A stretch of DNA of 64,000 nucleotides from NCBI GenBank assembly GCA_951406725.2, contig OX597814.1, positions 143,220,001-143,284,000 of the forward strand. Reading direction: 5' to 3'. The position numbers and the translations under genes are program-made. The notes under the pieces are model-generated. The model was given only the letters and a program-made list of their open reading frames with translations, made no database searches and was not told the origin of the DNA. Origin of the DNA: Octopus vulgaris. Its lineage: Eukaryota. Shown here one piece after another: positions 1-64,000 of the stretch (within the stretch, counting starts at the first letter, position 1; each line of letters opens with the position of its first letter).

Positions 1-1099
1 CGTATATCAATTGCATTTTTCAACAAAGACGTTTATAATTTTTTTTTTCTTTTTTTTAGAAAAGCTAAAATAAAAAGAAAAGAAATATCATCATGAGTGG
101 TACTTATACATGAATGACATTTATGAAAACCTGTCTCCTTTGAAAGATATTGAAACACCTGCTTTCAATAGTGTAGCTATTTCAATGATGTGATTGGCTG
201 TAATACGAGAGGATATTGCACTGTGATTCCTTTGTATATTACGTAAATTCACTCAAGTCATAGCGCCGATTTCATGTTTATTCGTTTTGTTTTTTTTTAT
301 CTAATTTAATTTTTCTTTTAAAATCTGGATTTAATACGCTGAAATACATTTCACAAACTTTAGATAACATTTTTTTTTAAATGACAAAAAATGTTCACTA
401 ACATTACTGATTTCCGATTAATCATAAGAGCCACGCAATCGGAAACATGTTAAGTACACCGCAGTAAGTTTATTTTATCGATTCTGGAAGGCAAACTCAA
501 TCACGACGAAGGGTTAAACTCAGAACTTTGAAGGAGGAACGTTATTTTTAAATACCACAGGACATTTTGTCAGATGCTCTAAACGATTCTACCAATCCAA
601 TACCCTTAACCTTTAAATAATATTGGCTTAAATAATCACTCAACAAGTTATATTGGTGTCCGTACACGTCAAATTAGAGCGTTGTTGATAAGGAAAAAAT
701 CCATATCGCTTACTGGACGTAAGTGGTTTGTTTGCTAAACGATTTGAGCATTTGCTACGCTGCAAATAACTCAATGTGTCAGCTTGATACGGCGTCTAAG
801 TTAATAGTTTGGTATTATGTCTCAATAGCTAGTTATATATATGCAAACGTTTGCTCCAATAATGATTAATTTGCCACCAAAGATAATATCTATCAATTCA
901 ATTGTTACTTGGTAACGGGCTGATATTTCCCCGGCTTTTTACAAATGATATGGGGCGGTTTGAATACATAGCTTATCTTGATATTTCCTGCTCCCCTAAA
1001 CGGCGTTAATTATTGACATGAGCAATGAAGCAGTACTAGCATTTATATCAAACACTATGGCATATGTGTGCGCACACACACTCACACACAAATATACTT

Positions 1100-1785
<686 letters not shown>

Positions 1786-1899
1786 AATCTGATTCTGAAG
1801 GGATGGTTTCGTGAGCTAGCATATGTATTTTAAGTCTAGATATTGTCTTACAAGTTTTGTGACATATGGTACAAGTTGTAAGAAGTAGTCAGGTTTCAA

Positions 1900-2903
1900 G
1901 TTTATTACCTGCCTGGACATTTTAATTTTCATGTGACTTCATCGTACGCAATACTTATCCAATATTCACTGTTGATTTCGTTTCCAATCGTTCCTTTCCG
2001 ACAGGCCCTTTTAAGCTCAGTGTTCTGAATCATCCTTTCCTCCCAGCCGTTGCAACCAATCCTAACAGCACTTCTCTACTTGTTTCGATCCAGAGCATCA
2101 GTTTCCCATTCATATCTAGTTTCTTCGGGTTTTCCTTCTCACAGTCTTTGTACCTTTTCGTTGGCTTATGTTCTGGTTGCTTACCAGAGCTGAGCTCAAT
2201 ATAAAAATATTAAAAAAACCTTTTGGCAATCGCTCATCTTTTATTGAAATAACATTTCTAGCTTACCTCGTTTGAGCCAAGTTGATATGTCGTTCAATTG
2301 AACTACAACGTGCTATGCACAAAGCTTCTGTATCTGGTGTGAAATATTCCTACTTGACACCCACGATACGTCTGAGGCAGTTTTGATGAACTCTCCCCAG
2401 AAATCTTATGTGACGCCTGTGAGTGGTCCACGTCTCACTCGAATAAGGAAGTGTGGTCAAAACAGACGTTTTATAGACACTGATCTTTGTCTGCAAGGAA
2501 ATACCTCTATCCGCCTATGCCCGCTTTTCTAACTTTCGAAATGCAACATTTCCCTTTCCCTATTCTCTTTACAGGGAGCGTCCAAGGTAAACAAAAGTGT
2601 CAATGATTTCTAACTTTATTTCAACCACAAAAACGTTTGGTTCAGAACAGGTTTGTTCAAGTGCGAGAGTAAACATTACCTTGGTTTTTTCCCAGGACTA
2701 ATTGTGACTACAAAATATACACATGCAGAGGAAAATCTGTCCTTTATCTGTTGCATATCCTCTTCTGAGTGCGCCAAAAAATTAGCATCATCAGGATAAA
2801 GCAATTCTCTGACAAGTGTTTTGAAAGTCTTTGCTTTGCAGGTAAACCGGGTAACACTAAAAATGTGACCAGGTATCTGAAAATTCGTGTGATAATTCAC
2901 CAT
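1900..2903 (-). mobile_element. Decayed RTE-clade LINE (RT domain and C-terminus)
   Basis: ORF 2676-2903 VRELLYPDDANFLAHSEEDMQQ (YADD box), then IIDTFVYLG, and remnants of an RTE-type WE..A.DR C-terminal motif near 2.1 kb. Confidence 0.75.
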
Positions 2904-3050
2904 TAAAGACTACCTGAGATTTTGTTTCTATGTAGTTCCTTAAAGATGCGTACAAGCAAGTTCGATGGGGATACCAGTTTAGTCGCCGACCATGCGATAG
3001 GTTGTACTGGGTTACATGCTACCAGTAGCGGTCAAGAGTGACCTGACAAT

Positions 3051-3111
<61 letters not shown>

Positions 3112-3129
3112 CACACACACATGTATATA

Positions 3130-3625
3130 TATATATATGCGTAATTTCTCACCTCCCGACATTTTTCTCCCTTTTGTTTCTCTTGTATTCTATATCCTTT
3201 CAAAATTTCCCCCCAGGCGTTACCCATTACAATTTGTTTTGGATTAACTGCCCTTAATGTTTGTCTTCATCAATTGTTTACACTGTACGTCCACTCTGTC
3301 GTTGTTTGTTCTTTCGAAGCTCTAACTCTCCAGAAATTTTATATTTTGAAAATTTCTGGATGCTGCTGTTCTATGAAGTTTTCCTATATTGTCGTTGAAA
3401 GCTCGAAATAGGGAGTAATTAACAGTCGACAACTGAGGAGGGGTTAGACGTCTTTTGGTATTTTGTCCCGTACTTACCTCTCATTATGTGTTTACGTATT
3501 TTTCACACGTTGGTGACGTCCTGTTAATGTATATTTTTTGGTAATTCGTCCTGTACTTATCGCTCGTGTGTCTACATAGTTTTCACTCGTTGGTGATGCC
3601 CTGTACTTGATGCATTTTACATGTG
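3130..3625 (+). repeat. Dispersed non-autonomous repeat (related copies at ~8060-8380 and ~47740-48275)
   Basis: Shared TCGAAA..GGAGTA...CTGAnGA.GGG block and G(A/T)(C/G)GTCCTGTAC-like 3' end next to TA/TG microsatellites. Confidence 0.5.
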
Positions 3626-4134
3626 TGTGTGTATGAGTATTGCACAACTAATTGTGAATATGACCTGAAATGAATTATAAATATGGGAATATCTTAGCTA
3701 GTATAATTTAGGTAGTAAATGTCAACTACATCACTTCTATACTTTCAATGTGAAAACAAAATTGAAACCAGAACAATAGTACTACTGTTTCGTAGTTAGT
3801 TGGACCCATCTTAAAGGAGGCGTACTCGATTTCCTTCACCAATGGAAATTGTGGAGTATTTTGCTGCAAAATATAGGAATCAGTGGATAACTTAATTTGC
3901 ATTCTTATGGTCTTGACGGCTCATCATTAATTATTGAATATATATTCATAACAGGACGGAGAGGGGTTACCAGAAGGACGGAAGTATTTAGGATTGTGTT
4001 TCTTTTGTAGGCTCAAAGGAAATTAGATTTTGATTAGAACGTCCTTATTCGCGAAATCATGGTTGATCATAAAATAAATTATCTTTCCAAGTAAAGAATT
4101 TGATATTCACATATATCCCGGCCGATGCATGTAT

Positions 4135-4560
4135 TTTGACCGATAGAATAAGTACTAGGCTTACAATGAATAAGTCCTGGGGACGATTTGATCGACTAAA
4201 GGCGGTGCTCCAGCATCGCCACAGTAAAAGAGTACTACAGTACAGCGCGGTGAGCCTGCAGAATCGTTGGCACACCGAACAAAGTGCTTAACGGCATTTC
4301 GTCCGTCTTTTTACATTCTGATATCAAGTTCTGTCGAGGTCGACTCTACCTTTTATCCTTTTGAGGTCGATAAAGTATCATTGAGCACTGAGGTCAACGC
4401 AACCGACTTACCCCTTCCTGAAATTTCTGACCTTGTAATGAAAATTGAAACCATTATCGTTATTATTACTACCGAGGTCAACTTTCTTTCATCCTTTCGG
4501 GGTCAATGTAATCGACTTAATCTCTCTCCTCAAATTACTGGCCTAGTGCCAAAATTTGAT
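4135..4560 (+). mobile_element. Cluster of decayed SINE fragments
   Basis: Matches the tail of SINE family 1 and the head/body of SINE family 2 seen elsewhere in the window. Confidence 0.75.
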
Positions 4561-5121
4561 TCCATCATTTACTTATAATGGTTATATGATTATATGCATC
4601 CATCAGCCAAATAGGGAGGGCTATTATTTAACTATGGTGATTTGTCACCATTTTTATCTTGAGCGAGCATTTTCTTTCCTTCACAAAATGCAGTGAAAAG
4701 TTTTTACAGGTTCAAAAATCTCTGAAGCAAACTTGAACTGATTTTAAAATTATTTACTCTCAGTTACTGCTTCACCCATCTAATCATGAATCTGTGTATT
4801 TATGTATAATTTAATGAAAGTAATATAGAGTTGTGAAATTACAAAGTTTTGAAATTATATAAGATAGGATATGATAATCAGATATTATAAGAATATTATT
4901 AAATTTGTTAAGTCTACCGTCGATGTATTAGAATAAAAACAGATTACGAAAATAATGAGAAATTATAACATTTATTAAACTATATTAAACTAATTTAATA
5001 ATATTATTCTACTCTAGTAGTGGAAGTAATATTATTAACTTTAACATAGGTGCAAGCATACCTGTATGGTTAAGAAGATCTCATTGTAACCAGGCGGTTT
5101 TAGATTCCGTCTCACTGCATG

Positions 5122-5265
5122 GTATTCGATCGGATTTAAATTGGAACTTTGAGTTGGCCAGTCCATGAGAACAATACCATTTGAGTCAAACCATTGACGA
5201 GTATTCTTTGCTGTATGACTCCGAGTGTTGTTCTGTTGAAAGATAACACTGTGTTTCGACACTCC
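5122..5265 (-). mobile_element. Tc1-like transposase fragment
   Basis: IFQQNNTRSHTAK...WPTQSSNLNPIE matches the Tc1 FQQDNA..H / WPSQSPDLNPIE catalytic region. Confidence 0.8.
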
Positions 5266-5409
5266 TGGATGCAATTTAGTAATTAATGGCTCTAAAGTGC
5301 ATTCTAATTCCCTTGGACTGACCAATACCTTGTGAGAGAATTTGGTAGATGGACTCTATGAAGAAGCCCATTATATGATACCCCATCGTAGCTACATCTC
5401 AAGTGAAGG

Positions 5410-6342
5410 ATAAAGATAAACTGCGGACATGCTGGGGCTCCACCAGGAAAAGGTGTTAGTCGAGCAAATAGATCCCAGGACATACTTCTTTATGTCTAGT
5501 ACTGATTTTATCGGTCTTTTTTGCCGAATCGCTAAGTTACGGGGACGTAAACACACCGAGCCGTGTGTGGGACAAACACACATACACATACACACACGCG
5601 CGCACACACACATAGATACATCTATATATATATATAGAGAGAGAGAAGTCATTTTTCTGTTTCCATCTACCAGATCCACTCACAAGGTTTGGTCGGCCCG
5701 AGGCTACAGTAGAAGACACTCAACCAAGGTGCCAGGTAGTGGGACTTAACCTGGAACCATGTGGTTGAGAAGCTAGTTTCTTATTTTTTTATTTCCCACA
5801 AAGGGCTAAACATAGAGGGGACAAAGAAGGACAGGCAAAGGGATTAAGTCGATTACACCGACCCCAGTGCGTAACTGGTACTTTATTTATCAACCCCGAA
5901 TGATGAAAGGCAAAGTCGACTTCGGCGGAATTTGAACTCAGAACGTAACGGCAGACGAAATACTTATTTCTTTACTACCCGCAAGGGGCTAAACACAGAG
6001 AGGACAAACAAGGACAGACAAACGGATTAATCGATTATATCAACCACAGTGCGTAACTGGTACTTAATTTATCGACCCCGAAGGATGAAAGGCAAAGTCA
6101 ACCTCGGCGGAATTTGAACCCAGAACGTAACGGCAGACAAAATACGGCGACGCATTTCACCCAGCGTGCTAACGTTTTTGCCAGCTCGCCGCCTTGAAGG
6201 CAAAGTCGACCTCAGCGGAATTTGAACTCAGAACGTAGTGGCAGACAAAATACTGCTAAGCTTTTCGCCCGGTGTGCTAACGTTTCTGCCAGCTCGCCGC
6301 CTTATTGGGAAGCAAGTTTCTTACCACACAGCTACGCCTATA
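5410..6342 (-). mobile_element. tRNA-derived SINE family 1 copy, interrupted in its head by a family-2 SINE array
   Basis: Colinear with the intact copy at 8715-9145; head is split at ~5782 and resumes at ~6305. Confidence 0.85.
5783..6304 (-). mobile_element. Tandem array of SINE family 2 (tailed, young)
   Basis: Two tail-bearing units plus a head fragment; flanked by an imperfect 18-bp duplication TTG(A/G)GAAGC(T/A)AGTTTCTT. Confidence 0.85.
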
Positions 6343-6715
6343 CCCATATTTATAAAACCGAAAGATGTGACATCGCCTGCAGCACGTGCAGGCCCGCGCA
6401 CAATAAATATATGTATTAATGAAGAGAATTAAAAGAGTCTACAAAAGCATAGACATTTTTACTTTGTAATATGTCCACTGTGCCCCAGCCGACCCAGACA
6501 AATGAACAGTGGTCGTATTAAAGTGATTACCGTAATGAAAGCTTTAGCAGCAAAACTGCAAGGAATTTTTTTCTCCTTTATGGTTTTGTTTAGTTTTGTA
6601 CAAATTAATTATGTATTCATTTCACCTAACATTAAGGAGTGTTTGTCTGGAAATTTACTGTGTCTGATCTGTTAATATGAACTAAATGTTTATTCGGTTC
6701 TTCTAATTTGAGTGT

Positions 6716-6830
6716 GTATGTATGTATGTATGTATGTATGTATGTATGTATGTATGTATGTATGTATGTATGTATGTATGTATGCATGTATGTATGTATG
6801 TATGTATGTATGTGTGTGTGTATATATGTA
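6716..6830. repeat. (ATGT)n microsatellite
   Basis: Visible directly. Confidence 0.95.
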
Positions 6831-7694
6831 AGCGTATATATATATGTTTATGTTTGCGTATATAGAAATTTATGTCTATATAGATATCTACATCTACATA
6901 CACACATACAAACAGCCTAATATTTATCATACGTAGAGGTACACATATACACCTAATTATTGTGCCATTGCAACCCGATAACATCGAATCAGAAGAAGTA
7001 GCCATTTTATGTAATTATTGTTATGACGAAAGAAATTTAATATGCTAACGATTTAGTTTTGTTTTAATGAGTTAATTAAAGGAGGTACGCAGCGCATGGC
7101 GCTGTTTCCATAGTTTCCTAAACCAAAGCGGAAGTCCTCATTAAACCAGGATGTCGTCGGAATGAAGAGAAGGGACGCTACAAAAGGTACCTGGTGACTA
7201 GTGGTTGGTGTTAATTATGATGAAGCAAGCTGTAAACAAATTGTTATCTAAAAAGAGAACAACGGATATGAACGTGTGTGTTTAAATGTGTGCGCGCAAG
7301 TGTGAGTGTGCGCATGCGTGTGTATCTATATTGAGCTTTTCCATTTGGCTCAGTTTTGTTCTAATTCTGCAAATTGCATAGCGGAATAAGTGTACTTTAC
7401 TGTACTCTACACTTTTTGTATATGTCTTAGGTTTATATTTTCTACGCCTTCTACGGCCAAAGTAGGACAACTGTTGGTTTGGTGATGCCTACTGAGGAAG
7501 AAATATAGGCCTTTGGAGGACCACCCTGCTTGAATTTTCCTTAATCACATGTTACTTCCGAATAAACTATTGATTCTTTAAATCATCTCACTCTTTCATC
7601 CGGAGTCGGTAAACAACAAGGAGACTTGGTAGGCATTTGTATATCTTCTCTCCGTTGAGAAAGTAAATATGTCTGCTTAACTGAGATTTACTCC

Positions 7695-7746
<52 letters not shown>

Positions 7747-7750
7747 CTTA

Positions 7751-7781
<31 letters not shown>

Positions 7782-7976
7782 ACATAAGTATGAATGTGAG
7801 CTTATATCAGGTGTCTGCTTACGTATGTATGCATATATGTATATATAAATATGTAGGTAATATATATATACGTATTATATAAACTATAATAAAATATAAT
7901 ATAATACACATCCATCCATCCATACATACATACATACATTCATACCTACATAGATACATATACATACATACATACA

Positions 7977-8010
<34 letters not shown>

Positions 8011-8381
8011 CATACATACATACATACATACATACATACATACATTCACTATTTTCCTCTCGTTCTGGTCTAACGAACCTCCATGTTTGTTTTCGTTCGG
8101 TTTCCTTGTATGTCTTCACTGTCCTGTTTTTGTTCCATAATTTGACCCTTCGTAAATCCTAAATTTTAGTTTAGAATTTATGGGAGCAACTGTCTTTGAA
8201 GACTTATATTGTCGGTGAATGCTCGAAATGAGGAGTAGATACACAGCCAACAGCTGACGAAGGGTCGTTTTTCTGTGTTTACATGTCCTGTTTTCCATCT
8301 TTCCCCTCGTTGCTTACGTATTAACTCGTTTGTCTTCTTATTTCATTTTTTACGCAGTTGATGACGTCCTGTACCCATATA

Positions 8382-8475
<94 letters not shown>

Positions 8476-8714
8476 ATGATTTGTATATATATATATATAT
8501 TATTTATTATACATATATACATACACACACACACACACACACATTATAGAGAAGTCTTTAAGTGGATACGAAAGGAAGATAGTGGAAAACAGCAGCTCAT
8601 CTTCTGACAATTAGTTGATGTAATGGTTGTCGTTGTACTTCAGGCCAACCTTGATCGTGTAAAATTATGATAAAAGGCTTCAAGACTAGAACTCGTCTAT
8701 ATATTCTTACGCTT

Positions 8715-9145
<431 letters not shown>

Positions 9146-9402
9146 TATATATGCAGGATTGTTTAAAAAAATATTGTCCCATGTGTCTTTTCAATTTTCA
9201 TGATGAACGAATGTGATGTCAAGGAGATTTCGATGCTAACTTTTAGCAAGTCGAACGACGGTTGGAAATTTCTTTGCTGGCTCCTAGTTTGTGGTTGTTG
9301 TTTGTTGGTGAGTCAAAAATGTGTAACAGTCGAACGATGTTTGATAGATGCAGTTCAAACTAGTTAAGTGTTTGCACGTGTTATTCTCTCCCATATATAT
9401 AC

Positions 9403-9444
<42 letters not shown>

Positions 9445-9689
9445 CACTTGACAAGTTGTATTTTTGGCTGTCAGGCAATGAATAATAATCTGAGTTTTGA
9501 ATTTCCGGCTTTGAAGAACCAGTCTTGGCCCTTTTGCAGATATGTTAACACTATGAAAAGTCATAACTCTTGACTAAGAGGTGTTGATGTCGTCAGATGT
9601 TCATTGTACTTTTGAACCCTGAACAGAAACACCCAATGTCAACTGGTCAACAGTACTGGTCAAATCACTACCCGTATTATGCTAACTTT

Positions 9690-10030
9690 CAGTCTATTTC
9701 GTCGCTGTTTCACCATAAACAAGGAGAATCTTTCTCTGATATTTCCCCTATTCTGTAAGCTGTCTTTCTCTGTTTTTCTGTCATTCCAGTGTCTTTAAAC
9801 ACTTTACATACAGGCTAGGCAGAGAATCCTTTACACCTGATAACAACTAGAAAGATTTATGCTGTCATTTTTCTCTCCGTGCAATTTTCAAAATGGTTCT
9901 AGAATTTGCTGCTTTTTCGTTCAAAGGTTTCATCGCACACATCTGTAGCCATGCATCTTAGAATGATATTCATGAGAAAGAAGATGCTAGAGTAGCCCTT
10001 GTATGATGTGCATACCAGAATTGTTTTGAT
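9690..10030 (-). mobile_element. Decayed C-terminus of a restriction-like-endonuclease LINE (HERO-like)
   Basis: Minus strand CDETFERKSSKF and RCKGFSA*PVCKVFKDTG...SEKDSPCLW resemble the EA.ERK..KY and VGCRGF...AS.WLW motifs. Confidence 0.55.
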
Positions 10031-10129
10031 TTTTTTAAAGGAAAGGCTGTTATAACTGCCCCAGATTATTATAGTTTTAGTATATCATTACTAGACATCT
10101 AATTAGCAGGCCGGCTAGCTTTTTATTCC

Positions 10130-10527
10130 AGAGTGAAAGAGATGCCGTGTACCAGCACTATCAAACACTATCCGTCACAGACTACTGAACACTGATCGTC
10201 ACAGTTCCATCCTGGTAACCAACTACTTGACAGAGATCGGCGTCAAAACTGTTCCTGGCTCACCCTCCAGTACAAGCCTTGCTCTCTGTGACTTTTGATT
10301 GTTCCCCAAGCTGAAAATAAAACCTCAAGGGCAATCGTTTTTGAAGACATTGAGCACCTTCACTTTGGAGGACTTCCCTGGGGCCTTCACAAAGAGGCTG
10401 GTGCACTACAATAAGTGCACTGAAGTCGGAGGATCCTACGTTGAGGGAAGCTAGAATTTTTTTATTTCTTTGAAATTCATAAATGTTTCTTCTTAAAAAG
10501 TTTCAAAACTTCTGGAATGCACCTCGT
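10130..10527 (+). mobile_element. Mariner 3' fragment
   Basis: LTEIGVKTVPGSPSSTSLALCDF*LFPKLK (decayed YSPDLAPCDFWLFPKLK); terminus ACTTCTGGAATGCACCTCG followed by TA. Confidence 0.75.
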
Positions 10528-10756
10528 ATTTCTGTAATACAGTCACATGACTGTCTCTCGATATTGTTCTCTGAGATTAAACTATTATGTTCTCGCAAAA
10601 GGATATTTCCAACAGCTCTGTTCATAGATGTCTTTTAATTCCATTTATATCTAAGAATATTAAATCGACCCCAGTAAGTGACTGATATATGTAATTTATC
10701 GCCCCCGAAAAGGTCATAACTAAATGCAACAAAGCATATTTTCCAACACTATAACT

Positions 10757-11009
10757 CATCGGTTCTCAAACATTTTGTTTTACCTATGGGCTCCCTTTGA
10801 TTCCTATTTTGCTTTGTAGGACTCTCATAGCCATTCAATGTTTAAAGAATCCTATTATATTTTTTATGATTAAATATCATTATAAGAATTGTATAAAAAC
10901 CGTTGTTAAAATATTTTGTGCATTGTAGAATTATAATCGGTTTATTGAACTACCAACAAAATTTTATGTGGACCCCCAACGGCCATATGGACCCCGGCTG
11001 AGAAACACT
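10757..11009. mobile_element. hAT-like MITE (related copy at 23059-23580)
   Basis: Termini CATCGGTTCTCAA / CTGAGAAACACT; internal homology to the 23.06-23.58 kb copy in opposite orientation. Confidence 0.6.
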
Positions 11010-11130
11010 ACTTTAATGATTCTTTTGGCAGGACGTGCACAAATTCTTTCGCCAAATTAACGTATGCCTGCGTGATGAGCACATCCCGCATGGTATCATC
11101 CCCCTCCCCACACAGTTCCTAAATTATAGA

Positions 11131-13671
11131 TAAACCGTCTTATCTCTAATAACTTTGATGAGTCCTAAGCGCCACTCCTCAACAACATCAATTGACTGAA
11201 TACTTTTTAAGATCTCTCTTTATAAAAAACTTGCTCTTGTCTGACTGGCAGGATATCCGCAAATTCTCTCGTTTAAATATAAACATACCTTAACCCTCCA
11301 TACACACAGACGAGTATACGTGCACAATTTGTATATGTAAAAAAAAACAAACAAAAAAAAAAACAGACAAAAATGTCTGTCTGCCCCAAATTTGCAGATA
11401 GACATTTGTTGCAAAATTCTCAAACTCGCCACTCCTCAACGAAGACGGATTTCGAATTTCATTGGAGAGATCTGATTAGTGGAGAGTGAATCACAGAAAA
11501 TAACACAAATTGACAAATATGTTCGTCATCCCTAATTTGCGCCATTGCGTTTAAAATATTGAAAGGAAGGGTGATGTTATTCTCTGTACTTTTATTGGTT
11601 TCTGTTATTGGAGTGCGGCCGTACCGAAGCATCGAGTATAGTCGATTACATCGAACCAAGTGTTTATAATGGTTTCAAATTTGACACAAGGTCAGCAATT
11701 TCGGAGTAGGGAATAAATCGATTACATCGACTCCAGTGGTCAACTGGTACTTATTTCATCGAGCCTGAAAGGATGAAATGCAAAATCGGCCTCGACGGAA
11801 TTTGAATGCAGAACGTAAAGAAGAATGAAATGCTGCAAAGTATTTTCCCCGGCGTACTTAACGATTCTTATTTCTTTATTGCCCACAAGGGGCTAAACAT
11901 AGAGGGGACAAACAAGGACATTAAGTCGATTACATCGACCCCAGTGCGTAATTGGTACTTAATTTATCGACCCCGAAAGGATGAAAGGCAAAGTCGACCT
12001 CGGCGGAATTTGAACTTAGAACGTAACGGCAGTCGAAATACCTATTTCTTTATTACCCACAAGGGGCTAAACACAGAGAGAACAAACAAGGACAGACAAA
12101 CGGATTAAGTCAATTATATCGACCCTAGTGCGTAACTGGTACTTATTTAATCAACCCCGAAAGGATGAAAGGCAAAGTCTACCTTGTCGGAATTTGAACT
12201 CAGAACGTAACGGCAGATGAAATACCGCAAAACATTTCGCCCGGCTTGCTAACGTTTCTGCCAGCTCGCCGCCTTATTCCAAGTATGTAGGATATTGATT
12301 TCAAAATTTTGACCCAAGGCCAGCAAGTTCTAAGGAGGGGTAAGCCGGTTACATCAGCCTCCGTGTTCAACTGGTACTTATTTGATCTACCCGAAATGGA
12401 TGAAATGTAAAGCCAACTTCGGTGATATTTGAACTCAGGACGTAAGGACGGACGAACTGCCGCCGAGCATTTTATCGGTCCCGAAGTAATGAAAGGCAAA
12501 GTCAGCCTCGACAGAATTTGAACGCATAACGTAATTAAGGACGAAACGCCGCTAAGCATTTTGCCCGTAGACCAGGGTACACTTATCCTTAATACCCATT
12601 TCTTCTTACACAGACTCAAGTCTTTGGAATACCCTCCCACACACACACACATACACACACTGTTCAAGTTAATTCTTTCTGTTGTTGAATTTCAGAAGAA
12701 ACATTAGCTACATCGATCGCACCAGACTCGATGGGCTCTGAGAAGGCTTTTGGTAAAGTTCCCTCCTCGAGACAAAATCTAATAAAAATTTTTTTATTTA
12801 AATAAAGGAAAAGAAACGCTTCCCCAAATGAAAACAATCATTTATGTATTTAAATTTAATGTTCTTCTTTTGAATTGGAAGTTATTGGTTTTCCGTCGAT
12901 TTCGATGATGATTATTTAGTTGTTCGCTCAAGTGAATCGCCTGTTCTTAGAATCAATGTGTAAGGTAGCTGAGCAATTCAGAGGTACGTGTACCCTTAAC
13001 GTAAGTCTCTGATAGAATCAGCATGACACAAAGTGTGATGAAGCTGTACTTTTGAATTGCAGATACAACTCATCCGACGGGGTTCATCATAGTTTCCGTC
13101 TACCCTCAGTTTCACTCATACGGTATGGGTTGACTTGATATAAAAACAACAAAAAAAAAAACATTAACTCAAAATGTCTCGCATTGAGATGGAACCAGAG
13201 AGTTCGTGATTGCGAAAAAAAGTAACCCCTCCCCAACTCTTTACTAGAATGAAAGGAAATTGGACGCGATTATGATAAGAAGTATCGTTGCTGTTACCTG
13301 CTTCATCTTTTGCAAATCGAAATGTAATGGAATAATTGTGATACTAATTTATTTATGAACGTCTGTAATTTTCTGTTACTTACTTGCCACTAATCCGATG
13401 TCACTAATCCGATATATTATCAAAACCATCTTTGTTGAGGAGCAACAAGTAGGAAAATCTTGCAAAATTATCTGTCTGCAGTTTTGATGGGTTAAGATAT
13501 ATTTTATTTAAACGAGAGAATTTGCGGATATCCTGTTGGTCAGACAAGTACATTTTTAATAGAGATCTTGAAAATATTCTTTCATGAATACGTGACAATT
13601 TAGTGGCTAGACGTTATTGAGGAGTGACACTAAGAATGATTCATCGAAGTTATAAGAGTTGAGGAGGTTTA
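11131..13671. mobile_element. Putative long-TIR (foldback-type) non-autonomous element with nested SINEs
   Basis: 11131-11430 and ~13440-13671 are diverged inverted copies (e.g. GGATATCCGCAAATTCTCTCGTTTAA vs TTAAACGAGAGAATTTGCGGATATCC). Confidence 0.55.
11869..12275 (-). mobile_element. Tandem array of SINE family 2 inside an older related SINE
   Basis: Two tail-bearing units nearly identical to those at 5.8, 26.5 and 63.6 kb. Confidence 0.85.
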
Positions 13672-15329
13672 AGAGCGAAGGAGAAATAAGTAAGATATTG
13701 CCTAGGACATCAGAGCATCAGATAAAACGCCATGTGATATTTTGCGTGGTATTTAATGTCTCTATGGTGAGAGTGATTATCAATCCCCGTTACTGTTATA
13801 TGATATCGTTTCCCTCAGTTGCGTGAAAATGACTGCTGTTGCTTCTTTCGTTGCCTCTAAGTTAACAACCGTTATAGAAGCAACCGCTTATACCTCAGTC
13901 TCCGCTGACATCTCGACTGCCTGCCTGACACCCAAATCACCACTGTGGATTCAGCTGTTGTATAGGTAAGTGTCTCAGCCGCTGCTAGCACAGATTAGAA
14001 ACCAACACACGAAGGAGACTCAATACGGCCGCTCGGCTTGCTTGTCAAATTCGCCAAATACCCATCTTATCATATTGGGCTAGGCAGATGGGAGGGTAAC
14101 ACATAAGTGAAGTGTCTTTGATTATAGATATTCTCAGGGCTGAGAAAGCACCAGCAACAACAATACAAAAACAACAACAACAATACAAAGACAACAACAA
14201 CAGTCCCTCTATGTGATCACTCGAATTGTCTTAAAAGAAAAAAATTCACATTGATTAATGTAATTCTAGATAAACTTCCTTGGGATAAGATAAGATGAAC
14301 AAAATTGGAATGCTTTTCATCATGAGCATGCTCGATGAAGACTGACATAAAAAAAAAAACCCAACGCCAGCAAAAGTGATCGGGCCAGTTTCAAACTGGA
14401 GTCCATTTCTAAAAGTGTTTATAACCGATAGCACATTTAAAATTGAATATATATAAGTACTGGAGGAAGTATAGGAGTGAAATTGAAAAAAATCGCTTCG
14501 CTGCTATGTTGTTCCAGGTTCGATCACGCTGCTGGGCATATTGCGTGTGTATTTTCTACGGATTAAGGTACCTTATGAGTGGGTAGACTGTATGAGACGG
14601 AAACCATTTAGACACACACATACACGTACTGGATTCGTTTCCTTAGCAATTAAACTATACAGGGGTAGCTTCAGACAGGCATACATTTCCTATAGCCATC
14701 TTCATTCTTTTTTTTTTCTCCACTTATCACAAATCTCAACGACTCCATCTCTTACTTCCAACTAAGCTTTCACGGGCAGCAGGGCAATGCTTTCACTATC
14801 ATTTAAGGCATATCCTCTCGCCAAATCTTTTCTTTCTTAATCTTTTCCTACGGGTCATTCTTTCTCTCTTCCTATTCCCTACCATCTATCTTAATGTCAT
14901 CTCTTCTCGTGTTCCTCTCTATCTTTCTTTCTCCCCATTCCACACTGTCATATGATCCAACTCTCTCTTCCTCCTACGTATTCCTTTAATCTGATTCTCC
15001 TTTATCTCATTCATCCTCTCTCCTGTACCCACTCTCGCATATTCTCATTCTTCTACCTCACTCTCCCTTCCAATTTCTTATTTCTTCATAAGTCCAAATC
15101 TGTGTTGGATTCTTTTCGTCTTCAACCCCACTTCCTCTCATTTCTCTCTCAGATACTACTTGCAGAGGCTGGGATTCAAAGCTTATGCGGGGATGACGTG
15201 GACTCTGGCAGCTGCACTGAAAGTAACCCATCAAAGAAAGCAGTGATTCTGGATAAAATCTAACGCAGTTTGGAGAGGAGACTTTAATCCTGCCTGACAT
15301 GCTCTCTGGTAAAAGTGGCGCAATATAAA

Positions 15330-17420
15330 CGCGCACAATTTATGTTGCAAAGTGGTTAGTAACAAGAAAAGCAGCCACGCTGTAAAACAGTATCAAAATC
15401 AGGAACCAGTCCATTTTAATATATCGATAAAACTTCACTGAATATTCTTGACTATCATCTAGTGAGGTGCAGAAGTGGTGTAGATGTGTGCTACAAGCCA
15501 AATGTGAGACGGAAGCACACCTTAACTAGACTCCTCACCGGTAAACAAAACAGGTATAAATTCGTGCTGGTAGACAATAATGCTAATTAGGAGCATAGAT
15601 GATACAAGCGGCAGAGAAATAGATTGATATTATCCAGAACATGCAGCGGAATAAATAACTTTAGACTAGTGGAAGGTATAGCAATGACTGCTGTTATTTA
15701 CGCTTATGCACCTCTATTGGGATTGCATATTGAACAAAAGAACTATTTTTTATGAATCATATTGAAATCAAATGACAACGGCTTCATTATCTTGGCGAAT
15801 GACTTCAGTGGACATGTTGGACAGCACTAGGTGGTTACTCATGAATACATGGTGGTTATTGATATAGTTTTAGCAATGAGAGAAGATCAAGGTTTCTGGA
15901 GTTCTGAAATGTAAATGAGTCACACAAAATTTAGGAAACCAACGAGGCACTTCACTATTTTAATAAATTTTATTATCAGACTTTATTGTCACCACAAAAC
16001 GAACAAACAAACGAATGTCTTTTCTCGTTGAACACTATAACCCATGATATAAGCTTTTGATCAGTAACATCAGAATTTAAACGAACAGAGAGAAAAAAGA
16101 GATTCTAGAGAAGGAAGATGTGGAAGCAGAAACGTCCCTCTGCTAAATGCTAGTTTAGAGCGATTCTAGATTACTCATATGATAGAAAGAGAGATGGAAT
16201 ACAACCTACAGAACATCCAGGAGCTTTTACGACGCAACATGCAAAAGGCTATAGACCAGATCTGTAGCTGGAATAAGGTTCCAGCCAGATGTAAGGTAAC
16301 ATGGTGGTTGAGTAGTACTGTAGATAGAGTCATAAAAGCTAGGAGATAAGGTCGGAAATATTTAAGAAATGGGACAGCAAAGAACAATATCATGGAGCTA
16401 AGAGAAAAGCTAGGCGACAAGGGTACATAACATGAAAAAAGCTAGAAAATAGTCAGTTTGCAACTGTTTTGGGATGAGAGGATCGGAGGTGTGAATTGTT
16501 CCTGATTTTGAAATGGTGTGTCAGGGTAAATCAAAGCACAACCGCACACTTACCTTCATGAACGATGAGAAGAAAGGTTCTTAGAAATAGAATCACAAGA
16601 GGTTGCTGGATGTGGAAAATGCGTGGGAGAACGAACGTTCTAAAGCACCCAACAAAACTACCAGCTGGTGAAGTGGATAGTTATGTGGGTGGAATGGTCA
16701 GCAACGGCATGATGATGGTGAATAAAGGAAATTCCTTCAATTATAATCGCCGAGATGCTGAAATTATTTTACGGAAAAGGGCTGAAGTTAGACACTTTTA
16801 ATAGATAACCAGTTAAAGCGAAAATATTTGACAAGTCAGTCAGTCGCCGCCGACACTCGTTGACGCTACATCGAAGAGGCCAAGGAACGGAAGAAAGAAG
16901 AAGGAAGACATGCACTCAACACCAAAGCTGAAGACACTTCCGAAAGGAAGGGGGGGGGGCCCTGCCACGTCAAAACGGTAGAGGAGTAGAGGCCGAAACC
17001 GGACGTGGTTCCTCCTGATGATGTCTTGAGCTAACTGGATCCTATAAAGGAACTGTTGTGGTAGCAGACCACGAAACACGGTTGAAATTCCTCAGAAGGC
17101 GTCATACCCAGTGACTGGCCAGACAGTACAATCGCCAACTGCTTACTTGGTCAGAGGATAGGGTTTAGAAAGAGGCAACCACAAAAACATCAGACATCAC
17201 AGTATGAAACGAAACAAATGGGATGAGTACTAGCACACGCGATTAAGCATAGAAATAAGCTTAGAAGAGATGCAGTCTGGATTTGAACGCGGTTCATGTA
17301 ACACCGAGGCTCTAATTATATAAAACTTTCTTTCTTTTATAAGAGATATCAGGAAAGAAGATATTTATATGTGATGTGCACCTTGCTTCAAGTACATAGT
17401 GTTAATTAATTTTAGAAGTT
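15330..17420 (+). mobile_element. Highly decayed RTE-type LINE (APE endonuclease through RT N-terminus), interrupted
   Basis: Remnants LANDFSGHVG (GDFNGHVG), TWW, IPSDWPDSTI and EMQSGF; many stops and frameshifts. Confidence 0.6.
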
Positions 17421-17460
17421 ATATGCTCTGGCTTAAGCACAAGAAGCTGCCTCCACCTTA

Positions 17461-17690
17461 CACACACACACACACACACACACTTACATACATACATACA
17501 TACATACATAAATACATACATACATATATATACATACATACATACATACATACATACATACATACATACATACATACATACATACATACATACATACATA
17601 CATACATACATACATACATACATACATACATACATACATACATACTTATATACATACATATATACATACATATATACATATATATATATC
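17461..17690. repeat. (CA)n/(TACA)n microsatellite
   Basis: Visible directly. Confidence 0.95.
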
Positions 17691-17930
17691 GTTCAAATTT
17701 ACAAAAGACAAAAGATAAAGACAAGTGAGGGAACTACAAGTAGTTGTATTAGTTTGACGTTCGGGAAGAATGGAAAATTGTTTGACGTTTCTAGCCTATG
17801 CTCTTCGGCAGAAAGGGATGAGAAGGGAAAAAAGAAGAGAGAGGGTAAAAAACGGAGAGGGAAAAATGTGTCGCAGTTAACGGTTTACCATGTTGAAATA
17901 CATACATACATACATACATACATACATACA

Positions 17931-17963
<33 letters not shown>

Positions 17964-18012
17964 GTATATAATCACATACATATACGTACACATATATACA
18001 TTTGTACACATA

Positions 18013-18740
18013 AATGGCCTGGTTGTGTGGTAAGAAGCTTACTTTCCAAACACATGATTCCGAGTTCAGTTCCACTTTGTGACACCTTGGGCAAGTAACT
18101 TCTACTATGGCCTCGGGCCAACCAAAGCCTTATGAAAGCATTTGGTAGACGGAAATTGAAAGAATCCGCTCGTTTATGTGTGTGTGTCTGTGTGTGTGCT
18201 GGTTTGTCCACCCATCGCAGCTTGACAACTGGTGTTGGTGTGTTTACGTTCCTCTAAAAGAAACTGATAGTAAGTACTAAGCTAGGAAAAATAAGTCCTG
18301 CAGTCGATTTGTTCGAGTAAAACCCTTGAAGGCGGTACTCCAGTATGGCCGCAATCAAATTACTGAAACAAATAAAAGAATAAAAGAATATATATACATG
18401 CATACATCTTATATGTTTTATTTGCTTCAGTCATTAGACTGCGGCCACGCTGGGGAGTCACCTTGAATTGTTAGTCGAATGAATCGAACCCAGTACTTAT
18501 TTTGTGAAAGCCTGGTACTTATTTCATCGTTCTCTTAAGCCGAACCGCTAAGTTACAGGCACGTAAGGACGTCAACACACACGCACACGACAGGCTTCTT
18601 TCAGTTTTCCGTTTACCAAATCAACGCACAAGGCTTTGAATATAGTAGAAAACACTAGCTCAAGGTGCCACGTAGTGGGACTGAACCCAGAACCATGTGA
18701 TTGGGAAGCAAACTTCTTACCGCTTAGCCACGCATGCGCC
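18013..18740. mobile_element. Two SINE family 1 copies, tail-to-tail (+ then -)
   Basis: Head at ~18013 (+) and head at ~18740 (-), each colinear with the 8715-9145 copy. Confidence 0.8.
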
Positions 18741-19514
18741 CATATATATATTTATATATGTACATAAATATTTATATATGAGTGTAATACTATATGTTTC
18801 TTGGGTGCACTTTATACAAGAAGAGGTTAAACTAGTAATTATCACTTTATGTAAGAAGTCACTAGCCTATAAGGCAAGCTTACTACGTGGCTGCTCGATA
18901 TGCTAGATATAATAGCTAAATCTCCCTCAGATCTCAATTCGATGTCGTTTGCTTATTTATTTTTAAGGGGTGCCGCATAATGGATAATATCACTTTATGC
19001 AAGAAGGGGATAAAGTAGTAATTTAGGCTGTAATCAATACTGTGATTAAAATCTTGAAGGAGGCGCCCCAGTATAGATACAGTCAAATGATTAAAAAAAG
19101 TAAGATTAAAACTATCGATGGATCTTACAGAAGGAGCCATTTCCAGTCATTCACATGGCTAACAGTACGAAAACCCAGGCACCGTCACTCCAAAATGCAG
19201 GTTGCCACTACATGGTTAAGCAACTCGAATGCAAAAATCTCCCTCAGATCATCACGATATTATCGTAAGGAACGGGAACGAGAGAGAGAGAGCAATGCTC
19301 TACATTCCTTTAAAAGCAGTCAAAATTCAGTCGTGATTGACCTGGGAGTTAAACAACAGCAACAACAAACTATCAGTAACAATAACAACAATAAGAAATA
19401 AGATATGCGTTCTCAGAAAACTGGTAGTGGGGTGCGTCGCAAAAAATATTTTCGGTTAAATTTTGTATATTAAAGGATGAAGTTAACGTTTCAGATTAGT
19501 AATTTTGTCACGAG

Positions 19515-19572
<58 letters not shown>

Positions 19573-19630
19573 GTAGATAGATAGATAGAGAGAGAGAGAG
19601 ATAGATAGATAGATAGAGAGAGAGAGAGGG
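19515..19630. repeat. (AGAT)n/(AG)n microsatellite
   Basis: Visible directly. Confidence 0.95.
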
Positions 19631-19771
19631 AGTGCGGTGGGGGGTTATAGTGACAGAGAAACAGTTTCTGAAGATTATTTCAGTCTACATACAATATATC
19701 GTCTGCTTTATTCTTTCAAAACAACGAGGATGGATTAGGTTTCTATTCTTGAAGACATTTTATTCTCTCCC

Positions 19772-19811
<40 letters not shown>

Positions 19812-20547
19812 TCTCGTATTTTAAGAGATAGATCTAAAACGTTAATTCCCTTTTTCTCTTTGCAGTATATGAAGTCATTCAAACTCACGAACCTTTATTA
19901 AATAATAAATTTAACTCTTTTAGTTGCTGCTTAGTCCTTGGTCAGCTCCGACCCAGTAGACCTCTAACAAAAGCCTTTTGTCCGTGTCCATTCCATCTTT
20001 TTCTAAGTCATAGTGTATCTCGGGACACATTATCCATTATGCGGCACCCCTTAAAAATAAACAAACAAACGACATCGAATTGCGATCTGAGGGAGATTTA
20101 GCTATTATATCTAGCATATCGAGCAGCCACATAGTAGGCTTGCCTTATTGGCTAATGACTTATTTTGTTTTAGTATGCAGGTGTGCAGGAAGAAGGGGAT
20201 CAATGACGTAAAGCAGAAAGAGAGATAGAGAAAGAAATAGATAGACTGATAAATAGAGAGAGGGGTAGAGCGAATGAGGAAGAAGCAGTAATCGAATAGA
20301 TTTAATTGAAGATAATTTTTTTGTTCGTTTCATGTTGATTAGTAGGTATATTTTTCTATTTTGTTCATTTGATCTTACAGTAAATTAGACACTAGTTCGT
20401 GTGAGGAATTAACCTGCTATAGATACGTGCTCATTGCAGAGAAAATAAAAGTACACCAATTATAATTAGTTTCATTAATTATCAACTTTATCGAGTCGAT
20501 TTACGCAGGTTTGGCCTAGTGAGGGGAGGAATAAATGTTAAATGCTC

Positions 20548-21113
20548 TTGGGTTGTCTGGAAAGTTCGTGCCGATTAATAGTAGCTTACTTTTCGACTTA
20601 TTTTAGAACATGGTTGAGTCCATAAAATAGGATTTGACTACACCTCCATTTAGAGCACAGTTTAAGCTATCTTTTCGCGGAAGAAGATTTATGTTCCTAT
20701 AACCTGTGTTAATTCTGTAACCCTTTAAAATGGAAGATAAGAAAGTTCATTTTCGATACTTGATGCTTTGGGAACCGGACGAAAATTGCTACAGCTCGGC
20801 CGGGATGTGTCACTCCACCCTCCATATTCACCAGATATTGCTCCTTCGGATTTCCACTTATTCAGATCTCTGCAGAATATTCTTAATGGTAAAAATTTCA
20901 ATTCCTTGGATGTCGTAAAAAGATACCTTAATGAAGTCTTTACCATGAAACCACCTCAATTCTGGGAAGAGGATATTTTCAAGTTAAAGACAAGATGGAG
21001 ATACATTGTGCAACAAAATGGTTCATATTTGATTGATTAAAAATGTAATGGCAAGTATTTACTGACCTTTTTCTTTCGTTTAAAAATCGGCACGAACTTT
21101 CCGGACAACCCAA
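20548..21113 (+). mobile_element. Internally deleted mariner element with both TIRs
   Basis: TIRs TTGGGTTGTCTGGAAAGTTCGTGCCGATT / AATCGGCACGAACTTTCCGGACAACCCAA; N-terminus MEDKKVHFR joined to C-terminal HPPYSPDIAPSDFHLFRSLQN. Confidence 0.92.
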
Positions 21114-21126
21114 TATATTTACTATG

Positions 21127-21305
21127 TGGAGGCACATGGCTTGGTGGTTATGGTGTTGGACTCATGATTATATGATCGTAGTTTCGATTGCTGGACCGGG
21201 CAATACTTTGTGTTCTTGAGTAAAGCACTTCATTTCATCTTGCTCCAGTTCACTCAACTGGTAAGAATGAGTTCGTCTGCGACAGACTGGCTTCTTATCC
21301 AGGGA
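21127..21305 (+). mobile_element. tRNA-derived SINE family 3 (decayed)
   Basis: TGGCTTGGTGG A-box, GTTTCGATT B-box-like sequence, and TTCTTGAGTAA...GCTCCAGTTCACTCA core shared with the 43615-43945 copy. Confidence 0.7.
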
Positions 21306-23058
21306 GAATATATATATACACCAGAGAACCTGGAAAACCTATGCTCATTACCGAACAATGTAGACTAACCAGCCATAGCCACTACACTTACTACCTTCTT
21401 AACGAAGAAGGCTCTACTCGGTCATTCGCTTCCAGAAATTGGAACCTAATTACTTTCAAAACCACACCCCATAATCTTAAATACAAAAGGCTGTATTTAT
21501 GAATCCCTGCTATGCAAACAAAATAAGACGGCTAGGGCTAGAACATTTTTGATCATAAATTTAGTGAATTGGTAACGTTTGCTTCTTGTAAGGTTTGGGT
21601 GGGTCCTTGTATAGGTCAAAGGACTACTTCACATCCAAGGCTATTTTGTAACTTTACAAGTCCACATATTTCAGCAGGTGCACCATCTTGTCATGTGGAT
21701 CTCTTCGATTAGGTTCAGAAGGAGGCGCCCCAGTATAGATACAGTCAAATGATTAAAAACAGTAAGATTAAAACTATCGACGGATCTTACAGAAGGAGCC
21801 ATTTCAAGTCATTCACAAGGCTAACAGTACGAAAACGCAGGCACCTTCCCTCCAAAATGCAAGTAGCCACTACATGGTTAAGCAACTCGAAATGAAAAAT
21901 CTCCCCCAAATCATCACGATATTATGGTAAGGAACGGGAACGAGAGAGAAAGAGAGCAATGTTCTGCATTCCTTTAAAAGGAGTCCAATTTCTGTTCAGT
22001 CATGATTGACTTGGGATACTGAAGCGAGTCTCTAACTTGATTGGTCCTTCTTTTGCCTTAACTCTGCAACCCTTGTCACATGGCTATGACGTCACTAGTT
22101 TTTAGCCATTTCTGTCGTTATTGCCCCAAGAAATGCTCTGATGAACTTTCTCTCTTAGTTCCAGTTCGCTTTGCGCCATCACGCCTGATTCAAAACTCAG
22201 AGCGTCTTCGTCCAAATACTGTTCCCCTCAAACTGCCAGACTTTGGAGCTCCCTTCCATCTTCTTATGACCTGTATTTTTTCATGTCTAATGTAAGTTCG
22301 TTCTTTTCGTCTTAATATTTTCCCTTCTTCGTAGTCTCTTACACTAAGTGGTTTCTCGCCTTGATTAAGATTTAAAAAAAAGTTTGGTGACGAGCGTTGA
22401 CCTGAGGATAAACAAAAATAATAAAAATAAGTTTCAAACAGATACGAGCTACAAAGGAATCTTTAGGTGATGGGCGATTCAGCCGACACGAAATAGTGGC
22501 AAAATTTCCCTCAAATTACACATAGAATTAAAAACATGAAGGGAATGTTGCTTTACGCAGCCTAGATGGCGGGGTGGGGTTATAACTGGAATACCTTTGA
22601 TCATTGGTCTGCTTGATCAGGACTATACAGGGTGCTAGTGTGTTCATGTCACTGTACCTTAGCGGTTTTGGTGTGTTTATGTCACCGTAACACAGCGGTT
22701 CAGCAAAGAGATCGATAGAATAAGTATCAGGGCTTTAAAAAAGTGCTGCCGTCGATTCATTCAACTAAAACTTCTTGACCGCAGTCAAATGACTGAAGTA
22801 AGTAAAAGATAATCAAAGTAAAACAAAAACTAATTAAATCTCTTTTCGTAATGTGCGTAGCTTTGGCGGCAGAGCCGAAGTGGAAGGCGTGCGGTATAAA
22901 ACTTTTTCCTTCACAGATACGCGTGGCGATGGAGCTTTTGCACCGTTAAAAGAACACTAAGTTGTAATGTCCCCGCTATGGGGGAAGGTTTACGAAGTCC
23001 TTGTTCATGACAGTAACACAAGTTTAACAGGATGAGCTGCATAGTTTGTGTGTAGAGC

Positions 23059-23580
23059 AGTGGTTCTCAGCCGGGGTCAATATATGATTTTGGGAGATGC
23101 TCACAACAAAATAATAAACTGGAGATTCACAATAGTATTTTAAGGGTTCTGAAAATATTTTGCTTTAGACGTATGTATTGGTATGTGTTGCAATAAAGAG
23201 CTTGGTTTCTTTCTCTAACATTTTCCATACCGTAAATCCTCGAGTATAGTCCGCCCTTGAGTATAACACGCAGCGTCTGAATAAACATTGCCGGAGAGCA
23301 AATAGAAACTCGGACATTGCTTAGAAAATATATTTCATTTTTAACCGCGTATATAGTACGCACTAGGGATTTTGACCTTTAAATTTTGGGGGAAAATGCG
23401 GATTATACTCAAGGATTTACGGTAATTCAACCTACACAAGTCAATGTTTGAAAAACAGTATAGGAATTTTGAAAAAAGTTTCTAGAACACTAGTTTTTAA
23501 ACATCGAATGGCTATGCGGGTCCGCCTGAATAAAATAGTAATCAAGGGGTCCATAGATAAAAAGTGATTGAGAACTCCTG
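23059..23580. mobile_element. hAT-like MITE containing a nested Tc1/pogo-type MITE
   Basis: Termini CAGTGGTTCTCAG / TTGAGAACTCCTG; homologous to 10757-11009. Confidence 0.6.
23230..23422. mobile_element. Tc1/pogo-type MITE with TA duplication
   Basis: TIR CCGTAAATCCTCGAGTATAGTCCGC / GCGGATTATACTCAAGGATTTACGG, flanked by TA on both sides. Confidence 0.85.
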
Positions 23581-23860
23581 GTGTGGAGGATGCTATGAAA
23601 AGGAATACTGCCTGTCCAAAGCATTTTCGTAATCATGTTCTGAACGTCTGTGCTTGTTTTCTGACTTTTAGTTGGCCCTTGTTTCACACGTTATGAGTAA
23701 TATAAAGCTTTCCTTTCATAAGTTCCAAGTTACTCTGGTCGATGGAAAAAAATTGAGAACGTGTATCATATATGATGCATGGACACCAGAGAATTATGTC
23801 CTGCATATCACAAATGATACACGGAACAGGCAAAGGGTTAAATATGAATACCAGTTTCAT

Positions 23861-24085
23861 TGTACATTATTTACACTATTTACATTTGACGGATATTTGT
23901 CCTCAGCTTGTTTGTTGTTTGCACAACGTTTCGCCTTCATCAAGTGAGTTGGGAAAATTTCGAACTTGGGTTCTCATTCCTAAGGTATTTTTCGATGTTG
24001 TTGTTGTTGTTGTTCAAGTCACTTCTTGGAATCGAACTCGGAATCTTGTGGTTAGTAGCCCGCTCTTAACCACTACGCCATATGC
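23861..24085 (-). mobile_element. SINE family 4 (tRNA head plus hammerhead tail), copy with deleted stem II
   Basis: Colinear with 51413-51657; minus strand TTGATGAAGGCGAAACGTTGTGC. Confidence 0.8.
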
Positions 24086-24796
24086 TTGTGGTCATATAGA
24101 ACTGTACAATTTTATTGTATCAAAAAGATAGGACTCTTAGTTTTTTGGGACAGATAAGAAAATTTATTACTCAGGCAAATCAAGGAAATATCTTTGAAAA
24201 TATAACCGAACGGACGATCCGCAATATCTTGGAAATAACAACCAAATCTCTCTTAATCCCTTAACTCTATCGTCGTGAAAAGCGGCACATTGGGTAACGT
24301 AGTCAGGAGTACTCTACTGTCGCAAGGAAGGAAAGAAAAGGAAAGAAAAGACGAAAGGACTAGATGATCATGGCTTGAATACCTTCATAGCTTCTATGTT
24401 GAGATCTCTTTGATAAGAATATACTTGAAGCTAAACAGCAACGACGATGATTGCGACGATGACGGCGGCAAGGGCGACAACATTAACATTTTTAACTGCT
24501 TCTGTTTGAAAATTTACTCTAGAAACTCTCAAATAACAGCCTTAAAGAAAAACAGGAGTACAACTAATTTTACAAGCAATCTAACAACTCATGAGACATT
24601 TTAATGTAATTATCGAGTAATATCCAATTGTTCTGCAAGTAACAGCAGCCAAAGACTTCTAGAAATCACACCCAACCGACATTTGAAAGCAAAAAGATTG
24701 AAAAGGGAAGGAGCATATGTGGGTTAAAGACGAAGCAGTGACAATTAAAATATATTTGACCATAGGGTCTGTTTGATAAGAGCCGACCAAGAAAAA

Positions 24797-24896
24797 GATG
24801 ATGGTGATGATGATGATGATGATGAAGATGATGAATGATGAAAGATCGTGTGAACATGGAAGAGAAACGAAAGAAGGATGGGAAGGAGGAGGAGAA

Positions 24897-24952
<56 letters not shown>

Positions 24953-25086
24953 AGAAGAAGAAGAAGAAGAAGAAGAAAAGTAAAAAGGAGAAGAAGAAAA
25001 AGAAGAAGAAGAAGAAGAAGAAGAAGAAGAAGAAGAAGAAGAAGAAGAAGAAGCAGAAGAAGAAAAAGAAGATCAACAACAACAAC
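24797..25086. repeat. (GAT)n/(GAA)n trinucleotide tracts
   Basis: Visible directly; source of the poly-K/E/R/F/L ORFs. Confidence 0.95.
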
Positions 25087-25179
25087 ACCAGCGACCAAAA
25101 GTTTATAAATTTTTATGATGTCAACAATATATGATTTTCACTAGTAAGATTAAAGTTTTTAAAACAGATATATTTCGGA

Positions 25180-25250
25180 GGATTGCTTTGGTACAATGGT
25201 AGAACGCCTATCATATTAACAGACGTGGGTTCGAGTTCTACGAGTGGTCT
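25180..25250 (+). mobile_element. tRNA-like SINE head
   Basis: TGGTACAATGG A-box and GGTTCGAGTTC B-box; no clean cloverleaf. Confidence 0.55.
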
Positions 25251-25470
25251 TCGACTTTAGAATCCGATTTTTAAAAAAATATTCCACGTTCTCTCAAAAG
25301 TTTATAAATTCTCATGACGTCAACAATATGTGTGTGTGTGTGTGTCTTACTGTTTGCCAACTGGCATTAGTTTGTTTATGATCCCCGTAACTTGACGGTG
25401 TGGAAAATGGGTTCGATAGAATAAGCACCAAAGTTTAAGAAATAACTACCGGAATCCCATGGTCACAATG

Positions 25471-25900
25471 TACGAGGGGAAGTCAAAATTTTTCAGCATT
25501 TTTGCCATAGCATATCTTTATTATTGTAACACTGCTTTCTGCACATGCGCGCTTAAAGTTGGTGCCATTGAGGTCTCGTGATCGAAGCTTGAGCCTCCTC
25601 GCGCTATTTTTCTTTCTGACTTTACAGTGTAAACATGGCCGCTCCGCTAGCAATGAGCACCAAAGAAGGACAAAGAGCAGTAATCCGATTTCTCTGGCCG
25701 GAATGTGTATCAGGTACTGAAATTCATCGGAGGCTTTCAACACAATACAGGAACTGTTCACTACAGCGTAGAAGTGTGTATGAGTGGATCGAGAAGTTTA
25801 AAAGTGGTCGGACAAGGGTGATGCATGATGAGGGAGCAGGACACCCATCAACCTCTACCACCGATGAGAAGATTCAGGAAGCTCGAGAGATGGTAATGGT
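25471..25900 (+). mobile_element. Mariner 5' fragment (TIR plus HTH-encoding ORF start)
   Basis: TA-CGAGGGGAAGTCAAAA terminus; ORF 25635 QRAVIRFLW...EIHRRL..QY...SVYEWIEKFKSGR...GHP is a typical mariner DNA-binding domain. Confidence 0.85.
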
Positions 25901-26478
25901 GAAGCCACAAATTTCAGGCCTTGTGCATATTCTAGAAAGGATTTATGAAAACTTAATTATCGTGTAGTTATCTTCTTCTTGTTCTTTCTAACCCTGATCT
26001 CAGCTATTCACATTACATAACAAAATGTGTATTCTTGTTTTCAGGAATATTTACATTTGTCGGTCCACATTTTGGCCTCGAACATGCAGACTATACTCCA
26101 AGGTATTCGTTATTCATAACTTTATTGGCTGGACTCCTGTCCATAGTTGCTGGTAGTATGCACATAGTTGTGGTTAAAAGAACAGTCTGCGAATGAGGAA
26201 ATTTCCATTACCAAAGTGCAAAATCATTTACGTTTTGCCCCTTTAATTTACACAATTAAAACAAAAACTGTAAAGAAAATTAATTTTTCAAATTTTATTT
26301 TGTATTTGAAAATAAACGATTTCATATGTCTATTATGTGTGTCTTTGAGTTTTTACTATTTCTATCTTTATTCAATTAATCAGTCAGATAATTATCGCAC
26401 AAAACTAATGACTTAGACAATGCGGCACCTATCATCAGAATCATCGTTGTCGTCGTCATCAACGTCATATCCATCATC

Positions 26479-26896
26479 AAGGCGTCGAGCTGGCAGTAAC
26501 GTTAGCATGCCGGGCGAAATACTTAGCAGTATTTCGTCTGTCTTCACGTTCCGAGTTCAAATATCCAACGAGGTCGACTTTGCCTTTCATCCTTTCGGGG
26601 TCGATTAAATAAGTACCAGTTACGCACTGGGGTCGATATAATCGATTTAATCCGTTTGTCTGTCCTTGTTTGTTCTCTCTGTGTTTAGCCCCTTGTGGGT
26701 AGTAAAGAAATAGGTATTTCGTCTGTCGTTACGTTCTGAGTTCAAATTCCGCCGAGGTCGACTTTGCCTTTCATCCTTTCGGGGTCGATAAACTAAGTAC
26801 CAGTTACGCACTGGGGTCGATGTAACCGACTTAATCCGTTTGTCTGTCCTTGTTTGTCCCCTCTGTGTTTAGCCCCTTTTAGGCAATAAAGAAATA
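26479..26896 (+). mobile_element. Tandem array of SINE family 2 followed by an older SINE
   Basis: Head AAGGCGTCGAGCTGGC; two units ending ...AAAGAAATA. Confidence 0.88.
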
Positions 26897-27168
26897 AGAA
26901 TCGTTAGTATGCGGAGCAAAATGCTCAGTGGTGTTTCATCTGTCTCCAGGTTCTAAATTCAAATTCTGCCGAGGTCGACTTCACCTTTCATCTTTTCTCA
27001 GTCGAAAATATAAGTTGCGCTCTTTACGTTCTAATTATGCCACTTTTGTCTTTGCCGCTCATCCTTTTGGGGTTGATTAAATAAATACTAGTTGAGAACT
27101 GGAGCCGTTGTAATTGACTGTTTCCCCTATACCACCAAATTTCAGGCCTTTTGCCTATAGTAGAAAGG

Positions 27169-27169
<1 letters not shown>

Positions 27170-27204
<35 letters not shown>

Positions 27205-27762
27205 GAGTGAGAGAGCAGTGCATGCCATTAAAGTGACCCTGGGGTAAAATATATGAAGCCCAGTATACCCATCATGACAACCCGTCTGATAAGGGTACAC
27301 TAGGTGCATGCATCACAACCATATGTGCGCAACATGGTGATCTCATATCAAGATAAGCAGCATATGACCTTGCAGGTGGGGCCCAGTTACAATTTTCTTC
27401 TGGTCGAGTAGCCCATCCCGCACAAATGGTCCCTGAATATGGGTTGTCTAAGTATGTTGAACGAAACACCCATGTTTCCAGAAGTGAATTATTCAAACCT
27501 CAAAGAATCCCTCTAACCATCGACTATGATGCTCCCCCCCACTACTTCTGCTCGTGATCAGAGATGCACATATCGTCAGCCACTAAGGGACATGCTCAAC
27601 TGGTTAAGGTCAAACAACTGACAAGCAAATCTGTGGTATTGAGCAGAATATTTGCTGTAGCCCATCTTTTATACCAAGACAAAACACTGTACATGATAAC
27701 ACTTCCAGTCAGTTAAGATCAGAAGCCATGAGAGCCACTGCCTGGTACTGAATCCGGGCATT
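27170..27762. repeat. Interspersed element embedded between (TTA)n tracts
   Basis: Non-microsatellite segment bounded on both sides by (TTA)n; family not determined. Confidence 0.4.
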
Positions 27763-27784
27763 TATTATTATTATTGTTGTTGTT

Positions 27785-29430
27785 ATTTCATTGTCATTGC
27801 ACAGCTTCTAATACTGGAGATGTATTATGATGTCAGCTGTTCACTATCAGTGAACTAAGGTAACACCCCTTATATTTCGGAGTATTCGGAGTGCTGTTTA
27901 CTGCAAGTGCTCCACCTTTATTGCAGACCCTATTTGTTCCATGTACTTCTCAAGACTTTTAATACCACCTTTTTCAGCGACCACAATTACTTACCCCCCA
28001 CCCCACCCCAAGCTAACCTGTTATATCTATTGACATTTCTTTCTTCCTTATCGCATACCTTGTTCTCAGCTGGGTATACTATATCTATGATCCAGCATCT
28101 CAGGGTCGCACTGAATCATAAAATTCCATAGGATTTTTGCATTATCATTTTCAATGATGTCTTCGGGTTTATGTTCATACCACGTTTTTGCTCTGTCATG
28201 TCCATACTTGTTGCAAAGTGTCCAATGGACAATCCTTGCTATATTGTCATGACGTCTCTTATATTCTTTCTAGGCAAGTGGCGTACATTGACTTGTAATA
28301 TGCCATACAGCTTCACCATTTTGTCCACAAATTCTGCACTAATCACTTTCTGATGTCTTGTTTATTCTGTATTTGATGTAATTCGTTATTAATATTTGCT
28401 CCGTTTCCTGTTTCAAATCACTTTTAGTCATCCATAACCATCTTTTTCCTCTGTGTGTCTTATCTTCAACATCCCTCTGAAATTGACCATGCATTCTTTT
28501 CTTTACCCACCTATTTTCAGTTTCATTTGTTTTCAATTTCTTGTGCAATGCTTTATCATTGCAATCTTTCATCCTACACAAGCCTGACCTTCCTACTTAT
28601 AATATTAGCGGTTCTGTGGCATTTTTTACATACCATGCTATGTTGTTTTCTTCTGCTCTAATACTGTGTTTGCATCCAATCAGTCCTCTTTCCCCTCTTT
28701 TTCTTGGTACATACAGTCTGTCTGTGTCACATTTTGGGTGGAGAATCCCATATCTAGTCAGCAACTTCCCTGTCGTTCTGTCTAAGGTGTTTAGACCGTC
28801 TACTGTCCATGCGGTTACCCTTGCTCCATATCTGAGTAGCGAAACCGCCCAGGTGTTGATAGGTTCAACCTTATTCCGTCCGTTTAATTTCGACTTAAGG
28901 ATCAGTCTCAGTCTGCGCAAGTACACCACCTCAAATTTTTCTGTCATTTCTTTCTCTATCAATTTATCCATTTCCAATATCCCCAAGTACTTATAGCCCG
29001 ACTCTTCTATCTGCTTCATAACCTCCCCCGACTGTGTCGCTAGCCCGTCTATACATTTGATTTTGCCTATCTTCAAGATTGACACACCGCACGTTTTCAG
29101 TCCGAACTCCATTCTGATATCAGCACTGAAAGTATATACCGTATCAACAACTGACTTGGGGTTCATCTTTATCATAAAGTTTGAGGTCCTCCATGTATAA
29201 CAAGTGGTTTACTTTTTGTTGGCGGCTCTTGAATACATACCCAGCTTTTGCTTCCTCAGAATCAATGTTAGTGGTATCATACATAGTACAAAGATCAGTG
29301 GGGACAGGTAGTCCCCTTGGAAGATATATCTCCTGATTTCTGTTGTCCCTAAGCTTCTTCTGTATGCTATCATTTCCGTCCTCCACTTCGCCACACTTTT
29401 TCCAAGTAATCGCTCAACATTCGATGCAAT
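27785..29430 (-). mobile_element. 5'-truncated R4/Dong/Rex6-like non-LTR retrotransposon (RT region, decayed)
   Basis: IFQGDYLSPLIF, HLLYMEDLKLY, FSADIRMEFGLKTC, YKYLGILE, LNGRNKVEPINTWAV, LYVPRKRGERGL; flanked by (TTA/TTG)n. Confidence 0.85.
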
Positions 29431-29844
29431 ATTGTTGTTGTTATTATTATTACGTTAAAAGATGTGTAGTTTAATGTCCTATTTTTTCTCATGTATACCC
29501 AAAAGTAATACTTCAAGGAATAAGGACAGTTGTAGATAACATATTTATTTGCACCGTTACATATAATCGTTTCCTAACCACAACGGGTAGGTGTGTATGA
29601 AAGCAATCGGCAAGCATGCGTGGTAAAGAGTTATAATTTCGTGTATAAATGGATAGCGTAAGATTTAAATGTCTCGGGTCATTTAAGCAGCAGATGACGA
29701 GAGGACATAGTGATGTTGTAGAAGAGAAAGATGAGCTAATGAGACAGTTAGGGATTAGTGTGACGAGACAACTGTATCGTGGGTGAGTTTCCAGAGTTGT
29801 CCCTCTGTGATGTTACTTCAGTCGAGATGGTGTTTCGTTCAAGT

Positions 29845-30741
29845 GGTCGCGAATTTTTTTCCCACGAGAGTTCCGGACCCAAGTTATGAACTCATTTGCA
29901 TACAGCCAATCAGAGCTCAACTATCAAACTAATTTATGAGAGCATAAGTGATGGGTGATAAGATGAGGTCACTTGGGCAAGGAATGACCATGCCTCTTTT
30001 CTCTTTTAAAAATGCTTGTTGTTCTTGTTCTTGTTTCAACCATGGCTGCCTCTGCGTAGTTATTTGTGTTGTTGTTTACTTTGTAAAACAGTAAGGGGAG
30101 AGGGTTGCTAGCACGGCACCCTCTACCCACATTTTCACCCATCTACATCTTTACCATATAGGTCCCTGACAAGATCCGATAATAGGTATAGATGCAAATC
30201 TGTCTAATTACTTGTCTCCTTCTAAAATCAGGCTTAACTTGGCGATCGGTCGACTTACAACACCATTCTTCGTCTTGAGTTTACTTGCTAGAGTGTATTT
30301 TACCAAGAGATTCACTGTTTTTAACACATGCACGAATGTCATATTGGGCTTTGCGTCTAGGCATAGTCTGAGAGCTGGTCGGCATCTTTCCTTTCACACT
30401 TTTCAAACAATCCTCCACCGGTCTGCCAGACCAATGCGGTTTCTGCCACCACCAACTATCTTTCTCTTGGATGCTGCAGTTGGTTGCACACTAATTGTCG
30501 TTATACTAACTAGGGATTTTCGGTAATTCAGACTTACCGCTAACCACCGTATGTGTTCTGTATCGATGATATTAGAATCTGAATAAGATCACAATACAAG
30601 ATTCGCATAGCAATCGGAGATCGCCATTTTGAATACCAACCTTTGTTAACTGGACACGACAAGATCAAGGTGAACCCTTATTGGCTGTATGCAAATGAGT
30701 TCATTACTGGGATGCGAAAATCTCGTGGGAAAAATTTCGCG
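29845..30741. mobile_element. Non-autonomous element with ~75-bp inverted arms
   Basis: CCCACGAGA...ATGAACTCATTTGCATACAGCCAAT vs ATTGGCTGTATGCAAATGAGTTCAT...TCTCGTGGG. Confidence 0.6.
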
Positions 30742-30932
30742 CCTGGAAATCTCCGTCACACATATGTGACCTCACCAGCGGCGCTTCGTTTTCGTGTGTG
30801 TTCTTGCTCCACTCACTCCATTCTGTTCTAAGATATGTACCCTTATGTGCGCATGCGTTTGTGTCCTTGTTTGTTTGTGTGCGTGGGTGGGGGTTTACAT
30901 ACATAGATTCATACATATACAAATTTGAATCG

Positions 30933-30984
<52 letters not shown>

Positions 30985-31052
30985 TATTTACTATCTAGCT
31001 AGCTATCAGTCTCACTCTCTTTCTTTCTTTTTCTCTCTCTCTCTCTCTCTCT

Positions 31053-31136
<84 letters not shown>

Positions 31137-31234
31137 AGTAAACCGGGCAAGTCAATAAACATCCTTAAAAGATCTCTGCATTTTCAAATTCTCTTCCCTA
31201 TATATATATAGGGGAGAGAAAGAGAGAGATAATC

Positions 31235-31550
31235 TGAGAACCCCTTCGGTCATGAATGAGCATGGGATTGCACCTAGAAAGTTACTCTCCCATGCACAAG
31301 TCCGGGAAAGGTTGTTTATGGAAGACCAGCAGTCGCCCATGCATACCGGCCTCCTCTCTCCACGCCACTCATGTTATTCAAGGGAAAGGCAAAGGCGGAT
31401 ACAACTTGGCACCAGTGACATCACAACTCATTTCTACACTTGAGTGAACTGGAGCAACGTGAAATAAAGTATCTTGCTCAAGAACACAACACGCAGCCCG
31501 GTCCGGGATTCGAGCTCACAACCTCACTATCGTAAGCTCGACACTAACCA
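31235..31550 (-). mobile_element. tRNA-derived SINE family 3
   Basis: Reverse-complement homolog of 43615-43945. Confidence 0.85.
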
Positions 31551-31829
31551 CACGAGAGAGGAAAACATATATATATATATATATATATTCATACGTGCAG
31601 AGACAAACAAAATTAGTGTGTGAAATATGTGTGTGTGTTTACGTGTGTGTGTGTGTGTGTGTATGTGTGTGTGTGTTGCTATATGCATACTAATATTTGA
31701 TTACGCAGACAGACAGACGGACATAGATACAAAAGGTAAAACGCTGAAACTACAGTTAAAACAGTATACCGATTAGGTACCTCTAAATTGCAATTCTATC
31801 CACTCTCCCTCTGTGTCCAACGCCCACAA

Positions 31830-31887
<58 letters not shown>

Positions 31888-32604
31888 GTTTGTGTGTGCG
31901 TGTGTGTATCTGCACATAACATTTATATAAATATATATATATATTTATCTGAGTATACATATATGCAAGACACACACAGCATTTATATAAATAAATATAT
32001 TTGACTGCATGAATGTATGTACGTATATATATATGTATGTATATGCATGAGTGTGTGTATATATATGTATGTGTGTGTGTGTGTGTGTGTGAGTGTGTGT
32101 GTGTGTGTGTCTGTGTGTGTGTGTCTGTGTGTGTGTCTGTGTGTGTGTGTGTGTATTCATAAGCGCAAACAAATGAGCTTCCTGTCAAAACGACACGTAG
32201 GTTAGGTGTCTGATATTCCAGCATCAAAGGAACTAGCTATATTAGCGAGCAGGAGCACATCAAAGAGACTGCCTTAATAATTAACAGATCTGCAGCAGAC
32301 ATCAACCACAAAGTCATGTTTATATAACATTAATACTTTTTGTAGCTACATATCTCTACTTTCTGACTCAGACAAGCTAAACCTCTAGACTACTGAAGGA
32401 CAGTCATGGTCACATATCTAAGAATAGATGTATCTTGTACAAAGACATAAAGTTTGCTAAGTACTCGCATAAATAGCATATCGTTCAAATCATAGACTCC
32501 CTTTCTTCTCATTCTTTGTCTCTGTCTCTCTGTCTCTGTCTCTGACTCTGTCTCTGTCTCTCTCTCTCTCTCTTCTTTTCTCAGATTCTCTTTCTCTCTC
32601 TATT

Positions 32605-32657
<53 letters not shown>

Positions 32658-32911
32658 CTCCTCTCAGACACACAAACATGCAATATATATATATATACAT
32701 ACATACACCTTCATATTGACATTTATATAGACATTATTCATATGTGTTTTGTGTGTGTGTGTGTATTCACACACAAATATGCATATAAACACACATATAA
32801 AGCTATAGTGTCAGGAATATATACATACATTCTCTGAGGTAAATATATATATATATATATATATATAATGTATTTATATATTTTAACACATACACATGCA
32901 CCCGTATATGG

Positions 32912-32953
<42 letters not shown>

Positions 32954-32961
32954 TATAAATT

Positions 32962-32994
<33 letters not shown>

Positions 32995-33002
32995 ATTTAT
33001 AT

Positions 33003-33101
<99 letters not shown>

Positions 33102-33190
33102 GACAGAGAGAGAGACAAAGAGAGAAGAGAAAGAGAGAGAGAGATACATAATCACATGCATATGCATGCACACACATTCACACGTATACA
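31830..33190. repeat. Dense compound microsatellite field (TG, TA, CT, CA, AGAC)
   Basis: Visible directly. Confidence 0.9.
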
Positions 33191-34099
33191 CACATGGGTT
33201 GGAGAATCGAACCGAAATTATTTATGCAATCTCATTACGCCTTGTCGCTGTTACGACCTCGCTTTTCTCTTGATTATGAGCAAGTCTGATTATAAGCTAG
33301 ATAAAACTGCCTTCAGAATTCACTAAGATTATTCTTACTTATAGTTTTTTTGCGAATCCGATGAAGAACATTTTCTTCGTCATTTGGTAGCCCTTGATGA
33401 TTGTACATCCCAACGTTTGATGTTCAGTGGTTCATGTATAGGTGGACAGTCCAAATGTAACCCTACCTCAAATCCTCTTTCCTCGCTTTTTTTTAGTACA
33501 GCTGACTGCGTTATACCCCTTCAATTCTTTTGGACGGTGTGAACGCCAAATCAAACGACGTGCAGCGATTTCTTCCACGTTTAAAGGAGCGGTTGTTCCT
33601 CTCCAATGTGGCTGTCTTCAGCTGGGATTTGAACCGCTTTTTTGTGCTCTAACCAGGAATTAACCATGGTTGCTGGTCATAGAGGAAACGTGATTCAAAC
33701 ATATGACCTGAATACTCGAGACCTCGCCATTGTTGCCTGTATAAGTACGACTGATATTAGTTCCATAGATGATATCTGTGTACATAGTCCTTTGTTGCCA
33801 AGCGAGAGAAAAGCTCTTTTTAAGATATCAGATGTTAAAGGCCTCTAGGTTGTTTTTTTGTGGTAATATCTTGCATTGAAACTAAAGATCCGACTTGGCA
33901 GATCAATTATGAAAATTTGACCAAAATTTTCTAAAAAACAGTGGAAGTAGTTACCCACTTGCAGTAATATTAATAATACAGAAGCTGCAATGAGGCATCC
34001 CTGGCCAATTTTCGTCTTTGCCATTCCTGAAGATATTCCAGCATTCGTCATATTTCTATCCGCTTTGAAAATGGCCAACAAATTTAGGTGGTCGGCAAT

Positions 34100-34316
34100 A
34101 GTTACAGGTAAAATGGTCACAGTAATAAAGTCACAATTTTGGCCAGGAAAAAAAGTCACAATTTATAGTGGCTGGTAATAAAGTCACAGGAAAAAAGTCA
34201 CTATTAATTTATGGGATCCGGACACCCCCCACTCGGACACCCCCCCCCGGACAAAACCCTTGTGACTTTATTACCGTGACAGTTTTTCCTGTGACTTTTT
34301 TTTTTATCTAGATTCC
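34100..34316. mobile_element. MITE fragments with AAAGTCAC / GTGACTTT subterminal repeats
   Basis: Repeated AAAGTCAC on the left, inverted GTGACTTT on the right, nested GGACACCCCC repeats. Confidence 0.5.
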
Positions 34317-34968
34317 AAATTTATTTTACACAGCAAACACAAAGTCCAGAGGAGTCAACTTTTATTTTCAAACTGAGCTAGTGTGATCCCTTTGCAAATG
34401 CATTCCTTATCCGACAAGTTCCGTCCTGGAACAACAAACAACGAAGACACGAAGAAAAGTACCTCATTTGACAGTCAACCTGGTTTAATTTTTGATAACG
34501 CCTTTGAGAGAATGTATAACTTCCATTCCAGTTAGCATTGAATATATCTTTCTATCAATCGTTCTCCGTAGGGTGCAAGGTTCAAACTCATTTCATGTGC
34601 TTCGAATATAAATCATGTCTGCGCTATCTACAGGAACTCAAGCTATTATAATGGAAAATTATGCCCATAGGGTTACAACATGGAAGCTTCTATATTTTAA
34701 GGGTTCTGTTCACCATACAGCTAAAATGTTGAGGATCATCAAGTCTGCTTCAGTTCTGGCTCAGGCACTGTGAATACCTTACCGAAGATTTCAAGCATGA
34801 AAATCAGCAGATATGTTCCGACATGGAAATGGGGTACTGAAATGTAATCAACACTGCAACCCTCATCGATAAATTCAAGAATTTAAAAAGTACGGCTTCC
34901 GTCAATCCAACAACACTGAAGTCAATGATCCAACTACAAAAATTTTCAAAGAAGCATCACAATACGAG

Positions 34969-36037
34969 GAATATAGGACAAAAGCCCCCCGGGTCAAAGG
35001 CCTCATAGTTAAAGTGTGGAAGTGGCCAAAAGCCCTACGGTTATATTTATCGGTTATTTTTTGTTGTTTTCACCCTTTACTTGTGTCAGTCATCAGACTG
35101 TTGTCATGCTGGGGCACTGCTTTGAAGAATTTTTAGTTGAACGTATCGACGCCAGATTTTAATTTTTTATTTTTACTTGTTGCAGTTATTAGACTGCGGC
35201 CATGCTGGGACACCGGCATGAAGAATTTTTAGTCGTAGAAAGATCACTATTTTAAAATTTAAAATCTTGTTTTCTTCTCTCAGCACTTAGAGATTACTGA
35301 GAATGAGTTGACCTTTTGAACTTTCTCCGGCCGTTGAAGGTCTAACAGAATTATGACGCCGAAGGTTAGTCATTCAAACCTACTTCTTACACATTTCTTG
35401 AAGTAAATGCGTTCCTTTTGTTCGAATTCAGACAACATGTACATTGAGTAGTAAAGAGTCTTGTGTTCTGTTATTCTATTCTACTTATTTAGTTTCAATT
35501 GAATATATTTTGTTTACATAAAATTTGGAATTTTTGAAAATAAATGTTCTTTTTTTTTAAACCTCGATTTCCGTTTTTGTTAACGATAAAATTATGAAAC
35601 AAAAAATCTAAGATTTGGCTGTTATTTCTAGCATGTGGAGAGACCTTCTGGGATTAACTTCATGTGCTGGTTGAAAATTACCTAAATATGATTCTGGGGT
35701 AGAAACATTCGACTAAAAATTCCTCAAGGCAGTGCCCCAGCATGGCCGAAGTCCAATGACTGAAACAAGTAAAGAGATTTTAGAAAATAAAAAAAAGTTC
35801 GAAGAATAACCAAACAAATTCTGGGGGTCGATACATTCGACTAAAAATTCCTCAGGGTGGTGCCCCAGCATGGCCACAGTCTAATGACTACAACGAGCAA
35901 AAAGAAAAGAAAATTAAAATATAACCGAAAAATATAACCGTGGGGCTTTTGTCCACTTTCACTTTAACTATGGGTCTTTTGTCCGAGAGGCTTTTGTCTG
36001 TGCGTCCCTTGTCCTAGGACGCTTTTGTCAGGATCCC
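34969..36037. mobile_element. MULE-type non-autonomous element with long TIRs and 9-bp TSD
   Basis: CAATACGAG at 34960-34968 and 36038-36046; GACAAAAGC / GCTTTTGTC terminal repeats; inverted arms. Confidence 0.8.
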
Positions 36038-36612
36038 CAATACGAGACATCATATATGATTAACATAATAATAACATATTGGACAGAGGGAAGACTATTC
36101 AGCTATTTTTAACAGGTTCGATTAGAATAAATTGGAATTTGCTTCCTTGATGTTTATGATGGAAATGGAAACAATTTCCTAATCAGTCAATTACTTACCA
36201 AAGCCCATCAACACAACGCCATAGTTATTGCAGTTATTTCTTCAGATATCGCAGCCATGCTTCTTCCTGTGGACCATATGATATAGTTTGTTTTCAAGTT
36301 TTGTTTCTTTTTTAGATTAGGTACAAATGACACACCTGTTTGCAACATCACTCAGAATTTTGAAACCGCATAAGTTCATATCGTAAGATACGATAAATGA
36401 TTGATTGGGATTAATTCCCAATGATACATCTGAGATCCCTATTAGGTCCTTGTCAGTATATTACAGAGTTTGCGTCAAGATATATGTCAAATAGAAGGAT
36501 TACTAGAGGTGATCACAGGCGATTTTTGTCAGACCCTTCTAGTGGTCGCAGATAGAAGTAAAACGAATGAAGTATGTGCTTGCTTTAAACTGTAGTCGCT
36601 TTAGAACAAAGT

Positions 36613-36784
36613 CACTAGCGTAGCTGGTGGGATCGGTAGGGGTGGCCCACCCCGGACGGGACTTTTAAAGGGGCCCCACTTTTGGGTCTGCTGTAGGCAA
36701 TATGTATTTTTTTTGGGGGGGGGGGTCCGGGGGCGGATAACGGAAGGACCACCACAGGAGGCACACATTCTAGCTAAGCTAGTG
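36613..36784. mobile_element. hAT-type MITE with 8-bp TSD
   Basis: TIR CACTAGCGTAGCT / AGCTAAGCTAGTG; TSD AACAAAGT / ATCAAAGT. Confidence 0.75.
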
Positions 36785-38774
36785 ATCAAAGTCATCTTCT
36801 CACTGTCTATAAACTTAAATGATCGAGATAAGTTGTCCAATCATTGGTTAAATTATTATAAGCCGGAAAGAGAATTTCTTCCGACAGTAATGGCATCGTG
36901 GATCTAGTCCTTATGAATACATTGATTAAAACAACAGACGAATTGATGTTGAAAATGTTCCTCAACTTGCAACATCTTTAACAAACACACAAATGACCGT
37001 ACGAAGAAATGCTTAGAAGAACAGCTTTAACTGGTAGGTGTTGGGAGTCACTTCCATGAAATAGTCATAGTTACAAATCAATAAACTTTGTTTCGGATCA
37101 GGAAGAATTTATTCATTATTCTGTAGGATTTTAAAATTCATTGTAACCTTGAGGTTAAATTTTGAAATTCATTGTAATCTTGAAGTTAAATTCATTGTAG
37201 CCTCGAGGTTGAAATTTTATTTAAGAAAGATCCTCTGATAATGCTGCTGTAGTTATGCAATGGCACAAGTCTGAGATTCTTATTGGGTACACAAAAAATT
37301 GATAATGTAATTACATTCAGAATTCCACTCATGCCAACACATGAATCTTTCCGATTTAAAAGACTTCAGTTTCTAGAGCATCTAATTTTTACCATGTCAA
37401 TCAACAGATTGGAAGGATAAACATTGACAGTTTCTAAATACACCTTGAAGAATAAATATGAGAATAAATATGCTAACGGCCATATTTAATATTGGATGAT
37501 CAAGAGTTGCAAGCCTCCATTAACTCTGTTTTTGTAACTTTTTGCATAAACCATTAACATTGTATATTCCGATATGCTCACATAGCAATGTCCAGAGTTG
37601 CCAAGAGTCTGGTGGGTACGGATTTATCATAAATCTTAAATATTTCTATACCTCTGCATATATTGCAGTTCTGGTTTTTTGGATATGTGGGTTTTCTGTG
37701 GACATACCGGTTTCTATCTATACTCTATGGAAATGCTCTTCGTTCCATGGGTCATTTACTTCCAGACATTACGGCTTCAGCTCATTTATCTGCATTAAAG
37801 ATTCCAAGTATAAAAGACAATATATTATGTTCAATAATAGCTTCAAATGAAACACAAATCTCTTCGTATTTACTTAATTCTGCGTTCTTATTTAATCAAC
37901 TTGAATTAAACATGTCATTGATATAATTAAATTACGAAATTTACTAATTAGTGCGTATCTGTTGAACAGTGACTGAACAACAGGCTGCTATAAATGTATT
38001 GGAAAACAGTTTCATTTCTTACATGAAAGAATTTCTCAAGAGAAATCCAATAGTGTACCATTAAACAAGAATATCCCTTCATTAATGACAAGACTGGGCC
38101 ATTTATAGCTAATTTTCTGCTTAAGTAACGATGCGTATTCTTCTAGCTTATTTACAAATGTTAAATAATGCTCACTTGTTGCTCCTAGTAAATAGAATGC
38201 AATAATTTTCTTGCATTATATTTACCCAAGTAAGACAGTTAACTGCATCCAGTAGGGGATTGTTGGTAGGGGAGTTCCAGACTTTTGAGGAATGTGGAAC
38301 CAACTCTTAGCCACTATTGGTCCCTGGTCAACTCTTGCCCAGAATAGTAGCGCCTGTTAGGATCTCAGCTATGGGTTAACTAGCAAGCGTACCACCCGCT
38401 TCAAACCCGGGCTACGTCTGCTGCAATAACTGGCGGTGAGTTGGTCAGCGAATCCTCTATGACGGTCCACAATCGAGAGCAAAATGAGCCTCTACGGATC
38501 ACACTGTCCCGAAGTATGTATGCATTGGACCGAGGATCACATATAACCGGGGATCCCATGTGCTGGGGATCACATGTAATCGGAGACAAGGGATCACATG
38601 TGAACCTGTATTTTCACTGAAACTCCGAACAACGAACAGTAACAATGGCAGCGCTGTCCACGCTGTCCAACACTTGTACAAAGTGTTACGCAGTGGGACT
38701 GAAACCAGGACCATGTGGTTGGGGAGCAAGTTTCTTACCACACAGCCACGCCTGCGTCTCTTTCACTCTCTACC

Positions 38775-39645
38775 TGCTGTGAGTCAATGGGCAGACAAAA
38801 ACAAAATACAACTAAACGAGGGAGAATTTGAGCTGGTGTATTTTGGAAAAAAGACTATGCTAAAATAGCCATACACTCTTCCTTCAGGAGAACTTCTCAC
38901 AGCATCTAATAATATCAGAGACCTAGGAGTAAGTTTTGATAACAATCTCAGTTGGAGTGTCCACATCAACAATATGATCGATATAGCTCGTAGAATGAGC
39001 TCCTGGATCCTAAGAACCTTCCGGTCCAGAGAACAAGGTGTCATCCTTCCATTTTTCTCCTCCTTTGTACGGCCACATCTCGAACTCTGCTGCCCCTTGT
39101 GGTCTCCCCATACAACATCTCGAAAATTGAATTACCCCAAAGGTCATTCACTAAAAGAATTAAGAGCATGACTGATCTCGATTACTGGGGCCGCTTTAAA
39201 GCATTAAAACTTTATTCTTTCCAGCAACGCTGTGAGCAATATATCATTTGCACAATGTGGAGAATGTACCACCAGCATTGCCCAAATGACTTCAACATTA
39301 GCTACAAAATTCATCCAAGGCTAGGAACACGGGCCATACGTCCGCTACCCAATCCAGGATTACAACACATAAATACACTGCAACGCAATTTCTTTTCCTT
39401 GCCAGGCCATACACTATTTAACATTGTCTCGACACAGGTCAGAGAAGGAAAGGATCTCATTACCATTAAACGGAATCTGGACAAATTTCTTCAAGTAATA
39501 CCAGATAAGCCACCTATACATGGATTCAACTCACTCAACAAGAACTCCCTACTTGAATGGACTATGATACCAAAAAAATTTGAATTTAAAAGGATTTAGA
39601 TAATCCTATCAGGTGGTGCTATTAATTTAGACATGGCCTGGACCA
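38775..39645 (+). mobile_element. 5'-truncated CR1-like LINE (RT C-terminal region)
   Basis: QWADKNKIQLNEG, IRDLGVSFDNNLSW..HI, WILRTF, FVRPHLELCCPLWSP, QRSFTKRI...LKLYS; frameshifted. Confidence 0.88.
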
Positions 39646-39825
39646 ATCTTTGGTCGAAACAAATCGAAGTTTACATATATACATATACATACATACATAC
39701 ATACATACATACATACATACATACATACATACATACATACATGCATGCATGCATGCATGCATGCATACATGCATACATGCATGCATACATGCATACATAC
39801 ATACATACACACACAGAGACATATA

Positions 39826-40205
39826 CACTACCGTCAGAAATTAATTAGCACCCTTGATTTGCTCTTCACTCAAGGTATGTGCTGTCACCTAGTGGCCATA
39901 TCTCGAACTATTGCTTTGTTGCGAGTTCACTGTTGCGCAGAACGATGACGTAACTTTGTTTGCAGAGCAGTTTGAGAGTCTACAGCCTTATGATGTTGAC
40001 ATAGCAGTGCAACAACAACTTGGAGTGCGGATGCAGACAAATCTTCCTTTGTTTAATAGATATAGGTAGCGCCTCGCAAGGACCGAAATCACACCATACT
40101 AAGTTTTCTCATCGCGTAAGACGTTTTGAACAGCTCATAGGTTAATTGATTTAACCTATTTAATGTAGAAATTTGAGAAGTGCTAATTAATTTCTGACGC
40201 AAGTG
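39826..40205. mobile_element. Tc1-type MITE
   Basis: TIR CACTACCGTCAGAAATTAATTAGCAC / GTGCTAATTAATTTCTGACGCAAGTG, flanked by TA. Confidence 0.85.
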
Positions 40206-40239
40206 TATATATACATACATATATATATATATATAAGAT

Positions 40240-40650
40240 GGCGGTGGAAATAACACAGAAGTAAGTCTAAGAAATTTTAATTCAAGAGGGAATTTAATAA
40301 AAATTATTTTAAAAATTATATAAAGAAAATATTACCGGTTTCAATGAATCTCATATTACCAAATATCAGTAAATATTTATAAAATTTTGAAGTAAAAACA
40401 GGTTATCTTCTGTCTGGGGGTCAAGAAGATGCCAGTTTATCTTCTGTCTAGGGGTCAAGAAAATCTTCTTGACCCCCAGACAAAAGATAAACTGTTTTTA
40501 TCTCAAATTTTTATGAATTTTTACTGATATTTGATAAGATACATCGAAACCGCTAATATTTTCTTTTATATAATTCTTTAAAATCATTTTTACTAAATTC
40601 TCTCTTAAATTGAAATGTCTTAGACTTACTGCCGAGCTATTTCCACCTCC
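40240..40650. repeat. Long imperfect palindrome (foldback MITE, ~190-bp arms)
   Basis: GGTGGAAATA...GTAAGTCTAAGA on the left vs TCTTAGACTTAC...TATTTCCACC on the right; centre near 40460. Confidence 0.8.
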
Positions 40651-40651
40651 A

Positions 40652-41076
40652 GATCTTTTCGGTTTGAACGGCAGTTTTTTCTAGCGGTGTCATATGAAAT
40701 TGTCACCCATAATTATGACCCTAGTATCGATCTATTGCATTTTAAAGGGTTAGTTAGGGTTAGAGTTAGGGTTAGGGGTGGGGGAAAGGGTATCATTTTT
40801 TTCTTCACAAATGTAAATAAACCCAATCTGATTTTTAAACGAGAGACATATAGATACGGCACAGAATGTTTTCACCTCAAAAGACGTCATTGATTGGTTG
40901 AAATTGCAGAAATTGAAGAAAAAAAAACAACAAATATCTTACAAACTATAGAATTTTCTCAATAAAGCCAAGAGAAAAAGATGTTTATAAACACATTCTA
41001 CCAGTATACGAAGTTTAAAAGTGTTTAGTTGCGTGGAAATTATTTAAAAAAACTGCCGGTCAAACCGAAAAGATAC
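40652..41076. mobile_element. MITE with TIRs, imperfect 9-bp TSD and internal (TTAGGG)-like repeats
   Basis: TCTTTTCGGTTTGAACGGCAGTTTTTT / AAAAAACTGCCGGTCAAACCGAAAAGA; CCACCTCCA / CCACTTCCA flanks. Confidence 0.75.
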
Positions 41077-41167
41077 CCACTTCCACCTTTTGTATATAAA
41101 AATTTGATTTGTATAGATCTCTAATCTTTTTTCAACAATATTTATATATATGACCTCTGTCTCTGTA

Positions 41168-42080
41168 TATGATCCGGTTCTTGATTGTGTCGTCTTCCAA
41201 ATGTTTCACGTTCTTGTCCCGTTTGTATATTTTTTTACTTTTACATATATACATGGCGGCTACGTACCCCTTTTTGACCCTATACGTAAGTATATACTCT
41301 TTAACATTGGTACGACTCTACTACACTGTCTCTTCTCCCCCCTCTCCTACATTTCTCTGCCTTCACCCTTTGCACTCCCCTTGATCTGTCTCTTTCTCTC
41401 TCTTTCTTCTCCTCCCTTGTTCCCCTTCTTTCTTTCTCTCTTCATCTGTCCCCCCTCTCCTACATTTCTCTGCCTCTCACACCTTACACTCCACTTGATC
41501 TGTCTCTTTCCCTCTCTTTCTTCTCCTCCCTTGTTCCCCTTCTTTCTCTCTTCATCTGTCCCTTTCTCCTCTCTTTTGTCCTCACCTCACGTGACTGCCT
41601 TTTCGCATCCAGCAGTCCTTGTGGCAAGACATATTTGTTTGTTCTCTGTGGCCTTAAGGCACTCTTCTATAGCCAGCTCAAAACTTAACTCGTCCTGTCG
41701 AAAAGACGCTTGTCCTGACGTCCTGGTTTTGTTGTTATCCTTACCATTATTGTTTTTACGTATTTTGTATTCTTATTCGTGCTATCATTATTGTTTTTAC
41801 GAATTTTTGTATTTTTATTCGTGTAACATCGTCCGTTTTCCGTCCTTGTGTTGTATACATTCGAGGCTTTCTTCCAAGGAATCTAATGCGCTTGGCTTAG
41901 ATTTCCCTCGGGGGCTGCCTAGATCGGAGCAATCTCAAGATTAATCAGCCGAAATTGCGAAGATGATCCGGTTCTTGACTGATGATTGAGGGCTTCGAAT
42001 GTCCCGTCCGTGTTTTTTGTGTCGTCTTCTAAATGTTTCACGTTCTTGTCCCGTTTGTATATTTTTTTACTTTTACATAC
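41168..42080 (+). repeat. Element with terminal direct repeats of ~85 bp
   Basis: ATGATCCGGTTCTTGA...TTGTGTCGTCTTC(C/T)AAATGTTTCACGTTCTTGTCCCGTTTG at both ends; internal CT-rich tandem duplication. Confidence 0.6.
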
Positions 42081-42206
42081 ATATATATATGATTGATTGA
42101 TTGATTGGTTCTAGTTTCAGCTCACGAGCTGTGGCCATGCTGGGGCACCGCCATTATATATATATATATACACACACACATATATATACAGAGACAGAGA
42201 CAGAGG

Positions 42207-42274
<68 letters not shown>

Positions 42275-43363
42275 TAGGCAGACTGACAGATAGGCAGGCA
42301 GACAGTTAGATAGACTTAACGGTTCGGCAAATGAGAAAATATTACCAGATTTCGAAAATAAAATAAAAAGTGCCTTAGGGGCGATTTGGTTGACTAAATA
42401 TTGTAAGGCGGTGCTCCAGCGTTGCCGCAGTCTAATGACTGAAACAAAAAAGATTTTAAAAAGTAGAAAGAGTCCTAACTGTGTGGCGACTTAACAGTTT
42501 TTATGAGTTTGTCTGAGAACGAATAGCAGTTCAGACATTTTTCATTCTTTGATTTTTATATGGCCTCCGAAAGTGGTGACTGATATGGCGAGAAATAGAA
42601 GTTATCTTCAAACTTGACACCTAGCTCTGAATGATTGCAAGAGAACTGATTCCGTATTAAAAGTACCCATGGGTGGGCAAGGTGACGGTAAATGTGGTGA
42701 TAAACCGTTAGACGAGTTAGTCAACTCTGTCAGGAGCAGTCAACTGTATGAATAACAGTAAAGAAAATATTAAAAAGAAAAAAAAAAAGCTCACCAGTGA
42801 AAAAAAAGGAGAGGAAAAGAAAAGAAAAGAATGGAAGACAATACAGAAGGAAATTGCGTAAGCAGAGTCAGAAAGAAGAAAAGAAGAAAGAAGTAAGGAG
42901 AAAGGAGAAGAAAAAAAAAAGAAATAAGAAGATATGAGTATTATGGCGTATTACGATTAAAATGAAACGAAGAAAGAAGGAAAGAATGGTTAGTGGAATA
43001 CAAGGTATTGTTGTTAACTTGTTCAGTTATGATCTGTGTCTAGACAGGATATAAGTGAACTGGTAGTAATCAGATAAGCCGGCCATTAATCGGAAGATCA
43101 TATTAGTAGAGCTAAGCTTTCTATCTTTCCGCTCAATAATTGGCGTCCTATTTTGGTGACTACTTTAAGGTAAAGGTCAAACAGATTGTTGCCATTGTTG
43201 TTGTGAAGTGGTTGTTGTTTACTTTGACATGTCTCGAGTTTCATATACTTTGTTTTGTCTTTACTAAAACAAAGTGATAAAACAACAACAACAACGACAA
43301 AAAAATGACAGTAAAAATGAATACACAAACGCATACATACATACATATATATATATGTTTGTG

Positions 43364-43409
<46 letters not shown>

Positions 43410-43614
43410 AACATATATATATACACAAACATATATATATACACAAACATAGCCAGTGATACTTAAAAAAAACTGAGATGTAACAGAGAGTAGTAATCTT
43501 TTCACTACGATGGATGATTAAACTGTACTTCCGTATTGAATACTTTCCCTCTTGTTTGTAAATTCAAACACACACACAAACACACACACACATTTTTGTA
43601 TGTACGCGTCTGTG

Positions 43615-43945
43615 AAGGCGCATGGTTCAATGGTTAGAGCGTCGGACACACAATCATGAGGTAGTGAGTTCGATTCCCGAACAGGGATGTGAGTTGTTTT
43701 CTTGAGTAAGAGACTCTATTTCACGGTGCTCCAGTTCACTCAGCTGTAGAAATGAGTTGCGACGTCACTGGTGCGAAGCTGTATCGGCTTTTGTCTTTCC
43801 CTTAAATAACATCGATGGTGTGGAGAAGTGAGACAAGTATGCATGGGTGGGCGAATGCTGGTCTTCCATAAACAATCATGTCTGGATTTGTGCCTCGGAG
43901 GGTAACATTCTAGGCGCAATTCCATTGTCATTCATGACCAAAGGA
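43615..43945 (+). mobile_element. tRNA-derived SINE family 3
   Basis: TGGTTCAATGG A-box, GAGTTCGATTCC B-box, and conserved core. Confidence 0.85.
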
Positions 43946-44279
43946 GGTCTGTACTATTTCCTTCCATGCGTCTGTAATTATGTAGGTACGTCCATACATA
44001 CATACGAGTATTAGTTCTATTGTATTGTTTATTAGTAGTAGTACCAGTAGCATTGTTATTAAGACAGTGAGTTGGCAGAATCCTTAGCACTCGGCACAAA
44101 AGTGTTTACTGGCATTTCGTTCGTCTTTACGTCCTGTGATCAAATTCTACCGAGTACTACGTACCAGTTAAGCACTGCGGTCGATGTAATCGACTAGTCT
44201 CTTCCCTTCCACCATCGCAGTAAGGAATATTTTCTCTTTATTACAGGATTTGTTGGAACCCCAGGAGTCTTACATGCGT

Positions 44280-45020
44280 AGCGGGCTTACTACCTGCAGC
44301 CTATGGAACCATGCTATTCGTCCTTTTCAGCTGTCTAACTTTCCTGATTATTCTGGTCGTGCCAAGGAGGCAAACCTTTTGTAATAGTTCTACTGGGAAT
44401 TCTATTCCAATTTCCTTTATATTCATCTTGATGCCTTCTGATACACTTCCCAAGGACCTAACAATAATTGGCATTATCTTCACCTTCTTTATTTTTCAAT
44501 AGTCGGGCTATTTCATACTTAAGGGAGTTGTATCTATCTTTCTTTTCGTCTCCCTTCTTGACTATTCGTAGGTGAAAGAAAGAGGCATGCAACATCGACT
44601 AGGTTCGGTCTGCTATGCTCTAGCACCTGATCTGTTTGGATTGGGAAAGCCCAATGGATTTTGCTAAAGCCCGATCCGCCACTCTCTTCAGTTTCTGCTT
44701 ATACCACGTCTTGCCTATCTCTAGCCCCCAAGTTTCGCACTGTTTCCACTATAGCACTTTCACTAACTAGTCGTGTCGCCACTTGTAGTGGTTTTGGGCA
44801 GTCTAGGGCATTCGTTCGTGATATGGGAAATGGTTTCAACTACTTTATTGATGATGCGGTACAACAGAGACACTTGTCCATTCCTCAAGTTAGCCCTCCA
44901 GCTTGATCTTGCGCGGCCAGTATAGTGCTCTCGATCTCTTTTTCTAGGGTTCCTTTCCTCAGCCAATCGCACCTATTTTTTCCATCAACTTCTGTTATGG
45001 CTACATGCAATTGATTGTGT
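44280..45020 (-). mobile_element. Decayed R4/Dong-like LINE 3' part (restriction-like endonuclease)
   Basis: VKIMPIIVRSLGSV...LLQKVCLLGTTRIIRKV C-terminal motif; ETISHITNECP zinc-finger remnant. Confidence 0.7.
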
Positions 45021-45876
45021 AGTTCCTTGTTGCACGATTCTTCTTCTTCTTCTTCTTCTTCTTCTTCTTCGTCGTCGTCGTCATAGTTATTGATGTTGTT
45101 TATGTTGTTGTCTTTGCACAGCTTCTAACGCAGACGATGTGCTACGGTGTCAGCTGTTCACTACCAGTGAACTAATGTAACAAACATGCATGGTCGTTAG
45201 ACCGGAACGAGGGTAAAATAGCGAACGCTGGAGAAAGATTTTCTTTGCAAAGAGAAAAGATAGAAGGGAAATACTAATGTTCGCATCGTTGAATTTTTGA
45301 ATTTCTGAATTTTTTTAAAAGGTTTTCTTTTCTTTTTATTAGTTTTGTTGTGATTTACAGTTTTTGTAATTGTGCCGTATATATATATATTGGTACGTGC
45401 TTATCTTCATAATTTTTCTTATCGTGCATTTAATTGTGTTGTTGCAATAAAAGGTATGTTCACATATTAAGGTAGTTAGGGAGAAAAAAAGAAAATTTTC
45501 ACACAAAGTTGTAGATATAAAAGTCTTAAAATTTTCTAGAGATGTTCCTTTGTCTGTCCGATCAGAGAAGACAGTTTTTGCAATAAAAATGATGTTTACA
45601 TTTTCGAATACTTAGGAAAAAAGGATAGGTATTCACAGAAGTTGTATATTTTGAAGTTTTTAAAGCTGATCATTTGTGTGTTCGAAAACTGTAGATATGT
45701 AAGTTTCTTAACTTATTTTGAAGGAAATTTAAAGTACTCACAGGAAATTGTAGATATTGCAGACTTTGAAAGTTATTTTCCCGTTGTAATGTTGGGTTGT
45801 ATTAGTATTGTTGTGTCTTAAACTGCTGACTAGTCAGAACAGTGAAGATCACGTCCAACCGCTGTCAAAGCTAGCG

Positions 45877-45878
<2 letters not shown>

Positions 45879-45962
<84 letters not shown>

Positions 45963-45975
45963 CAGCAGCAGTAAT
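45879..45975. repeat. (TTA)n(GTA)n(GCA)n microsatellite
   Basis: Visible directly. Confidence 0.95.
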
Positions 45976-46049
45976 AGTATTCTGCAAGAATACCAAGAAA
46001 GATTTTTGCGATTTGAGTAATAGCTTTTGAATGAATATCATGTCTTCTG

Positions 46050-46825
46050 ATATAGCTCCACATTTAGCAACTTAGTGGGGAAAGGGTTAGTCGATAATAT
46101 CGACCTCGGTTCTTGACTGGTACTTCTAATATCGACTCCAATAAGACGGTGAGCTGGCAGAATCGTGAGCATGACGAGCTAAATGCTTAGCGGCATTTCG
46201 TTCGCCTTTACGTTCTGAGTTCAAATTCTGCCGAGGTCTGCTTTGCTTTTCAACTTTTCAGGGTCGAACGCTGGGGTCGATGTCATCGGCTTATCTCCTT
46301 CCGCGAACATGCTGGCTTTGACCAAAATTAGAAACCAATATCATCGGCCCCTGAAGGATATATAGAAGAAGTTGAGCTCAGCAGGATTTGAACTCTAAAC
46401 GTACAGAGTCGGAAGAAATACCGCAAGACAGTTTGTCCGATGCTTTTATGATTCTGCTAGCATGTCATCTTAAGTAACCCTTTCTATAATACGCGCAAGG
46501 TCTGAAATTTTGAGTGACGGAAAAAGCCAGTCGGTTTTATTCATCTCGGGGCTCGAAACGATGAAAAGCAAAGTCGACCTCGGTCGTAAAAATATTTCCA
46601 AATTTTAGCACAAGTTTAGCGAATTCAGGAGTGTGTATGTGTGTGTGTTGGGGGGTGGGGACTAGTCAACTACCTCGATCCCAGCACTCAACGGGCAATT
46701 ATTTTATCGACCCCGAAAGAATGAAAGTTAAAGTCGTCCATGAGGAAATTAGAATTCAGAATGTAGAGACGGATGAAATGCCACTAAGCATTTTGCTCGG
46801 AGTGCTAAAGATTCTCCCAGCTTCC
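46050..46825. mobile_element. Nested decayed family-2-related SINE fragments on both strands
   Basis: GGTGAGCTGGCAGAATCG head at ~46147 and AAAGTCGACCTCGG motifs. Confidence 0.7.
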
Positions 46826-47047
46826 CAGGGTAGTAGTAGTAGTAGTAGTAGTAGTGATGGTGGTGGTGGTGGTGGTGGTGATGATGATGTTGATGATGTT
46901 GATGATGACAGTGTCTTCATCTTTCAGACATAGTGTATCTAGGAGTTCATTTTTCAATATCTTATTTTGTATATCTTCTTTGGGACTGTAATATCCGAAA
47001 ACAATATCACATTTTAAACATGAGAACAATCTTTATTGGGTTTTATA

Positions 47048-47097
<50 letters not shown>

Positions 47098-47222
47098 CAC
47101 ATTTTAAAGATAAGAAAAGTCTGGCATAGTTTTGCTGTTCCGCTTACAGATTTTATATTTGTAATGTTCTAATGTGTGGGTCGGTTGATTTCGTTTTCTA
47201 AAATCCAAGCTTATCCATATTG

Positions 47223-47260
<38 letters not shown>

Positions 47261-47494
47261 TGCGTGTATGTGTGTGTGTATGTGTGTGTGTGTGTGTGTA
47301 TGTGTGTGTGTATATGAGTGTTTGTGAGTGAGTAAAAGAGAGGGAGAGAGAGAAAGAGTGTGTGTGTGTGTGTGTGTGTATATGAGTGTGTGTGTTTGTA
47401 CGTATGTATGTCATTATTCAGTTTTATTTCAAGATTTCTTGCCGATAAAGAACCAGTTTCTAACTTCATTGGAATTTCAAAATCAATGTCTGTA

Positions 47495-47580
<86 letters not shown>

Positions 47581-48346
47581 TGTATGTATGTATGTATGTA
47601 TGTATGTATGTATGTATGTATGTATGTATGTATCTATGTATCTATGTATGTGTATGTATATATGTGTGTGTGCGCTTGAGTGTGTGTGCATATATATGTT
47701 TGTGCGCATGTATGTGTGTGTCTATATATATATATATCCCTTTTTCTCTCCCTTTCTCTTACTCCTCCTCCCCCCTCCCGTCACTGACACGTGACCAGAG
47801 GTCTACTGCCTTTCTGACTACTACTTCCAACAAGTGAAGTCGGCTTTCTCTGTCCCTCTCAAGCCGTTTTCAAAGCGTTCAAAATAAGTTTTCTTTCGTT
47901 CAGGCTTAACAGTCCTTAATGTTTGTGTTACTGTTATTCTCTTTGTCCAGTCTTTTTCTGTTTTTATTTGTATTGTCTTTACTGTCCTGTTTTTGTTACC
48001 ACTTTTACCCCTCTGCAAAAAAATCTCAAATTTTTATTTAATTTGCTTTGTGGGAAGGATTGTTTCCACGAAGTCATGTCTCGCCTTTACCTTCGAAACA
48101 CGGAGTAGACGAAATAGAGGCGGCTGAAGAAGGGGAATTTCCCTTGTGTTGTATGTCTTTTACTGTTTTTTCGTTGTTTAAAAAATGCCCGTTTCCCTGG
48201 TTTTGTTTTTATGTTTTCGTTTCTCATCGTGTTCGACGTTTTTTTTTTTGGTGTCCTGTACCCATATATGCATGTATCTATACATATAGATGTAGGTACG
48301 AACATGTATGTATGTATATATGCATATCTTTTATTTATTATTTTGC

Positions 48347-48438
<92 letters not shown>

Positions 48439-48991
48439 GAATATAGATATACATTATACATATATAAAACCCAACAAAGAACAAATAATGTGAAGTAATC
48501 ACACCAGCAATGGCAAATTGAATATATGATTCTGCCTTAGCTGGAGCGTCTGCCGCTACCTTTAAAAAGAACATATTGAAAGAAACTATTGCAAGGAAAA
48601 ATTAAGACCGACATGACTTGAATGTATTTTATCATACGTCAGCTTGATTTTGGCCGATTTGGATTGAAATGAAAAAGACATATGTTAAATGATTCATAGT
48701 TGACCTTAATGTAGCAAATCGATTATTGTAAACTAAGCAGAGAATTGTTTCATGAAGACGGCATTAACGTGGTGGCTCCATCTTTGACGTCAGTGTTGGA
48801 ATTAAGGCCATTTGATCTGAAGGGTCAGAAGCTTCAAAGACGGAGCTACTTATGGAGAGGAGAAACAGAGAAAAGCAAAAACATCTTGATACACATACAT
48901 ATCGGAACACACATATTTATACGTACGTACGTACATTCAAACATACATACATAAATACGTACATAAATACATACACACGCGCGAACAGACA

Positions 48992-49027
<36 letters not shown>

Positions 49028-49094
49028 ATGAGTGTGTGTGTATTTATATATATGTATGTGTCTCTCACTCACTGAATGTATATATACCTATTTT

Positions 49095-49462
49095 TAACTT
49101 GTTTCAGTATTCTGACTGCGGCCCTTCTGGGGCAGCTCGTTGAAAAGATTTAGTCGAACAAATCGACTGCAGCACTAATTTCTCAAAGCCCGGTACCTAT
49201 TATGTTGGCTTCCTTTGCCAATTTATGGGGACATAAACAAACCAACATCGCTTGTTAAGCAGTGGTGGGAGAAAACACAAACACACAGACACCCATATAT
49301 TTATATACGATAGGCTTCTTTCAGTTTTTGTTAACCAAATCTACTCACGAGGCTTAGGTTAGCCCGAGGCTAGAAGACGCTTGCCCAAGGTGCCATACAG
49401 TGGGACTGAAACCGGAACCATGTGGTTGGGAAGCAGGCCTCTTACCACACACTCATGCCTGT
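49095..49462 (-). mobile_element. SINE family 1 copy
   Basis: Colinear with 8715-9145. Confidence 0.8.
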
Positions 49463-49495
49463 GCCACACGCATACACACGCGCACGAGAGGCAGA

Positions 49496-49540
<45 letters not shown>

Positions 49541-49833
49541 GTTACGAGTATAGAATCAATAGCACACGTGCTGTCAACACTGCTCAAGAAATTTATGTAA
49601 ATAAATAAATTTAAAAAAAATATGAATAAGACTAATAAACAATAAAATAAAATGCAGCATAAAAGTATATAACATAAAATTATAAGTTTGATGGCTGGGA
49701 AAATTTGTGCATTTTTTCTTCTCATTATTCTCTACAGGGATTTCAATATGAGCGTGCTTTTCATGGTTTCAGTGATATTAATACCGACAATTCTCCAGTT
49801 AGTACAATCAACTGCTGATTCTGTATATGAACT

Positions 49834-50575
49834 TGTAGCAGAAGCATGATTGCTCTTGAACATTAGCTACCCACATTGTGGCTTTTTACTTTTAGCTAGC
49901 CATTTTGGTTCAACACGTGTTGGTCCGGTCCATTTAGCTTTACTTGGATTGTCCACCCCTTAACGTGATGGACTAGCCTAACGACTGTACATCAGCTATA
50001 AAATGGGAGCCTTTTGATTCGTTAAACTCAGGGAGGTGTGTTTTTGCTACAAACGGTTTTGTAATTTTGATGTGAGAGCAGTTTTGATTCTCCCTGCAGT
50101 TTCAGCATTTTGAACAGAATTGTAACTGGAATCCTCGAGGGTATGCTTCGCCTCTCTCCAACATTTTGAGCATAATTGTAACCAGAATCCTTGACGATAT
50201 ATTTCTCGTCTTACCAACACTTTAAACAGAATTGTAACCAGAATCTTCGATGTTATGTTTCAGGTTTTTCTAACCTTCTATCTTCAATTTTTATGAGCAT
50301 TTGAATCTATATAATGCATTGACAATTATCAATGTCCTACCATTTTGCTGTATCTGATTTTAGCGACTGTAATAAATGTTTCAGTGCTGTCAACTGTAAC
50401 TTGCCAGTGTATTTGTTTATTGATATTCATCTTGAATTCATTTAACAGAAGACATAGCATTACCAGACCTTAAACCGCATTTCATACAACCACCACACCA
50501 TACTTATCGCTAAAATCTCATAACTGCGCTCACGTTACACATCTTCAAATTGCGCGTAAGTGGTGCTCCAACAGA
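49834..50575 (+). mobile_element. Possible LTR with PBS-like sequence
   Basis: TG start, CTATAAAA, three ~55-bp tandem units, AATAAA, ...GTTACA, then AAGTGGTGCTCC; no TSD or second LTR seen. Confidence 0.3.
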
Positions 50576-51412
50576 AATCTTACCACTAATACTCTGGTCA
50601 TTAACAAACTACTTTGTAAATGCGATCGTTTTACATTCGAGTCATATTCCCGAATCGCCGAAGTTGACGTCACGTCAGTAATGCCTGTAGACTGTTAGCT
50701 TTACAATGAATACTGCTCTCCTGCATCCGGTGTCATGTCCAGCCATTTGATCTTACACAGGTTTTTTGGGAAAGCAACAAGATAGAAACTGTCTAATTGT
50801 ATTCTCTGCCTATAGGCGCAGTTATGACTGTATGGCCAAGAAGCACATGTTGCAGCCAAGTGGTTTCGGATTTAGTCCCACTGCACTGCGCACCGAGCTA
50901 ATGTCTTGTACTGTAGACTCCCGTTGTTAAAAGATACAATGATATGAACAAAATACGAGAGCAGTCAATGGTTAAGAGTACTTAACCATTGACCCTGTCA
51001 AATGATCGTTGATAACAAGGCTCCTGTAGCAGGTATTGCACCTGCTGCTGGTATCATATACTCAAGTATTTCCTCTCTCATAGTTCACTGATCAGCGACT
51101 AAACTGGTTCCCTGACGAAACTCTGCATCATAAAAAACAACTTACCGAACGGATAAGCTTCTTCAAGTCAAAGGCCATCCACAATGCTATTGCGCACATT
51201 GATGGCGTAGTTTTAGGGAAGGGAGATTCTGTCTGTATCTGTGTGTGCCTGTGTGTCTCTCTCATTTCTCTTCCTACACACACACACACGTGCGCGCGCT
51301 ATATATGTATTGCAAATTGCCGCCATTTTATATTTTTAATTTCGCGCAGTTGGGCACCGTCCGTGAGAAAAACAGTACCATGACGCAGCTAGAAATTTGG
51401 AAACGATAAATG

Positions 51413-51657
51413 CTGTACTTTATTTACATTATTTACATTTGACGGATATTTGCCTCATCTTGTTTGTTGTTAACACAACGTTTCGGCTGATATATCCTCC
51501 AGCCTTCATCAGGAGTCTTGGGGAAATTTCGAACCTGGGTTCTCATTCCTAAGGTATTTTTCGATGTTGTTATTATTATTTAGGTCACTGCCTGAAATCG
51601 AACTCGAAATCTTGGGGTTAGTAGCCCGCACTCTTAACCACTACGCCATATACCCGT
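51413..51657 (-). mobile_element. SINE family 4 (tRNA head plus hammerhead tail)
   Basis: Minus strand TGGCGTAGTGG A-box, GAGTTCGATTTC B-box, short (AAT)n, then hammerhead core. Confidence 0.85.
51472..51517 (-). ncRNA. Minimal type I hammerhead ribozyme motif (one stem I mismatch)
   Basis: Minus strand GACTC-CTGATGA-A-GGCTG..CAGCC-GAAA-CG-TT-GTGTT. Confidence 0.65.
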
Positions 51658-51752
51658 GGGGATATGGCGTAGTGGGTAAGAGCGCGGGCTACTAACCCCA
51701 AGATTCCGAGTTCGATTCCAGGCATTGTCATGAATAATAATAATAATAATAA

Positions 51753-51882
51753 TAGAGTTAAATTAAAATACATGAGCAGCAACAGTTCTCACATCGACAA
51801 TGCTCTTGGTACAACACACGTATTGAGAAGAGCATTGTCGATGTGAGAACTGTTGCTGCTCATGTATTTTAATTTAACTCTA
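51753..51882. repeat. Perfect 55-bp inverted repeat with 20-nt spacer
   Basis: 51753-51807 is the exact reverse complement of 51828-51882. Confidence 0.95.
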
Positions 51883-52028
51883 AAAAAAAAATTAAAAAAA
51901 AAAATAAATGAACGAACTACTGAATTTGGTTTAATGGCCTACCAATGTATGCTATGAGTTTCTTTGCCCTAGGAGTCGGGAAGACACTCGGCAAGAAATG
52001 GAAGCAAATTTGAAAGAAGAAAAAAAAA

Positions 52029-52062
<34 letters not shown>

Positions 52063-52120
52063 TAATAATAATAATAATAATAACAACATCGAAAAATACC
52101 CAGGTTCGAAATTTCGCCAG

Positions 52121-52166
52121 AACACCTGATGAAGGCTAGAGGGTATATCAGCCGAAACGTTGTGTT
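52121..52166 (+). ncRNA. Minimal type I hammerhead ribozyme motif
   Basis: AACAC-CTGATGA-A-GGCT(loop)AGCC-GAAA-CG-TT-GTGTT: stem I AACAC/GTGTT, stem II GGCT/AGCC, palindromic AACGTT in place of stem III. Confidence 0.75.
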
Positions 52167-53008
52167 AACAAGAAACAAGATGAGGACAAACATTTGTCAA
52201 TTGCAAATAATGTAAATAAAGTACGTAATTCCTCATCTCTTAAATATAGAACTGTGATATGCTGTACTTCTTGGCATTCGCGCCGGAAGCTCCAAAATGA
52301 GTATTTCACAGTGTTTAGGTGTCAAAATGAGGTCAGTACAATCTGAGGACATGTACCGAGAGTGTTAAAAATCAAACAACCAATCAACATCACGGTGTTT
52401 GGAGTGATCACTAGTGATAGCAACGTTATTCCTCTATTCATCTTCCCACAAGGCCTCAAACTCAACACGGAGACTTACATGAAGTGTCTGGAGGAGGTAG
52501 TACTGCCCTGGGTCAAGAAGGTGGCTGCTGGAAGACCCTGTGTCTAGCAACAGGAGTCTACGCCATGCCGCACAAGCAGGAAAACCCATTCATGGATGTC
52601 AGTCAATTTTTGCAACTACATCACCTCTAACATCTGACCACCTAACTCCCTAGATTTTAACCCCTTTGGTTATTATGTTTGGGGCACAGATGAGCGAGAG
52701 ATCATCAAAACTCCTTGTAACACCAAAGATGAACAAAAAGCAAGGATTATGGCAGCATTCACCAACTTAAGCAAGGAGACCGTCCAGTAGAGTTACAGGA
52801 GATTCCGAAGTCGTCTGGAGGCCGTGGTTAAAGCCAATCGCGATTCTATTGAATAACTTTACTCTTTGGTATTACAAGATTTTTTTAATGTATTTTTGTT
52901 ATGTATATCCGTTAAAATGAGATGTCAGTGTTATTTTCATTTTTACCTAATTTAGACGACAGTTTATTCATCGCCCCCTGTGTGTATGTATAGATTTGTG
53001 TGTGTGTT

Positions 53009-53039
<31 letters not shown>

Positions 53040-53050
53040 GCATGTGTTCC

Positions 53051-53103
<53 letters not shown>

Positions 53104-54247
53104 ATGCATATATGTGTTCGTGTGTGTATGTGTGGGTGGATAAGTACACATATACGCACACCTTCTTTATCTGTTTTAGACATTGGTACATCTGTCCAAA
53201 TAAATTGATTTCAAATAAGATATTTTAATACAGCTGTCGGCAAGTAAGCGTTTTTTTTATTGTTTTAAGTCACACCAGAGCATTCATTTTACATTCAGAA
53301 AAAAAAAAACTCAGTTATCGAATGTGTGAATGATAGAGAAAGAGAGGGAATGATAGAGAAAGAGAGGGTGAGAGAGAGAGAGAATGACAGAGAGACAGAT
53401 AAACAGACAAAGTAAAGTTAGAGATGGACAAAGAGAAAGTGCAAGAGCAATCGCATTTGTACTCTATCACATTGATCTTTTCATAAAAAAGTTGTTGAAA
53501 TTCGATGTCAATTTACGTATATGGCTCGTGATATAAAACACACATGAACATCAAAGCATAAACACACACTCACACACACACACACACTCACACACACCCA
53601 CATACACACACACACACACACACACGCTCTCACACACGCACACGCAGGCAAACATATAAGTGCCTTTTCGCTATTTGCTCTTAGCTGTTTACTGTTTTGT
53701 GGTGGTTGTTGGTGTGAATATGTGTTTGTGTCTCAGCTCTTAGTTAAATAGCAAATGGTGACGTGATAAACATGATTATCAGATCCGGTTTGTAATTATT
53801 GTATGTGTGACAGGATTAGACATACATAACTGAGCTTGACAAATCGACTTTACGCTTAATTTGCGTGATCACTGATAATCTGATTAATCTTACAATATAA
53901 CATTTTTTTTTCTCTTTTATTTCAGGCTATCGAAAAGCGTGCGAGTTCTTCCTAATTTTTTTTTCCCATTTTTTTAGCTGTAATATATTACTTTTAAATT
54001 GACAGAATCGTTAGAACGACAGCGTCGAACAAAATGCTTTGAGATATTTGCTTAGCGTTACTTCATATTTTTTTTTTAGTTTTTCTTTTTTAGTTTAAAA
54101 TTTTTCTGGGGGCCAGCTTTACATTTTGAACATTCCGTTGTGTCGTGAGTGGGGGGGTCAATAAAATAAGCAGCAACAGTCAAATACTGGGGACGATTCA
54201 TTATGCGTGTGGCCTTGGGTCAAGGTCAGAAATATATATTTTGTATA

Positions 54248-54403
54248 TAGGCGCAGGAGTGATATGTAGCTTCTTTACCAACCACATGGTTCCGGGTTCA
54301 GTTTCACTGCGTGGCACCTTCGGCAAGTGTCTTCTACTATTGCCTCGGACCGACCAAAGACTTGTGATTGGATTTGGTAGACGGAAACTGAAAGAAGCCC
54401 GTC

Positions 54404-54469
<66 letters not shown>

Positions 54470-54687
54470 GTATATATATGTGTGTATATGCTTGTGTGTT
54501 TGTGTTTGTGCCCCAACATCGCTTGACAACCGTTGCTGGTGTGTTTACGTCCCCGTAGCTTAGCGGTTCGGCAAAAGAAACTGATAGAATAAGCACTAGG
54601 CTTACAAAGAATAAGTTCTGGGGCTGATTTGCGCGACTAAGAGACGCTCCAGCATGGCTGCAGTCAAATGACTGAAACAAGTGAAAT

Positions 54688-54690
<3 letters not shown>
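54248..54690 (+). mobile_element. SINE family 1 copy
   Basis: TAGGCGCAGGAGTG head, GGTTCAGTTTC B-box, internal TA repeat, ACTGAAACAAG tail. Confidence 0.85.
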
Positions 54691-54736
<46 letters not shown>

Positions 54737-55602
54737 CCATTTCGATCGCACCTACAATACTCGTCTCCCTCCTTCTCATCCACGTTCTTGTTTTCGTCTC
54801 CCCCCCCTCTTAGTCATCATCATCTTTCTTCTTTTTCTTCTTTCTCCTCCCCTTCCTCCTCAGAACTCTTCAACTTCCCACCCCCCTTCTTATTCACTGT
54901 TGTTCTTTTTTTTCCTCCACCTCCTCACCTTCTTCCTCTTCGTTATTATTGTTGTTGTTGTTGTTCTTCTTCTTCTTCTTCAATTTCTTAAAACACTTAA
55001 CATGTTGGCTAAGGATTTTTAACAATAAATTCTTTTTTAAATACTTAGCATTGTGAATATATTTTTTTTCAAAATTATTACTATTTTAATCATAATAAAA
55101 CCTATGTTTCATATATATCTTGTCGTTTGTTCCTTCTCGAGCCATACCTATCTCATAGGGGCCGGTTTCCCGGTTTCCTTGGCGTATAGATTCCTCGCCT
55201 GGACGGGGCGCATGCTACTGAACAATTTGCCTCGCGTGAAACCAAGAATAAACAATGTAATAATCAAAATAAGCGCGTAGAAACTAACCTCATCTAATCG
55301 CCCTTGAAGTTGTAGATCACACATCAAAGTAGCACCGAAGATTGATTAAGGCAATTTCGCAAACTACGGAGAAGTTGGTAAATTTGACAAATTTGTAGGC
55401 CCACTACGTAGGTTTTATTCTTTTAGCTGTTTCATTCATTTGACTACGACCATGCTGGGGCAACGCCTTTATTCGAGCAAATCGATCCCACGACCTATTT
55501 TTCGTAAGCCCAGTACTTATTCTATCGGTCTCTTTTGCTGAAAGTTACGGGGACGTACACACACTAGCATCGGTTGTCAAGCGATGCGGTGGCGGGGGAG
55601 GC

Positions 55603-55654
<52 letters not shown>

Positions 55655-55783
55655 GATGGGCTTTTTTCAGTTTCCGTCTACCAAATCTATTTACAAGGCT
55701 TCGGTCGGCCGAGAAGATATTTGCCCAAGATGCCACGCAGTGGGACTGAACCCGGAACCATGTGGTTGGTTAGCAAGCTACTT

Positions 55784-57995
55784 TATTTCAAAACATTTGC
55801 CATAAAGGCAGTACACAGATTAAGTTAGCTTTGCGGGCTGGACGAGGACATTAATGAGGTGAATGATAATGAAAGAAAGATGATAAGGATGGGAGAAGAC
55901 AGAAAGCGCCCGCCGACTTTTGCTTCTCTAAAACATTGTTCTTTTTAAAAAAAGATTAACACAAAACGAGGTATTAAACCTCTTACAATTTTTCCAATAA
56001 AACGAGGTATTAATCCTCTTACAATTTTTCAATTTTTGGACTTAAGTCCATTACTAATAATACATATCGTCCTCGAAATAGCTTGTGCCCGCGCCCTCCA
56101 CCATCAACCACGCCTCCCTCAGAACGTAGTCAAGTTCCGAGTTCGCGTCGCCCGGGACCAAGTTATAGTCTTCATTGAGCTCCTTTAGCCCTAGCGTCAC
56201 GTCGAACGCCACGGCCTCCACAGCTACCTGCGGAGGCCATTCGGGGTCCTGTGTGAAGGCTAAAGGTGCTCCCTTGTAGTGCTCTTCCATCACTTTTTCA
56301 ATTTCTCCTCCTCTATAGAAGAGGACCAATACATTCAGTTCTTTCGTTGGCGGCACAGTTTCCGCCAACGGTATTCCTTCTCTTGTCGGTGGCACAACCC
56401 CAACCGACGTAGTTCCGCGACATTCCGGTGCCACACTGACAGCCGGCAACGTCCCGTTTTTCTTCCTCTTTTTCTTTTTTTTTCCCTTTTCAACTGAGGG
56501 AGGGTGCGTCTCCTCCGTGGCTGGAAGATTCGCCCTCCTCTCCTCGTCCCTATTATCCTTTGGTGAGCACCCATTGTTGCTCACCTTCCTCTTTCGGCCT
56601 CTGCTTGAGGAGTCCTCTGCTTTCTCGGCCGTTATCGTTCCCTCTTCTAGAGGGGTTTTACTTAACTGTTCCGGGATCCTATTTTGTTCCCGAGGACAGT
56701 TCTTCTTTATGTGGCCGGACTCCAAGCACCGATGACACTTAGGGGGGCGACCCTCAAGCATCACCGGGTACCTGCACCCGGCCATTTTCAAAAAATCTGG
56801 AAAAACCAGATTGGCTGATTGGGTCCACAGGGTCAAAACTGCTTTCGAGCCAACCCAAGCAGCCGCAGGAAGAACTTTTACATTGAGGAGCTTAGTTTCG
56901 CTGTCACCCAGACCCCGGCGGATAGTGTCCTCTATCCACTCGGGTTCTATGTCGGGTGGCAGTCCGCAGATCCAAGCTTTCATTAATTTCTTTTTTTTGT
57001 AAGTGGGCAGGAATAAGATTTCCTTACCCTCCAAGGGTTCGCTAGCAAATTTGCAAGCCTCTTCAGGGGTGTCAAACAGCAACCACACCGTTCCATATTT
57101 GACACCCCTGGAAATGAATTTAATTGTTGGCAAATACTCCTCCAACTCCTCCTCAATTGCCGTCTTTTCGAATAGGGCGATGGTGTCAAGTGCCTTGGAG
57201 TAGGTTCTCAACACCACCGTCCTATCTTCACGGTCCTTCAACCACTTTTTGGGTGGTATGATTTCCCACTCCAAAACTTTGTTATTTTTCATTGCCATGT
57301 TTTTTAAAAAATATATTCAAATTAGACTCAAAAGCAGGAAGAAAAAAGTTCAAAAGTCTAAATAAATTTGATAGGTTTTTGAAAAAACAAAAAGGAGAAA
57401 GCACAACAGAAGGGAAGAAATTTACGGAAAGTCGCAATAAAGAAAAAACAAAAGGGGGGGGGGTAAATGAAGTTCAAAAGAAAGTTAATAAACAGAAAAA
57501 ACACAGCAAAAATATTCTGCGGTACTCCCGGCCTGGGTTGAACCTGGAACTCCGCAACTGCAACACAACCTCCACAAAAATGGGTCCGAAAGGTAATCCA
57601 ATAGTGGCTTATTTTTATACTTTTCTTGCGAAGTACTCTGACAAGGGAATAAATTCAGCAAACTCAAACACAGCACTGGTTACTGCCAACGGTAATTTTA
57701 ACAGTAACTGTATTGAATCCTGAGTATACGCCCCTCCACTGTTTTTTCTTTTTTTTTTTTTTTTTTCAATGAACACAAAAACGGCAGCCGCCTAGCGCAG
57801 GCGAAATTGTCTCAGAGTTGGACACAACCTACTGAAATAATAATTGGCACGCAATAAATTATGCCCAACTCACAATAAACAAAATCACTTACCTCGACAA
57901 CTTTCCGTTTTTGGTCTTTTTTCTTTAGTTGGACAGAGCTTGTTACTCGCGTCCGCTCTAGCTCAACAAGAAGCAACCGACTAACTGCGCATGTC
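55784..57995 (-). mobile_element. Element A: ORF1-only (non-autonomous) site-specific non-LTR retroelement
   Basis: 17-bp TSD TGGTTAGCAAGCTACTT (55767-55783 and 57996-58012); single ORF; structured 3' UTR; no RT, LTR or TIR. Confidence 0.85.
56054..57298 (-). CDS. ORF1/Gag-like nucleic-acid-binding protein, 414 aa (RRM-like region plus CCHC zinc knuckle; Tx1/L1-group-like)
   Basis: Uninterrupted GC-rich ORF; AAAAAC-ATG-G start; FPDFLKMAGCRYPVMLEGRPPKCHRCLESGHIKKNCP (CX2CX4HX4C at 56696-56737); basic NLS-like tracts; homolog next door. Confidence 0.9.
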   Translation of the reverse strand: MAMKNNKVLEWEIIPPKKWLKDREDRTVVLRTYSKALDTIALFEKTAIEEELEEYLPTIKFISRGVKYGTVWLLFDTPEEACKFASEPLEGKEILFLPTYKKKKLMKAWICGLPPDIEPEWIEDTIRRGLGDSETKLLNVKVLPAAAWVGSKAVLTLWTQSANLVFPDFLKMAGCRYPVMLEGRPPKCHRCLESGHIKKNCPREQNRIPEQLSKTPLEEGTITAEKAEDSSSRGRKRKVSNNGCSPKDNRDEERRANLPATEETHPPSVEKGKKKKKRKKNGTLPAVSVAPECRGTTSVGVVPPTREGIPLAETVPPTKELNVLVLFYRGGEIEKVMEEHYKGAPLAFTQDPEWPPQVAVEAVAFDVTLGLKELNEDYNLVPGDANSELDYVLREAWLMVEGAGTSYFEDDMYY

Positions 57996-58012
57996 TGGTT
58001 AGCAAGCTACTT

Positions 58013-59973
58013 TATTTTATATAATTTGCCACTAGGGCAGCACACAGAGTAGTAGCTACGGGCTGGACAAGGACATTAATGGATGATGGTGGTGGTGGAT
58101 GAAGATGGTGATGGGAGAAGTCGAAAGCGCCCGCCGACTTTCGCTTCTCTAAAACAATGTTTCAATAAATACATTTAATAAAATGTTCAAAAATTGTTCA
58201 ACAATTCTTCTCGTCAGGTCCCCGAAGCAAATTGTCTTGCCGCCTGCAGACAACTCTGCGACGACAAGTCGGGGCCTGCAAAGAGAAAGGTAAAGTCTTT
58301 CTTTTCAAAGGTCTCTGCGACCCTTGACAAAGTATCTTCTGTTACTTTTTCCGCAGCTACCTGCGGAGGCCATAACGGACTCCTTGAGCCGACCGTGTCC
58401 TTACGCTCTCGGTCACCCAAGCCATTCAAGAATCTTTCAACCTCCTCTCCCTTGTGGTAAAGGAGGAGAAGCATCTCCTCTTCACAGGGAGGGACCTCAC
58501 ACTGCTCCGTCGGTGGCACACTTCCCACTGGCGGAGCCTTGTCCGCGGGTGGCACACATCCCACCCGCGGCTCCGTCGGCGACACAGAAACGTCAGTCGT
58601 CCGACCTCTCCTTTTTCTCCTCCTTCTTTTGGGGGAGACTGCTGACCCAGGGGACTCCGTCACCAGACACGGGGGATTGCTATCCCCCTTCGCCCCCTGA
58701 GCGTTCTTTGGCGGGCAACCATTGTTGCTCGCCTTTCTCTTTCTTTTCGTGGAGGCAACCTCCTCCACGACTTCCATCGTCTCCCCCTCCAATGAGGGGG
58801 CGGCGGGCGCCTTTTCCCCTCTCTGCTCCGGGGCACCACTACGGCCTCTGGGACAATTCTTCCTGATATGTCCGGGCTTCAGGCACAGGTGACACTTGGG
58901 GGGGCGACCCTCGAGTATCACCGGGTACCTGTGCCCAGCCATTCTCAGGAAGTCCGGGAATTTCATTTCCCCCACGGCTATCGGTGTCCACAGGGTCAAA
59001 GTTGCCCTCGACCCCTGCCAGGCGACCGCGGGAGCCACCTTCACACTCAGCAGTCTGGGTCCGCTATCCCCCAGGCCTCGCCGGATGGTCTTCTCGATCC
59101 ATTCCGCCTCCGTGCCCGGGGGCAGCCCACACACCCAGGCTCTTTTCACTTTTCTGCCACAATACGAGGGGAGGAACAAAATTTCCTCTCCCTCCAGTGG
59201 CTCGCTAGCAAATCTGCTAGCTTCCTCGGGGGTACCAAACAGCAACCAGACCGTTGCAAATTTACTCCCCCGAGAAATAAATTTTATAGTTGGCAGGTAG
59301 TCCCCCAACTCTTTCTCTATAGTATTCTTGTCGAAGAGGGCAATGGCTCCACGCGACCTAGAATAGGTTCGTAGGACCACCGTCCTCTTCTCAAGACTTT
59401 CAATCCACTGCTTGGGTGGGACGACCTCCCATTCCAAAGCGGTGGTTTCTTTTGTCGCCATGTTTTTTTTGTTTTTTTTTTAAATAAATGTATTTAGAAT
59501 AAAACTAAAAAACGAGAAGAAAAAGAAATCCGAAGAATGTCACAATGAAAAACGGAGAGAGTCAAATAAAGTTGAAAAGAAAGTCAAATAAAGTTAAAAA
59601 GAAAGTCAAAAACACAGCAAAATCCTTTTGGCCATTTGGTACTCCCGGCCTAAATCGAACCAGGATCGCACAACTTCCACAAAAATTGGTAGTTCTTCAC
59701 AGCACCATACAATTTTCACAATTCGAAGACGGATACGCCCCCCCAAATTTTCTCAGCGAGAAAAATATATCTGCCACATGTCGGCAGAATCAGAATTCTG
59801 AATCCAGTAGGACTTCCTGCATGTAAAACATAATTCTCAACAAAAACTCCCACTGGACCCAGAAAACAGAATCTCACCTTACATGGGGCTTCCAAAGTTT
59901 CAATTCAAGACGGCTTCAAAAGCACATCTTCACTGCTTCAGTAGCAAACACAACACTGACTCGCACATGCGCA
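58013..59973 (-). mobile_element. Element B: ORF1-only (non-autonomous) site-specific non-LTR retroelement
   Basis: 15-bp TSD GTTAGCAAGCTACTT (57998-58012 and 59974-59988); same layout as element A. Confidence 0.85.
58214..59461 (-). CDS. ORF1/Gag-like nucleic-acid-binding protein, 415 aa (homolog of 56054-57298)
   Basis: Intact ORF; GRPPKCHLCLKPGHIRKNCP knuckle at 58853-58894; about 68 of the first 100 residues identical to element A protein by manual alignment. Confidence 0.9.
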   Translation of the reverse strand: MATKETTALEWEVVPPKQWIESLEKRTVVLRTYSRSRGAIALFDKNTIEKELGDYLPTIKFISRGSKFATVWLLFGTPEEASRFASEPLEGEEILFLPSYCGRKVKRAWVCGLPPGTEAEWIEKTIRRGLGDSGPRLLSVKVAPAVAWQGSRATLTLWTPIAVGEMKFPDFLRMAGHRYPVILEGRPPKCHLCLKPGHIRKNCPRGRSGAPEQRGEKAPAAPSLEGETMEVVEEVASTKRKRKASNNGCPPKNAQGAKGDSNPPCLVTESPGSAVSPKRRRRKRRGRTTDVSVSPTEPRVGCVPPADKAPPVGSVPPTEQCEVPPCEEEMLLLLYHKGEEVERFLNGLGDRERKDTVGSRSPLWPPQVAAEKVTEDTLSRVAETFEKKDFTFLFAGPDLSSQSCLQAARQFASGT

Positions 59974-62414
59974 GTTAGCAAGCTACTTACCACACAGCCA
60001 CTCCTGCGCCTATGTACATGATTTTGAAAAAACTATTCAGTTTTAAGTCAGCTCTGATAAAGCACTCCTCTGATTAAAGGCCTGCCAACTATGAAGCCCT
60101 GATGTTTCTGTTCAGATTCAGCGCACCTCATTTTACTTTATCCTATCCCTTCCCTTTTTTTAAGCCGGCAAGTTATAACTTCAGAGAAATTATGCTGCTA
60201 TTTCTTACAGATCAATTGATCTCGCAGAGGCTTCCTCATTGGTTTGAGATCGATAGACAAATGCAAATTTCAGTGTTCATATATCTCCTAAATCATTTTG
60301 ACGATCATCAAATTCTCTCGTCCGTTCTAATCCTTTCCTTATCTGAACTGATAACGACTAACATCATTAACATTTAAATCATTTGTCTTGTAGTCTTCAT
60401 TATAGAAGCATATGATAAATGTTTCTTAAGTGTCTATTGAATATGCTATGCTCGAATTAGCAACAGTTACCATGTCTATTATGAAACAAACTATCCACGC
60501 CTTCACTACATTGCCGATTCTTAATTTAAATTAATCAAAACTTTGGTTGCGTAGACGCATTTCAAAGTTATTTTTCATTTTGATTTTGAGTTGTCTCCCT
60601 TGCCATTGTTTGGTTCATTTAGTAACCTCCTACACGATACAGTTTGTAATCTTTATCAGTGAAGGTTATTGTGCTCCTCACATTCAGTGTGTTTTCACAG
60701 ATACTTCACTAGATTCCGTTAAAGTATAGATTTTCGCAGTAAGCAACGTTTGCAGAAATTTATAAACCACATTAGAAAAGCTTATGAACTTGAGAAACAT
60801 GAAATAAAAACTGACACGGATCTCTCCCCAAGGATTATTGGAAAATACTACGTAACACAATAACAAATTTAAAATGTAGAAAATAAACCTTTTAACTGAG
60901 AAGGTTGAACATTGGGACATGAAATGGAAAACATAGACACTGTAGGGAATAAATCCCGTTATAATCCTGGAATGAAGTGCCAACAAATTTAGGAAGGGAA
61001 CTCTATTCCATTCAAAAGCAAGTAATTACTATAAATTAGCGATTGCACAGAAGACAGAAAGCGTTATCAGACAATAGATGTAAACGTAAAACAAAAATGG
61101 AGTCTGAAAAATATTTGCTGCGTCATTACTAAGTGTAAAGGAAAAGATCCATGAAATAGTTTCTCAGTGAAGAGATGTTGTAGCTAGCCAAAAGCTATCG
61201 TAAGAATAAATTCACAACAACCACATCAGACAGACATAACAGAATCAACAGATTAAAAGAATATACTGTAGTTAATGGCATTATAATAATCACACTTTCC
61301 CTCTAAAATGTCTCAAAATTTCACCCGGGTCCTATGTGCGAAGTTGGGCTTTCCATAAACTGTTTTAGTGCACTAAAAATGTTTTATCCAGAATATACAC
61401 TGCTGAAACTGAGATGCGTCTTGTATGCCCGTGCGACTCTCATGTCGTCGAATACGGTAGGTAGAAGCAAAAAGAAAGGAAAACACAATTGATAAAATAT
61501 TGTTTAGGGAGAATAGGAAAAATAGGAATGCAAAAGTGCTCTGCTGAGGCAGTCAGTGACCCATTTGAGAATACCAATGCGGTTTTCAAATATTGCTAGA
61601 AAAAGGAAACCCCTAATCATAACCGATTAAGCTTTTATAAATCCAATAACGAGATGCAGTCCTATCTTTATAACGATTTTCTTTGGACCTAAAGGGTATG
61701 TAATAAACCGCATGGTTAGATCAAATTATGGTAGAGCTAGAATTCGCGATTAAAGAACCATGGATCTAGAATTCATGGGTTAGAGATTATCACTATATTC
61801 AGGATAATGGAAAATTTTAAGATCTTAGAGTTTAAAAGTTAACTGGATAGTCAAAAATGGACGAAAAGGAGAAGAAAGAAGCATCGTTTTTTTGTTTTCT
61901 CTTGTTTATTTTTTCTTTGCAATATTGCCATTATGATGGCCAAAGGGTTGGTTAAAAGATCAATAAAATCCAATCACAAAGTGAACCATACATTTTAGGT
62001 GTGAATGCGTATATCTCTTCTTTTCCTTCTGTCTGTTAGTCTGCTCTTCTCTCTCTCTCCCTCTCTCTCTCTCTCTCTCCCTCTCTCTCTCCCTCTCTCT
62101 CTCTCTCTCTGTTTGTTTGTCACTCACTCCTGTATGTATCGATGGTTTGTATGTATATCATTATTCAATTTTATTTCAAGATTTCTAGCCTATAGAGAAA
62201 GAGCCGATTTTTAACCTAGATCCCAGACTCCTTCATTGAAATTTCAACATCAGCAGACTTGTATGTTTTGTTTGTGTATGTATTTTTATGTTTTGTTTGT
62301 GTATGACATTCTCATATATACCTAAATGATAAAATTCTGGAAAGTTTTACAGACTTTTACAGTTCCACTGATGGCGTGAATCAGTAGTCTTCGAATCAGC
62401 TTTCGCCTTTCCCC

Positions 62415-62447
62415 TATGTATGTATGTATATATGTATGTATGAATGA

Positions 62448-62478
<31 letters not shown>

Positions 62479-62572
62479 TGTATGTATGTATGTATGTATG
62501 TATGTATGTATGAATGAATGAATGTATGTATGTATGTATGTATGTATGTATGTATGTATGTATGTATGTATG
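62415..62572. repeat. (TATG)n microsatellite
   Basis: Visible directly. Confidence 0.95.
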
Positions 62573-63545
62573 TTTGGATTCATAGCTCGAATCCATTCGA
62601 GTTCGGACTATTACCCTTCTAGGTATGATAAGTGCATCGCGCTACGCTTGTAAGTTTCATTTTGGCTGGATTCTCTCTGTAGCAGTAAGCACTTTACTGG
62701 TTGTGTTGGGAATATTTCATCGTGGCCCCAGTAGCGTATACATTGTCATGTACTCGAGAAGTCAAGATAAAAGGATGCTACTATACCTACGATGTCTTTT
62801 CTCATTCTTCAACTACATCACAAAGTATCTAAGATGCTTTAAAGGCTATCTAGTCGATAATACAAAACTAGAGGGTCTTTTCGAAACCTATGATGTTTCT
62901 GCTCAATTGCCAACCTCGTTACAGAGTGCAATGGGTACGTTTGATGATGGTTCAAGTGCTAATGAGGTTGCTTGAACCCAGTAGAGCAGAAGAGATACTC
63001 ATTCTTTCTCCTTGTCCCTGTTCGTTCAGTGTAAGATGACTAAAGGAGCAGGCAGTTCGGAAGATAATCGTAAGTGGAAGAAAACAGGATACGAGGGTGA
63101 AACTGATTGACTGGAATAATAGTGTGGAAGAAGAGGGGTACATGGGAGAGAGAGAGTATTAGAAGAGTAATGATGAGAGAAGTAAAGGCAAGCTGTAGAG
63201 ATACTATGTCAGTACATATATGCAGGTAATAGAGAGGAAATTGATGGATAGTCGTACAAACAGATAGTGGTGAGAGAGAGAGTGATTGATGTCAACAACG
63301 AGTGACCTTGAGGAGAAGGAATGGCATTTAGCAGTACATAAGGAGGTTATAGTTGTGTTAACTAGAAAGAGAGATCATTAGTAATGGATAGCCGGGATAG
63401 CGATGGAAAATTAATGATAAATGCTAATAAGAGAGTGAGCTGAAAAAGAGGGAATGATAGAGAGCAGGAAGGAGGGAGTGAGGCTAACTGGAGAAGCTTA
63501 TCAGATATTAATAGATCCTGTGCAGTCACTAATTTCTCAGGTAAC

Positions 63546-64000
63546 TATTTCTTTACTACCCACAAGGGGCTAAACACAGGGAGGACAAACAAGGGCCGAC
63601 AAACGGATTAAGTCGATTATATCGACCCCAGTACGTAACTGGTACTTATTTAATCGACCCCGAAAGGATGAAAGGCAAATTCGACCTCGGTGGAATTTGA
63701 ACTCAGAACGTAACCGTAGACGAAATACCTATTTCTTTACTACCCACAAGGGGATAAACACAGAGAGGACAAACAAGGACAGACAGACGGATTAAGTCGA
63801 TTACATCGACCCCAGTGCGTAACTGGTACTTATTTAATCGACCCCGAAAGGATGAAAGGCAAAGTCGACCTCGGCGGAATTTGAACTCAGAACGTAGCGA
63901 CAGACGAAATACGGCTACACATTTCGCCCGGCGTGCTAACGTTTCTGCCAGCTCGCCGCCTTTTGTGACCGTAGACGAAATACCTATTTCTTTATTACCC
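63546..64000 (-). mobile_element. Tandem array of SINE family 2 (runs off the window end)
   Basis: Two tail-bearing units plus head, and the start of a third tail at ~63984. Confidence 0.88.

Follow-up and report, generated by a model that had tools for sequence, protein, structure and literature searches.

A family-2 SINE array inside a family-1 SINE of Octopus vulgaris, at a base shared with an L1-like LINE and two ORF1-only elements

Target-specific LINEs are natural site-directed integration systems, and the shares of the endonuclease and of pairing by the RNA end in their targeting are still being studied element by element. The closest published parallel to the present case comes from crocodilians, in which fixed spots of a Mariner transposon are targeted by both Tx1-Mar LINEs and SINEU SINEs (Kojima 2015, PMC4494074). 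According to the sections of that paper used here, a LINE group and the SINEs that it presumably mobilises favour fixed spots in another transposon family, tandem SINE copies sandwich the target duplication, and the SINEU families differ in strictness (90%, 23%, and 13%). The same sections name further targets of the Tx1 clade, i.e. Tx1D for Tx1L, U2 snRNA genes for Keno, and microsatellites for Kibi and Koshi, and state that co-transcription with the target strengthens specific integration of the R1/R2-type rDNA elements (PMC4494074, citing Eickbush 2000 and Fujimoto 2004).

Target-specific jumping is already known in crocodilians and frogs, and the case described here, from a window of 64,000 nucleotides of the Octopus vulgaris genome (contig OX597814.1, positions 143,220,001 to 143,284,000), is a variant of it. 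As far as the Tx1-Mar/SINEU system is set out in the sections mentioned above, the two cases have in common that tandem SINEs surround a target duplication, that the strictness of the SINE varies, and that independence of the insertions is argued from 5'-truncated copies. They differ in that insertion here is into the head of an abundant SINE and not into a Mariner DNA transposon. Unlike SINEU, the SINE of our case (family 2) has two further fixed bases, in the head of its own family, to which it homes and so builds arrays, and its tail of about 65 nt is visibly LINE-derived. Unlike in the crocodilian case, the host is an invertebrate, with an octopus-like repeat content, and the LINE is a candidate member of the Tx1 clade. 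With Tx1L, Keno, Kibi, and Koshi, as described in those sections, the LINE shares an APE-type endonuclease and insertion at one sequence of a repeated target, although their targets differ from the family-1 head. The R1/R2-type elements provide a parallel in the idea that nucleotides at the 3' end of the RNA that are derived from the target, or match it, would help to place the start of the cDNA.

What is new here is the SINE-head target, the homing of a SINE into its own family, the ORF1-only elements that stack at the site, and the pattern in which the site variant goes with the tail. The endonuclease of R2 is restriction-like. In the present case, a role of pairing is suggested by sequence statistics. 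Non-autonomous L1 derivatives that contain only ORF1, also named 'half-L1', were reportedly described by Bao and Jurka in 2010 (as cited in PMC4494074); the elements called A and B below similarly keep an ORF1-like frame and a LINE-type tail without a reverse transcriptase, but they are site-specific and stacking, and their ORF1 is distant from that of the autonomous copy examined (29% identity).

In the literature searched, cephalopods were not among the hosts for which LINEs or SINEs targeting a SINE head are described. A 2026 paper on the repeats of Octopus vulgaris counts L1-Tx1 among the recently active families (PMC13282606), and a term search of its text gave 0 occurrences of the words 'target' and 'nested'.

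The split family-1 SINE and elements A and B

A family-1 SINE on the minus strand of the window runs from 6345 to 6305 and then again from 5783 to 5400, and its two halves are separated by a 524-nt family-2 array (6303 to 5780), in agreement with the preliminary description, which had reported a family-1 SINE at 5.4–6.3 kb interrupted by such an array. By blastn of the rejoined copy, the 5' head piece, which ends with the upstream duplication copy, was located at 6305–6345 (query 1–46 = 6350–6305), and the remainder, which takes in what is left of the head, an internal microsatellite, and the 3' portion, at 5400–5783 (query 28–411 = 5783–5400, 99.5%). The insert is composed of three family-2 pieces, all on the minus strand. 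A partial unit at 6303 to 6197 (reference 2–108; 87.9% to the reference unit, and seen as a period-108 repeat) is followed by a full unit at 6196 to 5963 (reference 1–234; blastn and repeat analysis) and by a unit that starts from reference position 52 at 5962 to 5780 (reference 52–234, 88%), whose AAATAAG-type tail, termed 'tail b', abuts family 1. Tandem Repeats Finder reported periods of 182 and 108 for this insert, and the designation 'array' is correct.

The repeat search (family D7) found a direct repeat of 19 nt with 89% identity and 2 mismatches, the downstream copy lying at 5765–5783 and the upstream copy at 6305–6323, both on the minus strand; the preliminary description had given the same number of mismatches and a length of 18 bp (5765–5782 and 6305–6322). 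Both copies correspond to family-1 positions 29–47 in a 185-position head profile built from 65 sampled copies, and the nhmmer match of the family-1 remainder at window 5783 begins at profile position 29. Because the same family-1 stretch is found on either side of the insert, the repeat is a diverged target-site duplication and not a chance repeat. TAAG forms both the final four letters of the family-2 tail and the opening four of the duplication; the exact nick can therefore not be placed within those four bases.

We take the family-2 SINE head to resemble box A and box B motifs. A search for a tRNA origin of the SINE heads gave 0 tRNAs in the window with ARAGORN, and no tRNA match in an Rfam E-value scan of 5300–9300. 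Sub-threshold Rfam matches to mir-466 and mir-297 were obtained at window 6715–6830 and 8450–8545, over a (TGTA)29 microsatellite and similar tracts, and these microRNA matches were rejected as low-complexity artefacts.

At 55.8–60.0 kb, two tandem elements, A and B, of about 2 kb each, interrupt a second family-1 copy at the same place. Element A (58010–59973, minus strand) is LINE-like with only an ORF1 (58214–59461, 415 aa, containing a CCHC knuckle), and element B (55781–57996, minus strand), which is stacked behind A, is likewise ORF1-only (56054–57298, 414 aa). Upstream of A lies a family-1 head piece recognized by its sequence (59974–60011, minus strand; pattern match at 59977–59988), and downstream of B lies the family-1 remainder (55609–55783, minus strand; nhmmer profile 30–184). 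Since the A and B proteins are just 50% identical, the two are different families at one site and not a tandem duplication. Each of them has one intact ORF1-like frame and a LINE-type tail; a domain search of their ORFs gave no match to a reverse transcriptase family, and the zf-CCHC scores of 14.9 bits for A and 16.7 bits for B indicate a weak knuckle.

The tails of A and B are A-rich, the last three letters overlap the target, and a 15–16-nt copy of the target lies between the two elements. Both end at family-1 profile 29/30 to 32/33, in the same orientation as at the family-2 array. The family-1 remainder begins at profile 29 after the array and at profile 30 after B (window 5783 vs 55783), which is in keeping with the earlier statement that the junction of the array lies within 1 nt of that used by A and B. 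As this 1-nt offset falls inside the overlap of tail and target (TAAG or AAG), the junctions of the array and of A/B are indistinguishable.

Recurrence of the junction in the genome

The 2.8-Gb genome was searched with an exact pattern of 10 tail letters, 0–30 free letters, and a 10-letter family-1 anchor, which covers 31 positions of family 1. The family-2/family-1 pattern gave 323 matches, compared with 1 for the reversed-pattern control. Among the first 100 junctions listed of these 323, 92 were at one base, the one found in the window, and the 15-nt target stretch differed among the listed rows. A flank-blind sample was obtained with a pattern of 18 exact tail-b letters and then 27 free letters (10,487 genome matches vs 1 for the control), and the first 100 listed rows were classified by eye. 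Two of these 100 were at the same family-1 base and 1 more was shifted by 3 nt, while the chance expectation at that base is 0.008 per 100 (P(≥2) = 3e-5). The histogram of family-2 junctions along family 1 that the preliminary description had proposed was made over these 31 positions and has the kind of sharp peak that was said there to support targeting; in the flank-blind sample of 100, which is too small for a full histogram, the excess is 2–3 against 0.008.

A single offset of the family-2 or family-3 head accounted for 38 of the 100 flank-blind rows (35 once three segmental duplicates are left out). Near the head end, a second position in family 1 took 6 rows, which come from 3 independent loci, one of which occurs four times; 1 row was elsewhere in family 1, 1–2 were at family-2 offset 51, and the rest were dispersed. 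The family-1 base is not the main target of tail-b family 2 and takes about 2–3% of it; a rough scaling, as distinct from a count, would give 1,000–2,000 family-2 events at that base genome-wide.

An arbitrary sample of 100 segments, each 10 kb long and taken at fixed coordinates from 20 contigs, together with the window (1.064 Mb in total), contained 97 family-2 tails and 232 family-1 head matches, and the density of 171 family-1 heads per 1.064 Mb corresponds to about 450,000 genome-wide. In this sample the array of the window was the only family-2 tail joined to family 1 at the site. The window's own two family-1 heads that start near the site, at the array and at the A/B stack, have such a tail upstream, and none was found in the sample outside the window. 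With no such junction outside the window in 1 Mb, the site is rarely occupied per copy.

Nineteen loci with the same 3' junction were examined, a set biased towards that junction because the junction itself was the query. In 15 of the 19, the family-2 unit was immediately preceded by a family-1 5' head (in L010 as a fragment only). Three loci (L003, L013, and L027) had no family-1 head upstream, and L019 had an earlier family-2 tail and a short family-1 stretch there, which indicates two family-2 insertions stacked at the site. The outer flanks were unique, and family 2 was present in full length or started at reference position ~10, 13, 17, 36, or 70. The duplications were ~3–20 nt long with locus-specific variants, some of them present in both copies (e.g. 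L006, where a pair of 19 nt is perfect, and L016, where the pair has 20 nt). The differing 5' junctions and duplications show that these were independent events at the homologous position, as had been proposed, and exclude one ancestral composite.

The pattern for the A/B-type (LINE-type) tail gave 846 exact genome matches, compared with 0 for the reversed-pattern control. Many different element families were represented among 30 fetched junction loci of this type, and two of the loci (L172 and L173) had a long open frame upstream. All flank-blind B copies (20/20) ended at the family-1 base. Among 19 fetched loci, a family-1 head was directly 5' of full-length B in 17, an A-type element tail was 5' of B in 1, and 1 gave no match.

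The A-then-B stack of the window (55781–59973) recurs at at least two other loci with the same order and a distance of ~2.2 kb, namely L179/L180 (C1:29.277–29.279 Mb) and L137/L156 (C2:106.491–106.494 Mb). This suggests that the stack could move as one unit, via a read-through transcript ending in the tail of B, or spread with its host SINE. The nucleotide A was found at profile position 42 in 15 of 20 family-1 flanks of B (L131–L150), compared with 8 of 72 comparable sampled heads, meaning either that B prefers a young family-1 subfamily or that composites have spread. With the rarer flank variant that they share and the recurring stack, the B copies may not all be independent.

The LINE at the site and the role of the tail

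A full LINE copy, L200, has an ORF1 of 467 aa and an ORF2 of 1133 aa. The latter contains the domains Exo_endo_phos (E 5e-12), RVT_1 (E 1e-27), and zf-RVT (E 1e-8), and is colinear with human L1 ORF2p over residues 6–870 (E 8e-67). The zf-CCHC score of its ORF1 was 20.7 bits (cut-off 20.8), Pfam reported no RRM in the ORF1 of L200, A, or B, and the ORF1 of B is 29% identical to that of L200 (E 2e-24). The flanks of L200 match family-1 profile positions 6–45 and 30–184, i.e. there is a 16-nt duplication at the same site. We presume that the LINE behind the site is of the Tx1 type; a protein homology search with its protein gave 14 relatives, which were unnamed or uninformative.

A LINE query taken from the 3' UTR and stopping 72 nt before the element end gave 390 candidates, of which 40 were scored and 30 fetched. 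All 30 of these flank-blind copies ended at the family-1 base; the flank was a family-1 head in 27, and in the other 3 a family-1 stretch of 12–16 nt led into the 5' end of a further stacked element. Identity over 246 nt was 100% in at least 33 of the 40 copies scored. Since the LINE copies are identical but their family-1 flanks locus-specific, they are recent, independent insertions into older copies. Family 2 (tail b) shares the target preference of the LINE, the feature by which SINEU and Tx1-Mar are linked, with 2–3 flank-blind copies per 100 at the base where 0.008 are expected; the preference is weak beside the 30 of 30 of the LINE, and the site variant used differs.

The last ~65 nt of the LINE align with those of family 2 (in an alignment of five family-2 tails), and A and B share their final ~40 nt with the LINE tail. 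The ends of the LINE, A, B, and family 2 hence align, which bears out the earlier statement that the array is an event by an element with the shared tail. A hairpin of 4 bp with a 5-nt loop is predicted in the shared tail, and both-side changes at 2 of the 4 pairs lend it slight support.

Among 171 sampled family-1 heads, TAAG was followed by T in 62 and by A in 52. The T variant was used by the LINE in 30 of 30 cases (p = 1e-8) and by B in 20 of 20 (p = 5e-6, subject to the possible non-independence of the B copies), T making up 54% of the background. The A variant was used at 85 of the 92 family-2 junctions, compared with 22% of the heads with the same anchor (p = 4e-48). The common site-specific endonuclease suggested in the preliminary description is upheld as regards the machinery, in that a LINE with APE and reverse transcriptase ends at the site in 30 of 30 copies, but not as regards the endonuclease acting alone, as the LINE and family 2 use opposite site variants.

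The tails of family 2 are of two types, and a subfamily marker immediately upstream goes with the type. The final letters of tail a are GGTA(T), also where it abuts 15 unrelated flanks, so that these letters belong to the element. When tail flanks were scored ungapped with a shuffle control, tail a was found to join its own family's head where GGTA(T) occurs, 31 of 33 such junctions being at one offset (shuffled controls 0). For tail b, all 10 of 10 junctions with the head of its own family were at one offset. Both family-1 spots used by tail b open with similar letters, and ~60% of the dispersed tail-b flanks start with AA (counted by eye). In each of the three tail classes, the last nucleotides of the tail are the first nucleotides of the preferred target. 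Because the target variant tracks the element type, tail–target pairing probably adds to the endonuclease, and these sequence comparisons suggest that pairing of the last nucleotides of the RNA probably contributes to the choice of site.

We think it probable, judging from the sequences, that the family-2 array was placed at the family-1 base by the machinery of the LINE via target-primed reverse transcription. The ORF2 protein would bind RNAs ending in the 3' tail of the LINE, which consists of a small hairpin and, after it, an A-rich end; this tail is common to the LINE itself, A, B, and family 2. The endonuclease would nick the bottom strand beside TAAG in the family-1 head, and base pairing of the nicked strand with the last 3–6 nt of the RNA would prime cDNA synthesis and probably decide which site variant or look-alike site is used. 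The second strand would be cut at a variable distance downstream, giving duplications of ~3–20 nt for family 2 and 12–16 nt for the LINE, A, and B. As the duplication recreates the site, elements can stack there, as A and B do. The inner structure of the array would result from the homing of family 2 to positions in its own family's head. The other fixed targets of family 2 have unlike flanks, and one endonuclease specificity can therefore not account for all of them. The opposite preference for site variants is equally compatible with mobilisation of family 2 by a sister LINE whose endonuclease differs.

Several other explanations of the shared junction were weighed. By chance or through a loose A-rich preference, the abundant family 1 might simply catch some family-2 copies at this base, and given ~450,000 family-1 heads and family-2 tails in the tens of thousands, a few coincidences would be expected at any base. 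This explanation was rejected, and its probability appears negligible, in view of the 92 of the first 100 listed junctions at one base of a 31-nt interval, the 2–3 flank-blind tails per 100 where 0.008 are expected, and reversed-pattern controls with 0–1 matches. The junction could also go back to one event if a single family-1 copy already carrying family 2 had been amplified as a composite. Segmental duplicates do exist, one locus being present four times in the tail-b sample, and for part of the B copies, with their uniform 5' junctions, shared flank variant, and recurring A-B stack, composite spread remains plausible. For family 2 and the LINE we rejected it as very improbable, as the family-2 starts, the 5' junctions, the duplications (~3–20 nt), and the family-1 flanks differ among the 19 loci, the 15-nt target stretch varies among the listed junctions, and identical LINEs sit in diverged family-1 copies. 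An RNA-level chimera, in which reverse transcriptase changed templates from family-1 to family-2 RNA at a short overlap and no resident copy received an insertion, would suit the many junctions of family 2 with its own head that have no visible upstream target half (as at 11.7–12.5 kb and 26.5–26.9 kb). Template switching or homology-guided 5' joining could explain those arrays, and the chimera may apply to arrays inside family 2. At the locus of the window, both family-1 halves are present with a 19-nt overlap, as they are at 15 of the 19 loci (L010 with a fragment; not at L003, L013, and L027; L019 being the stacked pair), and the chimera was rejected there as improbable.

It may also be that recognition of DNA by the protein sets the nick on its own, that sister LINEs with other specificities move the family-2 subfamilies, and that the overlaps of tail and target are by-products. 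The target choice of the Tx1 clade is attributed mainly to the endonuclease in the sections of PMC4494074 used here; moreover, the many element families with ends at the family-1 site imply several LINE lineages, and the tail type correlates with the family-2 subfamily marker upstream of the tail. The agreement between the tail end and the start of the preferred target in each of the three tail classes, together with the AA that opens ~60% of the dispersed tail-b flanks (by eye), argues against the endonuclease alone, which we regard as a doubtful explanation.

Within the mechanism based on the LINE machinery, we tentatively put forward that the last 3–6 nucleotides of the tail may serve as an exchangeable address that steers one L1-like machinery to different fixed bases. 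The LINE, A, and B would then be directed to the T variant of the family-1 site, tail b to the A variant, to the second spot in family 1, and to offset 18 in the head of its own family, and tail a to offset 51 in that head. If this is true, a SINE homes into itself and into a rival SINE, builds arrays, and splits the head of its target. The genome holds thousands of natural events with related tails and several fixed sites, contributed by a LINE family that is very young, at least two ORF1-only families, and a SINE whose tails are of two types, so that the idea of an address in the tail is testable on sequences already at hand. For annotation, the 183-nt family-2 arrays and the SINE-in-SINE nests would be homing products and not separate repeat families. 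Since the insertion separates two promoter-like motifs of the target SINE head, each insertion would be expected to silence the family-1 copy that receives it.

Family-2 arrays and further fixed junctions

In each of the window's four family-2 arrays, a unit starting at reference 52 comes after a full unit. In the array at 63.5–64.0 kb, a 17-nt family-2 stretch (reference ~51–67) with a rare variant is present on both sides of the full unit, which fits a target duplication of family 2 inserted into family 2; the bracketing copies lie at window 63710–63745 and 63965–64000, and the array runs off the window end. In the arrays at 11713–12534 and 26478–26898, the last unit joins the related SINE family 3 at head offset 17–18. 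No upstream half of the target head was visible in these two arrays, nor in most arrays. Homology between insert and target may let the 5' end join in register, or a template switch may have occurred.

For the array in the family-1 SINE, a 57-nt duplication (reference 52–108) was considered as proof that the middle unit had inserted into the outer one. The three copies of this stretch differ about equally (by eye), and the duplication was therefore rejected as proof of such an origin of the partial unit at 6197–6303.

At the second fixed junction of tail b in family 1, near the head end, the flank begins with AAACTGAAAG. Examples are found at C1:514539, C1:21176716, C1:22808026, and in L018, and this junction is about as frequent as the site described above (3 independent loci among the 100 listed flank-blind rows). 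Four identical pairs of family-2 junctions, ~216 nt apart, were observed at C1:21.18, 22.15, 22.29, and 22.30 Mb, and represent a segment present four times. At C9:2.664–2.676 Mb (L213–L215), three identical full-length LINEs, 5.4 kb apart, are arranged head-to-tail at one family-1 site.

What the first reader, a model, noticed from the sequence alone, without database searches (positions are those of the whole stretch)
58013..58075. ORF1-only elements share their 3' terminus with SINE family 2
Sense strand of element B ends TGTCCTTGT-N17-CTCTGTGT-GCT-GCCCTAGTGGC-N10-AAATA. Element A ends TGTCCTCGT...TCTGTGT-ACT-GCCTTTATGGC...GAAATA. SINE family 2 (e.g. 26661-26712) ends TGTCCTTGT-N7-CTCTGTGT-TTA-GCCCCTTGTGGGT-AGTAAAG-AAATA. 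The blocks are in the same order, with the same small terminal GCC/GGC-type hairpin and the same AAATA end without poly(A). SINEs sharing a 3' tail with their partner LINE is established. Inference: this SINE and the ORF1-only elements are both clients of one unseen RT.
Basis: partly seen in the sequence, partly recalled or inferred. Interest (0 to 1): 0.78.

Follow-up and report, generated by a model that had tools for sequence, protein, structure and literature searches.

The report
Retrotransposon guild nesting inside SINE heads
The two one-gene mobile elements here sit at one fixed site inside a common short repeat, and a complete, young retrotransposon found elsewhere in the genome uses the same site and the same last 30 bases, so it likely moves them; the SINE has a related tail but is likely moved mostly by sister enzymes.

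Summary
The motifs are there, but the direct match of elements A/B to SINE2 is weak (B 127 and A 2336 of 5000 shuffles score as well). The missing reverse transcriptase exists. An autonomous L1/Tx1-type LINE ('C', 5.44 kb, ORF1 plus 1133-aa endonuclease/RT/zinc-finger ORF2; both ORFs open in 3 of 16 copies) ends like A/B over the last 27-37 nt (0-1 of 1000 shuffles). It inserts at the same base of the tRNA-related SINE1 head with the same 15-bp duplication (29 of 30 loci) and forms mixed head-to-tail arrays with A/B. A/B are old ORF1-only lineages under purifying selection (dN/dS about 0.13), not deletion copies of C (ORF1 29% identical). SINE2's tail comes from the same LINE radiation, and at least 308 SINE2 copies sit at the same SINE1 site (about 100-fold over uniform; one at window 5765-6322). 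But that is about 0.2% of SINE2 tails, its last 25 nt match other LINE families better, and its targets are looser. 'One RT for both' is therefore only partly supported. New variant of known Tx1 transposon-targeting and ORF1-only biology.

The parts
58013..59973 (-). Element B, ORF1-only non-autonomous retrotransposon, 1961 bp
   Evidence: Bounded by 15-bp duplications; multi-copy, up to 99% identical; no ORF2 remnant
58214..59461 (-). B ORF1, 415 aa, CCHC zinc knuckle at residues 189-204
   Evidence: knuckle below Pfam cut-off; 23-34% identical to ORF1s of autonomous LINEs of this genome
58013..58039 (-). B terminal 27 nt shared with LINE C: 4-bp hairpin, AT-rich spacer, end
   Evidence: 23 of 27 identical, 0 of 1000 shuffles
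58115..58149 (-). Predicted stem-loop in B 3' UTR, conserved in A (55893-55928)
   Evidence: fold prediction only; B z -1.9, A z 0.0 for the whole 150-nt pieces
55784..57997 (-). Element A, ORF1-only non-autonomous retrotransposon, 2214 bp
56054..57298 (-). A ORF1, 414 aa, CCHC zinc knuckle at residues 187-202
   Evidence: dN 0.21, dS 1.67 against B over 203 codons
59974..59988 (-). Target-site duplication copy 1 (15 bp, part of SINE1 head)
   Evidence: read directly
57998..58012 (-). Target-site duplication copy 2, between B and A
   Evidence: read directly
55769..55783 (-). Target-site duplication copy 3
   Evidence: read directly
59989..60012 (-). 5' piece of the interrupted SINE1 head (A-box-like side)
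55450..55768 (-). Remainder of the interrupted SINE1 (B-box-like region and body)
   Evidence: T-arm side matches genomic tRNA genes, 0 of 500 shuffles
26481..26896 (+). SINE2 head plus two 184-bp units, each ending in the LINE-type tail (26654-26712, 26838-26896)
5783..6303 (-). SINE2 array inserted in a SINE1 head at the same site as A/B; duplication 6305-6322 and 5765-5782 (16 of 18 identical)
   Evidence: read directly; SINE1 pieces on both sides

Best explanation
Elements A and B are ORF1-only retrotransposons that share their last 27-37 bases, their exact insertion site in the SINE1 head and their 15-bp duplication with an intact L1/Tx1-type LINE (C) of the same genome, and are likely copied by C's ORF2 in trans. 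Inferred mechanism: C's endonuclease nicks between the A-box-like and B-box-like parts of SINE1 (about 230,000 sites), its RT likely recognises the small terminal hairpin plus AT-rich end, and target-primed reverse transcription regenerates the site, so later copies of A, B, C and a further ORF1-only family (D) stack head to tail. A/B likely keep ORF1 because it packages their own RNA. SINE2 took its tail from the same LINE radiation but is likely moved mainly by sister RTs with a looser RGWA-type site preference; a small, older-looking fraction was likely placed in the SINE1 site by a C-lineage enzyme.
For: Shown: 30 of 30 top ORF1 loci end at the SINE1 site and none has an ORF2 between ORF1 and the end (includes this window and three pairs from shared arrays). 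29 of 30 loci found by C's ORF2 alone end at the same base; 14 of 16 long C copies have the 15-16-bp duplication at both ends and 3 of 16 have both ORFs open. C has Exo_endo_phos, RVT_1 and zf-RVT over cut-off. C lies next to B in arrays L111/L113, L114, L115, L117, L118. Tail scores B-C 34, A-C 32, D-C 55, SINE2-C 45 and 56, all 0-1 of 1000 shuffles, while A and B reach at best 140 and 3 of 1000 against ten other LINE tails. No other sampled LINE family ends regularly at this site. dN/dS about 0.13 for A versus B. For SINE2: 308 tail-to-SINE1-site junctions versus 0 for the reversed control; 29 of 30 inspected are SINE2 inside SINE1 (27 by BLAST, 2 by eye); about 2.5 expected under uniform insertion (132,257 tails; 15 exact sites in 400 kb). 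SINE2 best tail scores: 68-70 for the F67/F178 family, 55 for C, 50-51 for the F61 group.
Against: Trans-mobilisation is inferred from shared ends and sites, not assayed. A/B share nothing else with C (ORF1 29%, no DNA match beyond the end). One unrelated-type LINE (F61 family, L062/L122) also sits inside an A/B-type array at this site, so the site is not exclusive to C. No LINE with SINE2's commonest target (duplications starting GGTA) was found among about 40 LINE copies from other families, so the 'sister RT' is itself unseen. The genome search scores only the best 150 candidates, so other partners could be missed.
Confidence: 0.75

Rival explanations
1. One RT lineage (C and its ancestors) moves both A/B and SINE2; SINE2 simply lands more loosely because its RNA end differs, as with SINEU-1/2 versus SINEU-3 in crocodilians.
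For: SINE2 shares a 30-nt block with C at 29 of 30; same nick position in SINE1, about 100-fold enriched; SINE2 targets and C's target share an RGWA core; older C-lineage copies sit in the older-looking SINE1 variant that SINE2 uses (L169).
Against: Only about 0.2% of tails at C's site, 0 of 26 in random DNA and 0 of 100 listed; SINE2's last 25 nt is the end type of non-C families; duplication length variable (10-17 nt in 11 of 26, 6 nt in 5, none found in 10) against 15-16 for C; 27 of 29 SINE2 insertions are in a SINE1 variant that 0 of 29 young C copies use; about 143 C-type copies against over 130,000 SINE2 tails.
Confidence: 0.18
2. The A/B-to-SINE2 likeness is incidental: SINE2 reaches the SINE1 site only through a general short-motif preference of an unrelated partner, and its tail match to C reflects low-complexity TGTC repeats.
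For: Direct A/B-SINE2 scores are marginal; if about 5% of SINE2 insertions go to any AAGAA-like word, my rough estimate gives about 90 at SINE1 sites, only threefold below the observed.
Against: SINE2 tails match four LINE tail families at 0-1 of 1000 dinucleotide-preserving shuffles; all belong to one RT group in the quick tree; a terminal hairpin recurs in 23 of 27 tails against 14 expected.
Confidence: 0.07

Closest known systems
Tx1-clade LINEs that target other transposons: Tx1 of Xenopus into Tx1D; crocodilian Tx1-Mar and SINEU into Mariner-N4_AMi (PMC4494074: abstract, introduction, methods, section 15 and passages read)
   Same: Endonuclease-RT LINE with fixed site inside an abundant repeat; non-autonomous partners assigned by shared site; tandem insertions around a duplication; some SINE families only weakly site-biased. 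A sister family here targets (TC)n like Kibi.
   Different: Target is the tRNA-related head of a SINE, not a DNA transposon; clients include protein-coding ORF1-only families; no poly(A); the LINE is young and intact. Tx1-clade membership not tested against named references.
ORF1-only non-autonomous LINEs HAL1 (L1 clade), HeT-A (Jockey clade), Ag-Sponge (CR1 clade) (PMC5786205, passage read; the HAL1 paper itself was not held)
   Same: One ORF1-type protein, no RT, 3' end of an autonomous LINE; mixed head-to-tail arrays with the autonomous partner recall HeT-A/TART (recalled).
   Different: Strictly site-specific in a dispersed SINE, not telomeric or random; ORF1 only 29% identical to the partner's, so not a recent internal deletion; several ORF1 lineages (A/B group, D) carry the same C-type end.
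SINE-LINE common 3' tail (stated in PMC4494074 and PMC5786205); octopus tRNA-SINEs OR1, OR2, OK (Ohshima and Okada 1994; seen only as citations in PMC4824008, PMC4758252; the name OK is recalled)
   Same: SINE2's last 60 nt match LINE 3' ends.
   Different: Tail is a mosaic: proximal block like C and F67, terminal hairpin like F61/F65; no single partner found. Whether SINE1 or SINE2 equal OR1/OR2/OK could not be tested.
Dewa (Tx1-clade, tRNA arrays in fish; recalled, one search found no paper) and Dada DNA transposons in tRNA genes (PMC8869645, passages read)
   Same: Insertion in a tRNA-type sequence near the A box and anticodon region.
   Different: Here the host is a SINE with about 230,000 sites; whether C also enters real tRNA genes was not tested.

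Membership tests
L1/Tx1-group LINE (element C) | ORF2 with AP endonuclease, RT and C-terminal zinc-binding region | tested here: met
   PF03372, PF00078, PF13966 over cut-off; best solved relative human L1 ORF2p, E 4e-67, against 8e-20 for R2
L1/Tx1-group LINE (element C) | Separate ORF1 with zinc knuckle; target-site duplication | tested here: met
   PF00098 over cut-off in L117 ORF1; 467-aa ORF1 open in L308; 15-16-bp duplication in 14 of 16
Tx1 clade proper | RT groups with named Tx1 elements rather than L1 | not testable with these tools
   No named Tx1 protein came; tree has none
Tx1 clade proper | Sequence-specific insertion in multicopy targets (typical, not universal) | tested here: met
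   29 of 30 for C; (TC)n for family F77 in 5 of 5
ORF1-only non-autonomous LINE (HAL1/HeT-A type; A and B) | ORF1 present, no ORF2, spread as such | tested here: met
   (30 of 30); purifying selection
ORF1-only non-autonomous LINE (HAL1/HeT-A type; A and B) | 3' end shared with an autonomous LINE | tested here: met
   last 27-37 nt with C
Bipartite internal-deletion derivative of its partner | 5' part and ORF1 nearly identical to the partner LINE | tested here: not met
   ORF1 29% identical to C; best sampled autonomous ORF1 31-34%; no 5' DNA match
SINE with LINE-derived tail (SINE2) | 3' tail homologous to a LINE 3' end | tested here: met
   0-1 of 1000 shuffles with C, F61, F65, F67, F71, F76
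SINE with LINE-derived tail (SINE2) | One partner with same end and same targets | tested here: inconclusive
tRNA-derived SINE | Head homologous to tRNA | tested here: inconclusive
   SINE1 T-arm side matches genomic tRNA genes (0 of 500 shuffles, best of 20 genes of six amino acids); SINE2 best 14 of 500; ARAGORN finds no tRNA in the window

The most novel reading that the evidence does not exclude
A guild of retroelements has turned an abundant SINE into a renewable landing pad: one young site-specific LINE drives several ancient ORF1-only lineages that stay alive by swapping onto its 30-nt end, building HeT-A/TART-like mixed arrays away from telomeres and disabling each host SINE's promoter, while the same enzyme lineage also delivered a second SINE to that site.
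Probability: 0.45. Interest if true: 0.65.

Novelty: new variant of a known kind. Interest (0 to 1): 0.52.

Why it matters
Intact copies make the system testable in cells, and a site-specific LINE with a 30-nt recruitment signal is of interest for targeted-insertion tools. It also shows ORF1-only elements persisting long apart from their partner's ORF1, and explains mixed arrays that repeat annotation would split. The parts all have precedents.

Tried and rejected
Direct tail scan of the window with A or B: SINE2 not above background. The repeat finder swamped by microsatellites. Rfam: nothing meaningful over A/B or two random stretches; no ribozyme-type hit. One fold (L158:1990-2090) was the wrong stretch and is ignored; single-sequence folds of the tails are not better than shuffles except B (4 of 200). 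Penelope-like pseudo-LTR or retrozyme reading of the SINE2 tandem units: rejected, because tails match LINE 3' ends and duplications flank insertions. A/B as decayed or deleted C: rejected. Idea that C needs A/B's ORF1 because its own is broken: rejected, 3 of 16 copies have both ORFs open. Search for a LINE with SINE2's whole tail and GGTA target: none among the LINE copies. Tree is the quick version; C next to the F67 group has support 86 only. Hairpin test used criteria set after looking and related families, so its p of 3e-4 is indicative; no formal covariation count was run. Sequencing runs: no RNA holder listed. Earlier scan notes: nothing relevant. A genome-wide listing of everything that ends at the SINE1 site was not obtained, so other clients or partners may exist. 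One region was mistyped (1 base) and dropped.

Full report
Setting. The window lies in a 2.8-Gb, 227-contig animal genome. The closest named relative of the RT found below is from Argonauta hians, 64% identical, so an octopod host is likely (inference).

The observation. The quoted motifs are present. A and B ends are clearly homologous (0 of 5000 shuffles). B against SINE2 scores 20, reached by 127 of 5000 shuffles; A against SINE2 is chance level, 2336 of 5000. In a multiple alignment the TCTGTGT block and hairpin align, but the first block is offset and the last AAATA is not the same position. There are two end types: A, B, C, D have hairpin, AT-rich spacer, AATAAAG; SINE2 and the other LINE families have hairpin, AATAAAG, AAAT.

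B (58013-59973) and A (55784-57997) lie head to tail inside one SINE1 head, separated and flanked by three identical 15-bp copies (59974-59988, 57998-58012, 55769-55783). An ORF1 search gave 150 scored matches of 12,081 candidates. All 30 loci returned end at this same site with no ORF2; 29 of 30 have the duplication at the 5' end too, 20 after a SINE1 head and 9 after another element's end. These 30 include this window and three pairs from shared arrays. SINE1's T-arm side matches genomic tRNA genes, and 33 sites were found in 400 kb of evenly spaced DNA, about 230,000 genome-wide by extrapolation.

The partner. A zf-RVT search showed many L1/Tx1-type families ending in SINE2-like tails. Directly upstream of one B copy (L012) lay an ORF2 end whose tail bridges both sides. 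This family, C, occurs beside B in five fetched arrays (16 stretches fetched). It has endonuclease, RT and zf-RVT domains and human L1 ORF2p as best solved relative. A search with its ORF2 end gave 143 of 150 matches at 75% or more; 29 of the 30 loci returned end at the same SINE1 base, one is rearranged. Of 16 long copies, 14 have the 15-16-bp duplication at both ends, 3 have both ORFs open (for example G000:C1:9675100-9681300), and all are 97-99.7% identical to the reference copy. C shares the last 27 nt with B (23 identical) and 37 nt with A, and a 30-nt upstream block with SINE2.

Nature of A and B. Their ORF1s are 49% identical to each other but only 29% to C's and at most 34% to any of the sampled LINE ORF1s; dN 0.21 and dS 1.67 over 203 codons show purifying selection. 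No ORF2 remnant. A third ORF1-only family, D, with a different ORF1 (about 40% to other LINE ORF1s) has the C-type end and the same site. Chimeras with B's ORF1 and A's 3' part are common. So the end and site, not the ORF1, define the group; end swapping is inferred.

SINE2. The window itself holds a SINE2 array inside a SINE1 at the same site, with an 18-bp duplication (5765-6322). Genome-wide there are 308 exact junctions against 0 for the control; 29 of 30 inspected are SINE2 in SINE1, two of them probably one duplicated insertion. Against 132,257 tails (a wider pattern than the numerator, so the share is approximate) that is about 0.2%, yet about 100 times the uniform expectation of 2.5 (my arithmetic). 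Of the first 100 tails listed, 51 run on into SINE2's own internal site and none into SINE1 (counted by eye); in random DNA 0 of 26 did, and solo copies show duplications starting GGTA. Duplication length at the SINE1 site is variable, and 27 of 29 are in a SINE1 variant that 0 of 29 young C copies use. Its tail scores 68-70 with the F67/F178 family, 55 with C, about 50 with the F61 group. All these families fall in one RT group in a quick tree. A short terminal hairpin recurs in 23 of 27 tails (14 expected), with arms that change together by eye, such as TGCC/GGCA, CGCC/GGCG, ATCC/GGAT.

Mechanism. Shown: shared end, site and duplication; intact C; mixed arrays; selection on ORF1. Inferred from standard LINE biology: target-primed reverse transcription by C ORF2, recognition of the terminal hairpin and end, regeneration of the site, and loss of the host SINE's promoter because its two boxes are separated. 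For SINE2 the mover is unresolved: sister RTs are most likely, a C-lineage enzyme for a minority.

Literature. PMC4494074 (abstract, introduction, methods, section 15, passages) describes Tx1 families and SINEU targeting a Mariner element, the closest precedent. PMC5786205 (passages) lists HeT-A, HAL1 and Ag-Sponge as ORF1-only LINEs. PMC13282606 (first third and term search) counts 13 recently active L1-Tx1 families in Octopus vulgaris and has no occurrence of 'target', 'ORF1' or 'non-autonomous' in its main text; its supplements were not read and may hold these families. PMC8869645, PMC4824008, PMC4758252: passages only. Searches found no description of a SINE-head-targeting LINE with ORF1-only clients; Repbase and most subscription papers are not covered.

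Verdict. Observation partly confirmed, interpretation partly supported. The real feature is larger than the finding: a site-specific LINE with ORF1-only passengers nesting in a SINE head. New variant of a known kind; interest 0.52.

Noticed in passing
window 26481-26896, 63546-63960, 11869-12273, 5783-6303: SINE2 forms arrays of one head plus 184-bp units; about half of all tails run into the SINE's own internal site. Repeated self-insertion with homologous 5' joining, or multimeric master copies, could both explain it.
   Followed up: partly
window 26897-27200: An older-looking copy with the SINE2 head and core but a different tail ending in ATT repeats; in 400 kb, 48 core hits, 32 with the LINE-type tail, 7 old-tail hits. 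Suggests a tail swap onto the L1/Tx1 machinery.
   Followed up: partly
L160, L161, L162, L163, L164, L077, L272: A sister LINE family ends directly at (TC)n microsatellites, like Kibi.
   Followed up: partly
L177, L179, L182, L183, L184: The F67 group ends at a fixed site in another repeat that looks by eye like a tRNA-type head in the opposite orientation.
   Followed up: no
L006, L007, L010, L116, L117, L124: Family D: another ORF1-only element with a C-type end and the same SINE1 site; weak RRM_3 hit in its ORF1.
   Followed up: partly
L061, L065, L071, L076, L080, L174: Many other L1/Tx1-type copies are followed directly by the 5' end of another LINE or ORF1-bearing element, so head-to-tail clustering is common across the radiation.
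   Followed up: no
window 59960-59973 and 57983-57997 (-): The 5' ends of B and A both carry a GCGCATG-type palindromic word, recalled as an NRF-1-like promoter motif; full-length 5' ends are precise in most copies.
   Followed up: no
window 28597-29208 (-), 38784-39599: Decayed ORF pieces that read by eye like RT-region fragments of other LINE types; no Pfam hit over cut-off and no match to C ORF2.
   Followed up: partly
window 5041-5355 (-), 25620-25967 (+): ORF pieces that read by eye like Tc1/mariner transposase fragments.
   Followed up: no
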